In this document: one piece after another, positions 1-64,000 of the stretch | Numbering within the stretch: the first letter of the stretch is position 1 | How the letters are laid out: each line of letters begins with the position of its first letter | DNA from: Candidatus Bathyarchaeota archaeon | Lineage (GTDB): Archaea; Thermoproteota; Bathyarchaeia; Bathyarchaeales; Bathycorpusculaceae | Length of the DNA stretch: 64,000 nt | Reading direction: 5' to 3' | NCBI GenBank assembly: GCA_963707955.1 | Contig: OY970176.1 | Coordinates: 1,152,001 to 1,216,000 of the forward strand | Program-made: the position numbers and the translations under genes | The notes under the pieces: model-generated | What the model saw: only the letters and a program-made list of their open reading frames with translations | Databases searched by the model: none | What the model was told of the DNA's origin: nothing

Positions 1-2
1 TA

Positions 3-1331
3 TTGATGCAGGAAGTTGACGTAAACTCGAATGAAATAGAAACTAAAGAGAAAGCAGAAGATTACCTTAAAGAAAGGACGAAGGAAATAGTAAAGAAGTA
101 CAGAATAAAGATCGTGCCAGAAGCGGTCGACAAGCTGGTTTACTACGTTGTAAGGGACTTCATAGGCTACGGAAGAATTGACCCTTTAATGAAGGACCAT
201 CTCATTGAAGACATATCAGCGGACGGCGTGAACATACCGATCTATGTCTGGCACAGAATGTATGAATCAATACCGACAAACATCATATTCAAAGAAGAAT
301 CAGAACTAGACTCATTCATAGTTCGTATGGCATACCTATCTGGAAAAAACGTTTCCATAGCATCACCAATGCTAGACGCTTCGCTTCCAGACGGCAGCCG
401 AATTCAGCTAACGTATGGGAAAGAGGTCACAAGAAGAGGGTCAACGTTCACTATTCGACGCTTCAGGGTAGACCCGTTAACAATCTCAGACCTAATCGCG
501 TTCAACACTATTTCTTCGGAAATGGCCGCATACCTGTGGTACATAATAGAAAACAGAGCCTCAGTGCTCGTGGCTGGCGGTGTGGCCTCCGGAAAAACAA
601 CCATGCTCAATTGCCTATCAATGTTCATAAAACCTGAAATGAAAGTAGTGAGTGTGGAAGACACGCAAGAACTCAATCTCCCACACGAAAACTGGATACC
701 ATCAGTTGTAAGGTTAGGCTTTGGACATGAAGATAAGAGAAGCGGCACGATAACCCTGTTCGATCTCCTGAAAACTGCTGTTAGACAGAGACCCGACTAC
801 ATCATCGTGGGCGAGGTTCGCGGAGACGAGGCATACACCCTTTTTCAAGCGATGGCAACAGGACACCTAGGAATGTCTACCATACATGCAGAATCGGTTG
901 AAGCTACCATAAACCGGCTTGAATCCGAACCGATGAACATTCCGAAACCGCTTATCGCAATGACAAGCGTCATCATGGTCATGACCAGAACAGAGATTGA
1001 CGGAAGACCAGCAAGAAGAGCTGGCGCAACCGCAGAAATCGTTGAACTGAACCCTGAGAAAAGCAATATTTCAACGAAAGAGGTGTTCAGTTGGAATCCC
1101 AAGTTTGACAAGTTCTCATCTCTCGGCAACAGCGTCCTTCTAGAGAGACACATGAACAAGTTGGGCATCAATCAAGAAGATGTTAAGCGCGAGCTGAAAC
1201 GAAGACAGATGGTTCTGGAATGGGCGACTCGCGAAGGCATTCGACGATACACAGACGTTGCAAACATAATCAGAGAGTATTACGCTAATCCGGAGAGGGT
1301 TTTCCAAAAAGCCAGAGTTGGCCTCAAATGA
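3..1331 (+). CDS. Type IV pilus/type II-IV secretion ATPase (VirB11/ArlI-like), 5' end probably outside the window
   Basis: Walker A GGVASGKT, EDTQEL Asp box, RQRPDYIIVGEVRG Walker B, TGH..STIHA His box; followed by two TadC-like genes and two pilins. Confidence 0.93.
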   Translation: MMQEVDVNSNEIETKEKAEDYLKERTKEIVKKYRIKIVPEAVDKLVYYVVRDFIGYGRIDPLMKDHLIEDISADGVNIPIYVWHRMYESIPTNIIFKEESELDSFIVRMAYLSGKNVSIASPMLDASLPDGSRIQLTYGKEVTRRGSTFTIRRFRVDPLTISDLIAFNTISSEMAAYLWYIIENRASVLVAGGVASGKTTMLNCLSMFIKPEMKVVSVEDTQELNLPHENWIPSVVRLGFGHEDKRSGTITLFDLLKTAVRQRPDYIIVGEVRGDEAYTLFQAMATGHLGMSTIHAESVEATINRLESEPMNIPKPLIAMTSVIMVMTRTEIDGRPARRAGATAEIVELNPEKSNISTKEVFSWNPKFDKFSSLGNSVLLERHMNKLGINQEDVKRELKRRQMVLEWATREGIRRYTDVANIIREYYANPERVFQKARVGLK

Positions 1332-2338
1332 AAACGGCACACACTCTTTTAGAAAGAATCAAAACAGTTTTCAACAGGCTCAAAGCAAGATTAAGACCTT
1401 CCGCTTTCAAGGTGCCCAGTAACACATCCGATGCCCCGCAAGCAAAGGTCAAGCTGACCTTCGGCAGCCTCCAAAGGATAGCCTACGAACTCTTCGGAGA
1501 AAAGACAGGACGTATCTTGCCGCTTTTCAAGGATCTCGACACAAACCTGCAAAGATCAGGGCTAAAGGTCAACTTCAAAGCTTACGTCACCCTAACAATG
1601 TTTTGCACAATCTCGCTCTCTCTTGCAATCCTGACCGCTGTTCCATGCCTACTCTTCTTTCTATTCAACGTGAGCCTCATACCAGCCATTTTGTTCGGAC
1701 TAGGTGGCGGCCTTCTAGCAATTGCCTCCACAACCATAGGATTCTACGTTTACCCCATTTATCGTGCAGACGCTACAAAAAGACAGTTAGAAGACGAGCT
1801 ACCATTCACAACGGGGTACATGGCGATCCTCACAAGTGCAGGCGTTTCTCCTGAGAACATTTTCAGCTCCCTCGCAAATCTTCCCGTTGCTCTAGCCATC
1901 TCCACGCAGGCCAAAGATGTTGTAAGAGACGTAAACCTATTTGGTTGCGACATAATCTCTGCCCTCGAAGACGCCTCGAAACGAACACCTTCCGCAAGAT
2001 TCCGCGAGATGATTGAAGGATTTATCTCGATGATTCACTCTGGCGGCAATTTATCAAGTTACCTGCGCGAAAAATCCGCGCAGTACATGAAGCTGAAAAG
2101 GATAGGTCTCAAGAAATATGCGGACACCTTGTCAATGTTGTCAGAGTTTTACGTAGCCGTTCTTCTCACAGGCCCTCTGATGCTAGTCATCATGTTGACA
2201 GTAATGGCCATGCTTGGTAATAGCAGCCTTGGATTTCTGAGCCCAGACCTCCTGCTGAGCCTGCTCACGTACGTAGGAATACCGTTAGGCTCTGTAGTAT
2301 TCCTAATTATCCTTGATGCAACATCGCCGAAATGGTAG
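1328..2338 (+). CDS. Type II secretion system F-domain membrane platform protein (TadB/TadC-like)
   Basis: ELPFTTGYMAILTSAG and RTPSARFREM..SGGNL motifs, multiple TM helices, ATGA overlap with the ATPase gene. Confidence 0.88.
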   Translation: MKTAHTLLERIKTVFNRLKARLRPSAFKVPSNTSDAPQAKVKLTFGSLQRIAYELFGEKTGRILPLFKDLDTNLQRSGLKVNFKAYVTLTMFCTISLSLAILTAVPCLLFFLFNVSLIPAILFGLGGGLLAIASTTIGFYVYPIYRADATKRQLEDELPFTTGYMAILTSAGVSPENIFSSLANLPVALAISTQAKDVVRDVNLFGCDIISALEDASKRTPSARFREMIEGFISMIHSGGNLSSYLREKSAQYMKLKRIGLKKYADTLSMLSEFYVAVLLTGPLMLVIMLTVMAMLGNSSLGFLSPDLLLSLLTYVGIPLGSVVFLIILDATSPKW

Positions 2339-3159
2339 TGAAAATGCCAAAAATAGAGACAAAGGTCAAGCAAATCACATGGATCATCTCAGCTGCGCTA
2401 GCCATAGCCATATTTGCATTCGACGTTTTCGTATTCTGGGGAACCGCAACATTCGACGAGTTGGTGTTCTCCGCGATCACTGCGGGCATCTCTCCTCCCG
2501 CAATCCTGACCTACATTGATTACAGGTGGAGAAAGGCCATAGATGAACACTTGCCAGACCTGTTCAGAACAATAGTTCAAGCGCAAGAAACAGGCATGAC
2601 ACTTCCTCAAGCCTTAGAGGAAGCTGCAAAAAGAGACTATGGACCCCTCACTGCAGAGTTGAGAAAAATGACCGCGCAAATCTCGTGGGGAATGAGTTTT
2701 GAAGATGCTCTTGTGGCCCTGGGAAAACGCGTCAGCACGGTACTAGTGCAAAGAACAGTGCCCATGATAATCGAAGCAAGCCGTTCTGGAGGACACGTTG
2801 AAAAAGTCCTTGAACCGATGGGAAAATTCATACAGACAACACTTCTACTCGACAAGGAGCGCAAGACTCAAGCAAGACCCTACATAGCAATAGTCTACGT
2901 GGCTTTCTTCGTTTTCATCTTCACAATACTGCTACTCTTTAGGTCGTTCTTCGTAAGCATAGAACAGTTGCCAACGCTGGGAACAGCGCTTATGTCACCT
3001 GAAGATATGAAGCGCATGTTCTTGAACATGACATTAGTGCAAGCCTTTTTCGGAGGACTTGTAGCTGGAAAAATGGGCGAAGGGACAATCAACGCTGGGT
3101 TGAAACATTGCTTAATACTGATGATCTGTGGTTACCTGGCCTTGAAACTCTTCTTGTAG
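2332..3159 (+). CDS. Second T2SSF/TadC-like membrane platform protein
   Basis: HLPDLFRTI..GMTLPQAL..YGPLT, ISWG, GLVAGKMGEG..AGLKH typical of archaeal TadC. Confidence 0.88.
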   Translation: MVVKMPKIETKVKQITWIISAALAIAIFAFDVFVFWGTATFDELVFSAITAGISPPAILTYIDYRWRKAIDEHLPDLFRTIVQAQETGMTLPQALEEAAKRDYGPLTAELRKMTAQISWGMSFEDALVALGKRVSTVLVQRTVPMIIEASRSGGHVEKVLEPMGKFIQTTLLLDKERKTQARPYIAIVYVAFFVFIFTILLLFRSFFVSIEQLPTLGTALMSPEDMKRMFLNMTLVQAFFGGLVAGKMGEGTINAGLKHCLILMICGYLALKLFL

Positions 3160-3169
3160 AGGTAAGAAA

Positions 3170-3586
3170 ATGCAGACATTGTTTAAGATCTTCAGCGATA
3201 AACGAGGTATAACTCCTGTTCTGAGCAGTCTCTTGCTCACAGTCGTCGCTGTTGCTGCAATGGCGATTGCTACGTCAGCAACTTATGTCATAACGACTAA
3301 TCTGCGTGAGACCATGAGTGAACGCGTAATCGTGGAAGATGTGTGGTTCAACAATTACACCAATAGCATTGACATTTACGTTCGGAATGTTGGAGAGGTT
3401 ACAGTATACATTCTTGCAGTCTATGTCAATCACACCTCTCAATCTTTCACCAACCCTTTCACGCTGGAAATCGGTGAACACCAGTGGCTGAACATTTCTC
3501 AAAATTGGGTTCCAAATAGCTCTTACTACATTGATGTTTTGACCACAAGGGGGACGCATGTTGCTGCTTACTATGAAGCGCCTTAG
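3170..3586 (+). CDS. Archaeal type IV pilin
   Basis: Class III signal peptide DKRG|ITPVLSSLLLTVVAV, YVRNVG motif, C-terminal TTRG. Confidence 0.85.
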   Translation: MQTLFKIFSDKRGITPVLSSLLLTVVAVAAMAIATSATYVITTNLRETMSERVIVEDVWFNNYTNSIDIYVRNVGEVTVYILAVYVNHTSQSFTNPFTLEIGEHQWLNISQNWVPNSSYYIDVLTTRGTHVAAYYEAP

Positions 3587-3986
3587 ACTGGACAAGCGTG
3601 GAATAAGCAACGTGATAGTCGTCATGCTAAGCCTGGTTCTAGTCGTGATCATTGTTTCTAACGTGATCTTGACGAGTTACCAGATGAATCAATTCGACTG
3701 GGAAAGAATGCAAGAAAATGTTGAAATCGTTAACGTAGCCAACACAGTTGATGGAACAACATTTACATTGCAGAACAAGGGCTCCGTGACTGCTCATCTG
3801 GTTTCTCTGTGGGTAGATAGCACGGCAATCCATCAGAGATATGACATGAACTTATACATCAACGCTGGAGATTCAGTCAATTACACTCTCAGCGATATGG
3901 GCTTAGTCGATAACGCGTCCATTGTTAAGGTCATTACTGAAAGAGGAACCGTTTCAGTGTTCAACTCTTCTTGGCAAAACCCCTAG
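3573..3986 (+). CDS. Archaeal type IV pilin
   Basis: ATG at 3573 gives MKRLRLDKRG|ISNVIVVMLSLVLVVII (class III signal); LQNKG and VITERG motifs. Confidence 0.83.
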   Translation: MKRLRLDKRGISNVIVVMLSLVLVVIIVSNVILTSYQMNQFDWERMQENVEIVNVANTVDGTTFTLQNKGSVTAHLVSLWVDSTAIHQRYDMNLYINAGDSVNYTLSDMGLVDNASIVKVITERGTVSVFNSSWQNP

Positions 3987-4002
3987 TTTCAGCTTGACCT
4001 TT

Positions 4003-4962
4003 CTATTTCTTGGTATGCAGCTCTTCTTTGAGAATCTTCGTTGCGTCTTTCTGGTCCTTCACTTCAATCAGATGAATCTTGTATAATTCCGCCATTCTTC
4101 TTCCGTTGTCGTTTATTTTCGGAATTGCGATGAGGTATGCATCCTCTGGCGAAACGTCAAACATCTTGGCAAACAATGCGATGACAGGCTGTTCCGTCAC
4201 GCCAGTATCGGTTGAAGTTGCCAAATCAATGACTGTCACTTTCTCTGCAGCGTCTCCCTTACGAGCCACTATGTCGAACATGTGATTAGCCCCGGATTTG
4301 CCTTTCAGAAAGGCGGGGCCTTCAACTTGAAACCCATTTTCTGCAAGAAACTCTTTTATCGGCGCAATCAGAACCCAGCCCAAAGCAGCTTCTTCTTTAG
4401 CTTCTTTCTTCAGCTTGAACACATACGCATCTTTGACCTTCACATCTTCATAAGTGAAGTTCCCATGGCAGTCCCGGCAAAAAAGTGCGGCGACTGGGAT
4501 GTCAAAACTCTTGCCGCAGTCCTTGCAAGTGCACCATATTCCAGCTCTTCTGTAATCAGCATCGGGTTTTCTCAGTTCATCTTTGCATTTTGGACAGATG
4601 AGCTTGTCATCTTTGTGAAAGTTTTCCTCGACATCCATGTATCCACACTTAACGTGCTCGATCAGGGAACTTTTCCGTATGTCGAAAGATTTGCAGTAAG
4701 GACAACAATAATGGATGGAAATACTTGCTGAATCGCATTTTGGGCAGAAGATAACTTTGTCAAAGAGTATTCTTTCAAGTATTCCACCTTCGTAAAGCTT
4801 CTTGAGAAATGACTCAGCGCTTGACGCGTCTCCAACAATTGCCTCAATCGTCGGGTATCGATATCTTAGCTTAGAATCACAGACCGGTTCAAGTTCGCTT
4901 ATCTCACCGTTCAAGAACTTGTTCAGTAGGACTTGCGTATTTCGATCCTTGTAGAGTTCCAT
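4003..4962 (-). CDS. TackOD1-like multi-zinc-ribbon protein with C-terminal restriction-endonuclease-like (Mrr-type) domain
   Basis: CPKC, CPYC, HVKC, CPKC, CKDC, CRDC array; C-terminal LKGKSGANHMFDIV. Start taken at ATG 4962 (track ORF starts at 4989). Confidence 0.7.
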   Translation of the reverse strand: MELYKDRNTQVLLNKFLNGEISELEPVCDSKLRYRYPTIEAIVGDASSAESFLKKLYEGGILERILFDKVIFCPKCDSASISIHYCCPYCKSFDIRKSSLIEHVKCGYMDVEENFHKDDKLICPKCKDELRKPDADYRRAGIWCTCKDCGKSFDIPVAALFCRDCHGNFTYEDVKVKDAYVFKLKKEAKEEAALGWVLIAPIKEFLAENGFQVEGPAFLKGKSGANHMFDIVARKGDAAEKVTVIDLATSTDTGVTEQPVIALFAKMFDVSPEDAYLIAIPKINDNGRRMAELYKIHLIEVKDQKDATKILKEELHTKK

Positions 4963-5121
4963 CCTTTCTGCTTTACCAGACGTGTGCAATCCACTCCAAG
5001 TTAACCAAGACGCTTAGTTCCTTTCACAGTTTATTTCTAATTCCACTCGTTTAAACATATCCAGAAAAGCTTTTAAAATTTGTTTGATCGGTTGACGTGG
5101 ATAAAGTGATTGGAGTGAGCG

Positions 5122-5280
5122 GTGGTCCCAGACGAATGATTTCGCTGTCCAAGATGCGGTTTCGCATTTGACATAACCTACGGTAGAGCTTTCGCCTGCT
5201 CAGGCTGCTCTTCTTCAGTGCACTGCGCAGGGGCAAAATGCCCGAGGTGTGGACGCGAATTTCCTTTGACCGAAACCTAA
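5122..5280 (+). CDS. Small Cys-rich (zinc-finger-like) ORF with in-frame TGA at codon 6; possible pseudogene or sequence error
   Basis: GTG GTC CCA GAC GAA TGA then FRCPRCGFAFDITYGRAFACSGCSSSVHCAGAKCPRCGREFPLTET*; SD-like GGAGTGA at 5112-5118. Not in the ORF track. Confidence 0.6.
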
Positions 5281-5336
5281 GATTGTGACGTCATCTCTTC
5301 CACATTCACGGCGGGCTGTCACAGTCACATTTTTTA

Positions 5337-6266
5337 ATGAGAATCTTCTTAATTGAACCAAAATGCTGCCAAGAACATGCGGTGAAAAATTTGCAAACGC
5401 AGTCTGAACAAAAGCCGCGAGTGATCCGCTGGACCACACTGAAAGGATTGACTACAGTGATCCTGTTTCTCGCAGTGGCAGCATTAATCGAGTTTCTTGT
5501 CATTCTCTACGCTATGCGATTGGGCGTCGAGGACACGTCAGTCTTGCAATGGAGTTTCAACTTTCCAGGGACAGGTTGGCCAGTGACGATTGCGATAAGC
5601 CTAGCGTTCCTCTTGGTCCCCATTTGCGTCATAATCACGCTTGCACTCAGCTGGATGTACCTCACTAAAAAAGTATCATTGAGGCGGCAAGAAATACGAA
5701 GAGGAAAGGTGGAAACCTTCCCAAGGAAGAGGGTTGAAAAGAGGGGACTGGTATCAAGAATAAGTCGCGCCGCAAGGAACTATGCGAGGAGGATAAAGTC
5801 AAGGTTGCCGAAAACCAAGAGGTTTTCTGATCTTTCCCAAAGAATACACTTTCCAAGACCCACAATCAGAAGCGCCTTTATTGTATTGCTGGCTTTTGTA
5901 GCTTTCACCTTGCTTTTCTCTCTTGTGGCCTACCCGCAGGCAATCTTTAGGTTTGTGTCGAACGCTTATCAGACCGACCCCTCGCTGCGCCACTTTGTCA
6001 TCTCAGTGGGCAACTGGGCGAAGGGAGTGGCCCAAGCTTTGGGGCCCATAGGCTGGCTCAGCACTTCTATAAACAACGCCCTGATTGCTGCTGCACCAGG
6101 GGTCAGAAATGTTGGAGTTGGTCTTGGGGGCTTGATCAGTCCAATAGCAACCCTAGGCAATATTGACAAGTTCTTGCTTTTCCAAAACGCTGCAGCCTGG
6201 ATTTCTGTGCTATTAGTCATGATTTACGGAGAGCGAACCGGGAAAGGCTACCGGTACAAGAAATAG
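5337..6266 (+). CDS. Hypothetical multi-pass membrane protein with a highly basic loop
   Basis: Long ORF with several hydrophobic helices; real start may be GTG 5382. Confidence 0.7.
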   Translation: MRIFLIEPKCCQEHAVKNLQTQSEQKPRVIRWTTLKGLTTVILFLAVAALIEFLVILYAMRLGVEDTSVLQWSFNFPGTGWPVTIAISLAFLLVPICVIITLALSWMYLTKKVSLRRQEIRRGKVETFPRKRVEKRGLVSRISRAARNYARRIKSRLPKTKRFSDLSQRIHFPRPTIRSAFIVLLAFVAFTLLFSLVAYPQAIFRFVSNAYQTDPSLRHFVISVGNWAKGVAQALGPIGWLSTSINNALIAAAPGVRNVGVGLGGLISPIATLGNIDKFLLFQNAAAWISVLLVMIYGERTGKGYRYKK

Positions 6267-6285
6267 CCAGATTCACGGGATTTCT

Positions 6286-7152
6286 ATGGATCGACGCCCC
6301 AGGTTCGGTCCAGCTGGGGTTCCCCCATTGTTCAAGTTTATGAAGGCTACTTTGTCGGACATTCCGAGACTTCTACGCGAAGAGGGACTTGACGCTTTCG
6401 AGTATGAAGCCGTTCAATGGGGAAAGAAGCCCCAAATGAGGAAAGAAGAGGCTCAGAAACTAGAGCTGGAAGCTAAGCGAAACGATGTTTGGCTCAGTCT
6501 CCACGGTTCTTACTTCATCAACTTCTGCGGCGAAAGAGCAATCGTTGAAGCAAGCAAACAACGCTTGATAGCGTGTGCAACGGCCGCTGAATGGATGAGT
6601 GCTCATGTTGTGGTTTTCCATCCCGGTGTCTACGGCAAGAAATCACCTATGGAAGCTCTCAAAACGTGCTCAGAAGCCTTGGAAGACGTTGTTGAAAATA
6701 TGCGGAGCTTGGGGATTAGGAACGTTAGAATAGGACCAGAAACGATGGGCAGGACTTATCAGCTGGGAAGCCTCGACGAAACCTTGAATCTGTGCGAGAC
6801 GGTTGAACGCACGCAGCTGGTTGTTGATTGGTCCCATCTTCACGCAAGAGACAGAGGGCGTTTCAGAACCGCCGAGGATTTCCGCAAGGTTGCGGGGCGC
6901 ATTGAGAACCAACTTGGAACTGACGCTCTCAAGAACTTGCACTGTCACTTCACAAAGATCGAGTTCACTGACAAGGGTGAAAGACGCCATCACACGCTGC
7001 AGGAAGCACTTTATGGACCAGACTTCCGATTGCTTGCAAGGGTCATCATTGAATTCGAGTTGAAACCAGTCATCATAAGCGAAAGTCCAATCCTGGATCT
7101 GGACGCAATGAAGATGCGTGACATACTTCAAGAAGAGTTGGACAAGAGTTAA
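6286..7152 (+). CDS. nfo: Endonuclease IV (AP endonuclease 2, TIM barrel)
   Basis: RFGPAG, SLHGSYFIN, VFHPG, PETMG, DWSHLHAR, HCHF, GERRH metal-ligand motifs. Confidence 0.9.
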   Translation: MDRRPRFGPAGVPPLFKFMKATLSDIPRLLREEGLDAFEYEAVQWGKKPQMRKEEAQKLELEAKRNDVWLSLHGSYFINFCGERAIVEASKQRLIACATAAEWMSAHVVVFHPGVYGKKSPMEALKTCSEALEDVVENMRSLGIRNVRIGPETMGRTYQLGSLDETLNLCETVERTQLVVDWSHLHARDRGRFRTAEDFRKVAGRIENQLGTDALKNLHCHFTKIEFTDKGERRHHTLQEALYGPDFRLLARVIIEFELKPVIISESPILDLDAMKMRDILQEELDKS

Positions 7153-7207
7153 GAAAGTGCGATACGTTTTTTACGCTGGCCTGTGGTGCTGTTCAAGGGG
7201 ACATGTT

Positions 7208-8455
7208 TTGGTTCGATTGAGAGGATTTCAGAAACTAGTCTCAGTAGAAACCGCGTTGCAAACGTTTCTCGGAACGTTGCGGATCAAACCGAAAGAAACG
7301 TCTAGTCCCTTGCACTTAGCTCTAAATCGTGTCCTAGCCGAACAAATAATCGCAAGGACGGATTTGCCGAGGACTAACAGGTCAGCAGTTGATGGATACG
7401 CTGTAAACGCCGACAGCACTGCACAAGCAACACAGCAAAGACCAGAAACTCTCAAGATCGTCTGCAAGGACGTGATAAACGAGAACCAAGCAAAGCAGGT
7501 GTGGACTGGCAACTCGGTAGCCAGTCGCGCAAACGCCGTCGTGATGCTGGAAAATGTTAAACTGGATGGAGACAAGATCGCTGTGTTGAGCCCTGTTACT
7601 CGATGGGAAAACGTTTCGAAAAAGGGTGAAGACGTGCGAAAAGGGCAGGTCGTTGCCGAAGCAGGAACTCGTTTGAAGCCTCAGCATCTGGGACTGATAG
7701 CTGCTTTCGGCGATGCCGAAGTAAAGGTCTTCCGAAGGCCCAGGATCGCCATTTTGGCAACTGGAAATGAGCTCGCTGAGTTGGGTGGTAAACTGCGAAG
7801 AGAACAGGTATTTGACACCAACAGAACTGTTCTATGTGCATTATGCAGTGAGCTAGGAGCACAGACTCTAGATTTGGGCATTGCAAGGGATGATGTGGAC
7901 GAAATCTCGGAAAAGCTGAGGCTAGGCCTTATGAAAGCTGATGGTGTAATTAGTTCTGGCGGAACTAGTGTCGGGGGGCTAGATCTCGTTCCAGAAACTG
8001 TCAACAAGGTTGGAAAGCCAGGCGTCATTGTTCATGGCGTAGCAATGCGTCCAGGCATGCCAACGGCGCTGGCAGTCGTGAAAGACAAGCCCATCATCGT
8101 ACTCCCAGGCAACCCTGTTGCTGCTATGCTGAGCTTTGAGGTTTTTGGCAGACCGTTAGTGAGCAGGATGCTTGGGCTTAAACGGGCAGAGGCGAGACCC
8201 ATGTTGAGGGCAAGAATGACTAGGAGAATCGCCATCACTCTAGGAAGGAAGAATTTCGTTCGTGTCCGCGTTCTTCAAAAGGATGATGATTTCTTCGCTG
8301 AACCTATCAGCGCTCGCGGTTCAAGTCTGATTTCCACTATGACAAGAGCTAACGGTTATGTGGTCGTGCCAGAAAACGTAGAAGGCTTAGAAGAAGGAGA
8401 CATTGTCTCGGTGCACATGTTTGACGATTTAGAGGCCATTAGAGATTATGTTTAG
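7208..8455 (+). CDS. moeA: Molybdopterin molybdotransferase MoeA
   Basis: RSAVDGYA, ATGNEL, SGGTSVG, PGNPVA; likely TTG start at 7208 (track ORF from 7118). Confidence 0.92.
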   Translation: MVRLRGFQKLVSVETALQTFLGTLRIKPKETSSPLHLALNRVLAEQIIARTDLPRTNRSAVDGYAVNADSTAQATQQRPETLKIVCKDVINENQAKQVWTGNSVASRANAVVMLENVKLDGDKIAVLSPVTRWENVSKKGEDVRKGQVVAEAGTRLKPQHLGLIAAFGDAEVKVFRRPRIAILATGNELAELGGKLRREQVFDTNRTVLCALCSELGAQTLDLGIARDDVDEISEKLRLGLMKADGVISSGGTSVGGLDLVPETVNKVGKPGVIVHGVAMRPGMPTALAVVKDKPIIVLPGNPVAAMLSFEVFGRPLVSRMLGLKRAEARPMLRARMTRRIAITLGRKNFVRVRVLQKDDDFFAEPISARGSSLISTMTRANGYVVVPENVEGLEEGDIVSVHMFDDLEAIRDYV

Positions 8456-9689
8456 GAAACTGTTGACCTTTGAAGAGGCAAAAAAAGTCATTCTAGAACG
8501 ATGCAGACCTACGCCTTTGGGCATTGAAGAGATTTCGCTTCTGGAGGCTAGCAGCCGTGTTCTAGCACAAGACGTAACGGCCAGCAGAGACATTCCACCA
8601 TTTGATCGGTCAACAGTTGACGGATACGCTGTGAGGGCGCAGGACACGTTTGGTGCCGAGGAAAACAGACCGATTACGCTGGTGGCCCACGGGGCAGTGC
8701 GCGTTGGCGAAACTCCTAAGATAGTTGTCAGAAAGAAAGAAGCAGCAGAAATAGTCACAGGAGCACCTATTCCCGAAGGTGCAGACGCTGTTGTCATGGT
8801 TGAGCAGACTGAAAGAAAGGCTGACCGTGTTCGTGTTTTCAGCGCAGTTGCAAGGCATGAGAACATAATGAAGGCAGGACAGGACATCGGAAAAGGCGAG
8901 ATTGTCCTTAAATCTGGCAAACTGCTGGGTTCGAGAGAAGTCGGTGTTCTAGCTGCCTTGGGCATGGCGAAAGTCAAGGTCTACGTGGTTCCTCGAGTAG
9001 CAGTTTTTTCGACAGGAGCTGAGGTAACCGAGCCGGGCAGAAGTCTGCTCAATGGGAAGATTTATGACATCAACGCGTACAGTCTGAGCGCAGCTGTGCT
9101 CGAAAGCGGGGGGAAGCCTATTTTTCTCGGCGTTTTCCCTGATGACCTCGTCAAGCTTCAGAAAGCGTTGAGGCATGCTTTGGCCTCCGCCGACGTTGTG
9201 GTAACCTCTGGCGGTGTCTCTGTGGGCCCAAAAGATGTTATGCCAAAAGCGTTGGCTTCTCTCGGAAAACCTGGCACGATCATATCTGGAATCGCTATCA
9301 AGCCTGGAAAACCCACGACGATAGGGCTGATCTGCGATAAACCAGTGTTTTCACTTCCTGGACATCCTACATCTGCATTGCTGGTTTTCCATCTACTTGC
9401 CCGCCCGATAATACAGGCAATGGGAGGGAGAAGAGCAGAAGAAGACTTAGAAGTGAAGGCTATCACAATGGCAAGGATGTTCCCGGCAAAGGGAAGAAGA
9501 ACATTTGTCATGGTGGCCCTGAAGCGCGATAAGCTAAACCGGACTGTGGCCGAGCCTATTCTAGCAGGGGATTCTGGAGCGATAACGACCCTCACGAGAG
9601 CAGATGGTTATGTTGAGATACCTGAAAACGTGCAATTCGTGGATGCAGACGAGGAAGTCGCGGTGCGACTTTTTCGAAAAATGCCGTAA
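8448..9689 (+). CDS. moeA: Molybdopterin molybdotransferase MoeA, second paralog
   Basis: PPFDRSTVDGYAV, TGAPIPEGADAVVMVE, TSGGVSVG, KPGKPT, LPGHP. Confidence 0.94.
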   Translation: MFRKLLTFEEAKKVILERCRPTPLGIEEISLLEASSRVLAQDVTASRDIPPFDRSTVDGYAVRAQDTFGAEENRPITLVAHGAVRVGETPKIVVRKKEAAEIVTGAPIPEGADAVVMVEQTERKADRVRVFSAVARHENIMKAGQDIGKGEIVLKSGKLLGSREVGVLAALGMAKVKVYVVPRVAVFSTGAEVTEPGRSLLNGKIYDINAYSLSAAVLESGGKPIFLGVFPDDLVKLQKALRHALASADVVVTSGGVSVGPKDVMPKALASLGKPGTIISGIAIKPGKPTTIGLICDKPVFSLPGHPTSALLVFHLLARPIIQAMGGRRAEEDLEVKAITMARMFPAKGRRTFVMVALKRDKLNRTVAEPILAGDSGAITTLTRADGYVEIPENVQFVDADEEVAVRLFRKMP

Positions 9690-9752
9690 ACGACAAAGAG
9701 AATTTGAGAAGACGAATGTTGGTGCGATTACATAAAACGAGAAAAGATGTCC

Positions 9753-10085
9753 TCATTCTTCAAGAACTTTTCTCTTGTTTGCGGCGTATGCCGTGAAGAC
9801 CCATGTTAGAATGAGATAGAAAATCATTCCGACGCTGAGAAGATAATTGCTTGTCAAAACACTGTAAATGACATAGAATGCGAAAGTTGTGCTAGCAAAG
9901 AACAAGATTATGATAAACCAGAATGACCAAGCTCTCTTCCTAAACATGCCATAGGCAGCAATCAGGCTGAGTATGCCGAGGATCCCAACGTGCGGCGGGA
10001 AGCCACTCAATGGCAAAAGGGCAATGAATGCTATTCCGACGATTGCGTAGAAAGCGGATGTTGCGAAAATTCCCCAGTCTCTCAA
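9753..10085 (-). CDS. Small 4-TM hypothetical membrane protein
   Basis: 110-aa hydrophobic ORF with upstream TTTATTAA box on the minus strand (~10150-10157). Confidence 0.7.
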   Translation of the reverse strand: MRDWGIFATSAFYAIVGIAFIALLPLSGFPPHVGILGILSLIAAYGMFRKRAWSFWFIIILFFASTTFAFYVIYSVLTSNYLLSVGMIFYLILTWVFTAYAANKRKVLEE

Positions 10086-10121
10086 TCCTCAGCCTCGACC
10101 CGAGTGACATTTTCCATACGC

Positions 10122-10175
10122 CTTTAACCCTAATGCATTGACGGTAACATTAATAAATCTAATGTTCTACTTTCC
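10122..10175. repeat. Intergenic direct repeat A, copy 1
   Basis: TAATAAATCTAATGTTCTACTTTCC (10151-10175) is identical to 10802-10826; the 29 nt to its left match 10773-10801 at 21/29. Confidence 0.9.
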
Positions 10176-10263
10176 TTTCTAATGACACTCCTGTAAACCA
10201 TAGCGTGAAAAAGAAAGCCCGCCCTAAAAAATAGGAAGTTCTTTTTTCATTACCTCGCACGCG

Positions 10264-10656
10264 CTATTTCTTGGCAGCCTTGCTAAGGTATGCGCCTATT
10301 TGTTCTGTCTCTTTAGCAAAGGTCTCGTACGGATAGTGTTGACCATGGATCATAGCACTCCATCTAGAAGTGTAGCTGGCCAGAAATGCAATTTCTGCAA
10401 GTTCTTCCTTCGTGGCACCGTACATTTTGGCTGCGCTTATGTGGAAGAGCGCGCAGTATGGACACCTTATGTTTGCTGCAACTGCTAATCCCATCAGCTC
10501 CCTGTACTTTGCGGGTATCTTACTCTCCCCCAAGGTGTACTTTTTGAAAAGAGGCCAGTCATGTATAAGGACATCCTTTGGTAGAGCCTCCATGAAGCCA
10601 GGAACAAGACCGAGGCTTTTCTTAATGTCATTCAGCGTATCTTCATATTCTCCCAT
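10264..10656 (-). CDS. Carboxymuconolactone decarboxylase/AhpD-like protein
   Basis: KYRELMGLAVAANIRCPYCALFH..GAT.EE; SD GGAGGTGA before ATG 10656. Confidence 0.88.
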   Translation of the reverse strand: MGEYEDTLNDIKKSLGLVPGFMEALPKDVLIHDWPLFKKYTLGESKIPAKYRELMGLAVAANIRCPYCALFHISAAKMYGATKEELAEIAFLASYTSRWSAMIHGQHYPYETFAKETEQIGAYLSKAAKK

Positions 10657-10772
10657 TGATATCACCTCCGATCTTGAGTGATTTACAACTGATAACTCGC
10701 TTTTAGCCACCTATCGAACAGGAAGTATAATACTGAATTGCATATAGCACGGCCGGATTGCGCGCGCTATAG

Positions 10773-10826
10773 CGTTAACCTTAATGCTTTTTCAGTACCA
10801 CTAATAAATCTAATGTTCTACTTTCC
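10773..10826. repeat. Intergenic direct repeat A, copy 2
   Basis: See copy 1; preceded by GCGCGCGC at 10760-10767. Confidence 0.9.
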
Positions 10827-10855
10827 CGTTTAAACTCACACTCACGGATAGCACT

Positions 10856-10876
10856 TCTAGAAAAGGAAGAGCGCGC
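10856..10876. repeat. Intergenic direct repeat B, copy 1
   Basis: TCTAGAAAAGGAAGAGCGCGC, identical to 13557-13577. Confidence 0.88.
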
Positions 10877-10893
10877 GCTCTTCTAGCCAATCA

Positions 10894-11346
10894 TCACTTT
10901 TTCGTCGTGTATTTCTCTGACTCTTCCTGAAGTTCTTTCGTCCAATCCTTAGTAGGCATCGGACTGTTGATTTCGATAAGGTTTCCATCAGGGTCTCTCA
11001 GGTAAACCACTCGCATACCCCAATCTGGACGTTCTTGAAGCTCAGTAATGAATCCAATATTCCTTTCTTTTAACCTTTTGATGGTAGTGTCAAGGTCATC
11101 CACGGTGAATATCAATGCTATTCTGTCTTGGGCAACTGCACTCTCAGGAAGGTTGGACGTGCCTAAGGCTTTTGCTTGGGCTTCTCTCTTAAAAAGTGAA
11201 AGTTGGGCTCCTCCTTCTGAAACGTAGCTTGCATATGCACCCTTTTCTTCTCCCCACGTTACCCTCAAGCCCATGGCGTCTCTGTAGAAGCGGAAGCAAG
11301 CCTCAAAATCGACAACTAACAGTCTCACATGATCCAAATGTAACAT
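10894..11346 (-). CDS. VOC/glyoxalase family protein
   Basis: HVRLLVVDF..FYRD.MG, WG.R..YLRDPDGNLIEI. Confidence 0.9.
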   Translation of the reverse strand: MLHLDHVRLLVVDFEACFRFYRDAMGLRVTWGEEKGAYASYVSEGGAQLSLFKREAQAKALGTSNLPESAVAQDRIALIFTVDDLDTTIKRLKERNIGFITELQERPDWGMRVVYLRDPDGNLIEINSPMPTKDWTKELQEESEKYTTKK

Positions 11347-11439
11347 AGCTTAACTCCTCGGAAAAAACTTGTTTTTCACACATATAATTATTCCTCTAAC
11401 GAAGAAGAATTTTGTCAAAAAGTGGTTGTGGTTGGGGTA

Positions 11440-11740
11440 AAGTTTCTGAACATCATCAACATTTCTAGCGATGGCTGAATGATAAATATCAGACTCTTCA
11501 AACTCCACCAATTGTGTATAGATTAATGTGTTGGCAATGTTCTTATGTCCCAATAACGTCATTACATATAGAATGTCTTTAGTCCTATGATTTTGTCGCT
11601 TTCCAATGGCGAAATGTATGGAAATGGATCTTCAATAATCTTGGATTCCCAAGCTTCTTTGCAGAGCGTTTTCTCTGAGGGTTGAAATTGTTAAACATTG
11701 TTTGCCATGAATTGGCTCCAAAGACCTTATCGCTATCTCT
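11440..11740 (-). pseudogene. Tyrosine integrase/recombinase C-terminal relic, frameshifted and truncated at both ends
   Basis: Minus strand reads ..RKRSAKKLGNPRLLKIHFHTFRHWKAT(fs)HRTKDILYVMTLLGHKNIANTLIYTQL.., containing the HxxR, LLGH and catalytic Tyr motifs. Confidence 0.85.
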
Positions 11741-12087
11741 GCGCGCGCGCTAAAAGCCAAGAAGATCTATGAAGCAACCGACAAGCCGGCCACAAACTCA
11801 TACAAGAGGGACGAATATCCAAGCGACTCCTCAGAATCATCAGTCAACCACTCATTTCGAGACAGAAACGGCTGCGTTCCTGAGCTTTTGGAAAACGTGC
11901 GCTAACCAACCACTAGTTGACACGCAAGATTGAAATGCCCAAAATGGCCGCTTCCGGTTGTCATGAGGTCGGCGCACGCGCTCTTTTTGACGTGGGCATA
12001 TTTGGATCCAAATATCCATGGTACGTTGAAACCGAGGAGGGGCAGGTTCCTCAGCCTAGCAAAGACTTCTCAACCCACCAAAATCTA

Positions 12088-12112
12088 GGAGCCGGGGATG
12101 GGAGTTGAATCC
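12088..12112 (-). mobile_element. tRNA 3'-end fragment (T-loop and acceptor strand, tRNA-Cys-like), probable att-site relic
   Basis: GGATTCAACTCCCATCCCCGGCTCC on the minus strand; no matching 5' acceptor strand GCCGGGG upstream; about 350 bp from the integrase relic on the same strand. Confidence 0.6.
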
Positions 12113-12247
12113 TAGGCTAATGGAGACATCACCCGCCCACTCTGCCGTTTCTCTCTGCATCAATGTATTCTGGCCACTTTGCACTAACATGTGCGACCCA
12201 CCGTCAAACCAGCCCGGTTTAACTGGCATCGTCCGACTATGGACCCG

Positions 12248-12289
12248 ATAAATCTAATGTTCCATTCCAAACACTTAACTTCACACTCA
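12248..12289. repeat. Intergenic repeat A, degenerate copy 3
   Basis: ATAAATCTAATGTTC (12248-12262) plus downstream TCACACTCA, which is also present after copy 2. Confidence 0.7.
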
Positions 12290-12336
12290 AATTGAACTCA
12301 AAGCGTGCGCTTTCATCTTCACCGTCAATACGGGCG

Positions 12337-13317
12337 CTATTGAAATTCTGCCACCATCGCATCCATTACAAGAACCTCTCTGAATCCTAAATTCTTCACT
12401 GTTTCTATGAGTTCTTGCCTTGCTGTAGGAGCCGCTAGGCGAATTCTTCTTACGCCGCCTTCGGCAATTTCGTTGTTTGCTGCTTCTATGAGTAGTTTCT
12501 CGATGCCGAGCGACCTGTCTTCAGAGTTTACCTGTATAGAACCGATACGGCCTGCTTCTTTGGCCGTGGTGTACGATGCCTCAGCATACCCAACTATCCT
12601 GCTACCCAGCACAGCAACCAGCTTCTTCTGAGTCGCGAAACCGAATATCCGCTGTAGGAATGGTGTTTTCAAGTCTTTCTTCGTGAAATCGAAGATCCTT
12701 AGGCTGTTCGGGTCTTCTGAGGCTTCTATTAGGTTGTAGACCTCGTCCAAGTCATCTTTCTGGAATTCTCTGATTTTGACTCCGGAGGCGTTTTCTGGCG
12801 CACGCATGGAATTTGTCTCTCTGACGAAATAGGCCAAATGCTCAAATGTTTTGAACCCCAGCTTGACGTAGACGCTTTTTGCAGAGTCATTCGTAGAATC
12901 TACGTGAAGGACTGCTCTCGCCTTTTTTCTTCTTCGAATGTAGTTGAGGGCATTTGTCATTAGTGTGGTCGCGATTCCTTTTCTTCTGTAGTCTGGGTGC
13001 ACCATGACTGATGATATGTAGCCGGATTTTCCTCGGTTATTGATGATTGTTGTGCCGACAATTTTGCCGTCTGCTTCTGCAACGAGAAACTTTGCTGGTT
13101 CTTTTCCACTGAGCCGCAGCAGCCCTAGGATGAGCGTGCCAGTTCTTCCGAATGCGCGATTGACCATGTCAGCTACATGATCTGGATCAAAGCCTGAAAT
13201 CTCGAACTCCTTGGCAAAACACATTGTAAAAAGACCCAGCAAATCACTCAAATCAGACTTGCGGAGGTCTCTAATCAGAATGTGGCCATTCGTTTTGTCG
13301 AGTTCTGTGTTTTCCAT
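12337..13317 (-). CDS. Tandem GNAT acetyltransferase
   Basis: FLVAEADGKIVG, VHPDYRRKGIAT acetyl-CoA motif, N..A..VY.KLGF, second degenerate GNAT domain; start taken at ATG 13317. Confidence 0.88.
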   Translation of the reverse strand: MENTELDKTNGHILIRDLRKSDLSDLLGLFTMCFAKEFEISGFDPDHVADMVNRAFGRTGTLILGLLRLSGKEPAKFLVAEADGKIVGTTIINNRGKSGYISSVMVHPDYRRKGIATTLMTNALNYIRRRKKARAVLHVDSTNDSAKSVYVKLGFKTFEHLAYFVRETNSMRAPENASGVKIREFQKDDLDEVYNLIEASEDPNSLRIFDFTKKDLKTPFLQRIFGFATQKKLVAVLGSRIVGYAEASYTTAKEAGRIGSIQVNSEDRSLGIEKLLIEAANNEIAEGGVRRIRLAAPTARQELIETVKNLGFREVLVMDAMVAEFQ

Positions 13318-13556
13318 ATCCGAAGCTTCCAATATCTGTATCCTCGATTTCGATGTATTTGAAATTTTTCCACAGTTATTATCATGGCGCATGAGGAAAA
13401 TCCGCGCGCATTCACTTTCTTAGACACAGTAATCAACATAGCCCAAACGACTGGTCACTACCCTAGGTGTTCTGTGCAAAGTGATCAATCCAAGATTCGC
13501 AGAGCGAGGAGCAATTTTGAACGAATGGGCAAGAGATAACAACTCAAAGCGCATGC

Positions 13557-13577
13557 TCTAGAAAAGGAAGAGCGCGC
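13557..13577. repeat. Intergenic direct repeat B, copy 2
   Basis: Identical to 10856-10876; the adjacent AACTCAAAGCG (13541-13551) also occurs at 12295-12305. Confidence 0.88.
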
Positions 13578-13619
13578 ATTACGCTTATTAGTGAGCAATT
13601 TTGAGAGGTCTAGCACACG

Positions 13620-14375
13620 GTGCACTCAAGGAGCTTAACCGCAATGGGAACAGCTGAAGAAGAAAACGTTGACGAAGTCAATTACAAGCATGAAATCAAA
13701 GTCACCAAGAATGGCCCATACCTTGTTTCTGGCAAACTCCCCATATCCGAACAAATAATCATCGTCAACAAGGATAGGGTTCCGGTCGAATGGCGTTCGG
13801 GCAAGAAATATCCTTTGCAGGAAAAATGCGGTCTTTGCCGATGTGGAGAATCAAAAAACAGACCTTTCTGTGATGGAACACATACAAAAATCGGTTTTGA
13901 TGGTACTGAGCGGGCCAGCAGTGAACCCTACCTGAAACAGGCAAAAATCATACAGGGCCCAACGCTTAAGCTAACCGACGTTGTGGATCTTTGTGCCTCT
14001 GCGCGTTTCTGTCATAGAGCAGGCGAAATTTGGAACCTTATTCCAAAATCAGATGACATGGACGCTAAACGTGCGGCAATCGAAGAAGCAGGAGACTGCC
14101 CGTCAGGTCGCCTTGTGATTTGGAACAAGAAAACAGGGGAGGCAATTGAACCAAAATTGGAAAAATCAATCGGGTTAATTGAAGACCCTCAGATGGAGTG
14201 CAGTGGTCCGATTTGGGTACGAGGAGGCATCCCGATTAGGTCTGTAGATGGAAAAATCTATGAAGTTCGCAATCGCGTTACTCTCTGTCGCTGCGGCAAG
14301 TCCTCCATCAAACCATTTTGTGATAGCAGTCACTTCCCTGAGCATCGCTACGAAGAAATGATGTCTCGTAAGTAA
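13620..14375 (+). CDS. CDGSH iron-sulfur domain protein (two CDGSH domains flanking a ferredoxin-like domain)
   Basis: LCRCGESKNRPFCDGTH and LCRCGKSSIKPFCDSSH; central CASARFC...CPSGRL. Real start probably the internal ATG (MGTAEE). Confidence 0.9.
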   Translation: MHSRSLTAMGTAEEENVDEVNYKHEIKVTKNGPYLVSGKLPISEQIIIVNKDRVPVEWRSGKKYPLQEKCGLCRCGESKNRPFCDGTHTKIGFDGTERASSEPYLKQAKIIQGPTLKLTDVVDLCASARFCHRAGEIWNLIPKSDDMDAKRAAIEEAGDCPSGRLVIWNKKTGEAIEPKLEKSIGLIEDPQMECSGPIWVRGGIPIRSVDGKIYEVRNRVTLCRCGKSSIKPFCDSSHFPEHRYEEMMSRK

Positions 14376-14487
14376 AATCAACATGATCCTATATTTTGTA
14401 GCGCGCAGTGAGAAAAACAGAGAGCCACCTACTGTCATATTTTTCGCACCAAGTATTCGAGGTAATGCTAGTAAGCTTCAACATTGA

Positions 14488-14919
14488 TTACATTAGTCCT
14501 AGCTGTTTCATCATTCCGACTACGTCGTAGAAAAGGCGTTCCTCTTTGATTTCGTTGTTTTTCCAAGTGGCAACGGTGCAGAACTCGAGCTTAGCCGTTT
14601 TGTGCGTAGGTTGAACGATTTTTCCATCTGGCCCTTTCATTGGTCCTATCATGGTTGCTGTCCAGTCAGCGACAGAACAAGTGTAGTTGCCATCGCCGAA
14701 AAGAATTTTGTAAGGATTATTAACCAGCTTATTATCAAATGTTTTGAAGAATTCGACAGATTCCTTGTAATGTGCTTCTCGACCTCTCGTCGGTTCCGGC
14801 TGACCAGGCCAGTAAACTGCGACGTTTGCTGCGTGGCGTTTCTTGAATGTCTCCCAATCCTGATTGTTCCAAGCATCATCCAAAGTCATCATCAATTTCA
14901 TGTTTTCCTTCACACCCAT
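14488..14919 (-). CDS. SnoaL-like/ester cyclase (NTF2-fold) protein
   Basis: DDAWNNQDW, WPGQPEPTRGR, QPTHK, FCTVATW..I.EE.LFYD; SD GAGGTGA upstream. Confidence 0.85.
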   Translation of the reverse strand: MGVKENMKLMMTLDDAWNNQDWETFKKRHAANVAVYWPGQPEPTRGREAHYKESVEFFKTFDNKLVNNPYKILFGDGNYTCSVADWTATMIGPMKGPDGKIVQPTHKTAKLEFCTVATWKNNEIKEERLFYDVVGMMKQLGLM

Positions 14920-15007
14920 CACAATCACCTCAACAGTCCGAAGTCATTGCTAGGATAATAAAATTGCGAAAGCTGCTAAGGAAAGCGCGCCAAAAAATGA
15001 GAAAAAT

Positions 15008-15346
15008 CTACGGATTCTTTGTGAGTTCTGATAGTTGTTTTTTGGTTAACCCAACCCCAGGCTCGGCATCAAGCCTCTTGTGCACCTTTCCTTTTTTGAA
15101 AAGAAGCACAGTGGGGTAGTACTCAATCGCGTATTCCTCACACAAATCTGGTCTTTCATCAACTATGACGCGCATGCACTCTTGCGGATTGCCTCTGGCG
15201 TACTCTTCAAATACTGGTAGGAACCTTTGGGAAAATGGGCACCAAGTAGTGTAGAAGAGGACAAAAGCCCTGTCCTTGTTTTCTATTTCTCTCCCTAGAC
15301 TGCTACTTCTGGAGACTTCTATTTTACGCTTTTCAGCTTTGCTCAT
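15008..15346 (-). CDS. Thioredoxin-fold protein with CxxS active site
   Basis: VLFYTTWCPFS, cis-Pro motif YYPTVLLFKKG. Confidence 0.85.
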   Translation of the reverse strand: MSKAEKRKIEVSRSSSLGREIENKDRAFVLFYTTWCPFSQRFLPVFEEYARGNPQECMRVIVDERPDLCEEYAIEYYPTVLLFKKGKVHKRLDAEPGVGLTKKQLSELTKNP

Positions 15347-15692
15347 TCATCTTTCACCCCTCTTTTATATCGCGTCTTAGCCTGTATACCAGCAACCATT
15401 AAAGTTTTTCGCGTTTTGAAAGCACGCATGCTAAAATACAATCTTGGGTTCATGCAGCAACCTGCCCAGCGCGCGCTATCCCAGTTGGACCGCGTCTTGA
15501 TCAATGTTTACTTCCGATTAAGCCCGCGTATGATTTCTTTTCTAGGTAATCGTAATACCTCATAATGTTCTGGCGTTAACATAAATGCATTCAATGTTGA
15601 CGGTTTGGCAGCCTTGCGGAATTTTTAATATTAGGTGGCGGCCTACAAGTGGTAAGTACAGAAGGAAATGTCTAGCAAGCGGATGAAGACAG

Positions 15693-16592
15693 ATGAGCTA
15701 TCGTGAGGTTTTTGTTTCGCCTTCAAACATCTTTAGCGGTTTTCAAAAACCATTCGGCAAAGCAGACTATGCAATACTGGGAGTGCCGTTTGACGTTACG
15801 AGTACATACCGCACTGGAGCCAGGTTTGGACCCATCGCAATTCGGCAAGCGTCGCTTAACATAGAAACCTACAGTTTTCGCACGGGCGTAGATGTAGAAG
15901 ACCTGAGTCTCCACGATCTGGGTGATTTGCATGTGTCTTCTGACACAGCGAAAACCTTGGAAATGCTCGAGCTTGTCATTAGGGACATCCTGAAAACGGG
16001 GAAGGTTCCTGTAACGATTGGCGGGGAACACACCATAACTTTTGGCATAGCAAAAGGCCTTGCAAAAATGGCTTCCACAACAGCAATAGTAAGCTTCGAC
16101 GCCCACCTTGACATGCGTAACGAGTTCTTAGGACTAAAAATGTCGCACACAACCTTCATGCGCAGAATAAATGAAGAAGTGAGACCCGCAAAAATCGTCG
16201 AGGTCGGCACACGGGCAGTCTGCAGAGAAGAGCTAAGGTACGCAAGAAAGGCAGGAATAGAGTTTTTGACGACGCAACAGATCAGAAAAGAAGGAACCAA
16301 ACGCACAATAAAACAGCTGGAGGAAACGCTGGCGAACCACAAGCACATCTACCTATCGGTCGACATGGACATACTTGACCCGGCTTTCGTGCCTGCCGTA
16401 CAGAACCCAGAGGCTGACGGTTTAGAAATGCACTCTCTGCTTGACATTCTGGCAGGCGTATGTGATAAGCGTGTAGTCGGCTTTGATGTCCTAGAGATAG
16501 CGCCTGACTACGATCGAGGAGTCTCAGCGATCCAGACAGCAAAAGTCATTTTCGAAATGCTTTGCCAAATAGAAAAGTCAAGGACAGCCTAG
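15693..16592 (+). CDS. speB: Agmatinase
   Basis: GARFGP, GGEHTIT, FDAHLD, SVDMDILDPAF ureohydrolase motifs. Confidence 0.93.
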   Translation: MSYREVFVSPSNIFSGFQKPFGKADYAILGVPFDVTSTYRTGARFGPIAIRQASLNIETYSFRTGVDVEDLSLHDLGDLHVSSDTAKTLEMLELVIRDILKTGKVPVTIGGEHTITFGIAKGLAKMASTTAIVSFDAHLDMRNEFLGLKMSHTTFMRRINEEVRPAKIVEVGTRAVCREELRYARKAGIEFLTTQQIRKEGTKRTIKQLEETLANHKHIYLSVDMDILDPAFVPAVQNPEADGLEMHSLLDILAGVCDKRVVGFDVLEIAPDYDRGVSAIQTAKVIFEMLCQIEKSRTA

Positions 16593-16797
16593 TCGCAAAT
16601 CAAAGAAGTCAAAGAGTGCCTCGACGAGAAGTCGGAGGATACGAAAGGAGACCTATGCCAAGAAGGATTACCCTCAAGAACTATTCGACAGAATACTTGA
16701 ATATGAGCTTGCTTTTGTTTAAGAAGCCCGATGCCCCGACATTAGCAGAACGCTTCTGGGAAGGAACACGCAAGCTAAGCCTTTTTCAATGAGTTCT

Positions 16798-18171
16798 TCA
16801 ATCCTTGCTTTTCACAAGCTTCGCTATGAACAGACCGCTGCACTGATGAATGTGCGGATACAGTCTCTGGCACTTGTCAAGTCCTCTTAAGCCTCCTAAG
16901 CCTATTCTCGGCAGTATTTCGGTCAGCGAAAACTCAGGATGACATTTCAGAAACCTTTCAATGAGCATCTCATTTTCTTCAACTGTTATGCTGAATGTGG
17001 AATAGACCAATGCGCCCTCAGGCCTGACGTATTGCGAGCAGTTGTCCAACATCTCCCATTGAATTTGAGCCATTCTGTCCACGGAACTTGGCGTCAGCCT
17101 CCATTTGAACGAGGGCAGTCTACCAAAGATGCCTGTTGCTGTGCACGGTGGGTCCAACACCACCAGGTCTGCTTCTACGTCGAAAGGCAATGGGCTGCGA
17201 GCATCAGCGATGATTGGCTCGGCAATCTTCACGCCCATGCGCTTCACCTCGCTCTTCCAAGAGACCATTCTGCGCCTAGAATAGTCCACAGAAAGGATAC
17301 GGCCATCGTTTTGCATCAGCTGCCCCAAGTATGTCGTCTTTCCTCCGGGAGCGGAACAGACGTCCAAGACGGTCATACTTGGAGCTGGATTTGCCGCTTC
17401 AGCTGCAAAAGAGCTTGCTTTGTCCTGGATGTAAACAAGGCCTTCTTTGAAGCAGGAGGTTTCTGTTATGGGTTGTCTTGCATTCTTGACCTCGTACGCG
17501 AACATTAAATCTTTAACTTTATGAGCTTCAACTCCGTCTTCAGCGAACTTCTTCAGAATTCCATCTTGTTCAGAATTAAGCGTGTTTAACCTTACGTAAG
17601 TTGGCATGGGCGATCTGTTCGATTCCAGCATCGCTATGGCGTCTCTTCTACCAAAAAGTCTGAAACAGTATTCGACAAACCATGTCTGATGAAAAGTGCA
17701 CAGTGCGACTCGAGCTTCATCATTTTTCTGCTCTAAGACCACCTCAGGTCTTTGCGTTAGCAGCATGCCTAGAAAAGGCTCGATGGATCGCAAGGTTTTC
17801 CATCCTAGAACGGAGCGTGCCAGTTTGACTATGTTTTCAGCCTCTTCAACGTCAATTTCAGACCAGTGCTTCGCTATTCTCGTTTGATACACGTAAAGCC
17901 TCAGGAAAGCTTGAACGCCAAGGTTGAATTGACCTAGGTCTGCAGGCTTAATAGCGTTGTTTACAAAAGCATCTATGAAGTTCTGTCTCCGAACAGTTTC
18001 GTACACAAGCAAGCGAGCAAGTCGGACAGCATCTGGATCTCGCATTCTCAGCTGGTTAACGGTCCTCGCCAAAGCTGAAGGTTCACTCAGCCTTCGCATT
18101 TGCATCCAGCTGAGAGTCTCAATCGCAACCGCCCAAGCTTCCCTGAGCAAAGTGTCCACACAGTCGGACAT
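16798..18171 (-). CDS. RsmB/Fmu/NOP2-family RNA m5C methyltransferase with NusB-like N-terminus; catalytic motif VI Cys replaced by Phe
   Basis: QDKASS, LDVCSAPGGKT, LDPPCT, LVYSTFS (canonical TCS), EENE. Confidence 0.88.
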   Translation of the reverse strand: MSDCVDTLLREAWAVAIETLSWMQMRRLSEPSALARTVNQLRMRDPDAVRLARLLVYETVRRQNFIDAFVNNAIKPADLGQFNLGVQAFLRLYVYQTRIAKHWSEIDVEEAENIVKLARSVLGWKTLRSIEPFLGMLLTQRPEVVLEQKNDEARVALCTFHQTWFVEYCFRLFGRRDAIAMLESNRSPMPTYVRLNTLNSEQDGILKKFAEDGVEAHKVKDLMFAYEVKNARQPITETSCFKEGLVYIQDKASSFAAEAANPAPSMTVLDVCSAPGGKTTYLGQLMQNDGRILSVDYSRRRMVSWKSEVKRMGVKIAEPIIADARSPLPFDVEADLVVLDPPCTATGIFGRLPSFKWRLTPSSVDRMAQIQWEMLDNCSQYVRPEGALVYSTFSITVEENEMLIERFLKCHPEFSLTEILPRIGLGGLRGLDKCQRLYPHIHQCSGLFIAKLVKSKD

Positions 18172-18374
18172 ATGTAAGGTTCTACATAAAAATTGAAGGC
18201 ATTCCGCGTCCAGCTTGAAATTAATGTCCTTAAAGAACAGGCGCTTGACCGTTGCTGAGGCTATCGGCGAAGCTAAAAACTATTCCAATTATGAGAGACG
18301 ACGTGGTCAACAGCATCTGAGGACAAGAGATTTTAAGCAATCCAATCCATAAAAGCATTCAGGTCAAGACCTAG

Positions 18375-21062
18375 ATGACACAGAAACAACTGGAAGATTT
18401 TCCGTCCAAGGAACACAGACCTTCGACTGGAAAGAAAGTTGACTCTGGGCCATTGGCAATCGGCGAACTCGGAACGAGAGAAGGGAGAAAGCGCGTCTTT
18501 CCCCCGCTTGCTCCTGAGAACTTACCATGCTCATACTTTGTCTCAGCCACCTATGACGGGAGGGCTGGCAAGGCAGTAATCAAACTCTATGAACCAATTT
18601 CGGGCCAGATCTACTTCTGGTATGACAACACAGGCCACCAACCGTACTGTCTCACAAACCTTTCGCAGTACGAGCTTGAAAAAATCAGCCGTGTAATTCA
18701 ACACCCAGGTTTCGACCGTTTTGAGATTGTGGAAAAATTTGACCCGCTGCTAGACAAGAAGGTGAAGGTCACGAAAATAGTGACCAAAGACCCGTTGGCT
18801 ATCGGCGGCCGACCTACGGGATGCATTAGAGACATAATTCCAGAGGATTTCCCAAACGTCTCGGACTCGCCGGTTGCATCGCAAGAAATCAAAGTCTGGG
18901 AGTCAACGATAAAGTACTACCAATCCTACATTTACGACCGGCAACTTCTGCCTGGAATGATGTATGAAATAAGAGACTGCAGCCTCATCCTGAAAAGGCT
19001 GGAAGAAACCGACAAGACCGTGAGTCAGATTCGAGGAACCTTCAAGGACGCCACTGATGAAGAGTTGGAATTCATCGAAGAATGGGCAAGACTGCTGGAA
19101 TACCCTGCTCCCAAGTTTCGCCGCGTGGCCCTCGACATAGAAGTGTTGGCTCCAATCCCTACGAGAGTACCTGACCCCCGGGAAGCGGCTTACCCAATTG
19201 TATGTGTTTCACTCTACAGTTCAGATGGACTGAAGAAAGTCTTGCTCCTGAAACGCGAAGGAGTCCGCGAGGGCACGGAGCACCTGTCCACGGATGTGAG
19301 GCTTGAAAGTTTTGATTCAGAGGAGAAACTACTAAGGTCTGTTCTTGACGCGGTGTGGGACTATCCTTTCGTCCTAACTTTCAACGGGGACGACTTTGAC
19401 CTGCCATATTTGTTCAACCGCGCTCTGAACCTTGGCATCAGACGAAACGAGATCCCTATAGAAGTTGGTAAAAGATCCTGCTCGCTGAGTTACGGAGTTC
19501 ACGTTGACCTGTACAAGTTTTTCTTCAACCGTTCAATTCAGATTTACGCTTTCAACAACCGTTACAAAGACGTGACGCTGAATGACATTGGAAAAGCTCT
19601 GATCGGACTTGAAAAAGTGCCACTTGACAAGACTCTAGGCGAGTTAACTTACACAAAGCTTGCTGAGTATTGCCTCAGAGACTCTGAAATCACTTTCAGG
19701 CTTACAAGTTTTGAAGACGAACTCGTCATGAAGCTGATCCTAGTTCTTGCAAGAATCAGCAGCATGCCAATGGAAGACGTGAGTCGACAAGGCGTCTCTC
19801 GTTGGATAAGAAACTTTCTGCAGCGAGAGCACCGCAGGAGGAACATGCTCATCCCGAGTCCCAACGACATACTGGCAACGAAGGGCAAAACCGCAACGAA
19901 AGCAATCATAAAGGGCAAGAAGTACAAGGGAGCAATAGTCGTCGAGCCTGTGCCAGGAGTGTACTTCAACGTTGCTGTCATGGATTTTCCAAGCCTGTAT
20001 CCATCAATCATCAAGGTGTGGAACCTAGGTTACCAGTCCATATTGTGTCCGCATCCGGAATGCCGCGGCAACGTCGTTCCAGGTACGCCACACTGGGTTT
20101 GTATTAAGAAACGAGCTTTAGAGAGCCTGTTGATCGGTTCGTTGAGAGATTTGCGTGTGCAGTGGTACAAGCCTAAGGCGAAAGACAAGTACCTCAGCGC
20201 AGATTTGAGAAGCTGGTACAACATCACTCAGGGAGCTCTTAAAGTCATCCTGAACGCGAGCTACGGAGTCTTCGGAGCTGAAAGCTTTGACCTCTACTGC
20301 CCACCGGTGGCTGAGGCAACAGCGGCCATCGGAAGACACTCAATAACACAGATACTCAACAAAGCAGAACAGCTGAGCATCCAAGTGCTCTATGGAGACA
20401 CGGACAGCCTCTTTCTGAAAAACCCTTCAAAACAGCAAACTGAAGAACTGGCACGCTGGACAGAACACGAGCTTAAAATGAGCTTGGATGTTGACAAGGT
20501 TTACAGGTACGCCGTTTTCAGCTCTCGCAAAAAGAACTATCTCGGAGTCTTTGAAGATGGGACGGTTGACGTCAAGGGGTTGACTGGCAAGAAGAAACAC
20601 ATTCCAATTCTCATCAAGAAAGCCTTCGACAAAATGAAGGACCGCCTCGCACGGGTCAAGACTCCGACAGATTTTGAAAGAGCAAAGAAGAACATCTGCG
20701 AAATTGTCCGCGAATGCTACATACAATTGAAGAGGCGAGAATGGGAGAACCTCAACGAACTAGCGTTCAACGTGGTCCTAGGCGAAGAAATCGGGCACTA
20801 CACAAAGACAACTCCTCAACACGTCAAAGCCGCAAAGATTCTACAGGAGAATGGAGCTGAGCTGAAAGCCGGGGACCTCATAAGTTTCGTTAAAACGACT
20901 AGGGAACCGCACGTGAAACCAGTTGGGTTGGCGACTAAAAACGAGGTTGATGTTGACAAGTACGTAGCCTACTTGCATTCGACGTTTGACCAAGTCCTAG
21001 ATGCGTTGGGTCTTGACTTTGACGAAATAATAGGACTGACGAAACTGGAGAGATTCATGTAA
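18375..21062 (+). CDS. polB: Family B DNA polymerase (PolB1 type)
   Basis: DIE ExoI, FNGDDFD ExoII, YCLRD ExoIII, DFPSLYPS, KVILNASYG, YGDTDS, KKNY; N-terminal YDG..KA.IKLY..WYDNTGH.PY typical of TACK PolB1. Confidence 0.95.
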   Translation: MTQKQLEDFPSKEHRPSTGKKVDSGPLAIGELGTREGRKRVFPPLAPENLPCSYFVSATYDGRAGKAVIKLYEPISGQIYFWYDNTGHQPYCLTNLSQYELEKISRVIQHPGFDRFEIVEKFDPLLDKKVKVTKIVTKDPLAIGGRPTGCIRDIIPEDFPNVSDSPVASQEIKVWESTIKYYQSYIYDRQLLPGMMYEIRDCSLILKRLEETDKTVSQIRGTFKDATDEELEFIEEWARLLEYPAPKFRRVALDIEVLAPIPTRVPDPREAAYPIVCVSLYSSDGLKKVLLLKREGVREGTEHLSTDVRLESFDSEEKLLRSVLDAVWDYPFVLTFNGDDFDLPYLFNRALNLGIRRNEIPIEVGKRSCSLSYGVHVDLYKFFFNRSIQIYAFNNRYKDVTLNDIGKALIGLEKVPLDKTLGELTYTKLAEYCLRDSEITFRLTSFEDELVMKLILVLARISSMPMEDVSRQGVSRWIRNFLQREHRRRNMLIPSPNDILATKGKTATKAIIKGKKYKGAIVVEPVPGVYFNVAVMDFPSLYPSIIKVWNLGYQSILCPHPECRGNVVPGTPHWVCIKKRALESLLIGSLRDLRVQWYKPKAKDKYLSADLRSWYNITQGALKVILNASYGVFGAESFDLYCPPVAEATAAIGRHSITQILNKAEQLSIQVLYGDTDSLFLKNPSKQQTEELARWTEHELKMSLDVDKVYRYAVFSSRKKNYLGVFEDGTVDVKGLTGKKKHIPILIKKAFDKMKDRLARVKTPTDFERAKKNICEIVRECYIQLKRREWENLNELAFNVVLGEEIGHYTKTTPQHVKAAKILQENGAELKAGDLISFVKTTREPHVKPVGLATKNEVDVDKYVAYLHSTFDQVLDALGLDFDEIIGLTKLERFM

Positions 21063-21075
21063 GGCTTTGCAGTCG

Positions 21076-21630
21076 TTAATTCTCTGAAAGCGTTTTCAAC
21101 CCATGTGATCTTAGGGGTTCAATGATGCTGGGTCTGCTCAGTATTCGCAGAACCGCGTAACCTATGACTGCGATAGCTACTAGACTGCTGACCAAAAGGC
21201 TGATCAGCGTCGTGATCCAAGCTGGCAAGAACGCGAGCTCTGCAGGTTGATAAGGATAGTATATCCACAGATACCCGCCGCCAACGATGATTCCTATGGG
21301 CAAAGCACCTGCGATGCACGCTAGCAACTTATGCTTCTTCAGTAACAATACGAGGCTTGCCGCCACAAGATTGGCTAGGGAACCGAAGACTACGTCAATG
21401 AATCCTATGGGTCCGAAAACATTAACAACAGCGCATCCGGCAGTGACTCCGATAACGACAGGCCATCCTAACAAAGCAGTCAATGCAATCAGAAAGTCTG
21501 AAAGGCGCAATTGTATAGGTCCGTAGATTGAAGGGTTTCCGAAAGGAGAAAACGATTGCGCCACGTTGATCGTGGCGTATAATGCTGCAAAAACGGCTGT
21601 CAACGCCACATCTCTAGTGTCAAATCTTAT
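21076..21630 (-). CDS. queT: QueT-family (queuosine precursor, ECF S-component-like) transporter
   Basis: ALTAVFAALY, SIYGPIQLRLSD.L..L, GVTAGC..N.FG..G..DVVFG.LAN. The strong SD GGAGGTGA (21642-21635) points to an ATA start at 21630; the track start GTG 21681 lies in the leader. Confidence 0.82.
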   Translation of the reverse strand: MRFDTRDVALTAVFAALYATINVAQSFSPFGNPSIYGPIQLRLSDFLIALTALLGWPVVIGVTAGCAVVNVFGPIGFIDVVFGSLANLVAASLVLLLKKHKLLACIAGALPIGIIVGGGYLWIYYPYQPAELAFLPAWITTLISLLVSSLVAIAVIGYAVLRILSRPSIIEPLRSHGLKTLSEN

Positions 21631-21697
21631 CCTTTCACCTCCTGCGCCGGGATTTCTATGGCGGAACGGGTGGAGGCCCACTCACCCGCCTAGCACC
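21631..21697 (-). promoter_or_regulatory. Structured 5' leader of queT, candidate translational riboswitch
   Basis: TATA-like TTTAATAA at 21723-21716; stem GGCGGGUG/CACCCGUU whose loop carries anti-SD GCCUC(C); hairpin CGCC/GGCG; then CA-GGAGGUGA. Confidence 0.5.
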
Positions 21698-21985
21698 TAA
21701 GAAGACGACAGATGTTTATTAAATATTACTGAGACTCGCATACTAGTATTCATCGCACGAGCGTTCAGGATAGAAAATCGGGCGCGAGGCCATCGAGAAG
21801 ACTTCACAAGTAGTCGCCGCGCGCGAAGATCGCATCAAAGTATTTGCTGCAGAAAAAGCCGAGAGGGTAGACGTGTTAGACGAGTAAAAACGCGAAACAG
21901 GGAATGTTAACGGATCGATGGAGAAACGCGTAGCAAGAAGTAGCTGTGGGGCATCAATAAGCGCCGTAAAAACACGTTTCAAACA

Positions 21986-22858
21986 CTATTTCGACATTAA
22001 CAATCTGAGAACGAGAGCAACAGAAGTTGAGGTTGCGACTATAAGCGAGATCAGCAACACCACCTGCCGCTCGGTCAAGGAACGATGAAACGTGAGAAGG
22101 GTGATCAAACTCCGCCTGTGATCTGAGGACAGTTTTTTACCATCAAAAGAGACAGCTGCCTTGGCTCTATAGATGAAGAAGGTTAGCAATATCAACGCAG
22201 AATTGAAGATATAGGGCAGAACAGACACTACCATGTCCAGCTTCAAATCTGATATGATCCCGAAAGAAGCCAACGTCATCCCTATGGTGAAAGATCCCGT
22301 GTTGCCAACAAAGATCTTCCCCTCAAAGTTTAGGGCAGCAAGGATAAGCCACGCGGCCAGAGGTCCATAAAGCAACACTCCATTTGACCCTGACATAGCC
22401 ATCAACCCCATCATAATTATCGCCGGACAGACCGTTTCCAAACCGTTCAACCCGCCCAGCTGATTCACCGTATTCGTCACTATAGTGACAAGCACCGGAA
22501 CTATCACAAGGTAGTACCAGACACCGAAGTTGATCGTACCCAACAACGGAATTGCCATATACGTGCGAATATGTATATTATACGCGAACGCGGCAAGAGG
22601 CATTGCAGCAACCAGAGGAAGAAACGCTTTGAAACGCCACTTGAGATCTATCCAGTCATCAAGCAACCCCATGAAGCCACCGAACAACACGCACACGGCC
22701 AGCGTCAAGGGCGGAGAAACCCCGTTTGAGACTTTGACGATGTTTAAAGAGTACAGGAGAAACAAGTACACAACGCTGATCAGAACGTAGAAGATACCGA
22801 GGCCGTTAGGAACCAAAGGCTTGTTTGGTTTGTGCAGGTCAGGAGCCCTAGGAAACAA
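21986..22858 (-). CDS. aglH: UDP-GlcNAc:dolichyl-phosphate GlcNAc-1-P transferase (AglH/DPAGT1/MraY family)
   Basis: DLHKP..P.VP..G, GLLDD, NTVNQLGGLNGLE, KIFVGNTG; directly downstream of aglB. Confidence 0.82.
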   Translation of the reverse strand: MFPRAPDLHKPNKPLVPNGLGIFYVLISVVYLFLLYSLNIVKVSNGVSPPLTLAVCVLFGGFMGLLDDWIDLKWRFKAFLPLVAAMPLAAFAYNIHIRTYMAIPLLGTINFGVWYYLVIVPVLVTIVTNTVNQLGGLNGLETVCPAIIMMGLMAMSGSNGVLLYGPLAAWLILAALNFEGKIFVGNTGSFTIGMTLASFGIISDLKLDMVVSVLPYIFNSALILLTFFIYRAKAAVSFDGKKLSSDHRRSLITLLTFHRSLTERQVVLLISLIVATSTSVALVLRLLMSK

Positions 22859-22870
22859 GGACGTTCCTCT

Positions 22871-25156
22871 TTAAGCATTCGGATAATCCTGGTAATATTT
22901 TTGCCAGTCGATCTTGTAGAGACACACAAGTGGAACAATTCCGCCGTAGTTGCTCTGTGACTCACTGGGCGTCAACGTCTCCCCTGAGAAGAACTCTTCC
23001 TGGAAGTATATGGGCCCATTGGTGCCACCCATGGACGCGGTAACGTTGTCCTGGTCGGGGTCCGTAACGCCGTTGGTGGTACACCAAACGTTTTTGCCCC
23101 AAGCCATAAGCTTATAAATTGTGGTTTGTAACCCAACATCGTTCCACACCCATGCGTTGGTCGTGTTGCTAACTGAACCGAAGGTAGTCTCATTCTGCCA
23201 AGAAGATGCCTTGTCTATAAAGCCGCTGTCTATCAATCGCTGCATTCCGGCTCCGGAGATCTCTGCCATCCAAGTCCATTTTCCGTTGTCGCCGCCCGCC
23301 CAGTTAACCCAGTTTCCATAATAGTCAAAAGTATCAAACACGAGTATGTATTCCGCTCCGTACTGCTTCAACATATTCATCGAATAAGTCTCGTTTGCCA
23401 TAAAAGTGAAACCAACATTTTCTATTTGTGTTTCGTTAATCGTGGCGTTGTCTGAAAGCGTGGTGACATTTCCTAGAATGCTCAGCCAGTATCCATAGTC
23501 CCACCAACTAACGACAATTGTAGAAGAGTTTTGGAAATCATTCAAGTATTTCAGCATGTCAAACCACTCTGTCACAGGCTGATTGGGGCTTATTGACATA
23601 CTGCCTCCGGTGATCGTAAGTGGCTGGTAAGCTTGGCTGTAGACTGTCGGCACACCACCAGATTGCGGCGAAAATGCCAAGTTTGTCACCAAAACTAAGA
23701 ATATTAGGAAAATGGCAACCCCGCTGAACTCTTTTCCTACATGTTCCAAGGCTTTCCTCGTTCCAGTCAATCTCGGCGGTTCCTTCAACAGTGTCACGAA
23801 CGGTTTGGACAGACCCACTATTCCGATAGCTGCCACAAGAGCGAACGCCGGGGCCAAAATGACCATTACACGCACCATGGACGCAGCAAAGTAGACAGAG
23901 CTTAAAGCAAAGAGTAACATGAAAAGATTCTTCGTCGTGAGGTTTCTTGCAATAAAGAATAGACCAACGACGAAGAAGAGTATCGCAATGCCAACGTCGT
24001 AGTAAATTGAAGCCCAAGTAGAAATCCTCTGTTCAGCCACAGACTCTATAAGCGGGTTAACTCCCCGCACGAGTGGATCTATAACAACCAAGAACTTTGC
24101 CCCTATGGCTCCTAAGAAGCCAGCCAGCGTGAGCACGATGAAGCTGCCGATTATCCCGGCCACGAACACTACGACAAACATGAACTTTTCCCTAGCAGAA
24201 ATCAAATTGCTCACGATCTCATTCAGGCAAAGAAGACCAAAGACTCCTGTAGCAGGTAGGACGGCTGTGGAAACTAGGAAACTGGGTCCGACTTCAGTTC
24301 GGGTGCTTATGGCTAGGAGCAAGCCCGGGCCAAAGGTCAAACCGTACACTAGGAAAAGACGTCGCGAGTATCTTTTGAGCAGAAGTAGAACGAAAACGAA
24401 GAGGGCGGCCAGGTCAATCATGTAGTATGATGCGCCCCATCCGAGAATGAAGTACGTTAAGACAGCAGCCGACCCAAGCGAGTAGACAACCGTTGAATTG
24501 ATCGGCCTTTCTTCTTCAACGGCTCTGAGGAAAAAAAGACAGAAAGCCGGAATTGCAAAGATGCCAACGTTTTCGGTCGTAAAGAAGCCGAACGTAATCT
24601 TCGTGATAACGGTTGGGCTTATCGCCAAGATGAGTGCTGCAAGCAAGCCGACAGGCTTTCCCCCTAAGTCTTTTCCGAGGAAGTAGAGCAGAAAGACGCC
24701 AAGCGCAGCCATTAATGGAGGGATAAACGCAAGAAAGGTCATCAAGTCAACGTTGAAGCCCAGGAACCTAACGATGTCGTAGGAAAGAGCTCCAACAAAT
24801 ACCAATGCTGGATAGGAGCCCCCCAAGTCTATTCCGCCTGGGTACCATTCCTGCGTGTCAACCCAATGCGTAGGCCAAAAGGGTGACAGCAAGCCTTGCT
24901 GTGTCATTCGTTGCACCAGATTGTACTGGTAGTACGGGTCAAATTCATTAAGATGGATTGCGCCCACCTGTATCTCCCAGCGCAGTGGCAGTATGCGTAT
25001 GGTGAATGCCAAGAAAACGCAGAGCACCAAGGCTGAAACCGTAAGGACTGAACTGTGGTTCACTTTGGGTCTTAGTTTTCCCAGACTCTTTATGCCGTTG
25101 ACAAAACTTTCCTTGGATAGGACGCTGCGGAGCTTCACTTTAGGTTCATCTCTCAC
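22871..25156 (-). CDS. aglB: Oligosaccharyltransferase AglB/STT3
   Basis: LNEFDPYY, WYPGG, ESVAEQ, SWWDYGYW, DNATIN, DK motif DNGKWTWM. Confidence 0.95.
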   Translation of the reverse strand: MRDEPKVKLRSVLSKESFVNGIKSLGKLRPKVNHSSVLTVSALVLCVFLAFTIRILPLRWEIQVGAIHLNEFDPYYQYNLVQRMTQQGLLSPFWPTHWVDTQEWYPGGIDLGGSYPALVFVGALSYDIVRFLGFNVDLMTFLAFIPPLMAALGVFLLYFLGKDLGGKPVGLLAALILAISPTVITKITFGFFTTENVGIFAIPAFCLFFLRAVEEERPINSTVVYSLGSAAVLTYFILGWGASYYMIDLAALFVFVLLLLKRYSRRLFLVYGLTFGPGLLLAISTRTEVGPSFLVSTAVLPATGVFGLLCLNEIVSNLISAREKFMFVVVFVAGIIGSFIVLTLAGFLGAIGAKFLVVIDPLVRGVNPLIESVAEQRISTWASIYYDVGIAILFFVVGLFFIARNLTTKNLFMLLFALSSVYFAASMVRVMVILAPAFALVAAIGIVGLSKPFVTLLKEPPRLTGTRKALEHVGKEFSGVAIFLIFLVLVTNLAFSPQSGGVPTVYSQAYQPLTITGGSMSISPNQPVTEWFDMLKYLNDFQNSSTIVVSWWDYGYWLSILGNVTTLSDNATINETQIENVGFTFMANETYSMNMLKQYGAEYILVFDTFDYYGNWVNWAGGDNGKWTWMAEISGAGMQRLIDSGFIDKASSWQNETTFGSVSNTTNAWVWNDVGLQTTIYKLMAWGKNVWCTTNGVTDPDQDNVTASMGGTNGPIYFQEEFFSGETLTPSESQSNYGGIVPLVCLYKIDWQKYYQDYPNA

Positions 25157-25271
25157 ACAGTTCTTTGAGGTGCTTTATTTTCCTTGCGGTTAGATGACGT
25201 CTAGGAAGTGTTGACAAGAGAAACGCCGTTCATATATACCTTTCCGAATTTCAAACAAACTCAAAAAGACA

Positions 25272-26420
25272 TTACGCTCGTTCAATTTTCCGCTTGTAAC
25301 CATATTTTTCAGGGTCGTAGAGCGGAAATGCTTTTACCTTGCCCTTTGTCATCCTGCTGCGTATGTTTACTTTTACCAGTTCACCATCTTGGGCATTTGA
25401 TGTTTGGACGTATCCCATACCTACGCCGCACTTGAGAAGTGGCGAAAAAGTACCACTCGTAATCTGACCAATCTTTTCCCCAGTGGCTGAGTGAATTTCG
25501 AAACCAGGTCTAGGTATTCCTTGATCTGTCATTTCAATCCCAACACGTTTTCTTTTCCATCCTTCAGTTTTCTGTTTAAGCAACGCTTCTTTTCCAATGA
25601 ACTCCCCCTTCTGCAGCTTCACGACAAAGCTTAGCCCTGCCTCTAGGGGCATTGTGTTCTCGTCGATGTCATTTCCGTAGAGGCACAGGCCAGCTTCAAG
25701 TCGGAGTGTGTCTCTGGCTCCTAAGCCGCAGGGTTCTATTCCGAAGTTCTTGCCGGCTTCAAGAATGGCATTCCACACTTTCACTGCCAAGTCCGGCTTC
25801 TCCAGTGATGTGTTCCATACGAAGACTTCGAAACCGTCTTCGCCAGTGTAGCCTGTTCGAGAAACAAAAACGTCTGTGTCTGCCAGACGCGAATGACCAC
25901 ACTTAAACCTTCCAATTTTGCTCAAGTCCTCACTGGAGATTTTCTGGAGTGTTTTCTCCGCGTTCGGACCTTGAACTGCAAACATGGCCACGTTGCCAGA
26001 TAAGTCCTCGATCCTCACGGTAAAGCCCTTCGCATTCTTGGTAAACCAGTCGTAATCTTTCTCACGGTTGCTCGCATTGAAAACTACTAGGAACTTTTCC
26101 ATTTCCAGCCGGTACATGACAAAGTCGTCTACTATGCCGCCCGTTTGAGTGCACATGACCGAATACTGGGCACTGTTCGGTGCGAGGGTGGAGACATCGT
26201 TCGTTATCACGTAGTTCAGAAAACGCTCTGAATCAGAGCCCGTGACGATCACGCGCCCCATGTGGCTGATGTCAAAAATGCCGACGCTGTTGCGCACAGC
26301 CATGTGTTCAGGTGCTATGTCTTTGTAGTAAACTGGCATTTCAAAGCCTGCGAAGACTATCAGTTTGGCTGTTTTCAGGTGCACCTGGTACAGTTGTGTT
26401 CTGCGGGTTGTTTCGTTCAA
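25272..26420 (-). CDS. gcvT: Glycine cleavage system T protein (aminomethyltransferase)
   Basis: FAGFEMP, GIFDISHMG, SRTGYTGEDGFE, GLGARDTLRLEAG.LYG. Confidence 0.95.
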   Translation of the reverse strand: MNETTRRTQLYQVHLKTAKLIVFAGFEMPVYYKDIAPEHMAVRNSVGIFDISHMGRVIVTGSDSERFLNYVITNDVSTLAPNSAQYSVMCTQTGGIVDDFVMYRLEMEKFLVVFNASNREKDYDWFTKNAKGFTVRIEDLSGNVAMFAVQGPNAEKTLQKISSEDLSKIGRFKCGHSRLADTDVFVSRTGYTGEDGFEVFVWNTSLEKPDLAVKVWNAILEAGKNFGIEPCGLGARDTLRLEAGLCLYGNDIDENTMPLEAGLSFVVKLQKGEFIGKEALLKQKTEGWKRKRVGIEMTDQGIPRPGFEIHSATGEKIGQITSGTFSPLLKCGVGMGYVQTSNAQDGELVKVNIRSRMTKGKVKAFPLYDPEKYGYKRKIERA

Positions 26421-26440
26421 GCTTCTGTCCTCTTTGAAAA

Positions 26441-26605
26441 CTACTTGTAAGGCTTCACGTCCACGTCAATGGGTATGAGGGAGAGCTTCTTCCCGCACTT
26501 TGGGCATTTTCCCTCGAGCTCGTGCAATATTTCATCGGGAGGTCGCAGTTCGGCACCTTCATACAATACGTGACCGCATCCAACACAAGCAACTCGTTGA
26601 GGCAT
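26441..26605 (-). CDS. 54-aa zinc-ribbon protein
   Basis: MPQRVACVGCGHVLYEGAELRPPDEILHELEGKCPKCGKKLSLIPIDVDVKPYK; two CxxC pairs, SD AAGGAG upstream; below the ORF-track size cut-off. Confidence 0.8.
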   Translation of the reverse strand: MPQRVACVGCGHVLYEGAELRPPDEILHELEGKCPKCGKKLSLIPIDVDVKPYK

Positions 26606-27201
26606 GATAGCTGTGCTCCTTGTTGTGACAAAAGAACTAAATGGCCATGACGTATTTATCGGTTGCTAGGCAAGAAAACTGTGAACTGTTTTAAGAAGGA
26701 TGAAAACGCGCCAGCCCGCTGGCCACTGAATGTGATCCCATCCAATATCAGCATGGGCAGTCCAGGATGCCTGACTCTGTATAGCACGCATGCTGCCTGT
26801 ACTCGCATTCTCACCAATCCATTTTGCCTTCCCACCTCCACCTAGGCTTTTTCTGCAGCTAGCACTGGCGACACGGCCTCAAGGCGATAATGGTGGAGTC
26901 TTTTCGTTAGTTGAGTTGCCATAACCATCGAGGTCGAACCGTGTGCTACTTTGCCATCTTCATTAGTTTCCTGCAACAGACGAGGAAGCTCGAAGCGTCC
27001 AAACTTTGACCTTGTTAATGCATGTTTCACGGAGACAAGACCCACGCAATTTCGTTATTTTTCAGCCTTCTTCACTCGTGCCAGTCTCCGAAAAAGACGC
27101 CATTGAATAATGAAGCCGCCAGCGCAGGCAAAATCTTAATCTCCCCTCAACCCTTACTTCAAACAAGACGCTGTAAGAAACATCAGCAGCTGGCACTGTG
27201 A

Positions 27202-29281
27202 ATGGATAATTACACTCTGATCATAGCCGAGAAGCCGGATGCTGCACAAAGAATCGCCTTGGCCCTCGACAAAAGGGAAAAGCCTAGGAAACTGTCGGAA
27301 AATGGCGTGCCCTACTACGTAGCTAAGCGTAACGGCAAGGAAATAGTCGTAGTTCCAGCTTTGGGTCATTTGTACACGATCGCTGCTGAGCGAAAGGGGA
27401 GAAACTACTACCCAGTTTTCAGTTTTAAATGGGTGCCGCGATACGTTGCCGACAGAAAAGCGACGCGGATTCGCAGCTTGGCTTCAGACCATCACGACAT
27501 TGGCAAAGAAAGCTGAAGCTTTTGTCGACGCTTGTGACTTCGACGTGGAAGGGTGCGTCATAGGATATTGCATACTTAAATATGCTTGCGGCGCCAAGGA
27601 GCATGAATCCAAACGCATGAAATTCTCCACTCTAACTAAGCAGGAACTCGAAAAAGCCTACGCTGAACCGTTACCGCAACTAGATTTCGGCCTGATAGAA
27701 GCCGGGCTTACGAGGCACGAAATCGATTGGCTGTGCGGTATAAACCTTTCAAGGGCCCTTACTGCGGCAACCAGAAAATGGAGCGGGAAATACGTAACAT
27801 TAAGCACGGGAAGAGTTCAGGGCCCAACTCTAAAGTTTCTAGTTGCAAGAGAAGAGGCCATCAGAAGCTTCGTGCCAACGCCATACTGGAAAATCAGAGC
27901 CCAAGTCGAAACGGACGGCCGAGTGTTTGAAGCGAGATACGTAAAGGAAAGAATTGAGAACAAGAAAGAAGCGGAGACCATAGCAAATTCCTGCAAAGAT
28001 AAGAAAGGACAGATTGAAAAAATCGGCATCAGAGAATTCAAGCATCCACCACCGTTTCCATTTGACCTGGGCACCCTGCAAAGTGAGGCTTACAGTCTGT
28101 TCGGCTTTGCGCCACGACGCACCTTGAACTTAGCACAACAGCTGTACCTGGACGCGCTGATCTCTTATCCAAGAACCGACAGTCAGAAGCTTCCATCGAC
28201 TATAGACTATGCAACCATAGTGAAAAACCTGGGAAAAGCCGAAGAATACTACAAGCTTACGTCAGAACTTCTCTTGAAGCAGACACTCAAACCTAACGAG
28301 GGATACAAGGAAGACCTAGCACACCCAGCCATCTATCCGACTGGAAACTTACCGCGGCGAGCTCTTGAAAACTCTAAAAGGAAAGTCTGGGATCTAGTCG
28401 TCCGAAGGTTCTTAGCAGTTTTCGGCGAACCCGCGGCAAAGCAGAACATGAAAGTCTACGTCAAGATCAACGGCCACCGCTTTCACTTCAGCGGAAGACG
28501 AATTTTGGCCCAGGGATGGATGCGCTACTACGAACCTTATGTCAAGTTTGATGAAGTGCTTCTACCGCCAACAAAAAAGGGACAGATTGTCAACGTCAAA
28601 AAAACACTTCTAGAAGAAGTGTTCAAAGAACCACCTCCACGGTACAATCCAAGCAGTCTGCTCAAGGATATGGAAGAAGCAAGAATTGGCACGAAAGCGA
28701 CCAGAGCCGACATAATGCAAACGCTCTATGACCGGAGATACATTGAAGGCGAAAGAATAACTGTGACCAGCCTAGGGTTCGAAGTTTTCGATGTCCTAGA
28801 AAAACATTGTCCACAAGTCGTTTCCACAGCTTTGACGAGAAGACTCGAAGAGAAGATGGACAGAATTCGAGAGAACAAAGAAAAAAGGGAAGATGCCTTG
28901 ACTGATGTCATCGGAATGCTTCACCCGTCGTTGGCAGCCTTCAAGGAAGAGGAGGAGGTCGTAGGAGAACAACTAAACGATGCTTTGGAAAGGTCAAAGC
29001 TAGAAGAAAGGATAATTGGCACTTGCCCGGTGTGCAAAACTGGAAAACTCGTTATAAACTACTCAAGGAAAACTGGAAAACGTTTCGTCGGCTGCACAAG
29101 CTATTTTAAAGGGCTGTGCAAAACCTGTTTCCCGCTACCACAGAGAGGCAAAGTAGGGTCAACTGGGAAAAACTGCCCTGCATGCGGTTGGCCAACTGTT
29201 GAAGTCTCCATGAAGAGACACCCATGGGTTTTGTGTTTCAACCTTGAATGTCCGTCAAAAACAGGAAATGAAAAAAGTTGA
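27202..29281 (+). CDS. topA: Type IA DNA topoisomerase (Topo I/III), split by a +1 frameshift near 27478
   Basis: IAEKP and GHLY in 27202..27516; ACDFDVEG, STGRVQGP, ISYPRTDS, GTKATR and C-terminal Zn fingers in 27446..29281; removing one T joins them. Confidence 0.92.
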
Positions 29282-29511
29282 AATGTGCAATATGCAACAG
29301 AAAATCGCACACAGGCAAGTATTGTAGGTCGCACGAGAAAGCCTGCGAAAACATCTTTAGAAGTTATGAGCAGTGGAGAAAGGCATTAGAGATTTCTTGG
29401 AAAGAGTATTTAAGTCAGATTGCCAACAATCCATTAACAGGAGAATGGACGAAAGAAGTCGTCCAACATCTGTTGAAAAGTGGAGAGCAGGCAAATGTCA
29501 AGGACGGTTAA
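29278..29511 (+). CDS. Small conserved-looking Zn-binding protein
   Basis: CAIC..YCRSH, YEQWRKA, TGEW; overlaps the topA stop codon. Confidence 0.7.
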   Translation: MKCAICNRKSHTGKYCRSHEKACENIFRSYEQWRKALEISWKEYLSQIANNPLTGEWTKEVVQHLLKSGEQANVKDG

Positions 29512-29926
29512 GAAAAGCATCTCGTCGTTGTCATTTTCACTAAACAAACTTTATAGGATGATCTCAACGACAAAACCATCAGATCTCTTAATTCCACTAC
29601 TCTCGATAGCTTTTGCCGTATTCTGTTTCGGAGGCGGGCTGTACGACTGGATAGTGAAACCGCTTCCAGCCGTCTATTACAGTGGGCGATTCCTGTTTCT
29701 CTACCCGTCGCTTTCCGACCAGTTCATAGGCGACACCGTTGTTGCCATAACTTGCTACGCCCTTGGAATTATCGGCTTGCTGGCAGTATATCAGAGCACC
29801 AAGTACGTGTACAAGCCAAGACAAGCCTACATGATGCTGATCATAGGAATCGTTCTCGTGCTGTTGGCATACATACTTCTCCAAGCCTCACTACAGTTTA
29901 AGTTGAGCGGAGGAGCAAGTTATTAA
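29495..29926 (+). CDS. OSTC/DC2 (OST3/OST6 TM-domain-like) oligosaccharyltransferase accessory subunit homolog
   Basis: FGGGLYDWIVKP...FLYPSLSDQFIGD followed by TM helices; resembles OSTC GGIIYDVIVEP...QYIME (from memory). Confidence 0.65.
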   Translation: MSRTVKKSISSLSFSLNKLYRMISTTKPSDLLIPLLSIAFAVFCFGGGLYDWIVKPLPAVYYSGRFLFLYPSLSDQFIGDTVVAITCYALGIIGLLAVYQSTKYVYKPRQAYMMLIIGIVLVLLAYILLQASLQFKLSGGASY

Positions 29927-29946
29927 AGAGAGTACATCGCCAACCA

Positions 29947-30444
29947 CTACCAAGGATTGCTTTTTAGCCTCAACTTGTACGCAAAGAAGTTTGTTAACAG
30001 ATGAACTGGAGGAGTAATTATTAGAACTGTAACAAACAGCTGCCAACTCCACGGCATATAAAGAGGAAGCGAGAAAAGAATCGCACCCATTATGAAGTCC
30101 AGTTGATCTACAACTGGCAACAATCCGCCTGGAGGAATGGCAAGTCTCCGTTTTACAAAGGCTCCAGCCAAGTCTCCCAACAGAGCGCCCAAAGACAGCA
30201 GTAAACCAAACATGATATGATAATTGAAGACCAGACTCTCTGCCAAACCTGCTACCGTTCCGACAGCCAGCCCGGCAAAAAAACCTCGAAAAGTCTTGTT
30301 TTTCCCGAACACGGGCCTTCCATCAGAAAGCTTTTTCCCAAAATCCATAGCTGGCCCACCACCAGCAAGAACAGGAACGGCGTTCGCACAATACGCAGGA
30401 AATATAAACTCTAACGCTCGAGAGACTATCTGAACTAAGTCCAT
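29947..30444 (-). CDS. carS: CDP-archaeol synthase
   Basis: PAYCANAVP, DFGK...DGR..G.NKT.RG, GDL.GAF.KRR, P.VDQLDF, H...N..AY...LK..PW. Confidence 0.93.
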   Translation of the reverse strand: MDLVQIVSRALEFIFPAYCANAVPVLAGGGPAMDFGKKLSDGRPVFGKNKTFRGFFAGLAVGTVAGLAESLVFNYHIMFGLLLSLGALLGDLAGAFVKRRLAIPPGGLLPVVDQLDFIMGAILFSLPLYMPWSWQLFVTVLIITPPVHLLTNFFAYKLRLKSNPW

Positions 30445-30474
30445 TCTACATACTCCCGTTTATTAAAGCTGATA

Positions 30475-31170
30475 CTAGTGTATTCCACGTTCTTCAATTC
30501 TTAAGCTGCAAGTCATTGGAGGAAGGTTTGCCGGGTTCTTTTCCACCGTTGCCTCGATTGCTTGAGGATTTTCAGTGAGCTTCATAGCAATAACCGTGTC
30601 AGCCCAGAACTTTAGGACTCTCGTAGCAACAGGCGCGATGCTCACAGGAACTTCATCCAGAACGCTGTGAACCTGACTGGTCAGCAAAACCACAATTCTC
30701 TGGGTCCTAGCAGCCTGTGCTAGGCTTGCCAACTGTCTGTTCAGTTCTCGGTTAAGCTCAAACGTTTTTGGCGGAGACTCTGCAATCCTAAGGCGATACA
30801 GTGACGTTATTGTGTCGAAGACGACGAGCTTGAAATTCTGGTTTACATAATCAGTCAACTGATCTACGACGGTAGTTTGCTCACGAAAATCATTCGGTCT
30901 GGCTAGAATTATCAGTTCCGGAACTTTGGACTTTTCAGGAACGATTTGAGAAAGCCTTTGAGCTGAAAATGTTCTGTCAGAATCCACGAAGAGCGTTTTG
31001 TAGCCTTGCTTCCCGCAGCTTGTGGCACACTGCATGGCTAGTGTTGTTTTTCCAGTTTCAGCCTCGCCGTAGATGAGGGCAACAGTGTCAACTGGGAAAC
31101 CCCCTTTCAGGAACTCGTCAATTGGTCTGCAATTTGTTGGAATTTCTTTAAGCAAGTCCGTGCACGTCAA
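30475..31170 (-). CDS. radB: RadB-like RecA-family ATPase
   Basis: IPTNC..ID.FL.GG, Walker A GEAETGKT, FS..RL.QI, VFDTITSLYR, TSQV; short, with no RadA N-terminal domain. Confidence 0.78.
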   Translation of the reverse strand: MTCTDLLKEIPTNCRPIDEFLKGGFPVDTVALIYGEAETGKTTLAMQCATSCGKQGYKTLFVDSDRTFSAQRLSQIVPEKSKVPELIILARPNDFREQTTVVDQLTDYVNQNFKLVVFDTITSLYRLRIAESPPKTFELNRELNRQLASLAQAARTQRIVVLLTSQVHSVLDEVPVSIAPVATRVLKFWADTVIAMKLTENPQAIEATVEKNPANLPPMTCSLRIEERGIH

Positions 31171-31236
31171 CAGATATAAACGGCCGAACTATAATGTGTT
31201 TTTGTGTTCAAAAGTCCCGAGCGTCTTGATAGTTGT

Positions 31237-31890
31237 ATGAAAGCGAAGATAGCGGTTGCAACAGTTTCAGGGAAAGCCTACTTTCTTATCGTAAGCGAGC
31301 TTAAGAGAAGGAATGTTCCTTTTCTAAGCTTAACTCCATGTGAACCTGTTCCAATAGAGATCAAAGTTGTCATAACCACCGAAGAGGAAAAAGAATTGAT
31401 AAACCATGAAGAAGTACTGGCCTACAAGAATGGAATGGAAACAGAAGCCTTCATAAACGAAGCCTTGCAAATTGTTCAGGGAAAGGGATCGTTTGAAAAA
31501 GTGACCATAGGTGTCGACCCAGGTGAGGTTTTTGGACTGGCAGTTCTAGCAGGCGGCAGAGTGGTTGAAACAGGAAACTGTTACAGCCTAGAAGAGACTC
31601 TGCACAAAATAGAGACGATAATCAAGGGTCTTGAGAACACTCCAGTCTCAACGATTTCAGTAAAGGTCGGCGATGGAGTTCCTGCGTGCAAAGAAAGACT
31701 CTTGCGAGACTTGGACAACGCACTGCCACCCAACGTGGTATTAGAAAGCGTGAGAGAAGCTGGTACAAACCGTCGGCTGAACGAAGCGAAACACAGAAGA
31801 GGGTTAAGAGATATTGTTTCGGCGATTCAGATAGCAGGGAGAAGCGGACATTCGTTTCAAAGGAGGAAGCCATGTGAATCGCACGGTTGA
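31237..31890 (+). CDS. Hypothetical protein with RNase H-like (IGVDPG) domain
   Basis: VATVSGKAYF N-terminus, IGVDPG..FGLAV, VGDG, E.GT, DI.SA..IA; overlaps the clp1 start. Confidence 0.7.
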   Translation: MKAKIAVATVSGKAYFLIVSELKRRNVPFLSLTPCEPVPIEIKVVITTEEEKELINHEEVLAYKNGMETEAFINEALQIVQGKGSFEKVTIGVDPGEVFGLAVLAGGRVVETGNCYSLEETLHKIETIIKGLENTPVSTISVKVGDGVPACKERLLRDLDNALPPNVVLESVREAGTNRRLNEAKHRRGLRDIVSAIQIAGRSGHSFQRRKPCESHG

Positions 31891-33190
31891 AAATGGCAAG
31901 ACTCTTCTAGTTGATGGCCCGGCCTCGGTCACTCTGAATTCAGGCAAAGTGGAAGTTTTCGGGTCAGCGATAAGTGAAAAAGGTAAAGTTGTTATACGTG
32001 AAGGCAAAAGGCTACCTTTTGCAGTTCAGGAAAGGGCTGTTCTCGACATTTCATTGGGAGAAAACGCAGCCGTCGAAGAAGTTGATGGCAACACTATCCC
32101 CCCCTCCTGGATTGAATCAGCTCAGGAGCTTCTGGACCTGCAAACCAGACCTGTAACGGCGATGATCTTAGGGAATGCGGACTCTGGAAAAACAGGTTTT
32201 TGTACGTACCTAATCAACAAAGTCTTAGGTGAAAAACGTAAAGTCGCAGTTTTGGACGGAGACCTGGGTCAGTCAGACGTTGGGCCACCGTCAACCGTCG
32301 CCTACGCTTTTGTGACCAAGGCAGTAACCGACCTCTTCAACCTTCAAGCAAAAAACGCGTTCTTCATTGGCGAAACGTCACCAGGCAACGCTGTAGACAA
32401 GATGATCGAAGGTCTTTCCTTGCTGAAGAAAGAGATCATGGCTACCAATCCTGAGTTTTTGGTCATAAACACTGACGGCTGGGTCGAAGGAGAATGCGCC
32501 GTTGCGTACAAACTCAACCTTGCTGAGGAACTTAAGCCTGAAGTGACTTTTTGCATCCGCCAAAGAGATGAACTAGCACCCCTCCTGACCGCTCTCGAAA
32601 AATTCAAGAAAGTCACTGTTGAATCTCCTGCCGCAATAAGGCCCAGAGACAGCGAAAGACGCAAGACCCTTCGTGAACTCGGATACAAAAAATACCTGAG
32701 AAACCCAAGAGTTCAGTCACTTTCGTTGAGCTGGCTGAAAGTTGAGGGAAACGATTCTTTTGGCTTGACCAAGCCTCACATGAACGGTAGGGAAGCAAGA
32801 AGAATATGCGATCTCCTCGGAATGAAGCCCCTGCAACTATCAGAACTAAGTGACAGAATCAGCATAGTCATCGGCAGAAGACGCTGGATCAGCTCGGACA
32901 ACATAAAGAAGGTTGAGCAGGCAACCAAAAAGAGGGTTGTGGTGACGAGAAAAGGCGAAGAAGAAAGGTTGCTTGCAGCTTTGTATGATGGCCAGAGAAG
33001 TTTTCTCGGCATCGGCATCTTGCAGGAAGTTGACTACCTTAGGAGGACCTTGAAAGTTATCACGCCTGTGTCTGAAGAAGCGTCAATCCTTGCCTTGGGA
33101 AAGGTGAAGCTTGACAAGAACATGAAAGAGATTTCCCTGACTGCTGAAGAAAACAACTTGGACTTTGCGTCTTTCAAGAAACTTTTTTGA
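31874..33190 (+). CDS. Clp1/Grc3/NOL9-family polynucleotide 5'-kinase
   Basis: GPAS, Walker A GNADSGKT, DGDLGQSDVGPP, INTDGWV, clasp R..R...RE..Y. Confidence 0.9.
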   Translation: MNRTVENGKTLLVDGPASVTLNSGKVEVFGSAISEKGKVVIREGKRLPFAVQERAVLDISLGENAAVEEVDGNTIPPSWIESAQELLDLQTRPVTAMILGNADSGKTGFCTYLINKVLGEKRKVAVLDGDLGQSDVGPPSTVAYAFVTKAVTDLFNLQAKNAFFIGETSPGNAVDKMIEGLSLLKKEIMATNPEFLVINTDGWVEGECAVAYKLNLAEELKPEVTFCIRQRDELAPLLTALEKFKKVTVESPAAIRPRDSERRKTLRELGYKKYLRNPRVQSLSLSWLKVEGNDSFGLTKPHMNGREARRICDLLGMKPLQLSELSDRISIVIGRRRWISSDNIKKVEQATKKRVVVTRKGEEERLLAALYDGQRSFLGIGILQEVDYLRRTLKVITPVSEEASILALGKVKLDKNMKEISLTAEENNLDFASFKKLF

Positions 33191-33478
33191 AATAATGGAT
33201 GGCCAGAACGTTCTGAAGCCGTTGAGAACTGAATTCTTCCTCGACAGGTATGGCCTTTTGACCAAAGCCCGCGCTATTACGTCTGGATCGAATTTCGCTC
33301 GCTGAGTCTGGGGTGCGGGTGATTTTTGGACCGTTTTGGGGCTAGCCGACATCATGCGTTACGATGGCACGCGCGTTCTCGCGGATAAGAGGAGCGAGCT
33401 GTATTCCAAATTGGGCCCTCGTTGTTTTGTCGATGGTTCTGCTCCGAATAAAGAACGCGCGCCCACAACAGTCTTGTT

Positions 33479-34141
33479 CTAGCTTAATAGATGTCTCGAT
33501 GGGCAAAGTCTGGCTAAAGGGCATTCCTTGCACAGCGGGGTTTTTGCTTTGCAGTATTTTCTGCCGTGTGAGATTAGCAATATGTGAACAGCGAGATAGT
33601 CTTTCGGATCATAGATCAATTGAAGAGTTCTACGTACAGTTTCGTAGTCTGCCTCTTTAGCGACTAGGCCCAGCCGTTTCGATACTCTGTTAACGTGTGT
33701 ATCAACGGGTATCGTTGGTTTTTTGGCGCTGAACAGCAATAACACGTCTGCTGTTTTGGGTCCGACGCCGGGAAGTTGTAACAGCTCTTCTCTTGCCTCA
33801 TCGAGAGGCTTCGAAAGGATTTCTGCTAGGTTGCCGTTGTATTTCTTGAGTATTATCCTTGAGACTTGTTGTATCGCTCGAGCTTTGTTGTGGTACAGGC
33901 CAGCAACTTTCAAGCAGTTTTCGATCTGTTTGATTTCAGTCTCTGCGAGGGTTTCGGGAGTTATTCGGAACTTGTTCGAGAGGTTTTCGAAGGCTCTTGC
34001 TGTGTTCTTGTCGTTGGTGTTTTGTGAAATGATCGTTGCAATCAACGTTGCGAATGAGTCGCGAGTCGCGGTCGTCCATGTTGCCATCGCAAACGCGGTG
34101 CGAAGTATTCTGAGGATTGTTTCGGCACGACGGTCAGCCAT
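33479..34141 (-). CDS. nth: Endonuclease III
   Basis: LIATIISQNT, HhH LPGVGPKTAD, VDTHVNRV, FeS motif CKAKTPLCKECPLARLC; start ATG 34141. Confidence 0.93.
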   Translation of the reverse strand: MADRRAETILRILRTAFAMATWTTATRDSFATLIATIISQNTNDKNTARAFENLSNKFRITPETLAETEIKQIENCLKVAGLYHNKARAIQQVSRIILKKYNGNLAEILSKPLDEAREELLQLPGVGPKTADVLLLFSAKKPTIPVDTHVNRVSKRLGLVAKEADYETVRRTLQLIYDPKDYLAVHILLISHGRKYCKAKTPLCKECPLARLCPSRHLLS

Positions 34142-34214
34142 TACGGAGCCTCGTGTTTTGAAAGTAATAAATAGTGAGTGCTTAGAGCTACTAATAAACA
34201 ATGGAGAGGGAAGG

Positions 34215-34586
34215 TTGGAGCGGGCAAGAGTCTTTAAGGACGAAATAACTGAGCAGAGCACGCGTTTTCTTGCGGTCTATGTGGAAGCGAAGAATTCATG
34301 TTTGGTAATGCTGAGCGAGAGGGAAGACAAGCTTGGGACGCTTGCAATCGCTGTTCCAAGACCGAAGGATCTGCTCGGCCCCCCATCGTCATCAGTTCTC
34401 CTCGGGGACAAGAACGCGATTTCAGCCCGCATGTTTGCAGAATACTTGGCTGCAAGAAAGGAGAAGATAGCGTTGGTCTCGGTTTATCTTGAAACGATGG
34501 ATGAGACGCAGGCGCAATCAGTCTTCAAACGCTTGATAGAGAGGGTTGTCCAAGAGCAGCCGCAGAAGGAGGCGTCTGGCGCATGA
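34215..34586 (+). CDS. Small protein, possibly proteasome assembly chaperone (PAC4)-like
   Basis: C-terminal part of track ORF 33723..34586 (the rest is antisense to nth); NSCLVMLSE..KLGTLAIAVP...SS.LLG...ARMFAE.LA...ALVSV. Confidence 0.55.
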   Translation: MERARVFKDEITEQSTRFLAVYVEAKNSCLVMLSEREDKLGTLAIAVPRPKDLLGPPSSSVLLGDKNAISARMFAEYLAARKEKIALVSVYLETMDETQAQSVFKRLIERVVQEQPQKEASGA

Positions 34587-35929
34587 GCCTCAGAGAATTT
34601 CTTAAACAAATGGAAAAAGAAAGAGAAGTTTTGCACGTAAAGGATGAAGTTTCCTCACGCTTTGAAATGGCGTACGTAATGAAGAGCTTTGACAATGAAG
34701 GCCCAATTCTGCTTTTTGAGTACGTGAAGAATCATGCGACGAAGGTTGTTGCTAACGTCTCTGGGACTAGAGGGAGAATTTACAGAGCGCTCAATGTTGG
34801 CCATGATGAGCTTTATGGAAGACTGACAGCTGCTTGGCGCTTGCCAAGTAAACCCAACGCAGTCAACAATGCCGCGGTTAAAGAGTGTAAAGAGAAAGAT
34901 GTTGACTTATCGAGGATTCCTGTTCTTTCTCACTTTGAGAAGGACGCGGGGCCTTACATCACTTCGGCAGTTGTGCATGCTAGAAGCCTCGACGGAGAGG
35001 TTGAGAACGTGTCAGTACATCGCCTTCAGGTTTTGGACAGAGAGCACTTGGCTATTCGTTTGGTGCCTCGGCATCTCTTCAAATTGTGGCGAATGGCAAA
35101 AGAGGCTGGAAAAGACCTTGACGTAGCGATCTCTGTAGGCGTTCACCCGGCAGTCTTGCTGGCAGCTTCTTGTCCTCTGCCCTTCGGCGTGAGCGAGTAT
35201 GGCGTTGCAAACGCCCTGTTGGACAACAACCTCAAGCTGACTGAGTGTGAGCACGTGAATGCTTGTTCCCCAACTGAGGCTGAACTTGTCTTGGAAGGAA
35301 AAATCTCGGCGACGAAGGAGGTTGCTGAGGGCCCGTTTGTCGATGTCACTGGAACTTATGATGTGCAGAGAAAACAGCCGGTTGTAGACATCGTAGGTCT
35401 TACGCATAGACGGGAATATGTCTATCATGCGCTTCTCTCGTCTGGAGCTGAGCACAGGCTCCTGATGGGGTTGCCTCACGAAGTGCTGATCTGGGAAGCA
35501 GTTTCGAAGGTTGTACCGAGGGTTTGTGCAGTAAACCTGTCAGCCGGTGGAAGTGGGTGGCTTCACGCCGTGATCTCTGTTGAGAAACAACTTGAAGGTG
35601 ATGGGAAGAACGCTTTGTTGGCGGCCTTTGCGGCGCATCCGAGTTTGAAGCATGCGGTAGTCGTGGATTCTGACATTGACGTGTGTGACGTTTCAGACGT
35701 GGAGTGGGCTGTTGCGACGCGTTTTCAAGGAAGTGAAGACTTGATCATGATGGAAAACGTGCGCGGTTCAAGTTTGGATCCTTCAGCGGATCAGGAGAGG
35801 GTCTTGACTGCGAAAGTGGGCTTTGACGCCACTAGACCTTTGGGGAAGCCGAGAGAGAAGTTTGAAAAAGCGAGGATTCCGGCTGGGGATAATGCTGAAA
35901 AGATCGTTCGCGGGTTGCGTAGAGCATGA
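34583..35929 (+). CDS. ubiD: UbiD-family decarboxylase (prFMN-dependent; plausibly anhydromevalonate-phosphate decarboxylase)
   Basis: MSLREFL, DAGPYITS, NVSVHR, RLVPRHL, EGPFVD.TGTYD, VVDSDID, GSSLDPS. Confidence 0.9.
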   Translation: MSLREFLKQMEKEREVLHVKDEVSSRFEMAYVMKSFDNEGPILLFEYVKNHATKVVANVSGTRGRIYRALNVGHDELYGRLTAAWRLPSKPNAVNNAAVKECKEKDVDLSRIPVLSHFEKDAGPYITSAVVHARSLDGEVENVSVHRLQVLDREHLAIRLVPRHLFKLWRMAKEAGKDLDVAISVGVHPAVLLAASCPLPFGVSEYGVANALLDNNLKLTECEHVNACSPTEAELVLEGKISATKEVAEGPFVDVTGTYDVQRKQPVVDIVGLTHRREYVYHALLSSGAEHRLLMGLPHEVLIWEAVSKVVPRVCAVNLSAGGSGWLHAVISVEKQLEGDGKNALLAAFAAHPSLKHAVVVDSDIDVCDVSDVEWAVATRFQGSEDLIMMENVRGSSLDPSADQERVLTAKVGFDATRPLGKPREKFEKARIPAGDNAEKIVRGLRRA

Positions 35930-36433
35930 GTGGAGGTGATTTGTTTGGCGGGAGAGAAAAGGAGGGAAGGAGACGTGTCTCTTAGAGTTGAGGACGTCAT
36001 GGTGAAGGAGGTCATCACCATAGACGAAGACTTTACTGTGAAAGAGGCTGCCGAAATCATGAACAAGTTTGAGATCGGTTGCCTGATCGGCGTAAAAAGA
36101 GGAAAGGCCAACGGAATACTGACTGAACGAGACGTGCTGAAAAGGGTGGTTGCAGAAGGAAAAGATGCGAGTAAGACTAAGGTCAGAGATGCTATGACGA
36201 GTCCTCTGGTTATCGCTGAGCCGGGCATGGACCTCGCGGAAGCGGTGAAGCTGATGTTTCAGATGAAAATCAAGAAACTGCCTGTGGTTGATGGAAAACG
36301 CCTCGTAGGCTTGGTGAGTCTAACGGATATAGCTCGTTTTCAGCCTCAGATGATCACTATACTGAAGCAGCTTGCAGCGAGACAGACACCACCGAAAAGC
36401 ATGCAGAAAGTCATCGACCGCTACGTTGTCTAG
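35930..36433 (+). CDS. CBS domain pair protein
   Basis: VEDVM...V, GILTERD, V.DAMT.P, IKKLPVVD..LVGLVS.TDI; true start likely TTG 35945 or GTG 35975. Confidence 0.9.
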   Translation: MEVICLAGEKRREGDVSLRVEDVMVKEVITIDEDFTVKEAAEIMNKFEIGCLIGVKRGKANGILTERDVLKRVVAEGKDASKTKVRDAMTSPLVIAEPGMDLAEAVKLMFQMKIKKLPVVDGKRLVGLVSLTDIARFQPQMITILKQLAARQTPPKSMQKVIDRYVV

Positions 36434-36901
36434 ACAAACGCGCATGGTCCCTGTTCCGATCCTAAGCGAACATGACTGTTCGGAAATTTCCTAGCACGCG
36501 CTAGGCATGAGCGCTACATCCCTGTATTCGCGTTTTCACCTCGTCTATTCCACCCTCCCCCTCCCCCCTAGGGTACTAGTACTGCACGTAGGCGTTGGCG
36601 AGGGCCCTAGTGGATTTGCATGGGCTTGAGGACGAGTGCGCACCGAGCGCTCGGCGTAGAGTCTGCGCAAGGGTAGTAACTTTTCAATGCACTGTCTTGA
36701 AGTAGCCTTCTGTTTTCGCATTCCCGCTGAGACCTTGCCAAGACGCGCGTCACTGCCGCCTGAAGTGTGAGGCTTCCCGCGCAGGTTTTTGACAAGAGCC
36801 TTTATCGTCGATAATTTACGGCTTGGGCGGAAAACTGCCTGAACCTTTCAGGTTTCTTTCTGAAAGAAGTTTAAATGCGCAGTTTTCACTTTATAGTTTG
36901 G

Positions 36902-37960
36902 ATGAAGAAGACAATAACGCTGAAAGTAGACCCTCAGGAACCCGACATAGAAAAGATTCGCATAGCGGCGGGTTTCGTCCGAAGAGGCGGGTTAGTGGCC
37001 TTTCCCACCGAAACAGTGTATGGTCTTGGGACGGATGCCTTGAACTCGAAGGCTGTTTTAGCCCTTTTTGATGCGAAGAAGCGTCCACTCGACAACCCTC
37101 CGATCGTGCATGTGGGTCATGTGAGGGATGTTCGCAGGTTGGTTGAAGACGTTTCCTCTGAGGGGGAGAAGCTGATGAGAGAGTTCTGGCCTGGACCGCT
37201 AACGTTGATTTTCAGACGCTCGAAGATTGTGCCAGACGTGACTGTTGCTGGGTTGGACACGATTGCGATAAGAATGCCGAGGCACAATGTTGCATTGGCC
37301 CTGATCAGGGAAAGCCGCTGCCCAATTTCGGCGCCGAGCGCAAATCTCGCGGGAAAGCCGAGTCCAACGTTGGCAAGGCATGTCTTAGATGACCTTAACG
37401 GTAGGATAGACGCCGTTTTGGATGCTGGACCGACAAACATAGGAGTGGAGTCCACCGTTCTGGACTTAACTGTTAACCCGCCTCAAGTGCTACGTCCAGG
37501 CGGGACGCCGTTTGAGTTGTTGAAGAAAGCTCTTGGCAGAGTGGAGCTTAATCCAGTCGTCACAGCTGAGAAGCCGTTGCCCGTTGAGAAGGCTCGCTCG
37601 CCAGGGGTCAAGCATAAGCATTATGCTCCTAACGCTGATGTTGTGGTAGTTGAAGGGAAATTGCCCGCAGTAGTTGAAAAAGTTGTCGAGTTAACGAAGT
37701 TCTACAAGCGCAGAGGGAGCCCAGTCGGCGTTCTTTGCACGGATGAGACCGCTCAATACTACGATGCAGACGTTGTGAAGTCTCTCGGAAGCAGAAGCGA
37801 TTTGGCCGAAGTCGCTCGAAACCTGTTCAGGCTTCTGAGGGAGTTTAACCTGGAAAAAGTGGACGTGATCGTCGCGGAGGGCTTGCCACTTGAAGGATTA
37901 GGGCTTGCTGTTATGAACAGGCTTCGCAAGGCTGCCGGATACAACATTGTCAAAGCGTAA
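36902..37960 (+). CDS. sua5: L-threonylcarbamoyladenylate synthase Sua5
   Basis: FPTETVYGLG, K.RP.DNP.IVH, FWPGPLT, APSAN, GVESTV, SPG.K..HYAP, A.MNRL.KAA. Confidence 0.95.
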   Translation: MKKTITLKVDPQEPDIEKIRIAAGFVRRGGLVAFPTETVYGLGTDALNSKAVLALFDAKKRPLDNPPIVHVGHVRDVRRLVEDVSSEGEKLMREFWPGPLTLIFRRSKIVPDVTVAGLDTIAIRMPRHNVALALIRESRCPISAPSANLAGKPSPTLARHVLDDLNGRIDAVLDAGPTNIGVESTVLDLTVNPPQVLRPGGTPFELLKKALGRVELNPVVTAEKPLPVEKARSPGVKHKHYAPNADVVVVEGKLPAVVEKVVELTKFYKRRGSPVGVLCTDETAQYYDADVVKSLGSRSDLAEVARNLFRLLREFNLEKVDVIVAEGLPLEGLGLAVMNRLRKAAGYNIVKA

Positions 37961-38013
37961 ATTCTTTTCAGGAGAGCGTAGCAGACTGTGAACTGCCCAA
38001 CTTGAGACTTCCC

Positions 38014-39675
38014 CTACTTAAGCATGGGCATCTTGATGCTCTTCTCTTTAGCCATCTTTTGCGCGTTCTCGTAGCCCGCGTCTGCGTGGCGGACTATGGC
38101 CAACCCTGGGTCGGATGTCAGCACGGTGACTAATCTTTTCTCCATTTCCTTGGTTCCATCCGCAACCAAGCACATTCCAGCGTGGATGCTGTAGCCTATT
38201 CCAACACCCCCGCCGTGATGTACGCTTACCCATGTAGCGCCGCCGACGGCGTTTATCAAAGCGTTGAGTATCGGCCAGTCTGCGACTGCGTCACTGCCGT
38301 CTTTCATGCCCTCGGTCTCGCGGTTTGGTGAAGCCACGCTTCCGCCGTCCAAATGGTCGCGGCCTATCCAAACGGGCCCCGAGATGTCTCCGTTCGCGAC
38401 CATGGTGTTGATGGTTTTTCCAAACCTTGCGCGTTCACCGAAACCGAGCCAGCAGACCCGGGCTGGTAAGCCTTGAAACTTCACCTGTTCTTTGGCTTTT
38501 CTTATCCACCGGCACAATTCCTTGTTGTACGCGAAGTCTTTCAGAATGACATCATCGAGCTTGTAGACGTCGTCTTCGCTGCCGACGAGTGACGCCCAAC
38601 GGAACGGGCCCTTTCCCTCGCAGAACTTGGGCCGTATGTATCGCATCACGAAACCCGGGTACGAGAAGGCTTCTTTAAAACCGGCTTTGTAGGCTTGTTC
38701 TCGCAGGTTGTTGCCGTAATCAAAAGTGACGGCGCCTTTGCGCATCATTCTGACCATGGTCTCTACTTGCAGACGCATGCTTGAACTTGCACGTCGGCAG
38801 TATTCTTTCGGGTCGCTCTTTCGCAGCTCGTCTGCATCTTCCTTGCTCAGACCGGCGGGGTAGTAGCCGTTCAGCGGATCATGCGCGCTAGTCTGGTCAG
38901 TCAGGACGTCAGGTATGATGCCTCGATTCAGAAGTTCAGGATACACCTCCGCAGCGTTGCCCAGCAGGCCGATGCTTCTTGGAACGCCCTGTTTCTTCGC
39001 TTCCAAGGCAAGGTTCACAGCTTCGTCCAAGCTGTCCGTCCATGTTTCCAAGTATCCGTGCTTACACGTGCGGTCAATTGCCCGTTTGTCTATCTCAACG
39101 ACGAGCGCAACGCCCTCGTTCATCGTAACCGCCAAAGGCTGAGTTCCACCCATCTCACCCAGACCTGCCGTCAACTCAAGCTTTCCGCGCAGGTTTCCAC
39201 CGAAGTGCTCCTTAGCGACTTCGGCCAAGGTTTCGTAAGTGCCCTGCAGGATGCCCTGCGTTCCAATGTAGGCCCAAGACCCCGCCGTCATCTGTCCATA
39301 CATGATTAAGCCTTTCTGCTCCAACTCGTAAAAATAGTCCCAGTTGGCCCAATTTGGCACAAGCATAGCGTTGACGATCAGAGCCCTCGGAGCCCACTCG
39401 TGCGTCTTGAAAACCGCCACAGGCTTGCCGCTTTGGATGAGCATTGTTTCATCGGTTTCGAGTTCGGTTAACGTTTCGACTATGCGGTCGAAACACTCCC
39501 AGCTCCGAGCAGCCCGACCGGTTCCACCGTAAACAATAAGCCTGTCAGGGTCCTTGGCCACGTCGGGGTCAAGAACGTTGCAGAGCATCCGCAGAATTCC
39601 TTCAATCTGCCAGTTCTTGCAATGCAGCTCGTGGCCAGTCAGGCATCGAATAGGCCTAGTGAGCTTGATCAACAT
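38014..39675 (-). CDS. hutU: Urocanate hydratase
   Basis: [62 protein letters not shown]. Confidence 0.97.
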
Positions 39676-39754
39676 GGTTCACCAGTCTCCAAAATATGTA
39701 ACCACACTTTAATTCTTTGCCCAGTTCTCTCAAGCCCTAAGAGGCTGAGGACGT

Positions 39755-41098
39755 TCACATTTCCTGTTCTTCTAAGAGGCGGAATTCGCTTCGACTTGCC
39801 TCCTTGTCGACTACCAGCCTGCCGTTCTTGATCACTTTGTCAACCAAGTTCACGCCGAAGCGGTACCCGAGGAACTTGTGGTTTGGCACCTCCAGAACGA
39901 TTATGTCGGCCTTCTTGCCGACTTCTAGGCTTCCAATTTCGCCCGCTCTGCAAACAGCGTGTGCAGCGTTGATCGTTGCCGCTGTTATGGCTTCAGCCGG
40001 CGTTAACTTCATGAAGTGACAGGCGAAGGCGATGACCAACTGTTGGTTCTCAACCCAGCAGCTTGGGTTGAAATCGGTGCCCAAAGCCACCGGAACGCCT
40101 GAGTTGATCATTTTTCGAGCATCCGCGTAACGACCGCTCATCAGGCTGAAGGCCGCTGCAGGCAGCAAAGTGGCCAAGACTCCTTTGTCAGCCATAGCCT
40201 TTATGCCTTTGTCGGAAGAAAAAAGCATGTGGTCAGCTGAGACCGCTCCGACGCTGGCGGCAAGTTCTGTCCCTCCCAGCAGACTGATCTCGTCAGCGTG
40301 CACCCTGGGCTTCAAGCCCGAGTTCTTGCCCGCCACCAAGATGCGCCTAGCTTGGTCAAGAGTGAAGACTCCTCGCTCGCAAAAAACGTCGCAGAACTCT
40401 GCGAGTCCTTTCCCAGCCACTTTGGGAATCATCTCGCTGATGATCAGACTCACATAGTCTTCTGGGCTGTTTGAAAATTCTGGAGGAACGGCGTGTGCTC
40501 CGAGGAAAGTTGGAACCAAGTCAACCGTGTGCATCTCGTTAAGGCGCTGGATGGCCTCCAGTATCTTTAACTCGTCCTTAGTCGTCAGCCCGTAGCCGCT
40601 CTTAGCCTCCACAGTTGTCGTTCCGTGCTCCAACATGGCGTTCAGTGTCTCAGTGCCGTTTTCAACGAGCTTTTCGACGCTTGCTCTCCGCGTCTCTCTG
40701 ACAGTTTTCAGGATGCCGCCGCCCGCGTCGAGGATCTCCATGTAGGGAGCCCCTTCGACCCGCATCTGAAACTCGTCCTCTCTTGAGCCAGCAAAGACAA
40801 GGTGCGTGTGTGGGTCGATGAAGCCTGGCAACACTGTTTTGCCGCTGGCGTTCACGACGTTTTCAGCCTTGTAAACCTTCGTGATTTCGGACGTGCTTCC
40901 GACTGCGGCAATTGTTCCATCCTTAACCGCTAGAGCACCGTTGCGCATTATTCCGAGATCGAGCATCTGTTTGCCGGTGCGTGGTTTTTGATTGTTGCCT
41001 CCAAGTGTAACTAGCTCGTTAGCGTTTACGATGAGCAAGTCTGCCTTTTCCTTTGCTTTTGACCGAGCGGCTTTATTCAAAGGCACCGCCTTTCTCAA
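39755..41098 (-). CDS. hutI: Imidazolonepropionase
   Basis: PGFIDPHTHLVF, GGGIL.TV, EAKSGYGL, GAHA.P, DVFCE, HADE, TDFNP. Confidence 0.95.
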   Translation of the reverse strand: MRKAVPLNKAARSKAKEKADLLIVNANELVTLGGNNQKPRTGKQMLDLGIMRNGALAVKDGTIAAVGSTSEITKVYKAENVVNASGKTVLPGFIDPHTHLVFAGSREDEFQMRVEGAPYMEILDAGGGILKTVRETRRASVEKLVENGTETLNAMLEHGTTTVEAKSGYGLTTKDELKILEAIQRLNEMHTVDLVPTFLGAHAVPPEFSNSPEDYVSLIISEMIPKVAGKGLAEFCDVFCERGVFTLDQARRILVAGKNSGLKPRVHADEISLLGGTELAASVGAVSADHMLFSSDKGIKAMADKGVLATLLPAAAFSLMSGRYADARKMINSGVPVALGTDFNPSCWVENQQLVIAFACHFMKLTPAEAITAATINAAHAVCRAGEIGSLEVGKKADIIVLEVPNHKFLGYRFGVNLVDKVIKNGRLVVDKEASRSEFRLLEEQEM

Positions 41099-42002
41099 TG
41101 GCGTCTTGAATGGCTATCTCCAGCACGCGGTCTTCCGTGAGGTTGTCGACTTTCAGGTAGTACGCTGCCACGTCTATGAGGGCTTTCAATGGCGCCATGC
41201 CGCAGAATTCTGAGCCTACTATTGGCACGTTGTAGCGTGCGGCTTCTACCTTGAGCGCTTCGAACACGCGGTAGAGAGGAGTCTTTTCGAAATCGCTTAT
41301 GCTCATGCCTATCTGTGTAATGTTCTTGTTCGGAAGGGACGCAGCCATGGCTTTGACGTTTGTGAATCCTCCCTTGGTTGCGTGCAAGGCCTTCGCGATC
41401 TTCTTGGCGACTGTGAGGTCCGCAGTGCCCAGGTTGACGTTGAAGCCGGCCATAACTCTTCTGGCTCCAGTTATCGTTGCGCCAGCCGTGCGATGCGGTT
41501 TTGATGGGCCATAGTCGGGTTTGCGTTTAGGCTTGGAAATCATTTCAGAAAGTTTCTCGTAGTCGCCTTCGCGTATCCAATCCAGGTCTTTCCGTTCAGG
41601 TTTGGTTGCTGCCTCGCCGTACAAGTAAACTGGCAACCCGCATTTTTTGGCCAGAGCTTGTCCAAATTCTTTGGCAAGTTCAACACAATCCTCCATCGTC
41701 ACATTCTTTGACGGTATGAACGGGACAACATCAACGGCTCCGATTCTCGGATGCTGACCCTTATGTTTTCGCATGTCGATCAGTTCTACGGCTTTGAAGG
41801 ACATGTTTAGCGCGGCTTCAAGAACCGATTTCTTATTGCCCACGAATGAGACTACTAAGCGATTGTAATGATCGTCATAAGTTTGGTCAAGCAAGAAGGC
41901 GTTCCTGGTCTTCTTAAGTTCGTTGAGAATTGATTTTACAACCTTAGGGTCTGAAGTGCTGAAATTCGGAACGCACTCGACAATCTCCAAACGCCATCTC
42001 AC
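41073..42002 (-). CDS. ftcD: Glutamate formiminotransferase (FT domain only)
   Basis: VECVPNFS, D..YNR.V, HKGQHPRIGAVDVVPF, GAR, FNVNL; no cyclodeaminase domain. Confidence 0.92.
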   Translation of the reverse strand: MRWRLEIVECVPNFSTSDPKVVKSILNELKKTRNAFLLDQTYDDHYNRLVVSFVGNKKSVLEAALNMSFKAVELIDMRKHKGQHPRIGAVDVVPFIPSKNVTMEDCVELAKEFGQALAKKCGLPVYLYGEAATKPERKDLDWIREGDYEKLSEMISKPKRKPDYGPSKPHRTAGATITGARRVMAGFNVNLGTADLTVAKKIAKALHATKGGFTNVKAMAASLPNKNITQIGMSISDFEKTPLYRVFEALKVEAARYNVPIVGSEFCGMAPLKALIDVAAYYLKVDNLTEDRVLEIAIQDAIEKGGAFE

Positions 42003-42237
42003 CAGCTTAAAACAACTCGCAACACGAGGTAATTAAAACAACTGGTCGAATAAAGGCATTCTATCCTGACACAACCTACCAAAGTAAAAAAGAGGGATTA
42101 CGCCTTGCGAACGGTGATTCAGCCGTCAGCGTTTTTCTCGATTTTGAACAGCATGTGCCAAGCGTCGCGCCCCTGCTCACTTTAGTGGGTCGTCGATAAA
42201 GTGTGCGCGCTAATTCGGAACGTGATTTCAGTTAGCT

Positions 42238-43023
42238 CTAGGATAGGTCAGGCTTGCTTAATGATTCCAGTTGCGCGGGTTCCCAGACAGCCAGTTCCTC
42301 AATAATCCTCCTCTCGAACCTTTCCTTTCCTTTCATCGCAATAATCTTCTCGACAATGCGCTTGTGCACTTCCTCTGGCACGTCATGGATCATGAAGGGA
42401 CTCCTCCGCTCAAACTTGTTGAACGCCTCTTCCAAGGTCATCGAGACCATCTCGTCCCTTATCGTTTCGAGCTTCAACGGTGGCACCCTGGTCCTTATCT
42501 CCTGTTCATTCTGCCACATTCGCCTTCTGTCTGTCCTTCTGACGGGATAGCCCGCCTCCTCCCTCAGGCATAGGTAGAGCGCACCGACACCCGTCCCATC
42601 TGATCCCCACTGATTCATCAATCCCGGCCTCTGTCTCAGCAAAGAGATGACGTTCCTTTTTGTAACCCTTCCCACATCCCGCATGACTTTGGGCCAATCC
42701 GCGATGATGTGCAGAACGTGAATCACGATTGCCGCGTCAAATGATTTATCCCCGAAGGGCATTTCATGCATGTCTGCTAGCACCAGGTTATCCACCCCTT
42801 TCTCTCTTGCCTTCAGCATCATATTGCGCGAGATATCCACACCGGTTATGTGGAATCCAAGTTCAGAGAGAGGTTTTGCGAACCTACCCGTTCCCACACC
42901 AACATCGAGAACTGTCTTGCATCCTTTCAGCGCGTCTGATATCGCACTGATCTCAGCATCAGTAGCGGGTTCTCTGGTCGAGTCGTATATGTCAGCTATG
43001 CTATCGAACTCTGTAACCACCAA
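42238..43023 (-). CDS. Class I SAM-dependent methyltransferase
   Basis: FD.IA..YD.TR, LDVGVGTGRF, GVDIS..M, PF.D.SFD. Confidence 0.88.
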   Translation of the reverse strand: MVVTEFDSIADIYDSTREPATDAEISAISDALKGCKTVLDVGVGTGRFAKPLSELGFHITGVDISRNMMLKAREKGVDNLVLADMHEMPFGDKSFDAAIVIHVLHIIADWPKVMRDVGRVTKRNVISLLRQRPGLMNQWGSDGTGVGALYLCLREEAGYPVRRTDRRRMWQNEQEIRTRVPPLKLETIRDEMVSMTLEEAFNKFERRSPFMIHDVPEEVHKRIVEKIIAMKGKERFERRIIEELAVWEPAQLESLSKPDLS

Positions 43024-43254
43024 ACCCGTTCACTGACGATCAGGATTCGGATTCTACGATAAAAGGATGTTTTCAAATAGCTGTTGATTTCATTCTCCGG
43101 ATCAGGATCAACGATGCCACTGCTGGATTAAGATATGAGGAAAAAAATGATGCGCTGCTTAATGGAACGAGAACGCACAATTCTGCAGCTCGCACGGCAA
43201 GGGCTAAGTGACTACAAGAGAGCCCGTAAGATTAGCACCGATCGTAGCGCGAGC

Positions 43255-43875
43255 TTATTTGATTAGGTATTTCGAGAAGTATCTTGTCCAATCCACTTTA
43301 AACATTGCAACTGCCAGTACTATTCCAACGACCGTGCCGATCAATACTGATACTAAGTTGCTTCCTTCGCCAAACAGGTTTGCGATGATGCCTATTGAGA
43401 ATCTACCGCCATAAGCTACAAGCAGGCTGACGAGGAATTTTCCCACTAAAGCCGGGGGAAAGGCTTTGATTGGATTGTAATGGGCAGCGCCGAGTGGAAT
43501 GAAAACTAAGTTATCAGGCAAAGGTGTCAGGGCGAAAGCAAAAATTGCGAGGGCACCGAACTTGTTGAAGACTTGGGCCAAAAAATCCGCATTCTTCTTG
43601 AAGCTTCCTGTCATAGCTTTTCTACTGCTAAAACCCAGTAAGTACCCCGATGATTGTCCGATCGTCGCGCCGATTGTTGCGGCCGAGGCAATCAGTAGAG
43701 GCTCGAAAACCCAGCTGCCCCCAACCTTGAAGCCTGCTAGAGTAAAGACGACGATGGTGTCAGGAACAGGCACAATGATGGACAAGGCGCCGGCTAGACT
43801 TGCGATGAATATCCCAAAATACCCATACTGCAAGAAAAGATACCGCATCCAAGCGATGATATCTTGTAACTGCAA
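43255..43875 (-). CDS. DedA/VTT (SNARE-associated) membrane protein
   Basis: YGYFGIF, PVP, GA.IG...GY.LG, FALTPLPD....PLG, GK. Confidence 0.85.
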   Translation of the reverse strand: MQLQDIIAWMRYLFLQYGYFGIFIASLAGALSIIVPVPDTIVVFTLAGFKVGGSWVFEPLLIASAATIGATIGQSSGYLLGFSSRKAMTGSFKKNADFLAQVFNKFGALAIFAFALTPLPDNLVFIPLGAAHYNPIKAFPPALVGKFLVSLLVAYGGRFSIGIIANLFGEGSNLVSVLIGTVVGIVLAVAMFKVDWTRYFSKYLIK

Positions 43876-44187
43876 CGCCGTTCCTCTTTTGTCTAGGTCT
43901 TAACCCGAATTCAGTGCCTTGGGTTATTAACTGTTTTTCAAAATCACGCAAGAATCTATTCATAATGTGATGATACAGTTCGAATATCTGCAGGTTTGCT
44001 ACCGTAGGAAGCACGTGCAATGGCGTCAGGCGTACAACAAAAAACCAAGTGTAAAAGTTTCCCCGGCAATCGTGCTAGAACCAACTAGCTAGAAGAGTTT
44101 GTGACTTGGAACTGCCCAGTTTTCGTTTGCGTTTTCTAAAGATTCTGACTTCTCGATGTCTATCGAACCTAGAAGCTTATGCTTTGT

Positions 44188-44410
44188 CTATGCCTGCATA
44201 ATCATTCTTATAGTTTTTATTTCATGCTTGGAGATCGGCATTTCAATGGTTTTGTCTTGGATGGATATCTTTCGGGTCCCATTTTCCATAAGGAAAGTTT
44301 CCTCAGCACTTTTGGAGGTTTCGGATAAACTAATCACTGCCTTTGTATCTTCGCCCGACGTCTCGTAGAACCGCATGATGATGTCGTCTGAGTCGCGCGG
44401 CTCGGCGGCA
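44188..44410 (-). pseudogene. Orphan C-terminal fragment of a GH38 alpha-mannosidase
   Basis: SDDIIMRFYETSG...AEETFLME...I....EIKTIR resembles the GH38 terminal beta-sandwich; no catalytic domain upstream. Confidence 0.6.
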
Positions 44411-44562
44411 ATAATACTTTGCAGACCGAAGTGAAAAACCGATACGAAATCAGCGAGGCGGATACGAAAAACCTTAGAAAGGCTTCGAGTATAGTGTAGA
44501 CAACGCTTGTCAAGCATTCGCTGAATTGCGCTTGCTGGAGCGAAAACAGAGGTGGAGTCAGC

Positions 44563-44994
44563 ATGGATGAAATCTTGGAGACATTGAGAAAAACGGCTTC
44601 GAGAACGCAAAAACTGTTCGACGACAACAAAGATGCGTCCTTAAAAAGGATAGAAAGTTACGATGCAACACTCAAGTCTGAGAAAGCGTCTGAAACACAA
44701 AAAGCTCAGGCTTCGCTCATGAAAACGCTGGAGTACGACCGGTTGGAAAGGTGGTCCTCTCAGCTGAGTCTTCTGTATATTCTTCAGATGTTCGCTTTCA
44801 AAGTCAAGATTCTGCAAATATCAATCGCCAAGATCGGAGAGCAGCTTCAGAAATCGGAGCTTATTGAAAAGACCAATGAAATTGAGGATGCCAAGAACGA
44901 TGTTGAAAAGCTGAAGATACTTTTGGAAGCTCAGTACGAGTTGATCAGACAGATTGGGGAAGGGCGCAAAGAGGATCTTTTCTACATTTCCTAA
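44563..44994 (+). CDS. Hypothetical coiled-coil protein
   Basis: 143-aa helical ORF with SD GAGGTG upstream. Confidence 0.7.
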   Translation: MDEILETLRKTASRTQKLFDDNKDASLKRIESYDATLKSEKASETQKAQASLMKTLEYDRLERWSSQLSLLYILQMFAFKVKILQISIAKIGEQLQKSELIEKTNEIEDAKNDVEKLKILLEAQYELIRQIGEGRKEDLFYIS

Positions 44995-45045
44995 CCGAGC
45001 AGCGCACTCGGGCTTTTAAATTTATAAGGTCTCAGCCGATTCTCT

Positions 45046-45669
45046 ATGAAGCAGAAGGAAGACGTTTTGCCCTTGGAACTGAAGTTTGAAGCTCCGTCTT
45101 GGAATCAAATATATGACATGCTCCTAGACTTGGCCGACAGAATAAGAAAGGACGGCTTCAAGCCAGACATAATTGTGGGTGTTTCAAGGGGAGGGTGGCC
45201 GCCTGCGCGGGTTCTGTCTGACTTGCTGAGCAACCCGAACCTCGCCAACGTTAGAGCCGAGTTTTATGTTGGTGTTGCGGAGACAAAATGTGAACCTGCA
45301 CTGACCCAGCCGATATCAGTGGCCGTTGCTGGGAAGAGAGTGTTGATTGTAGACGAGGTTGCGGACACTGGGAAAACTCTGAAGCTCGTGAAGGAACACA
45401 TCATCGAGCAAGGCGCTGTAGAAGCCAGAACAGCCACGGCGTATTGCAAACCGCGGAATATTGTCAAACCCGACTACTACTCGAAGGAAACAGGTGACTG
45501 GATAATCTTTCCGTGGGAAGTGAAGGAAACGATTCGCAAAATCACCATTGAATGCAGAGAAAACGGGAAACCTGTAGAAGAAGAAGCTGAAAAGCTTAGA
45601 AAAGCTGGGATACCAGACCCACTGGTCAAAAGGTTCCTGAAGGAAATCCTTGAGGAAGAAACGTGCTGA
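45046..45669 (+). CDS. Purine phosphoribosyltransferase (type I PRT)
   Basis: PDIIVGVSRGG, PRPP loop VLIVDEVADTGKT, PDYY, WIIFPWE. Confidence 0.92.
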   Translation: MKQKEDVLPLELKFEAPSWNQIYDMLLDLADRIRKDGFKPDIIVGVSRGGWPPARVLSDLLSNPNLANVRAEFYVGVAETKCEPALTQPISVAVAGKRVLIVDEVADTGKTLKLVKEHIIEQGAVEARTATAYCKPRNIVKPDYYSKETGDWIIFPWEVKETIRKITIECRENGKPVEEEAEKLRKAGIPDPLVKRFLKEILEEETC

Positions 45670-46229
45670 AGCACATCGAAGAGTTCAAAATTTACGTAGA
45701 GATAAGCGGTTTCAAAAACGTGAAAATCAGTCAAGCCAAAGAATTCTTGGACAAGGTCAGCAAGGAAAAACCAGCTGGCGTTGAGGTTCAATTCTTTGAT
45801 GCGAGACGCGTTGCCACGTGGCAGCACCTGTTCTTTGCCGCGTTGAATGCACTTACAGCGTTCAAAAACAAGGAGAACATTTCGAAGACTCTGGCCATGG
45901 AGAGTTTGCTGTACGCTGCAGCTGAACGGCAGATAACAAGGGCAGTGGAGCTTGTTGGAATCGCAGCGACCTCGTCGGACGTGGCCGTGTTGATAATTGG
46001 AAAAGAACCTCGTAAAATGGAGTCGGCCCTCTTAATGGTTTCGAAGAACATCGGCGGTCAACGTGATGAAAAAGTTCTTGAATTGTCGAAGGATAAAGTG
46101 GTAACGATTCGAAGGGTCTTCGATATTTTGGAGGCAGAGCTCAGAACAGTCATGGAAAAGAATGATGTGGATAAAGCCATGACCGACCTTGTCGTTGAGA
46201 GGATGGCCTTGTTGGCCACTCAGCGTTAG
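45663..46229 (+). CDS. cgi121: KEOPS complex subunit Cgi121
   Basis: QFFDA.....HL..A...A, NISK....E.LLYAA.ERQI..A...G, C-terminal VERMALL. Confidence 0.88.
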   Translation: MLKHIEEFKIYVEISGFKNVKISQAKEFLDKVSKEKPAGVEVQFFDARRVATWQHLFFAALNALTAFKNKENISKTLAMESLLYAAAERQITRAVELVGIAATSSDVAVLIIGKEPRKMESALLMVSKNIGGQRDEKVLELSKDKVVTIRRVFDILEAELRTVMEKNDVDKAMTDLVVERMALLATQR

Positions 46230-46230
46230 G

Positions 46231-46767
46231 CTAGAGCACTTTCTCCTTCAGGACAGATAGGATCTCATCCGGTTTTGCTATTGACACGCCTGTCAGCCCA
46301 CCCACAACTTCGACCAGCAGGATCTTGTCAGGCTTTGTCAAGTTCACTTTTCTTTTGATAACCGCGGCAGCCGCCTCAATTATGTCTCTCGAATGTGTTT
46401 CTGTGATACGCTTCTCAACCCTAACTCTGAAAGTCTCGCCCTCAGCTACTTTCGAACCAAGTTCTTTGGCGGCGGATTGAATCTGCTCCAAACTGGTGTG
46501 CACAACCTTTTCTATGGGAATCACTCTCAGCATGTAGCGAAACTCGTAGGGACGCTCTTGCAGAATTTCGCGGAATTTTCTTATCGCGTCATATGGGTCA
46601 AGGGTTGTTCGGGCGACGATCAACCCTGAAACCCCTGTTCTGTCAACAGCCGCGGTTTTGTCACCTATCTGTTCAAGCAGGTAGCGCAACTCAGAACGAG
46701 CGTGGCCCTCGTCTCTGCGGTAGGTGGTCGCCAGAAGGTTGAATTCTTTGAGCACTGTTTGCACCAC
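46231..46767 (-). CDS. THUMP domain protein (Tan1-like)
   Basis: FNLL.T, LRVIPIE, TF.V.VEKR, KVNL..PD..L.VEV.G..TGVS. Confidence 0.88.
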   Translation of the reverse strand: MVQTVLKEFNLLATTYRRDEGHARSELRYLLEQIGDKTAAVDRTGVSGLIVARTTLDPYDAIRKFREILQERPYEFRYMLRVIPIEKVVHTSLEQIQSAAKELGSKVAEGETFRVRVEKRITETHSRDIIEAAAAVIKRKVNLTKPDKILLVEVVGGLTGVSIAKPDEILSVLKEKVL

Positions 46768-46981
46768 TGCCTCAGTTTGTTTCGCAGAAATTTAACCGTT
46801 TCAAGTTGATGTGTGGTCAGTTCGGTAAATGGCTTTTTCATCGCCAGAGGCTCCTAGCCGTCGCCTCACATCATCCCAACAGTAATGTTCAACATCAGCG
46901 ATTTAATCATTTTGACGGGTTGCAGCATCAGGCTTAAATCTGATCGATCAGGTCACTATTCAAGCCTAAGGGGGAAGAAAG

Positions 46982-47953
46982 ATGAAAAGAGTGCCGAAAC
47001 CAATAATGGTTGTTCACGGCGGCGCAGGGCACTGGCAGCCCGAGCGCAGCCAGCCTGGCATTGTCGGAGTTAAGAAGGCTGCTATTGCTGGCTATGATGT
47101 CTTGAAGAACGGCGGAGAAGCAGTTGACAGTGTGATGGAAGCTGTTGCCGCTATGGAAGACCATGGAATATTCAACGCGGGCTGCGGCTCAAGCCTTAAC
47201 ATTGACAAGCAGGTCGAGATGGAAGCATCGATCATGGATGGGAAAACACTCCGGGCTGGGGCAGCCGGACTCTTGCGAGACATCAAGAACCCAGTGCGTT
47301 TAGCGAGAATAGTCATGGAAGACACTGACCACGTGTTCGTAGTGGGTGAAGGAGCGGAGAAGCTTGCTAACCTGCACAACCTTCCCAGAAGAAACCCTGT
47401 GACTGAGCTCAGGTTGAGGTATTACGAAGAGCAGAAGAAAGCCCTGCTCGAAGGGAGGTTTGAGCTTCCAAGACTTGCCGAATTGGTCAAGAAGCATCCG
47501 GAACTGTTTTGCCTCGAAACTGTGGGGGCAGTTGCCTTGGACAAAGAAGGGAACGTGGCAGCAGCAACCTCCACGGGAGGTTTTCCGCTGAAGCTGCCTG
47601 GAAGGATCGGCGATTCTCCGATAATCGGATGCGGCACTTACGCGGACAATCAAGCAGGCGCCTGTTCAGCCACAGGTGTCGGTGAAATAGCGATGCGGCT
47701 TGTTCTGGCGAAGACTGTTTGCAACCACATGGAGAGTGGAAAGTCTGGGCAGGAAGCCGTTGAGCTCGCGATAAAATTGGTGAACAAGAGACTACCAGCG
47801 GGGTACAATGCCATGGGGCTGGCTGCTATCGACATGCAGGGAAGATTTGGAGCGGCGCACAACTCACCGAACATGTGCTGGGCTTATTTAACGCCGGAAG
47901 TCAAAGAGCCTGTAGCCTCTTTGACGGGGAGAATCGTGAAAGAAACTCCGTGA
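46982..47953 (+). CDS. Isoaspartyl peptidase/L-asparaginase (Ntn hydrolase)
   Basis: VHGGAG, FNAG.GS, MEASIMDG, E|TVGAVA nucleophile, TSTGG, GRIGDSP, TG.GE. Confidence 0.93.
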   Translation: MKRVPKPIMVVHGGAGHWQPERSQPGIVGVKKAAIAGYDVLKNGGEAVDSVMEAVAAMEDHGIFNAGCGSSLNIDKQVEMEASIMDGKTLRAGAAGLLRDIKNPVRLARIVMEDTDHVFVVGEGAEKLANLHNLPRRNPVTELRLRYYEEQKKALLEGRFELPRLAELVKKHPELFCLETVGAVALDKEGNVAAATSTGGFPLKLPGRIGDSPIIGCGTYADNQAGACSATGVGEIAMRLVLAKTVCNHMESGKSGQEAVELAIKLVNKRLPAGYNAMGLAAIDMQGRFGAAHNSPNMCWAYLTPEVKEPVASLTGRIVKETP

Positions 47954-48070
47954 AAAAGCTGAGCGAAACATGTCCTCAGGCTTGGTTCTCGACAACTGAC
48001 GAATGATAATCCTTAAAGATTTCTAAGCTGCTCTCACTCTACCCATCTAAATGTTGTGGAGGTGAAAAAA

Positions 48071-48148
48071 GTGGTGTTTGAAGAAGACTGGGAAGAAGAG
48101 GAAGACTGGGAAGAGGAAGACGAGGACTTGGAAGAAGAAGAGTGGTAA
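48071..48148 (+). CDS. 25-aa hyperacidic Trp-rich micropeptide
   Basis: MVFEEDWEEEEDWEEEDEDLEEEEW*; perfect SD GGAGGTGA at 48058-48065; TATA-like CTTAAAGA near 48012; hairpin and T-run downstream. Confidence 0.75.
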   Translation: MVFEEDWEEEEDWEEEDEDLEEEEW

Positions 48149-48163
48149 GGATGAGTAAGCAAT

Positions 48164-48187
48164 AGGCACTCTTGTGCTTTTTCTTTC
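48164..48187 (+). terminator. Probable terminator of the micropeptide gene
   Basis: AGGCAC-TCTT-GTGCTT hairpin followed by TTTCTTTC. Confidence 0.5.
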
Positions 48188-48275
48188 ACTTTGAAGAGCG
48201 GAACAATTTCCTTTGCTGTTTTTAAGGTTCACATTTATAAACCACTAGCGGCGAGCCTTCACTAGCGGGTCGAAC

Positions 48276-50063
48276 ATGACAAGGGTTGCAGTGTTAGACG
48301 CGGACAAGTGTAAGCCGAAACGCTGCAACAGACTGTGTTACCGTTTTTGTCCGATTGTTCGAAGTAAGATAGAGGCTATACGGTTTGAGGGCGAGAAAGC
48401 CGTGATCGTGGAGTCTCTGTGCACTGGATGCGGAATATGCGTCAGGAAGTGCCCGTTCAACGCCATTTCCATAGTCAACTTGCCAGACGAGCTGGAGAAA
48501 GACTGCAGCCACCGCTTCGGAGAGAACAGTTTCAAGCTTTACAGGCTTCCAACCCCGTCTCCAGGAACGGTCTTAGGGCTGCTGGGGCAGAACGGGATTG
48601 GCAAGACGACTACGCTGAGAATACTTTCAGGAGAAGTGAAGCTGAACCTTGGAAACTACGCAGAACCGTCTTCGTGGAACGACATTATCCAGCACTTCAG
48701 AGGTTCGACGCTTCAGGACTATTTTCTAAGAATGAGTGAGAACAAACTGAGGGTTTCGCACAAACCGCAGTACGTTGACAAGATTCCGAAGGCTGTTTCT
48801 GGAAAAGTCGGCGAACTGCTTGAAAAAGTGGATGAAAGAGGCATAATGGACACTGTGGCAGAGCAGTTGGAACTTAAGCCGCTGTGGGACCGCCCCCTCG
48901 AGGTCCTAAGCGGCGGCGAACTGCAACGCTTGGCAGTCACGGCTGCGATGTGCCGAGAGGCAGACGTCTACCTCTTCGATGAACCTTCAAGCTACTTGGA
49001 CGTGAGTCAGAGACTTCAGGTTGCCAAGGCCATAAGAAGCCTAACGTCAGCTCAGAAGACGGTTATAGTGGCAGAACACGACCTGGCAATAATCGACTAC
49101 TTGTCGGATCAAATCTGCATTTTCTACGGAGAACCGGGCGTCTACGGCATAGTGTCTAACGTTCACGGTGTCAGGACTGGCATCAACATCTATCTTGAGG
49201 GTTACATTCCGGACGAGAACGTTCGCTTCAGAAAAGAAGCAATAATCTTCCACGAGAAACCCCCAACGCAGAGCGCAGGTGCAGGTGAAACGTTGCTCGC
49301 ATGGGATCAAATAGAGAAGACTTACAAGGGTTTCAAGCTGGTAGTCCATCGTGGCGAGATCAAGAGGGGCGAAATAGTCGGAATACTTGGTGCCAACGGC
49401 ATCGGTAAGACGACTTTTGTGAAGATTCTGGCTGGAATCGAGGAAGCGGATGATGGGAGAAGGTTTGACCAATTGAAAGTCAGCTACAAGCCGCAGTACA
49501 TTTCGGCAGAGTACGAGGGCACAGTTCAGGAACTCCTGAGGAACGTTGCCAAAGAAAATTTTTCTTCAGGCTGGTACAGAACTGAGATACTTCAGCCTCT
49601 GAAGGTGAGCCCGCTTATGGACAGGAACGTGGCCGAACTCAGCGGAGGAGAACTGCAGGAAGTTGCAATCGCATCGTGCTTGTCCCGCGTCGCTGAGCTT
49701 TACTTGCTGGACGAGCCGAGCGCGTACTTGGACGTTGAGGAACGTTTGAACATGGCGAGAGCCATTCGAAGGGTTGTCGAGAACCGCAACGTAACTGGCC
49801 TCGTAGTCGAGCACGACGTGCTCACACAGGACTTCATTGCGGACCACTTGATGGTTTTCACGGGAAAACCTGGGACTGAGGGCACTGCCAACCCGCCTAC
49901 GAGTCTGAGGAGGGGGATGAACATGTTCCTGAAAGAGATGGAAGTGACCTTCAGAAGAGACCCAGCCACGAAGAGGCCTAGGGTTAACAAGGAGGGGTCG
50001 AAGCTTGACAAGTTTCAAAAAGAGATCGGAGAATACTACTACGTTCGCACTCACAGGAAATAG
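48276..50063 (+). CDS. rli1: Ribosome recycling ATPase ABCE1/Rli1
   Basis: N-terminal FeS domain (C.P..C...C..FCP; CTGCGICVRKCP), two ABC NBDs (GQNGIGKT, GANGIGKT, LSGGELQ), TFRRD...RPRVNK. Confidence 0.97.
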   Translation: MTRVAVLDADKCKPKRCNRLCYRFCPIVRSKIEAIRFEGEKAVIVESLCTGCGICVRKCPFNAISIVNLPDELEKDCSHRFGENSFKLYRLPTPSPGTVLGLLGQNGIGKTTTLRILSGEVKLNLGNYAEPSSWNDIIQHFRGSTLQDYFLRMSENKLRVSHKPQYVDKIPKAVSGKVGELLEKVDERGIMDTVAEQLELKPLWDRPLEVLSGGELQRLAVTAAMCREADVYLFDEPSSYLDVSQRLQVAKAIRSLTSAQKTVIVAEHDLAIIDYLSDQICIFYGEPGVYGIVSNVHGVRTGINIYLEGYIPDENVRFRKEAIIFHEKPPTQSAGAGETLLAWDQIEKTYKGFKLVVHRGEIKRGEIVGILGANGIGKTTFVKILAGIEEADDGRRFDQLKVSYKPQYISAEYEGTVQELLRNVAKENFSSGWYRTEILQPLKVSPLMDRNVAELSGGELQEVAIASCLSRVAELYLLDEPSAYLDVEERLNMARAIRRVVENRNVTGLVVEHDVLTQDFIADHLMVFTGKPGTEGTANPPTSLRRGMNMFLKEMEVTFRRDPATKRPRVNKEGSKLDKFQKEIGEYYYVRTHRK

Positions 50064-50079
50064 GGCCTAGGAAGCAACC

Positions 50080-50499
50080 ATGTCTAGAATCGGAGAAACA
50101 GAAACGAAGTTGTTGGAAGCCGCCTCAGAGGCTACAAAGAATGCACACGTCCTATGGGGCTTCAAAGTCGGAGCTGCTGTGCTTGCAGAAGACGGAAAAG
50201 TTTACGTTGGCTGCAACGTTGAAAGCTGGGTTTCTGGGCTCGGCACCGCAGAGAGATGCGCGATAGACCATGCGGTCTTGCATGGAAACAGCAGAATCAT
50301 GGAAATAGCCATCGTGACCAACAAAGAAAAGCCAGAGAAGCCAACACCCTGCGGCGCCTGCCTGCAATACATCCACGATTTCGCCGAAAATTCTGAAATA
50401 AAGATCCTCATGGCACAGACCGAAAGAGGCAAGATTGCGCCTGAAACGGTTGAGATAAAGACTCTTAGGGAGCTTTTCCCTTTTCCCTACGAAAAATGA
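50080..50499 (+). CDS. Cytidine deaminase-like protein lacking the first Zn-ligand Cys
   Basis: FKVGAA, GCNVE, GLGT-AER (canonical CAER), PCGACLQ. Confidence 0.8.
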   Translation: MSRIGETETKLLEAASEATKNAHVLWGFKVGAAVLAEDGKVYVGCNVESWVSGLGTAERCAIDHAVLHGNSRIMEIAIVTNKEKPEKPTPCGACLQYIHDFAENSEIKILMAQTERGKIAPETVEIKTLRELFPFPYEK

Positions 50500-50650
50500 C
50501 AAGTTTGTTGTAGTTAAGTTAAAGAACGAGCAGAGTATATCGTAGAGATAATCTGATTTGGAGAAGGCCGGAAAACTCAGTGGCTGGGAGGCTCAAAGAG
50601 ATAAACGTTCAGAAGTGTCTGCGCCAGAGAGACCTAAAGGGGGGATGGAT

Positions 50651-52181
50651 ATGGCTCAGACTTTTGAGGAAATAAGTGCAGCTGACTTTTTTCTACCGTA
50701 ACAGGGACATTGCTGGGTTTACGAATCCGTCTAGAGCCATTTTCGTGGCGGTCAGGGAGTTGGTTGAGAACTCGCTGGACGCGGCGGAAAGCCACCGATT
50801 ACTGCCGGACGTGTATGTTCGCTTGTCGTACGAGGGTGAAGCCAGCGCGGAGACTCAAGTTTACAAGTTGAGGGTTGAGGACAACGGCATCGGGGTTCCG
50901 CCTCGGCACATTCCTTCTGCCTTTGGCCAGATTCTTTTCGGTTCGAAGTACAAGCTTAAGCAGCAGAGGGGAACGTTCGGCTTGGGCGGCAAGATGGCGA
51001 TTCTGTATGGACAGATCACGACGCATCAGCCGGCCACGATAATCTCCAGCACGGGCATCTCGAAGACCTACATGTACAAGCTCATGATTGACATTCAGCG
51101 GAACCGCCCAGTGATTCTTGACAGAAAGGTTCTGATAAACAAGGAAATGTGGCGTGGAACCGTCGTCGAGTTTGCGCTTGAAGGGGACTATTTCAGGGCG
51201 ATGCCGAAGATTTTGGATTATCTCAAGCAGACGGCCATGGTGAACCCCTACGCAAACCTGACGTTCGTGGACCCAAAGGGTAGGCTGTACAAGTTCACCA
51301 GGGTAACCAAGGATATGCCGGTTCCGCCGAAGGAGACGAAGCCGCATCCGTACGGGGTGGACGTGGAACTGCTTCAACGGCTGATACAGATCACGCCCTA
51401 CAGGAATATGCTTGACTTCTTGAAGAACCATTTCCACCGTGTCGGCGAAATCACCGCGCAGAAGTTCTTGGCGTTCAGTGAAATAAGCCCGTCCAAAAAC
51501 CCGAGGAAACTCACTCACGAAGAAATCGTTAGGCTCATGCACATGCTGAAGAGGTTCAAGGAGTTTCTGCCGCCGGACGCAAGCTGCCTTTCTCCTCTCG
51601 GTGAGGACTTGCTGAAAACCGGAATCTCGAAGGAGCTGAAGCCAGAGTTTGTGTCTGTTCATCAGCGGAAACCGGCCACGTATGCTGGGCACCCGTTCAT
51701 CATTGAAATAGGCATAGCTTACGGCGGAGAGGTCCCAAGCAGGGGAGCTTTCATCGTCTATCGTTTTGCAAACAGAATCCCGTTGTTGTATGATGAGGCG
51801 AACGACGTTTCGCTCAGAGTGATCTCGGCGATGAACTGGCGCAGGTACCATGCCACTCCTGAAATGCCAGTGGCAATTCTTGTGCACATCTGCAGCACGA
51901 AGGTACCGTATAAGACGGTTGGCAAAGAGTTCATCGCTGACAGGCCTGAGGTTAGAAGGGAGATTGCAAATGGGCTGCGAGAAGTTGCTCGGCAACTCCA
52001 GCTTTTCCTGTCAAGAAGGGAGCATGTTGACAGGGACCGAAAGAGGCTGGGTGTTTTCAGCAAGTACCTGCCCAAGATTGCTCAGTTTTCGACTCAACTT
52101 GCGTGCAAGGAGAAGGTACCCGATATTGAGAAGCTTTTGGCGAGTGTGAAGAAGTATGGAACGGAAGAAGCACAGGATTAG
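50651..52181 (+). CDS. top6B: DNA topoisomerase VI subunit B, +1 frameshift in T6 run at 50687-50692
   Basis: MAQTFEEISAADF(fs)FYRNRDIAGF; ELVENSLDA, DNGIG, RGTFGLG GHKL motifs; RFANRIPL. Confidence 0.94.
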
Positions 52182-53247
52182 TGTGAGTGAAAGGAAGAAA
52201 GAAGTTTTAGCGGGCCTTGAGACCCTTGGAAGCAAAATCTATGATCAGCTTGACAAGGCCATCTTTCCGTCAATAGACATGCCGAGCCGCTCTACGGACA
52301 ACATAATGTACGATGAGAAGATCAGACAGTTCATACTAGGCGACAGGAGGGTTCGCAGAAGCGCGCGTAACATCAGCCACCTGAAGCCGTTCACCCAGCT
52401 GGTCTGGGCGGCACTGTTCTCCAATGAGCTTTCTTCGCAACGTAAAACGTCAACTCTGAGGGATGTCTACTACTCGGCGCAGGCATATGAGATGACGTTC
52501 AAGGACCAGCAGGAATCAAACAACATCATAACAGACTTGGAAACGGTTCTGGGGTTTTCAAGAGAAGACTTCAACATCTTTCCAGAAGAGCGCTCAGCAG
52601 TCTTCGGCGACCTGAGAATAGAGTACACTGTGCCGGGTTATGAAGGCAAGACTCTAGATCTGACGTCTCACCCAGACGGCGTGCTCATCGGACCGGCACT
52701 GACTTCGTCCGAGTTTGTCAAAACCTCTGCAGACAAAGTAATAGCCATCGAGAAAGGCGGCTTGTTCACAAGGTTCATCGAAGAAAACGTGCACAAGAAG
52801 CACAACGCTGTTCTAGTGTTGACAGCCGGTCAGGCGCCCCGGGCCACGAGACACTTCATAAGAAGATTGAATGAGGAGCTGAACCTTCCAGTTTTCATCT
52901 TCACAGACGGTGACCCGTGGGGAATGCACATCGCCATGGTCATAATCTCAGGCTCTGCGAACGCTGCGCACTTGAGAGAGTTGAACACGCCTGACGCAAA
53001 ATGGAGCGGAGTCTGGGCAACAGACATCGTCGACTACAAGTTTCCGACTGATCCGCTGGACGACGTGGACATGAAGAGACTGTATGAGCTGCAGAAGGAT
53101 CCACGTTACAAAGACCCATTATGGCGCAGAGAGATCAAGACCTTTATGAAAATCAAACGGAAGGCGGAGCAAGAGGCGTTCAGCAGATACGGCCTAACAT
53201 ACATCGTGGACGAATACTTGCCGAACAAGCTCGAAGAAACGAAGTGA
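52156..53247 (+). CDS. top6A: DNA topoisomerase VI subunit A
   Basis: TLRDVYY catalytic Tyr, IEKGG and FTDGDPWG TOPRIM motifs, KAEQE. Confidence 0.95.
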   Translation: MERKKHRISVSERKKEVLAGLETLGSKIYDQLDKAIFPSIDMPSRSTDNIMYDEKIRQFILGDRRVRRSARNISHLKPFTQLVWAALFSNELSSQRKTSTLRDVYYSAQAYEMTFKDQQESNNIITDLETVLGFSREDFNIFPEERSAVFGDLRIEYTVPGYEGKTLDLTSHPDGVLIGPALTSSEFVKTSADKVIAIEKGGLFTRFIEENVHKKHNAVLVLTAGQAPRATRHFIRRLNEELNLPVFIFTDGDPWGMHIAMVIISGSANAAHLRELNTPDAKWSGVWATDIVDYKFPTDPLDDVDMKRLYELQKDPRYKDPLWRREIKTFMKIKRKAEQEAFSRYGLTYIVDEYLPNKLEETK

Positions 53248-53400
53248 AACCGCTCTCTTGACACACGCCCTTGTCTTGCACGTTCAGGGAAAACGAAGGC
53301 CTTCTCGTAACGGCTCTTATGATAGGGCACGCTTTTAGCGAAAGCATAAAATAACTGTGCATCTTTCTATCTGGGAGCATGTTGGAAGGAATGGACTGAA

Positions 53401-53601
53401 ATGAGTGATGAAGGCGGCTTCGGAATAGGTTTGGCTGAAAAATTCTTCGGCCTGATAATCTTTGTTGTGGGTCTTCTTGCTTTGTACTACACCGCCACAA
53501 GCGCCTCGACTCTGGGCGCGTTGACCGGTTTCTTCAGCGTTCTGTGCCTTATCCTCGTGGTGGTAGGTCTAGTTTTGATGATAGCCAAGACTAGTGAATA
53601 G
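53401..53601 (+). CDS. Small two-TM hypothetical protein
   Basis: 66 aa, two hydrophobic helices, fills the gap between flanking genes. Confidence 0.65.
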   Translation: MSDEGGFGIGLAEKFFGLIIFVVGLLALYYTATSASTLGALTGFFSVLCLILVVVGLVLMIAKTSE

Positions 53602-53602
53602 G

Positions 53603-53920
53603 CTATTCTCTTCTTTCAACAACTATCCTGCATTTCGTGGCCAGAGCAGCTATGACGCCTAGGGCTGCAAGCCATGGAGCAATGACGGCGCCGATGACCC
53701 CGACAGTGGCGGGTATTTCAAGAAGAACCTTCTCGTTCACATCCTTGACGATTATCCTGGTCACGTTTCCCTCGTGAAGCAGCTCCTTAACCCTCTGAAT
53801 GAGGTCGTCAGAAGAAACCGTGAACTCCTCTCGCGCAACTTTGGTGACCTTCGCACCGCAAACAGTGCAGAACTTATCCTCATCCATCAACTTCGCTCCA
53901 CACTTCGAGCAGTACGGCAA
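53603..53920 (-). CDS. Zinc-ribbon plus DUF4342-like domain protein
   Basis: PYCSKCG...FCTVCG; L..RVKEL.HEGNVTRIIVK...LEIP.T.G...C.I.VER; start TTG 53920. Confidence 0.8.
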   Translation of the reverse strand: MPYCSKCGAKLMDEDKFCTVCGAKVTKVAREEFTVSSDDLIQRVKELLHEGNVTRIIVKDVNEKVLLEIPATVGVIGAVIAPWLAALGVIAALATKCRIVVERRE

Positions 53921-54025
53921 ACTCTGAGCTCCTGAGATGAGCATTTATTAGGGTAATAGTTTATTAATTTTCAGCAGACAGTCAGAAAACGGCTTGTTCA
54001 GCGCTGGTGCAGGAAGAAGATTAAA

Positions 54026-55808
54026 ATGCCGATTCGTCAACCAATCGTGTGCGTTCTCGGCCACGTTGACAGCGGCAAGACTTCTCTTCTGGATAAGATC
54101 CGCAAAACAAGCGTTCAGGCCCGCGAAGTCGGCGGAATCACTCAGCACATCGGCGCCAAGCTTCTTCCCACCTGAGACTCTAGCTCAGCTTGTGGGTCCC
54201 CAACTCTCCGGAGTCAAGGGCGAAATAGAAATCCCCGGCCTGCTCATCGTGGACACACCGGGACACGAGGTTTTCACGAACCTTCGCAGAAGAGGCGGCA
54301 GCGTCGCAGACATAGCCATTCTGGTAATCAACGTTCTCAGAGGCCTCGAAGCTCAAACCTACGAATGCATCGAGATTCTCAAGGCCCGGAAGACTCCGTT
54401 CATAGTCGCAGCGAACATGATTGACCGCATACCAGGCTGGAGGTCCCAACCAGACACACCCTTCTCTAAAACCTATCCGCTGCAAGACCCTTACGTCAGG
54501 GAGGACCTGGACAACAGAATATACGACATCATAGGCACATTCTTCCGGTTGGGGTTCAAAACAGATCGCTTCGACCACGTAAGAGAATTCACTACTACTG
54601 TAGCAGTAGTTCCCACTAGCGCCAAGACAGGCGAGGGCATAAGCGAACTCATCATGGTACTCATCGGACTTGCACAGCAGTACCTCAAGAAGCGTCTGCA
54701 GACTACTAAAGGCCCAGCAAAGGGCACGATTCTGGAAGTGAAGGAGGAAACTGGGCTCGGACTAACCCTTAACACGATCATCTACGACGGTGTGCTGCAG
54801 AAGGACGACCTGATCGTCGTAGGCGGCAAAGAAAAACCAATAGTAACACGGACACGTGCGATTCTCGTCCCCAAACCGCTGGACGAGATCAGAGACCCAA
54901 GGGACAAGTTCTCCTCGGTCGACTCTGTTTCTGCCGCGGCTGGAGTCAAGATCGTCGCGCCGGACCTTGAAGGAGTCTTAGCAGGCGCAACTCTGTACGC
55001 TGTTCCTAAAGGTGCCGAACCAGAAAAGTACGCCAGATTGATCACCGAGGAAATTGGAAAAATCAGAATCTCAACGGATATTGACGGAGTTGTCGTGAAG
55101 GCAGACACGCTTGGCTCACTTGAGGCGATTGCAGATATACTCAAGCAGAACAAGGTGTCCATCCGACTGGCAGATGTTGGAGACATATCGAAACGAGACG
55201 TTGCCGAAGCAGCCGCCGTGAAGGAACACGAACCGCTGTACGGCGCCATACTAGCCTTCAACGTTAGAACCCTGCCCGATGCGGAAGAAGAAGCCACAAG
55301 CAGAGGCATAACGATCTTCGCGGATAGAATAATCTACCATGTCATAGAGAACTATCTTGCATGGTTCAAAGGAAAACGCGAAGCCGGACTCGAAGAAGAC
55401 TTCGACGCCCTCGTCAAACCCGCCAAACTTAGAGTTATGGAAGGCTACGTGTTCCGAAGAGCCAAACCCGCCATATTCGGCGTCGAAATCCTCGCAGGAA
55501 ACATCAAGCCCAAATACGGGCTCGTAAGAGCTGAAAACGGCGAAGAAATCGGCGAAATCCAGCAGATACAAGAAAAAGGAGAAGCCCTTTCAACCGCCGG
55601 ACAAGGAATGCAGGTAGCAGTGTCAGTCGACAAGCCCATTTTTGGAAGACACATATTCGAAAAAGACGTGCTGTACGTCAAAATCCCTGAAAAGCACGCC
55701 AAAGCGCTGCAGGCAAAGTTCACCGAAAAGTTGACTCCGGAAGAACTTGAAGCACTCAACGAGTACGTCAACCTCATGAGAAAGAAAGTGCCCTTCTGGG
55801 GAGCATAA
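54026..55808 (+). CDS. infB: Translation initiation factor aIF5B (IF-2), +1 frameshift near 54158
   Basis: [28 protein letters not shown] from ATG 54026 continues into SFFP..DTPGHE.F.NLRRRGG of ORF 53994..55808. Confidence 0.94.
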
Positions 55809-55892
55809 AGCACGTGTCCCTGACCCACAAAAACTAGTAAATGCGCAGGATGCAAACCGTAAACTGACCGCAGACTAACCATCGGGCGAATG

Positions 55893-56186
55893 TTAGCCGC
55901 CGCTGACAGGTGGAACTATCGCAAGAATATCTCCATCCGAAAGCTCAGTTTCCATGCCTTTAGGGGAAGACACGCTTCTGCCGTTCACGAGAAACTGCAG
56001 GAAACCCTTAACCTCACGAGTCCTATGGTCATAAACGTACTCGCCAAAGGCTTTACCATACTTCTCACTTAACCGCTTAAGAACACGGTTCACTGTCACC
56101 TCTTCATCCTTTGGAAACTGTAAAGTTTCCTCTTTCTTGCCTGTGATCTCCCTGAGAATAGTGAAGAACCGCACTGAGACACGCAA
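55893..56186 (-). CDS. MoaD/ThiS/SAMP ubiquitin-like protein
   Basis: V.VRFF..LRE.TG, LVNGR, L.DGD.LAI.PPVSGG C-terminus; start about TTG 56186. Confidence 0.9.
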   Translation of the reverse strand: MRVSVRFFTILREITGKKEETLQFPKDEEVTVNRVLKRLSEKYGKAFGEYVYDHRTREVKGFLQFLVNGRSVSSPKGMETELSDGDILAIVPPVSGG

Positions 56187-56400
56187 GACTTGACCGCCTA
56201 GAAAAATGAAACAACAAGCCAAAATTTAAACCGTTGCACCGCAGAAAACACAAAACAACGTGTGCATGCACTGCGCAGTTTCGCCCGCGAACGGAGCAAA
56301 TCTATTTACAGACGCAAACATGCAGAGGCAAGATTTATATTATTGAGCATTTTTGCTTATTTCCGACTAATAGAATTCTAACCTTGAACGGAGGGTATGA

Positions 56401-58056
56401 ATGGCATATTTAACGACAACAGCGTCGGGACAACCAGTCCTGATCCTGAAGGAAGGAACGTCACGGAACAGAGGTAAGGAAACTCAGAGAAACAATATAA
56501 TGGCCGCAAGAATAGTCGGTGAAGTCTTGAAGACGACCTTGGGACCGCGCGGCATGGACAAGATGCTCATCGACAGCCTTGGAGACATCACCATAACAAA
56601 CGACGGAGCCACGATACTGAACGAGATTGAAGTTGACCACCCAGCAGCGAAGATGATGGTGGAAATCGCGAAAACTCAAGACGACATGGTAGGCGACGGA
56701 ACGACAACCGCCGTCGTGTTGGCAGGGGAACTGCTCAAAAAGGCAGAAGATCTCTTAGAACAGAACATCCACCCCACGATAATTGTCAGCGGCTACCGCA
56801 AGGCAGCCGAAAAGGCGGTTGAAACAATAAACAACACGGCGATAGAAGTCGACATAGAAGACCGTGCGACACTCAAAAAAGTCGCCGTGACATCGATGGC
56901 AAGCAAGGCAGTAGGCGCGGCGAAAGACCACCTTGCAGACATGGCAATCGACGCGGTGATGCAAATAGTTGAAAAACGCGGAGACAGAAACGTCGCCGAC
57001 ATAGACAACGTTCAAGTCACGAAGAAAACGGGAAAGAGCCTCTTCGAGTCACAACTCGTCAAAGGCCTAGTCATAGACAAGGAAGTAGTCCACTCCGGCA
57101 TGCCTAAACAAGTCGAAAGAGCAAAGATAGCACTATTGGACGCTGCACTCGAAATTGAGAAGACAGAGATCAGCGCTGAAATACGGATACGCGACCCAAA
57201 CCAGATGAAAGCCTTCCTAGACCAAGAAAACAAGATGCTGCAAGACATGGTTGAAAAGGTCAAAGCCTCAGGCGCAAACGTTGTTTTCTGCCAGAAAGGC
57301 ATCGACGACATGGCGCAACACTTCCTAGCAAAAGCAGGAATACTCGCAGCAAGAAGAGTGAAACAGTCAGACATGGAGAAGCTGGCAAGAGCCACTGGCG
57401 GAAGAATAATCACGAACCTCACCGACTTGAAAGTCCAAGACTTGGGAGCAGCGGGCCTCGTGGAAGAACGCAAACTCGGCGAAGACAAGATGATCTTCGT
57501 GGAGAAATGCAAAGACCCCCGCTCAGTCGCCATCATTATACGCGCTGGACTAGAAAGAATGGTCGACGAAGCTGAAAGAGCAATGACCGACGCGCTGTCC
57601 GTGGTTTCAGACGTCATAGAAAACAACAAGATAGTTGCAGGCGGCGGCGCAGTGGAAGTCGAAATGGCCAAAGAACTTCGAAAGTACGCCATAAACGTGG
57701 GCGGAAGAGAACAGCTCGCGATAGAATCCTTCGCTGACGCCATCGAAGTGATACCCAAAGCCCTAGCTGAAAACGCTGGGCTCGAACCTGTAGACGTAAT
57801 CGTCGAACTTAGAGCAGCACACGAGAAAACAGACGGCCAACACAAAGGCATAAACGTCTTCAACGGAAAAGTCGAAAACATGCGCGACAAAGGCGTGATC
57901 GAACCCCTAGTAGTGAAAGAACAGGCAGTGAAGTCAGCAACAGAATCCGCTGCAATGATACTCCGCATAGACGACGTCATAGCAGCCACCAAGCCTAAGG
58001 AAGGACCAGGAGCAGGAAAACCACCCGGCGGCGAAATGCCCGAAGGCGAAGACTAA
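56401..58056 (+). CDS. ths: Thermosome (group II chaperonin) subunit
   Basis: [36 protein letters not shown]. Confidence 0.97.
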
Positions 58057-58302
58057 AAACATCCCCTAGTTTTTCTACATCTTCCATCCATTTTTCTCAA
58101 CAATACACTAACTTTACACTGTCAGCTTCTTCGCGCGCCAATGGCAAGCCAGAGTCTGTGCAGATCCTTTGTGGCTTCAACACTTTGTCAATCAAGAAAT
58201 CCTTCGCCGCCTCCACGGGGAGAATAAACGTCACAGAACGATCAGCAACACTATAACTAGAAGAACGAAAATATACTTCAAACGCAAGTAGTCTTGTCCA
58301 GT

Positions 58303-58415
58303 GCTCCGGTAGTATAGTCCGGTCAAACCTTGAAGGGATCATGTATAGCGGCCTCTCGACTCTCACAACTGGGAGAAAGCCGCGGACCCGGGTCCAAATC
58401 CCGGCCGGAGCACCA
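58303..58415 (+). tRNA. tRNA-Glu(CTC) with two introns (21/22: 58327-58342; 37/38: 58359-58377) and encoded CCA
   Basis: Acceptor GCTCCGG/CCGGAGC-ACCA; anticodon stem GCGGC/GCCGC with loop CT-CTC-G|A; BHB-like motifs around both introns. Confidence 0.92.
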
Positions 58416-58519
58416 TTTTGACGCGCCAAAGAGATTGTTATGAAAAAGCAATTTGTTTCTTCATTCGCGTTTTTTCCCGGAAGAAACGTTATAGTTTAGT
58501 CGGGTCATGTTATGAGTAG

Positions 58520-59506
58520 ATGCGGATGGCAATCTGCTTGGGCAAATATGTGCTTGTAGACCGGATCGAATTCACCGTAACATATCTCTGCAATTCAAGC
58601 TGTAGCCATTGCCAGTTCGGTGAAGAAGAGAAAGGGAAGACGTTTCCAAGTCATGTTGACAAGGAAAAGGCTGTTGAAATTGTCAGAAAGGTCGGTGGAG
58701 CATATACTCCAAAATCAATCATGACGTTTGGCGGAGAGCCTCTGCTCTATCCTGAAATCGTCTGCGCAATCCACGAACAAGCAAAGAAAATGGGTATTCC
58801 TATTCGAGATGTCATCACGAACGGTTTCTGGTCGACAAAAGCAGAAAAGATTCAGGAAATCGCCCAGAACCTCGCCAAGTCTGGTGTTAATGAAGTCTCA
58901 ATTTCGGTTGACTGCTTCCATCAAGAATTCATTCCGCTCAAGACTGTTAAGAAGACCGCAACTTCACTCATCGACGCGGGAATTGAGCGCGTGCGGTGGA
59001 ATCCATGTTGGGTCGTGTCCAAAGACAATGACAACAAATACAATCGCAGGACCAAAGCAATCTTGCAGAAACTCCACAATCTGCAGGTGGAAGAGAGTGA
59101 GGGAAACAGCGTGCAGCCCAAAGGAAAAGCTCGTTCATCTTTAGCAGAATTCTTTCCGCCGAGAACGGCGATGCCGAAGGGAAAATGCGGTGATATACCC
59201 TACACGGAAAAGCTTGATTCAGTCAAAACGATTTCTGTAGAACCAGACGGAAGAGTTGCTGTCTGCGAGAATTTCTACATCGGAAACGCGTTTAAATCAG
59301 ACATCATTGATATCCTAGAGAATTATGACCCGTTCAAAATTCCTGAAGCAAAATCAATACTCGAAAAAGGCATGGACGGACTGATAAAATGGGCAAAGAA
59401 AAAAGGCGTCGAGCCAAGGCCAGAGGGATACTATAATATCTGTCACCTGTGCACCGACCTTCGAGAAAGAACAAGCATTGCATGCTCAAATTCTTCATCT
59501 CACTGA
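58520..59506 (+). CDS. Radical SAM protein with C-terminal Cys cluster
   Basis: CNSSCSHC, FGGEP, TNGFW, SVD.FHQ; C-terminal C...C...CHLC. Confidence 0.88.
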   Translation: MRMAICLGKYVLVDRIEFTVTYLCNSSCSHCQFGEEEKGKTFPSHVDKEKAVEIVRKVGGAYTPKSIMTFGGEPLLYPEIVCAIHEQAKKMGIPIRDVITNGFWSTKAEKIQEIAQNLAKSGVNEVSISVDCFHQEFIPLKTVKKTATSLIDAGIERVRWNPCWVVSKDNDNKYNRRTKAILQKLHNLQVEESEGNSVQPKGKARSSLAEFFPPRTAMPKGKCGDIPYTEKLDSVKTISVEPDGRVAVCENFYIGNAFKSDIIDILENYDPFKIPEAKSILEKGMDGLIKWAKKKGVEPRPEGYYNICHLCTDLRERTSIACSNSSSH

Positions 59507-59753
59507 GCACCAGCAAAAGATTAAAAGTTGGCCTTTCTCCATTCTCAAGGCAGTCGGATAACTTCTTCCTGATTGCCGACTAAGACCCCAAGATGATGCT
59601 GGTCTGCATACTGTTTTCAGCCTTAATTCGTACCTGCTTAGCACAAAAAAGCGCAGTTTAGGTAGTTTCGAAAGCATGGTTGAAATTGGGGCGCGAATTT
59701 GCCAGTAAAAATCGCGAACACGATGTTTCAATGATTTGTCTTGTGACGAGCGG

Positions 59754-62499
59754 CTAGTCGAGCTTGTAGTTTGCTTTCCCTTTTTCGTTTATGGCAGGTA
59801 TGGTTATGAGGAATCGGGCTCCTTGCCCAGGTTGACCTGTTTCCTGTATTGTCCAGCCATAGACTTCCATCATTTTCTTGATGAGGTACAGTCCGTAGCC
59901 TGTGCCTTTTCCGATTCCTTCTTTGAAAAGGTTGAGTTTCTCACCAGGAGTTATGCCCACGCCGTCATCTTCATAGACGAGTCTGAGTTGGTCTTCGCTT
60001 TTCTCGTAAAAAATTCTGATTTGGGTAATTTTCTTCCCGTACTTCAATGAGTTATCGATAAGGTTGTAGAAAAGCTCTCTCAAGAGAGAGTCAGCAAGAA
60101 GCTGCAAACCGTAACACTCGTTCGTCACTTTTGCGCTATACATGTCGGAAAAAAGCGAAACGGCCTCGTTGATGGTTTTCTCTGCACCTACGTACACTAA
60201 CTCTTCAGCACCCAACATCTCGTAGGCTTCTTGCAAAATCGAAAATCCTGACCGCTTGCTGAACAGCCTTTTCTATCTCCGCCACATAGTTCAGGGCTTC
60301 ACTGTTTGCAGGCAGCTTCTTCTTGGTCAAGTAGGCGTTTCCCACAACTGCGGAGAGCTTGTTTCGCACATCATGCCGACTCAACCTGCCGACAACGCGC
60401 AGTTTTTCGTTCATCGCTTCTAGTCTTTTCAACGCCTCTCTCAACCCTTCCTCCGCCTTCTTCAGCTGAGAGATGTCCTTGTACACCGCTGTGTGGCTTA
60501 TGACTTGGCCTCCAACGACTATGGGAGCCGTCGAAAAGGCAACCGGAATCAGAGTTCCATCTTTTCTCTTTCTAACGGTGTCCTCATGATACGTCTCTCC
60601 CTTACTGGCCCTTTCGTCGAACATTCTAGCCTGTTCCATTCTGTCCATTGGCACTATTATATCGTTGATGTGTTTGCCAATGACCTCGGCTGGAGAATAC
60701 CCGAAGAGCTTGGTGAAACGCGGATTGATCTCCAAGATGTGAAAGCTCGAATCCATATAGACCATTGCTTCAGGATTGGCCATGAACAGTTTCTCAAACT
60801 TCTGTTGACTCTCCTGAATTTCCTGCGCGTAGGCTTCCAGATTCTTAGAATATTCTAGTTTGATCATTGCAGTGCCTGCGTGCGACGCCAAGATTTCAAG
60901 TAGTTCCTGATCTTTTTCGTTGAAAGCATTCAATTCATTGCTTTCCACGTTTAGAACTCCGAGAACTTCGTTCCCAACCTTTATGGGCACGGCGAGTTCT
61001 GAGTGGATGTTTTCTCCGAATTTGACATAAACCGCCTCTTCACTGGTATCTCGAAGGAGAATAGTTTCACCTGCCTTTGCCACTTTGACCGTCACGCCTC
61101 TGTCCCCGTCCATTGGTAGGGTGACTGTGAAGTCCTTGGAGCGTCCTCGATTTTCTACTAGGTGGAGATTTTTTCCTTCTATCAAGAGAAAGTCGGCGAA
61201 TTTGAATCCCAGAGTTTTCTGTGCAGCGTCTAGGGCCAACTCGCAGATTTCTTGCACGCTGTTTGCCATGTTCAAGCTCTGACCGTAGTTGTTCAGAGCT
61301 GAAAGGCTTCTTTCATAACGTTTCCTTTCTGTAATGTCCCTGTACAACCCCACGGATCCGATTGTTTTGCCTTCAAACGTGATGGGAGCAACGGAAATCG
61401 ACACTGGAACTAAGGATCCGTCTTTCCTCTTTCTAACTGTTTCGTGATAAAGACATCCTTCTAAGGACGCTTTGTCCAGCATTTCTGCCTCTTCAATCTT
61501 ATCGTTCTGCACTACAACATCGTTAACGTCTTTTCCTTTGACCTCATCTAATGAGTAGCCAAAGAGTTCCGTGAAGCGGGGGTTAATGTCTAAGATAAGG
61601 GAATTTTGGTCTGTGTAAACAGCTGCTTCAGGACTATCCATGAACAGTTGTTTGAACTTCTCCTGGTTCTCCAGCAACGCTCGCTCGACTTTTTTGCGTT
61701 CGGTGATGTCGACGAAGCTTTCCACCATGTACTTGTGGCCTTTCCACGTCATCGTCACAACGGTCTTAAGAATCGGGATCTTCCCACCGTCAGCTCTTAA
61801 CAACACGCGTTCTGACTTGTCTACAGCCTGACCCAAGTCAGTAATTGGACATTTTCCTTTTTCCGCTGGACAGATAAAGTTGTGGCACACTCTTCCGATA
61901 ACATGCTCTCTCGAAGCGCCTATCGCTTCTAGCGCATTGGAATTCACGTCCATGATCTCATGCGTTTCTGCATCTATGACCAGAACCCCTGCGGAGATGG
62001 AGGATAGTATTGCTTTCAGATAGTCTTCACTCGCTCCCAGCGCCTCCTCTCTTTTTCTACCCTGAACGACTTGGAATACGCTGTGCGCCAGTTCACCGTA
62101 CACTGTTTCTGGATCGCCTACTTTGTTGAAATATCGGTCTGCGCCAAGGTTCAACGCCTTAATCGCAACTTCCTCTCTGCCTTCCCCAGTGAATATGATG
62201 AATGGAATGTCGTTTCCACCGTCCTGCAGGTCTTTCAGAAACTCAAGACCATCCTTCGTCGGCATCGCATAGTCGCAAATGACCACATCATACTTCTTAT
62301 TCTTCATCTTTTCAACAGCCGCTTCGGCAGATAATGCAGTGTCCACCTGAAGTTTGCCTTGCATCTCTAAGCACTCTTTGGCGACCTTCAAACAGCAAGA
62401 ATCATCGTCTACATGTAAAATATGCACGCGCTCCCTATCAGTCAGATTCAGGAGTACTCCAGTAGAATCAACTTTCTGTTGAACAGTTGGCTCCGTCAT
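59754..62499 (-). CDS. Hybrid sensor histidine kinase (REC-PAS-PAS-GAF-PAS-HisKA-HATPase), +1 frameshift near 60228
   Basis: ILHVDDD/CDY.MP receiver, PAS/PAC repeats (DITERK), GAF SELAVP, H-box RHDVRN, N-box NLIDNS, DDGVG, GTGYGL. Confidence 0.9.
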
Positions 62500-62787
62500 C
62501 AGCACCGACTTCCCTATCCGCATACGTAAGGAATATCGAACACGTTTCTTAGCAAACACGTTGCATAAGACAGTTGTGAATGCAGAATCAATAATTGAAA
62601 GAAAGTATGATTGGCGACTCATCTGATACTTGCTGCAACTCTTCTGAATGAAAAACAAGCGATGAATCGAAAACACTAGCGCGCTAGGTTGCGCATGAAT
62701 CGTATATCCTTAATCTTCCTCTTTACACTCGTAAGAAAACTTTAATTCTACGACGGTTTCCTGTGATAAAGAAACAGAGGAAGAATA

Positions 62788-63849
62788 TTGGCCGGACTTG
62801 GTCAACTGAAGCTTGCAATGGGAACAAGCATATTTTTGGTGGCCCTCATTTTCGCCACGTTCCTTGCAGTAATAGTATTTATCGTCCAATTGTTCGTCGG
62901 TGAAATAGGCCTGTCCATTTGGATAATCCTCATTTTGGCCCTTCCAATCGTTTTCATCCTGTTTCAGTACCTCATCGGACCAGCTCTTGTCAGAATGTCA
63001 ACCCACTTGCAATACTTGAAGCCTGGCGAAAACCCTTGGCTTGAATCCACAGTGAAGGAACTGGCAGATAAGAGCAGAATACCGATGCCGAAAATTGCCG
63101 TAGTGCCCGACAAAACGCCCAACGCGTTTGTGTTCGGAAGAACATCGAACAGCGCAACCCTCGCGGTCCACGAAGGACTGCTTAAAGACCTGAACGAAGA
63201 CGAGGTTAAAGGCGTAATCGGACACGAACTAGGACACTTGAAACACAAGGACTACATCGTCATGACGGTGCTTTCAGCACTGCCGCTCGTTGCCTATCTT
63301 ATCGCACAAGGAACAACAGAAGCAGCGTTATTATCAGGCAGGTCAAGACAAAAAAACGAAGGCGACGTGGGAGCAGCTTTGCTCGTAGTCGGAATCCTTT
63401 CCTACGTAGTCTACATAATTTCACTGCTCTGCGTAATGAGACTTAGCAGACTGCGAGAACACTACGCAGACGCCTACTCAGCCTACGTGACAAAGGCACC
63501 CAGAAATCTTGAAAGCGCCCTTACGAAGATCACGTACGGGCTCTCGCTTTCACCAAAAGCACCGTCCGGCGTAAGAGCCTTCTACATAAGTGACCCCTCG
63601 CTGGCCAAACAAGAGATGCAGGAGATAGCGGACAAGAAAGAAGAGTACGACCTGGACCACGACGGAGTCTTGGACGAAAAAGAATTGGAACTTGCAATGG
63701 AAAAAGAAGCGAAATCCACTTGGAGGACAATAAACAGTTGGTTCTCAACGCATCCGCCAACCTTCAAGCGGATAATGCTGCTACGCGAAATAGACGAAGA
63801 GATGCAAAGTGGAAAATACACAGCTGACCACATCTACACGCACGTCTAG
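62788..63849 (+). CDS. htpX: HtpX-like M48 zinc metalloprotease
   Basis: PNAFVFG, HELGH, SRLRE..AD, STHPP..KR; insert with EF-hand-like DLDHDGVLDEKE. Confidence 0.9.
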   Translation: MAGLGQLKLAMGTSIFLVALIFATFLAVIVFIVQLFVGEIGLSIWIILILALPIVFILFQYLIGPALVRMSTHLQYLKPGENPWLESTVKELADKSRIPMPKIAVVPDKTPNAFVFGRTSNSATLAVHEGLLKDLNEDEVKGVIGHELGHLKHKDYIVMTVLSALPLVAYLIAQGTTEAALLSGRSRQKNEGDVGAALLVVGILSYVVYIISLLCVMRLSRLREHYADAYSAYVTKAPRNLESALTKITYGLSLSPKAPSGVRAFYISDPSLAKQEMQEIADKKEEYDLDHDGVLDEKELELAMEKEAKSTWRTINSWFSTHPPTFKRIMLLREIDEEMQSGKYTADHIYTHV

Positions 63850-64000
63850 CAAGAGACGAACCACTTCCATTCAGCTCTTCATCAGAAATCGAAGTTCACC
63901 TCTAATCAGAAAGTCTTCAGAGTTTTTCGCTTCTTGCTCGGCTCTTGTGAAAGCTCTGTTTCCCTCAATGCACTTGCTTGTCCTCTGGTAGATGATTTAT

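Follow-up and report, generated by a model that had tools for sequence, protein, structure and literature searches.

Within the window, by which we mean the whole 64,000-nucleotide stretch of DNA analysed, which comes from an uncultured archaeon of sediment, the interval between the membrane-protein gene beside moeA2 and speB measures 5.6 kb. It is occupied by small stand-alone genes, relics and short repeated spacers, the positions of which are given in Table 1. The initial annotation had placed genes for a membrane protein, AhpD/CMD, VOC, GNAT, CDGSH, SnoaL and thioredoxin between moeA2 and speB, and Pfam bears out all of them but the membrane gene, a 110-aa ORF that has no Pfam match. Genes were called crudely, as the longest ORFs of at least 90 aa. 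Seven of the eight genes and relics in the interval lie on the minus strand. Pfam MoeA matches cover 7118–8455 and 8448–9689, both on the plus strand, and moeA2 is 90–95% identical in genomes G001, G007 and G010 and 61–69% identical in other genera.

Table 1. Positions of genes, blocks, repeats and relics in and around the moeA2–speB interval (window coordinates).
Feature	Position	Strand	Remarks
moeA2	8448–9689	+	conserved left flank; Pfam MoeA_N/MoCF_biosynth/MoeA_C
membrane-protein gene, 110 aa	9753–10085	-	last left-flank gene; conserved
promoter module 1	10121–10221	-	repeat A copy 1; degenerate GC box GCCCGCCC at end, 10214–10221
CMD block	10225–10768	-	gene 10264–10710 (Pfam CMD); ends in GC run 10760–10767
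promoter module 2	10772–10883	-	repeat A copy 2 and repeat B copy 1
VOC/glyoxalase gene	10894–11346	-	Pfam Glyoxalase/VOC
tyrosine recombinase relic, C-terminal, frameshifted	11350–11749	-	GC run 11741–11750 at upstream end
tRNA-Cys copy, last 24 nt and ~115 nt of downstream flank	11977–12112	-	holds 46-nt dispersed repeat
promoter module 3, left part	12216–12305	-	repeat A copy 3, shared from 15-nt core outwards; ends in 11-mer 12295–12305
GNAT block	12306–13540	-	gene 12337–13392, double GNAT (Pfam); inserted into promoter module 3
promoter module 3, right part	13541–13577		repeat B copy 2; GC run 13572–13577
CDGSH iron-sulfur protein gene	13620–14375	+	Pfam CDGSH x2 and Fer4_19
SnoaL block	14400–14990	-	gene 14488–14928 (Pfam); bounded by GC runs 14401–14406 and 14985–14990
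thioredoxin gene	15008–15346	-	Pfam
GC run GCGCGCGC	15469–15476		right end of variable DNA; methyltransferase truncation point
truncated methyltransferase gene, first 9 codons (LIKTRSNWD)	15478–15504	-	
speB, arginase family	15693–16592	+	conserved right flank; Pfam

The same flanking genes are neighbors in outgroups. The membrane-protein gene adjoins moeA2 in all 18 loci compared, the gene order moeA–speB–rsmB is kept in G012, G013, G016, G017, and G018, and the distance from the membrane gene to speB in other genera is ~165, 281 and 372 nt at L042, L043 and L037, respectively, and 0.8–2 kb at L044, L040 and L039. This closeness represents the ancestral state. Within the genus, the two genes are 5.6 kb apart here, ~14.4 kb apart in G007 and ~7 kb apart in G004, and its members overall carry 5–15 kb of differing single genes in this slot. 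Between the same flanks, the cargo differs among seven genomes of the genus (G000, G001, G004, G007, G008, G009, and G010); GNATs, SDRs, DinB, VOC, regulators, an AAA ATPase and a permease are among the genes found there. On the left flank, homology to G001, G007 and G010 ends at 10175–10181, and on the right flank it begins at 15471–15476. The interval is an insertion hotspot with strain-variable cargo, in agreement with the gene-accretion hotspot originally suggested; the accompanying expectation that the cargo would be delimited by repeats A and B holds for only some of the borders.

Repeat A pairs positions 10124–10182 with 10775–10833 (59 nt, 83% identity). Its 25-nt core is the same at 10151 and 10802, and three positions (10153, 10804 and 12248) share an exact 15-nt core. 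A profile built from 18 copies and run against the 2.35-Mb genome returned four significant copies, three of them in the interval (E = 2e-14, 7e-13, and 3e-8) and the fourth at C1:1686337–1686367 (E = 5e-7), within 860 nt without an ORF; the next match had E = 4.2. The two main copies, their 25-nt core and the partial copy at 12248 reported by the initial annotation are real, while its further partial copy at ~15563–15591 is not significant in the profile search (E = 15). Repeat B (21 nt) is exact at 10856 and 13557, as described, and has no further genome copy even when three mismatches are allowed. The 11-mer AACTCAAAGCG is likewise found at 12295 and 13541, and at two other places (four in all in the genome), unremarkable as a word and remarkable by its position.

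The TATA-like TTTATTA attributed to the minus strand of repeat A is present on inspection of the sequence, and in copy 1 it is flanked by AACATTA/TAATGTT, an inverted repeat around the TATA box. Copy 1 is conserved upstream of the membrane gene across the genus and family, the encoded proteins being 36–57% identical between genera; of the repeat A copies, it is the only one conserved upstream of an ortholog across taxa. It represents the TATA/promoter native to the membrane gene. The further copies are duplicates of a promoter module of ~105 nt, the far end of which is repeat B. A role of A and B as recombination sites is not supported. In module 2, the GC run at 10871–10878 lies within an 18-nt perfect palindrome (10866–10883). 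In G007, module 3 is unbroken and continues directly into B and CDGSH, and the thioredoxin gene is preceded by a good repeat A copy (L013 14002).

Several blocks can be followed into other genomes. The CMD block is 89% identical to a block at a different locus of G007 (L022 4763–5306), both ends of which abut GC-rich boxes; since it retains its own 58 nt of upstream DNA there, one need not suppose, for this block at least, that every inserted unit supplies the following gene with a promoter. A contig from run X3 has a loose end exactly at 10225, the start of the CMD block. The VOC gene was not found in the G007, G001 and G010 intervals. The GNAT block is bracketed by AACTCAAAGCG as an 11-nt direct repeat, and its gene also occurs in G010, where its 3' side joins other DNA via GCGCGCGC. 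The CDGSH gene is found in G007 and G009 and is missing from the G010 interval; a block of ~90% identity common to G009 begins at 13569, and the CDGSH and SnoaL block is 90.4% identical to G009, against only 68–69% for the G009 flanks. In a related strain without SnoaL, a contig from run X4 links 14399 to 15006 via 25 other letters, and G007 lacks 14590–14979. These comparisons indicate that gene-sized blocks move between species and loci.

The integrase relic noticed earlier is present, as the C-terminal part of a tyrosine recombinase in two minus-strand frames, 11585–11749 (..IHFHTFRHWKAT..) and 11350–11631 (..LLGHKNIANTLIYTQ..). Across 39 aa it shares 56% identity with a PF00589 gene at C1:297 kb, and it gives a weak PHROG integrase match (E = 4e-4) and no Pfam match. 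The relic counts as one of the captured or decayed pieces and not as a demonstrated engine of the array. The tRNA-Cys copy is 90.6% identical to C1:2200219–2200357, beside the real tRNA-Cys gene at C1:2200169, and its 46-nt dispersed repeat (11997–12042) carries the palindrome ATATTTGGATCCAAATAT.

Only part of the block borders lie at A or B, and the recurrent border is a short palindrome A(GC)3–5T, that is, a 6–10-nt alternating GC run, which repeat B also contains. The array holds nine GC runs of at least 6 nt in 5.6 kb, eight of them in spacers, a density 3–4 times that of the genome (0.49 per kb). By our reading of the comparisons, the contigs and the methyltransferase cut, with BLAST-defined ends accurate only to a few nucleotides, a GC run is found no more than 5 nt from 7 of the 17 block ends in at least one genome; in the window, 10 of the 17 are not at a run. 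The left border at 10175–10181 is not at a run and falls inside the promoter module, 33 nt from the degenerate box.

The association extends over the genome. GCGCGC occurs 1453 times against ~441 expected from base composition, and 72% of these occurrences fall in the intergenic 18% of the genome. In the comparison with G001 (455 kb), 22 of the 152 ends of blocks (14.5%) are within 3 nt of a run, against 2.2% of random intergenic places; with ends randomly re-placed within their own intergenic region, 19 were observed and 3.7 expected (n = 105 ends). For 390 kb of G007, 15 of 140 block ends are at a run, and the same placement within the end's own region gives 12 observed against 3.1 expected (n = 100 ends). 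The enrichment over expectation is thus 4–5-fold with respect to both relatives, the two comparisons sharing events on the G000 lineage. GC-run density is also higher in unaligned than in aligned intergenic DNA, 5.7-fold for G001 and 3.6-fold for G007. The 10-mer AGCGCGCGCT is present in 7–114 copies in each of the 11 genus genomes, where the reversed-pattern control has 0–4, and in at most one copy in 28 of 30 other genomes. The ~1150 GC runs of the genome have a length limit of 10–11 nt and no extended consensus around them, and the indels that they border carry ordinary genes and no transposase. The GC run is a genome-wide and genus-wide junction mark and is not special to the moeA2–speB locus.

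Events whose direction can be read bear on the origin of the runs. Where G000 and G007 have a 302-nt segment, G001 has AGCGCGCGCT instead. The methyltransferase gene is intact in G007 (215 aa), without a GC run at the equivalent place; in G000 and G010 only its first 9 codons are left, and a GC run marks the truncation point. Six deletions were polarised with G007, of which three have clear GC filler, one weak filler and two none. Junction letters absent from the unrearranged allele are accordingly present in the 302-nt deletion, in the methyltransferase truncation and in three of the six polarised deletions. Provided that G007 is the outgroup and that presence and absence alleles were not exchanged by homologous recombination, as the polarisation assumes, the GC run arose de novo with the rearrangement in these cases. 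Two polarised insertions, of 532 nt (run lost) and 1750 nt (run duplicated), occurred at a pre-existing run, so that runs serve as targets too and causation goes both ways.

Genes suited to end joining are present. An operon encoding PrimPol, Ku, a LigD-type ligase and a phosphoesterase lies at C1:957–961 kb, and Ku occurs in 8 of 11 genus genomes against 2 of 30 others. A PolX/TdT-type palm was found in none of the 11 genus genomes, and we know of no enzyme that writes alternating-GC tracts. Across genera, Ku does not track the GC runs: the 10-mer occurs once in G016 and not at all in G040, although these have the operon or Ku, and it occurs 9 and 5 times in G036 and G031, respectively, which gave no Ku match. 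Archaeal end joining of the Ku/LigD type is the subject of PMC4797286.

Taken together, the observation made in the initial annotation is confirmed and its interpretation is partly supported. We consider the best reading, with a probability of about 0.55, to be a permissive slot into which DNA is inserted by an end-joining process that adds GC filler. The slot would separate the back-to-back promoters of the membrane gene and speB, and within one Bathyarchaeia genus it would be filled, emptied and reshuffled by the joining of DNA ends, with no site-specific cassette recombinase. The DNA joined in would comprise pieces holding between one gene and a few genes, the decayed fragment of an integrative element, and duplicates of the neighbouring ~105-nt promoter module. 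The A(GC)3–5T palindrome borne by many joints would be filler put onto broken ends; as it is self-complementary, any two ends could pair before ligation, which would probably be carried out by the Ku/LigD-type end-joining genes of the genus together with a further factor. We infer both this tailing-and-annealing step and the enzyme. Since existing GC runs receive later insertions, the slot would keep growing. Repeats A and B would be by-products, copies of the native promoter region including its GC run, and the 11-mer AACTCAAAGCG a duplication from the entry of the GNAT block.

The two insertions at existing runs suggest another view of cause and effect, in which no process writes the GC runs. 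They would have been there beforehand, as fragile or targeted spots (sequences forming Z-DNA or cruciforms, or targets of a nuclease specific for GCGCGC) at which DNA breaks and is then lost or taken up. The 532-nt insertion entered a run already in G000, G007 and G010, the 1750-nt insertion a run already in G001 and G007, and the 1750-nt insert has GCGCGCT on both sides, as from a staggered cut; the high run density of the array is also expected if runs draw further events. However, neither the intact allele of the 302-nt segment nor that of the methyltransferase gene carries a run at either of its break points, which means that part of the runs, at least, are new; a C5 cytosine methyltransferase gene (PF00145), expected for a BssHII-like system, was not found in G000, and the presence of ~1150 runs in one genus only is left unexplained. 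We regard this account as rather unlikely; it is compatible with filler-writing end joining, and both may operate. It is improbable that repeat A, with B, is the operator/promoter of a small stress/redox regulon (membrane protein, CMD, thioredoxin and CDGSH), the interval varying by ordinary gain and loss through homologous recombination in the flanks, as in Neisseria minimal mobile elements, and the GC runs being functional intergenic signals carried along. The strong conservation of copy 1 across genera with its inverted repeat at the TATA box, the A-type copies before CMD here, before the thioredoxin gene in G007 and before small ORFs in G008 and G009, an inverted A-like word upstream of CDGSH, and the highly conserved flanks would all fit a regulon. 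Yet A is not scattered upstream of many unlinked or core genes, its four genome copies being the three in the interval and one in DNA without an ORF, and the CMD block brings its own upstream DNA at its other locus. Moreover, GC runs inside aligned blocks are kept no better than roughly neutral sequence (only 61% kept in the other genome; ~95% and ~91% identity) and appear inside former coding sequence, that of the methyltransferase, and flank recombination fails to account for blocks whose locus changes from genome to genome.

A dedicated site-specific capture system, integron-like or with a tyrosine recombinase using the A core as att, would insert circular cassettes serially and duplicate the site each time. 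Same-orientation 15-nt exact cores do divide some units here and in G007, G008, and G009, left-flank homology to three relatives stops inside A, the genes and relics mostly share one direction, and a recombinase relic lies in the array, with a different 328-aa ORF at the same position in G007. We nevertheless find such a system very unlikely: searches did not confirm the G007 ORF as a recombinase, none of the nine PF00589 genes of the genome is in the array, most units (VOC, GNAT, CDGSH, SnoaL, and thioredoxin) are not bounded by A, and the extra A copies are themselves short modules with GC-run borders. Integrons and CALINs are characterised by an integrase of the tyrosine recombinase family with the IntI-specific domain, by two or more attC sites less than 4 kb apart that fold as single strands, and by cassettes that mostly share one orientation and lack promoters of their own. 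The R''/R' boxes of attC follow the motifs RYYYAAC...GTTRRRY, and a sequence motif search for such pairs 54–144 nt apart in 9690–15720 gave 0, against a mean of 1.1 in shuffles; the best integron-integrase match in the whole genome (TIGR02249) scored 29.5 bits against a cut-off of 265, and Rfam had no match in 9000–17000. The array is thus not an integron, as the initial annotation, which saw no attC R-box structure, had thought possible. Finally, the tRNA-Cys 3'-end copy with its flank adjoining the recombinase relic, the activity in the genus of elements at tRNA genes with 17-nt direct repeats, and a 29-kb inversion in G001 with one end in the slot and the other beside a tRNA-like 3' end could be taken to mean that the island in its entirety is what is left of one or several decayed integrative elements that target tRNA-Cys. 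This is extremely unlikely, as the island has a single att-like fragment with no second copy flanking it, the window contains no tRNA gene, the recombinase gene is not intact, and most blocks have separate histories and borders; none of the seven genus intervals examined has this cargo within an intact element bounded by two att copies, and such an origin explains at most 11350–12230.

The locus resembles several known systems in part. Integron cassette arrays and CALINs, including archaeal integrons (Ghaly et al. 2022, PMC9668308), share with it small stand-alone accessory genes (GNAT, VOC, SnoaL, DinB-type) mostly in one orientation, variability among close relatives and sharing between species. 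Unlike them, the interval has no IntI, no attC sequence signature and no attI, its borders are 6–10-nt alternating GC runs without an extended consensus, a mark spread genome-wide, and at least one block (CMD) comes with upstream DNA of its own. Chromosomal integration hotspots and the Neisseria 'minimal mobile elements' hold differing cassettes between conserved genes, with no mobility gene in the cargo. The conserved flanks, the different cassettes by strain and the cargo without a mobility gene are the same here, whereas pieces of this array also occur at unrelated loci in other genomes, GC filler stands at the joints and copies of the flanking promoter are interspersed. Archaeal tRNA-targeting integrative elements, with SSV- and pNOB8-type integrases, leave attL/attR remnants, and the tRNA 3'-end fragment adjoining a tyrosine-recombinase relic recalls these; in contrast to them, the fragment is single, lies 1 Mb from the real tRNA-Cys gene and has 115 nt of its downstream flank, and the recombinase is broken, the piece accounting for only ~0.9 kb of the array. 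Filler at end-joining junctions is known from the non-templated additions of the bacterial LigD polymerase and from the N nucleotides, rich in GC, that TdT adds during V(D)J joining. As in those cases, short letters missing from both parental sequences stand exactly at deletion and insertion joints, in a genome with a Ku–PrimPol–ligase/phosphoesterase operon, but here they are strictly alternating GC, palindromic, 10–11 nt at the maximum, and found at ~1150 places in one genus only. Rather than marks of an integron, the GCGCGC palindromes resemble scars left by a mode of DNA end rejoining not described so far.

Gene content between the membrane-protein gene beside moeA2 and speB differs from genome to genome while the flanks stay the same, both in the genome under study (G000; a single contig, C1, of 2.35 Mb with 47.9% G+C) and in its same-genus relatives G001, G004 and G007–G010, as the initial annotation had expected; this interval is a hotspot. 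The stand-alone genes named there (CMD, VOC/glyoxalase, a double GNAT, CDGSH, SnoaL and thioredoxin) were borne out by Pfam, and all array genes between moeA2 and speB except CDGSH are on the minus strand. The two moeA paralogues in tandem at the left flank are ~38% identical and overlap by 8 nt, and the pair is kept in nearly all fetched loci.

Features of the interval and its flanks (window positions)
Feature	Position	Strand	Remark
moeA paralogues	7118-9689		tandem pair
moeA2	8448-9689	+	left flank
110-aa ORF, membrane protein	9753-10085	-	no family match
recombinase relic	11350-11749	-	two frames
tRNA-Cys copy	11977-12112	-	adjoins the relic
46-nt repeat	11997-12042		window copy
ORF57	12056-12229		no family match (Pfam, PHROGs)
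spacer GC runs	10760, 10871, 11741, 13403, 13572, 14401, 14985, 15469		
speB	15693-16592	+	right flank

The membrane-protein gene directly follows moeA2 in 18 of 18 loci fetched with MoeA2. Where it adjoins speB, the two genes are divergent and close (~165 nt in L042, 281 nt in L043 and 372 nt in L037, all loci from other genera), with the speB promoter only ~20–60 nt beyond that of the membrane gene. This compact layout is the ancestral one and, because the speB promoter lies so close in it, the slot is a gap between two back-to-back promoters. Inserts of 0.8–2 kb occupy it in the fetched loci L044, L040 and L039, and within the genus the gap measures 5.6 kb in G000, ~7 kb in G004 and ~14.4 kb in G007. 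The speB gene of G004 (L021 3134-4059) reads as two ORFs of 118 and 172 aa and is possibly frameshifted.

Homology to the three nearest genomes by identity, G001 (95%), G010 (93%) and G007 (90%), ends on the left at 10175-10181 and resumes on the right at 15471-15476. G007 retains only 11999-12287, 13557-14589 and 14980-15406 of the interval; its other slot genes encode hypotheticals, a SprT-like protein, a GOLD-domain protein, GNATs and an HTH protein, and the slot also holds a core-gene block whose place in G000 is C1:1679-1683 kb. In G010 the flank is followed by ~470 nt of other DNA and then by GNAT, which is joined straight to the thioredoxin gene, and in G001 a 29-kb inversion has one end inside the slot. 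The cargo of G004, G008 and G009, taken together, comprises a response regulator, saccharopine dehydrogenase, HxlR, a permease, DUF6326, GNATs, SDRs, an AAA ATPase, VOC and an Rce1-like protein. The G009 hotspot also carries a tandem duplication with a period of 1294 nt that includes an SDR gene and the promoter module downstream of it (L020 5883-6711 and 7177-8005). The other end of the G001 inversion adjoins a tRNA-like 3' end (G001 C7, L015-L017, against G000 C1:1126163-1167476), where G000 has a 7-kb insert (C1:1126164-1133103) with many GC runs and the direct repeat CCCCATCCCCCGCACC on both sides.

The blocks move between species and between loci. CDGSH+SnoaL (13569-15016) is 90.4% identical in G009, on the same contig as the G009 moeA, while the G009 flanks are just 68–69% identical; another block carried by G009, of 578 nt, is 92% identical to G000 C1:789770, and the CMD block (10225-10768) has an 89% match at another locus of G007. 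In public contigs from sequencing run X4, position 14399 is joined to 15006 via 25 foreign letters, and a related strain therefore lacks SnoaL; a contig of run X3 departs from the window exactly at 10225. It should be noted that these contigs come from one study that also includes the window sequence, and they show that a form exists, not how common it is. A check for excised circles in Logan contigs gave one weak back-joint, again in run X4, from 11518 to 10793 via GCGCGCGCG, at a depth of only 2.

The spacer repeats reported initially proved to be largely parts of one unit. Repeat A is real as a 59-nt match at 83% (10124-10182 against 10775-10833), inside which a core of 25 nt is identical; a core of 15 nt recurs exactly at 12248; the partial copy claimed near 15570 did not hold up (E 15). 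Scattering of A upstream of core genes was not found in G000, where a profile derived from 18 copies across several genomes gave four significant matches, three in the interval and one at C1:1686337-1686367 (the next match had E 4.2). Repeat B (21 nt) indeed matches exactly at 10856 and 13557, and the rest of the genome contains no copy even at three mismatches; the 11-mer has four genome occurrences, two of them within the interval. On the minus strand, A copy 1 places TTTATTA between AACATTA and TAATGTT, ~60 nt upstream of the membrane gene. This copy is conserved in every genus member and is recognisable in other genera (G016, G018, L037, L040, L042-L044 and L046), whose membrane proteins are only 36–57% identical, and conservation across genera despite such diverged proteins marks it as the native promoter or operator of the membrane gene.

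Alignment of the copies defines a promoter module of ~105 nt, which extends from TTAACC across the core into an alternating GC run and has repeat B as its distal end; the native copies of G001 and G004 likewise terminate in a GC run. Additional copies lie inside the interval (two in G000, two in G007, three in G009 and one in G008), and several, namely G000 copy 2, G008_b, G009_b and the fourth G000 copy, have GC runs on both sides. The third module is unbroken in G007 (A, linker, B, then CDGSH) and is split in G000 by a 1235-nt GNAT block with the 11-mer at both edges. The fourth G000 copy lies ~3.4 kb from genes that adjoin the slot in G007, and it probably left the slot together with them. 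This putative promoter reads into 860 nt without an ORF (L031 7262-8106 = G000 C1:1686261-1687105), a stretch that includes two long GC runs as well as a low-complexity tract that is strongly GT-rich.

GC runs of at least 6 nt, of the type A(GC)3-5T, number nine in the 5.6 kb, and the positions of the eight in spacers place nearly every array gene between two runs. Comparisons yielded 17 block ends, and 7 of them (10768, 12328, 13569, 14399, 14980, 14986 and 15471-15476) have a perfect run no more than 5 nt away in one or more of the genomes, the end at 12328 being counted via a run present in G010. The end at 10225 borders on a degenerate box, the right end in the X4 variant is ambiguous, and the other eight, including the left border at 10175-10181, are away from any run.

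Genome-wide, GCGCGC occurs 1453 times in G000 against ~441 expected from base composition, and 72% of the occurrences fall within the 18% of the genome outside crude gene calls (longest ORFs of at least 90 aa); five further GC-only hexamer palindromes showed no enrichment. Prokaryotes generally suppress alternating G-C patterns, according to a survey (PMC4060949). The 1151 alternating runs of G000 comprise 510 of 6 nt, 186 of 7, 267 of 8, 130 of 9, 56 of 10 and 2 of 11, the maximum, and this sharp stop at 10–11 nt suggests that whatever produces or tolerates the runs does so only up to a certain length. Apart from an A before and a T after, no wider consensus surrounds the runs, and their flanks have no strand skew. 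The 10-mer AGCGCGCGCT is present in 7–114 copies in each of the 11 genus genomes, which as kin are not independent (reversed control, 0–4), and in at most one copy in 28 of 30 genomes from other genera, families and the order, with 5 and 9 copies in the remaining two, G031 and G036. Near-complete genus genomes with GC runs measure 2.2–2.4 Mb, and most near-complete genomes of sister genera and other relatives 1.3–2.0 Mb.

To find indels and rearrangements of at least 50 nt, we set G000 against 455 kb of G001 and 390 kb of G007. Homology-block ends, accurate to a few nt in BLAST, lay within 3 nt of a G000 run in 22 of 152 cases (G001) and 15 of 140 (G007), compared with 2.2% of random intergenic places. 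When ends were re-placed randomly within their own intergenic region, 19 were observed against 3.7 expected for G001 (105 ends) and 12 against 3.1 for G007 (100 ends); the two comparisons share events of the G000 lineage and so are not independent. Run density was 5.7 times (G001) and 3.6 times (G007) higher in unaligned than in aligned intergenic DNA, and only 61% of runs inside aligned blocks were retained in the other genome, a pattern that looks like turnover rather than conservation. About 30% of the 455 kb of G001 is unaligned to G000, although the aligned parts are ~95% identical.

Individual events show that runs can arise together with a rearrangement. A 302-nt segment common to G000 and G007, with no run at either end in G000, is replaced in G001 by exactly AGCGCGCGCT. 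At the right border of the array, a methyltransferase gene is intact in G007 (215 aa), with no run at the corresponding point, reduced to 89 aa in G001, and cut in G000 and G010 to nine codons followed by a GC run. Of six deletions polarised with G007 as outgroup, a polarisation that allele exchange may blur, GC filler is clear in three (302, 4101 and 1025 nt), weak in a fourth (668 nt) and absent from the other two (525 and 1012 nt); two overlapping independent deletions, one in G001 and one in G007, both have GC-rich filler. The opposite case, insertion into a pre-existing run, was seen twice, for an insert of 532 nt with loss of the run and for one of 1750 nt with GCGCGCT duplicated on both sides.

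Taken together, these data lead us to propose, with a probability of roughly 0.4, that end joining in this one Bathyarchaeia genus writes self-complementary alternating GC tails of up to ~10 nt on broken ends, so that any two ends could pair and be ligated. A deleted segment would be replaced by one run, a captured fragment would gain a run at both of its ends, and DNA from close by, for example the promoter module, could be copied in as extra filler. Gene-sized pieces would thus be deleted, captured and shuffled genome-wide, arrays like this one would have been built without an integrase or attachment site, and the greater genome size of the genus may result from the process. A candidate machinery is the G000 operon PrimPol-Ku-ligase/phosphoesterase-DUF72, whose PrimPol, Ku and ligase/phosphoesterase genes span C1:957179-961006. 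Ku is found in 8 of the 11 genus genomes, the three without it being 65–89% complete, and in 2 of the 30 others. Since the 10-mer is present once in one of these two and not at all in the second, the operon can be no more than necessary. A TdT/PolX-type polymerase was rejected as the writer, with no palm-domain match in any of the 11 genus genomes.

If the proposal is true, gene capture can be read straight from the sequence, every GC run marking the site of an earlier break. An enzyme able to write alternating GC would then represent a new activity, and the signature would be a practical marker of genes recently gained, lost or transferred in a lineage that is known only from metagenomes and whose members are abundant sediment and peat archaea. 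No account of GC-run junctions in archaea came up in our literature search, and the main text of a study of Bathyarchaeia genomic islands (PMC11697101) does not contain the words repeat, mobile, end joining or palindrom-.

Among 27 clean indels that distinguish G000 from G001, about 12 show a GC run where the ends meet; the remainder include elements flanked by 17-nt tRNA-end repeats, and transposons that have inverted ends and 9-bp duplications. The GC-bordered inserts carry ordinary genes (a pst operon, an LPG-synthase C domain, a MEDS regulator, a GNAT and hypotheticals) and no transposase. Two insertions, of 1.5 kb (G000 C1:2007252-2008764) and 6.9 kb (G001 C2:118447-125309), are bounded by terminal inverted repeats (GGTACTGTTAA.. 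and GATACTGTTAAC..) and by 9-bp target duplications; they are active-looking transposons of one family. A BssHII-like restriction-modification system as the source of GCGCGC junctions was also rejected, since G000 has no PF00145 (C5 methylase) gene, a search that covers the C5 type only.

Within the array, the integrase relic noticed initially was confirmed: it encodes those portions of a tyrosine recombinase that carry HxxR and LGH...Y, is 56% identical over 39 aa to a PF00589 gene at C1:297 kb, and matches a PHROG integrase family (E 4e-4). The adjoining segment is a 90.6% copy of the final 24 nt of tRNA-Cys and 115 nt of its downstream flank, whose true gene is 1 Mb away. Relic and tRNA fragment are best read as the decayed end of an integrative element, which accounts for ~0.9 kb and not for the array. 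ORF57, a candidate N-terminal piece of a split SSV-type integrase, matched no family. At the relic's position G007 has an unrelated 328-aa ORF (L013:11148-12134, minus strand) without a G000 homologue and, by eye, with R..HxxR..Y-like spacing; it could not be confirmed as a recombinase, giving a weak SAM-like hint only (E 0.039), no PHROGs match and no relevant solved structure. A 46-nt repeat with the perfect palindrome ATATTTGGATCCAAATAT has ~11 copies, the others being at C1:94555, 559500, 616904, 874928, 1277148, 1343307, 1374367, 1469040, 1882661 and 2200310; it lies 70–110 nt downstream of tRNA-Cys and tRNA-Asn and elsewhere beside tRNA 3'-end-like sequence, and may be a conserved arm of an integrative-element family or a tRNA-flank signal.

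Integrons are defined by IntI and/or clustered attC sites (PMC9668308). A genome-wide search for integron integrases peaked at 29.5 bits, the cut-off being 265, and none of the genome's nine PF00589 genes is in the array. No attC structure was detected in the array either, as first noted by eye: it gave no R''/R' pair and no Rfam match, and the integron reading was rejected. Overall, hotspots of accessory genes are commonly attributed to integrases, to integrons or to homologous flank exchange; in the present case, end joining seems to have assembled a cassette-like array with cargo of integron style and to have left a recognisable GC signature behind.

Follow-up and report, generated by a model that had tools for sequence, protein, structure and literature searches.

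The preQ1 riboswitch family comprises three classes, all of them bacterial, in the available text of a 2024 review (PMC11625349), a text in which the word "archaea" does not occur. According to the same source, bacterial preQ1 riboswitches regulate queT and queCDEF via pseudoknots that sequester the Shine-Dalgarno (SD) sequence. The riboswitch classes reported in archaea are very few, namely TPP and fluoride with occasional FMN, Mg2+-I and guanidine-II, and all were first found in bacteria where they are commonest, as stated in the available part of a 2017 survey (PMC5473149). Searches of the literature, with subscription papers and supplements outside their reach, found no report of an archaeal riboswitch for preQ1 or preQ0, in line with the original prediction that had placed such an element upstream of an archaeal queT gene and had known of no precedent for it.

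The leader of that gene was investigated in the window, which is the whole 64,000-nucleotide stretch of DNA analyzed. Comparison with homologous leaders indicates that it is almost certainly a conserved cis-regulatory RNA with a closing helix (P1) and a pseudoknot in which an anti-SD sequence pairs with the SD. As is general for riboswitches, a conserved, covarying structure was found within 5' UTRs, and the genes that follow share a common function. The region 21400-21900 of the window was compared with Rfam 15 at E values up to 10 and gave no match, including to the preQ1 models RF00522, RF01054 and RF02680. The same search of 20 further diverse loci gave no match over the motif, three chance matches lying elsewhere, and a search of the whole window at the gathering score gave no match to any family. 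The motif lies outside the known preQ1 classes, each of which has defining features that it lacks, as had been proposed.

The motif resembles preQ1-II (RF01054) in working principle only. This class is found in the queT 5' UTR, has an HLout or H-type knot with helices P1-P4 of which the last pairs an anti-SD with the whole SD, is limited to Bacillota and controls translation only (available text of PMC11625349). The same pairing of anti-SD with SD was found in the archaeal motif, with 86% of cells in the alignment paired. In contrast to preQ1-II, the archaeal motif has no covariance-model match, lacks an embedded P4, differs in its helices and conserved bases, and occurs in archaea that are expected to handle preQ0 and not preQ1. 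PreQ1-III (RF02680) shares the association with queT and the HLout pseudoknot, as given in the portion of the review available (PMC11625349), but is an aptamer of ~100 nt with a distal P5 platform, whereas the archaeal motif of 53-67 nt has the SD inside the knot and gave no match to the model. The TPP, fluoride, FMN, Mg2+-I and guanidine-II classes are also cis-acting sensors of metabolites or ions in archaeal leaders (available part of PMC5473149). The present motif differs from them in being almost only archaeal-titled, with 29 strong copies among the matches listed versus one weak copy in a bacterial-titled metagenome-assembled genome (MAG).

The order of strands in the motif is closer to the H-type knot of preQ1-I (RF00522), with an alternative hairpin, P2, added. 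Shared with class I are the order of P1, loop 1, 5' strand of the second helix, loop 2, P1 3' strand, A-rich loop 3 and 3' strand of the second helix, the inclusion of SD bases in that last strand, and the control of queT and que biosynthesis genes; class I is about half the size of class II, compared to ~58 nt for the archaeal motif (available text of PMC11625349). A very divergent member of preQ1-I rather than a new class would be in keeping with this strand order, with a minimal natural variant of ~50 nt (L262) and with one copy in a bacterial-titled MAG record (L218). This reading is judged quite improbable: none of the 21 instances matched RF00522 at E up to 10, the loops and the second helix (6-7 bp) are approximately twice as long, and the alternative P2 has been added. 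The specificity cytosine of class I belongs to an AC or UC step that directly precedes the P1 3' strand (PMC11625349, same text), whereas in the archaeal motif this step is absent, its place being taken by an invariant G and a conserved U, followed by the U that closes P1 as a G-U pair.

Locus, promoter position and translation start

The minus strand from 21692 to 21635 reads UAGGCGGGUGAGUGGGCCUCCACCCGUUCCGCCAUAGAAAUCCCGGCGCAGGAGGUGA and is followed by AAGG and then by the codon ATA at 21630 (Table 1). Window positions 21635-21692 correspond to G000:C1:1173635-1173692. The strings and pairings listed in the original prediction were checked base by base and all lie at the minus-strand coordinates given for them, and the gene downstream is queT as named, encoding an ECF transporter S component for queuosine/archaeosine precursors.

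Table 1. Features of the queT leader on the minus strand, in window coordinates.
Feature	Position	Strand	Basis
Whole conserved RNA motif, 58 nt	21635..21692	-	Match to covariance model R1, 78.4 bits, E 9.4e-22
TATA-like box TTTAATAA	21716..21723	-	Sequence; -33 to -26 from first base of P1
Probable region of transcription initiation, a few bases before P1	21691..21697	-	Inferred from TATA position and usual archaeal spacing
P1 5' strand GGCGGG, last base in invariant closing G-U	21685..21690	-	Covariation in alignment A5
P1 3' strand UCCGCC	21660..21665	-	Covariation in alignment A5
Conserved single-stranded junction UGA with invariant U; putative pocket residue	21682..21684	-	Columns invariant or near-invariant in A5
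P2 hairpin GUGG-GCCU-CCAC, alternative structure with anti-SD	21670..21681	-	Covariation in A5; -4.5 kcal/mol alone
Anti-SD GCCUCC, pseudoknot 5' partner of SD	21672..21677	-	All 7 knot pairs vary on both sides
Conserved single-stranded CCGU linking P2 to the P1 3' strand; putative pocket residues	21666..21669	-	Invariant G; conservation of CC and U at least 90%
Loop 3, A-rich then C-rich tail AUAGAAAUCCCGG	21647..21659	-	AAA and last C invariant in A5
Shine-Dalgarno GGAGGUGA; 21642-21637 (GGAGGU) is the pseudoknot 3' strand	21635..21642	-	Sequence, covariation, energies
Probable start codon ATA (near-cognate), 4 nt past GGAGGUGA	21628..21630	-	Homologous start position
queT CDS, 184 aa from ATA	21076..21630	-	Pfam PF06177 QueT, E 2.4e-24

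The position of the promoter was demonstrated by alignment of 130 upstream regions on the first base of P1, which revealed an A-rich peak at -40 to -36 and a T/A-rich peak at -34 to -26, with 47 matches to TTWAWA starting at -35 to -30. The TATA-like box TTTAATAA noted in the original prediction is a signal that is positionally conserved across these regions. The usual spacing between TATA box and start in archaea places the start a few bases 5' of P1, and this spacing together with the fixed distance of the box from P1 suggests that the mRNA has the motif at its 5' terminus, with transcription probably beginning within a few bases 5' of P1.

A TTG (50), ATG (29) or GTG (17) codon was present 2-13 nt after the SD core in 96 of 107 distinct QueT loci. 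The start position is ATA in the window and in its two closest relatives, and ACG in several others. The probable start of the window queT is the ATA at 21630; the in-frame GTG at 21609-21607 is less likely because of its spacing from the SD. If GTG 21609 were the start, the SD would be at least 25 nt away and the logic of a switch would be weaker for the window copy.

The leader could also be read as a coding stretch, with QueT translated from the GTG at 21681 and the conservation being that of an N-terminal extension. The frame from this codon is open in the window, yielding an ORF of 201 aa, but the match to PF06177 begins only at residue 26, and an in-frame stop is present between the equivalent of GTG 21681 and 12 nt past the motif in 56 of the 107 distinct QueT loci. 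Furthermore, the lengths of the motif copies, taken modulo 3, are spread over all three residue classes (54, 32 and 21), and conservation of the nucleotides exceeds that of the protein. Initiation at GTG 21681, named in the original prediction as counting against it, is unlikely in view of these stops; on comparative grounds the motif is noncoding and the coding reading is scarcely credible.

Covariation of helices P1 and P2 and of the pseudoknot

The structure of the leader was evaluated in an alignment of 131 distinct leaders (A5) produced with MAFFT and fitted to no structure. Controls consisted of sliding the 3' partners by 1-3 columns and of 500 shuffles. Since the leader sequences are related, the shuffle controls overstate significance, and the argument rests on the fairer slid-partner control and on the number of distinct pair types. 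P1, comprised of GGCGG(G) and (U)CCGCC, and P2, comprised of GUGG(G) and (C)CCAC, were together paired in 96.4% of cells versus 45-67% with slid partners, and contained 77 double-change cells versus 16.0±3.4 in shuffles, none of the 500 reaching 77. The outermost pair of P1 was G-C in 94, A-U in 21, U-A in 3 and C-G in 2 sequences, and the fifth pair was G-C in 113 and C-G in 17, while the closing G-U was kept in 131 of 131. The second pair of P2 was U-A in 100, G-C in 12 and C-G in 9, and the P2 stem was extended by paired insertions in homologues. In an all-against-all scan of columns, the pairs with the highest mutual information were in P2, P1 and P1, followed by pairs of the pseudoknot. 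These results demonstrate P1 and P2 at the level of sequence comparison and bear out the predicted conserved, structured leader of queT, the 131 homologous leaders aligned being found to covary. The pairing of GGCGG with CCGCC, which the original prediction had regarded as competing, is instead the covarying closing helix P1.

An 8-bp stem with two terminal G-U pairs, drawn in the original prediction between 21690-21683 and 21672-21665, can form in the window but had no compensatory cells in A5. It was rejected as a conserved helix: although 93.1% of its cells pair, no double changes were found and 432 of 500 shuffles paired equally well, and 17-18 sequences with GGCGCG have a C-C mismatch there with P1 intact. 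The stem may exist as a third conformer. The small hairpin described between 21663-21660 and 21648-21645 in loop 3 is present in the window but was also rejected as a conserved element, being paired in 70.7% of cells without covariation, having its second pair unpaired in 88 of 131 sequences and overlapping the P1 3' strand. Because this hairpin is not conserved, the topology of preQ1-II with an embedded P4 that had been assigned to the leader fails. Thus, the covariation sought among queT leaders was found for P1, P2 and the anti-SD/SD pairing and not for the 8-bp stem or the loop 3 hairpin. In the window, the fold with the 8-bp stem and small hairpin had an energy of -16.2 kcal/mol and that with P1 and P2 an energy of -16.1 kcal/mol, values so nearly equal that the window alone is unable to choose between the two. 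The single window sequence is not unusually stable, with a minimum free energy of -29.3 kcal/mol versus a shuffle mean of -29.29 (z = 0.00).

The pseudoknot is formed by the P2 loop and the first bases of the P2 3' strand paired with the SD, and the original proposal of an H-type (HLout) pseudoknot between the hairpin loop and the SD was substantiated by anti-SD/SD covariation in A5. The pairing was present in 86.0% of cells versus 52-61% with slid partners; double-change cells numbered 123 versus 55.5±12.3 in shuffles, of which 0 of 500 reached 123, and 7 of 7 pairs varied on both sides. Variant pairs of anti-SD and SD included CCUCCC/GGGAGG, CCUCCU/AGGAGG, CCUUCC/GGAAGG and CCCUCU/AGAGGG, as well as CACCUCC/GGAGGUG and CUCCCA/UGGGAG, and in the Asgard variant CUCGCA/UGCGAG and UUCGCA/UGCGAA. 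An alignment-free comparison of 113 leaders, in which five rows were dropped by the anchoring expressions and a few 3' segments were imprecisely cut, gave a mean duplex energy of -14.02 kcal/mol for the hairpin region with its own SD region. When the SD regions were permuted among the 113 leaders the mean was -12.86±0.18 kcal/mol, and 0 of 5000 permutations were as low as the observed value. These comparisons demonstrate the pseudoknot.

Overlap of P2 with the pseudoknot was demonstrated by the last anti-SD base (window 21672), which is paired with G in P2, as a G-U wobble in 12 sequences, and which shows covariation with the nucleotide on the 5' side of the SD core (C-G 101, U-A 9). Since this base is needed by both, P2 and the full pseudoknot are mutually exclusive. 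The natural copy L262 has no P2 and retains P1, the knot and the conserved single-stranded words, a result which suggests that P1 and the knot are the core fold and that P2 is an alternative fold freeing the SD.

Approximately 20 unpaired positions were invariant or at least 90% conserved, comprising G-U-G following P1, CCGUU ahead of the 3' strand of P1 and the loop 3 word AAAYCCCGG, and these words were still recognizable in other classes and in the Asgard variant. The tail AAAYCCCGG had no covarying partner in the all-against-all column scan of A5, its columns being absent from the pairs of highest mutual information. As to whether the CCCC(GG) tail pairs with the CGGG in P1 or the G-run in P2, compensation in the 17 GGCGCG sequences occurs in the P1 3' strand and not in the tail. 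By analogy, the tail may dock into the minor groove of P1, although this role is a guess. The conserved unpaired bases bear on the reading that the structure is independent of any ligand and acts as a constitutive translational attenuator, an RNA thermometer or a stability element. SD-masking hairpins can serve as thermometers, and P2 and the knot are close in energy. However, ~20 near-invariant unpaired positions across classes and two phyla would be needless for a mere mask of the SD, and the element is confined to 7-deazaguanine genes; a ligand-independent structure is therefore considered very improbable.

Distribution and downstream genes

QueT homologues were found in 52 of 61 related genomes. 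A near-identical leader was present immediately 5' of queT in 28 of 30 fetched loci, with proteins 42-97% identical to QueT of the window, and preceded an operon in the remaining 2; across the 30 loci the leader was more conserved in nucleotides than QueT was as a protein. A covariance model (R1) built from the 28 queT leaders identified two copies in the genome to which the window belongs, that of the window at 78.4 bits and a second at 57.9 bits (G000:C1:820429-820485) directly 5' of a second QueT paralogue, so that both paralogues carry the motif. Conservation was demonstrated over a wide range: within the class of the window R1 matched in 94 of 151 genomes, representing 55 of 80 genera, and it further matched in 30 of 151 genomes of a sample of the phylum (17 of 131 outside the class), and in 20 of 121 genomes in the phylum of an Asgard-titled record. 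Of the latter matches, 10 were strong and 10 were weak (23-27 bits), the weak ones representing a divergent variant that in each case lies 5' of a QueT-like ORF. The motif ranged from 53 to 67 nt in length.

All species genomes were also scanned with a loose IUPAC pattern that yielded at least 120 stretches and is not a census. Among those listed, 31 matched R1, 29 strongly with all titles archaeal and 2 weakly with bacterial titles. The titles of the 29 strong matches listed were mostly Bathyarchaeia or Bathyarchaeota, and included Methanomethylicota, Nitrososphaerota/Thaumarchaeota, Promethearchaeota and unclassified archaea. The weak match L218, in a MAG, is a genuine divergent copy 5' of a QueT gene (E 3.2e-32), and the other, L228, has no adjoining queT-type gene. 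The remaining 89 stretches listed, all bacterial-titled, had no R1 match at E up to 0.01 and were rejected as chance matches to the pattern.

The association of the motif with genes for 7-deazaguanines was demonstrated by the first ORFs 3' of 139 distinct copies, counted with exclusion of three copies at contig ends and two duplicates. The first ORF encoded QueT in 133 of the 139, a QueE-like protein in 1 and a membrane protein of 237 aa in 5, and no purine salvage or synthesis genes were found among them. The QueE-like ORF (L192) is a radical-SAM protein of which the five best NCBIfam matches are all QueE, full length and below the curated cut-offs; a second QueE-like gene lies behind the motif in L225. 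In L024 the motif stands before an operon encoding, in order, a QueT-like protein, QueC (E 5.1e-62), QueT and an HD-domain protein. The genome of the window contains adjacent queC and queD genes, a cluster without a copy of the R1 motif, and three genes of the tRNA-guanine transglycosylase (TGT) family and EcfT. Synthesis of preQ1 is not evident in this genome because QueF scored 24 bits, below the cut-off of 27.3. PreQ0 is the base that archaea insert into tRNA, yielding archaeosine. QueT, QueC and QueE together bracket preQ0, which would thus be their shared product or cargo.

Proposed switching mechanism and its effector

We propose that the 58-nt leader is a cis-acting riboswitch of a new class, with its first base only a few nucleotides from the mRNA 5' end. 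In the ON fold, P1 would enclose P2, the anti-SD GCCUCC would be held in P2, and the SD would be free for translation of queT. In the OFF fold, P1 would persist while the upper part of P2 unwinds, leaving the anti-SD to pair with GGAGGU of the SD and to hide the ribosome-binding site in an H-type pseudoknot with the strand order P1 5', loop 1, anti-SD, loop 2, P1 3', A-rich/C-rich loop 3 and SD. A 7-deazaguanine, most likely preQ0, is postulated to bind the conserved unpaired bases at the junction of P1 and the pseudoknot and to stabilize the knot, which would shut off QueT and, in other genomes, also queC and queE. A new SD-sequestering OFF switch for 7-deazaguanine supply, as put forward in the original prediction, is the likeliest function of the leader and is well supported by comparative genomics. 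Binding of a small molecule by the RNA, the identity of this molecule as preQ0 and a shutdown of translation upon binding are, taken jointly, considered reasonably probable. It is suggested more tentatively, as a possibility short of probable, that the motif is the first riboswitch class native to Archaea, a compact, preQ0-selective H-type pseudoknot that has no sequence relationship to the three bacterial preQ1 classes, occurs across Bathyarchaeia, other Thermoproteota and Asgard archaea, and governs both the import of 7-deazaguanine, through QueT and a new ECF-S-like protein, and its synthesis, through QueC and QueE.

The same RNA and the same pseudoknot switch could respond to another effector, such as guanine or another purine, 7-carboxy-7-deazaguanine, queuine or the archaeosine base. 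The ligand is indicated by gene context only, and one downstream family has no assigned function, features that leave room for this reading; however, QueT, QueC and QueE bracket preQ0 and purine genes are absent from the 139 first downstream ORFs, and we regard another effector as unlikely.

Alternatively, the knot could be stabilized by a protein, for example an enzyme of the TGT family or an RNA-binding regulator, or by a tRNA. Conserved unpaired bases in a fold that sequesters the SD would equally fit autoregulation by a protein, three TGT-family genes are present in the window genome, and short stretches of the motif presumably resemble words of the tRNA D-loop and T-loop. Binding of a protein or tRNA is nevertheless considered decidedly unlikely, since no conserved regulator gene adjoins the motif and the contexts differ apart from queT, the models for tRNA and other Rfam families gave no match at E up to 10, and the size and anatomy are those of the small pseudoknot riboswitches. 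A tRNA mimic was rejected for lack of a match to the tRNA model and is retained only as part of this low-probability alternative.

If the proposed preQ0 switch is correct, a fourth and mainly archaeal class would stand before queT, queC and queE, representing convergent RNA solutions for the sensing of 7-deazaguanines, and would furnish a direct handle on how archaea balance salvage against synthesis of the archaeosine precursor. The RNA would be a small natural aptamer likely tuned to preQ0 over preQ1, and would provide a ready-made regulatory part for uncultured Bathyarchaeia and Asgard, where genetic tools are missing. It would also flag unannotated transporters as related to 7-deazaguanines, for example the 237-aa family.

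The 237-aa membrane protein had no match in Pfam or NCBIfam. Comparison with the QueT profile aligned 23 N-terminal columns only, with a probability of 48.5%. As a separate observation that serves as a lead only, its look-alikes in the atlas were named "ECF transporter S component" (score 0.94).

A membrane protein family behind the motif

At five loci the place of QueT behind the conserved leader motif is taken by a family of 237-aa membrane proteins, for which no match was found in Pfam or NCBIfam. Proteins resembling it by language-model comparison carry the name "ECF transporter S component". The family is a candidate for a new 7-deazaguanine transporter.

Coordinates of features discussed in this part (L, loci in other records; G000:C1, contig of the window's own genome; G027 and G331, other genomes)
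Feature	Coordinates	Remark
237-aa membrane protein	L072:215-910	
237-aa membrane protein	L073:1811-2497	
237-aa membrane protein	L094:218-919	
237-aa membrane protein	L096:218-919	
237-aa membrane protein	L184:5327-6022	
Second QueT paralogue with its motif copy	G000:C1:819969-820485	outside window
queC, queD and two TGT-family genes	G000:C1:898050-907770	outside window
79-aa ORF	window 21743-21982 (-)	
Glycosyltransferase gene	window 21986-22858	355-nt gap to motif
L026	G027:C2:89416-92754	
L262	G331:C1:506554-509603	motif of about 50 nt
Divergent motif copy	L218:666-733	23.2 bits

The QueT start codon and the upstream gap

Neither ATG, GTG nor TTG was found 2-13 nt from the Shine-Dalgarno sequence (SD) at the codon homologous to the QueT start in 11 of 107 distinct loci, namely the window (21628-21630), L002, L003, L017, L019, L027, L038, L040, L044, L055 and L168. 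Most of these have ATA or ACG at that position. The non-canonical codons suggest either that translation starts from near-cognate codons preceded by a strong SD or that gene decay is setting in. Upstream of the motif in the window, part of the gap to the glycosyltransferase gene is occupied by the 79-aa ORF, which is probably spurious.

Other 7-deazaguanine genes of the genome

The genome encodes a second QueT paralogue, 36% identical to that of the window and preceded by its own motif copy of the subtype lacking the A before P2. Elsewhere, queC and queD adjoin two extra TGT-family genes (316 and 389 aa) in a cluster where no motif copy was found; a role of these two in DNA modification, or one like that of archaeosine synthase, is possible. 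A further TGT-family gene (540 aa) is located at another site.

Unusual motif copies

At locus L026 queT is apparently split by a frameshift and base pairs of both P1 and P2 have disappeared from its leader, giving the appearance of a decaying copy. The divergent copy at L218, scored against covariance model R1, lies upstream of a clear QueT gene in a record whose title names a bacterial MAG, Candidatus Deferrimicrobium sp.; this location could reflect gene transfer or mis-binning. Locus L262 contains a natural minimal motif without the P2 hairpin that retains P1, the pseudoknot and the conserved single-stranded words, a form that would be of use in structural work.
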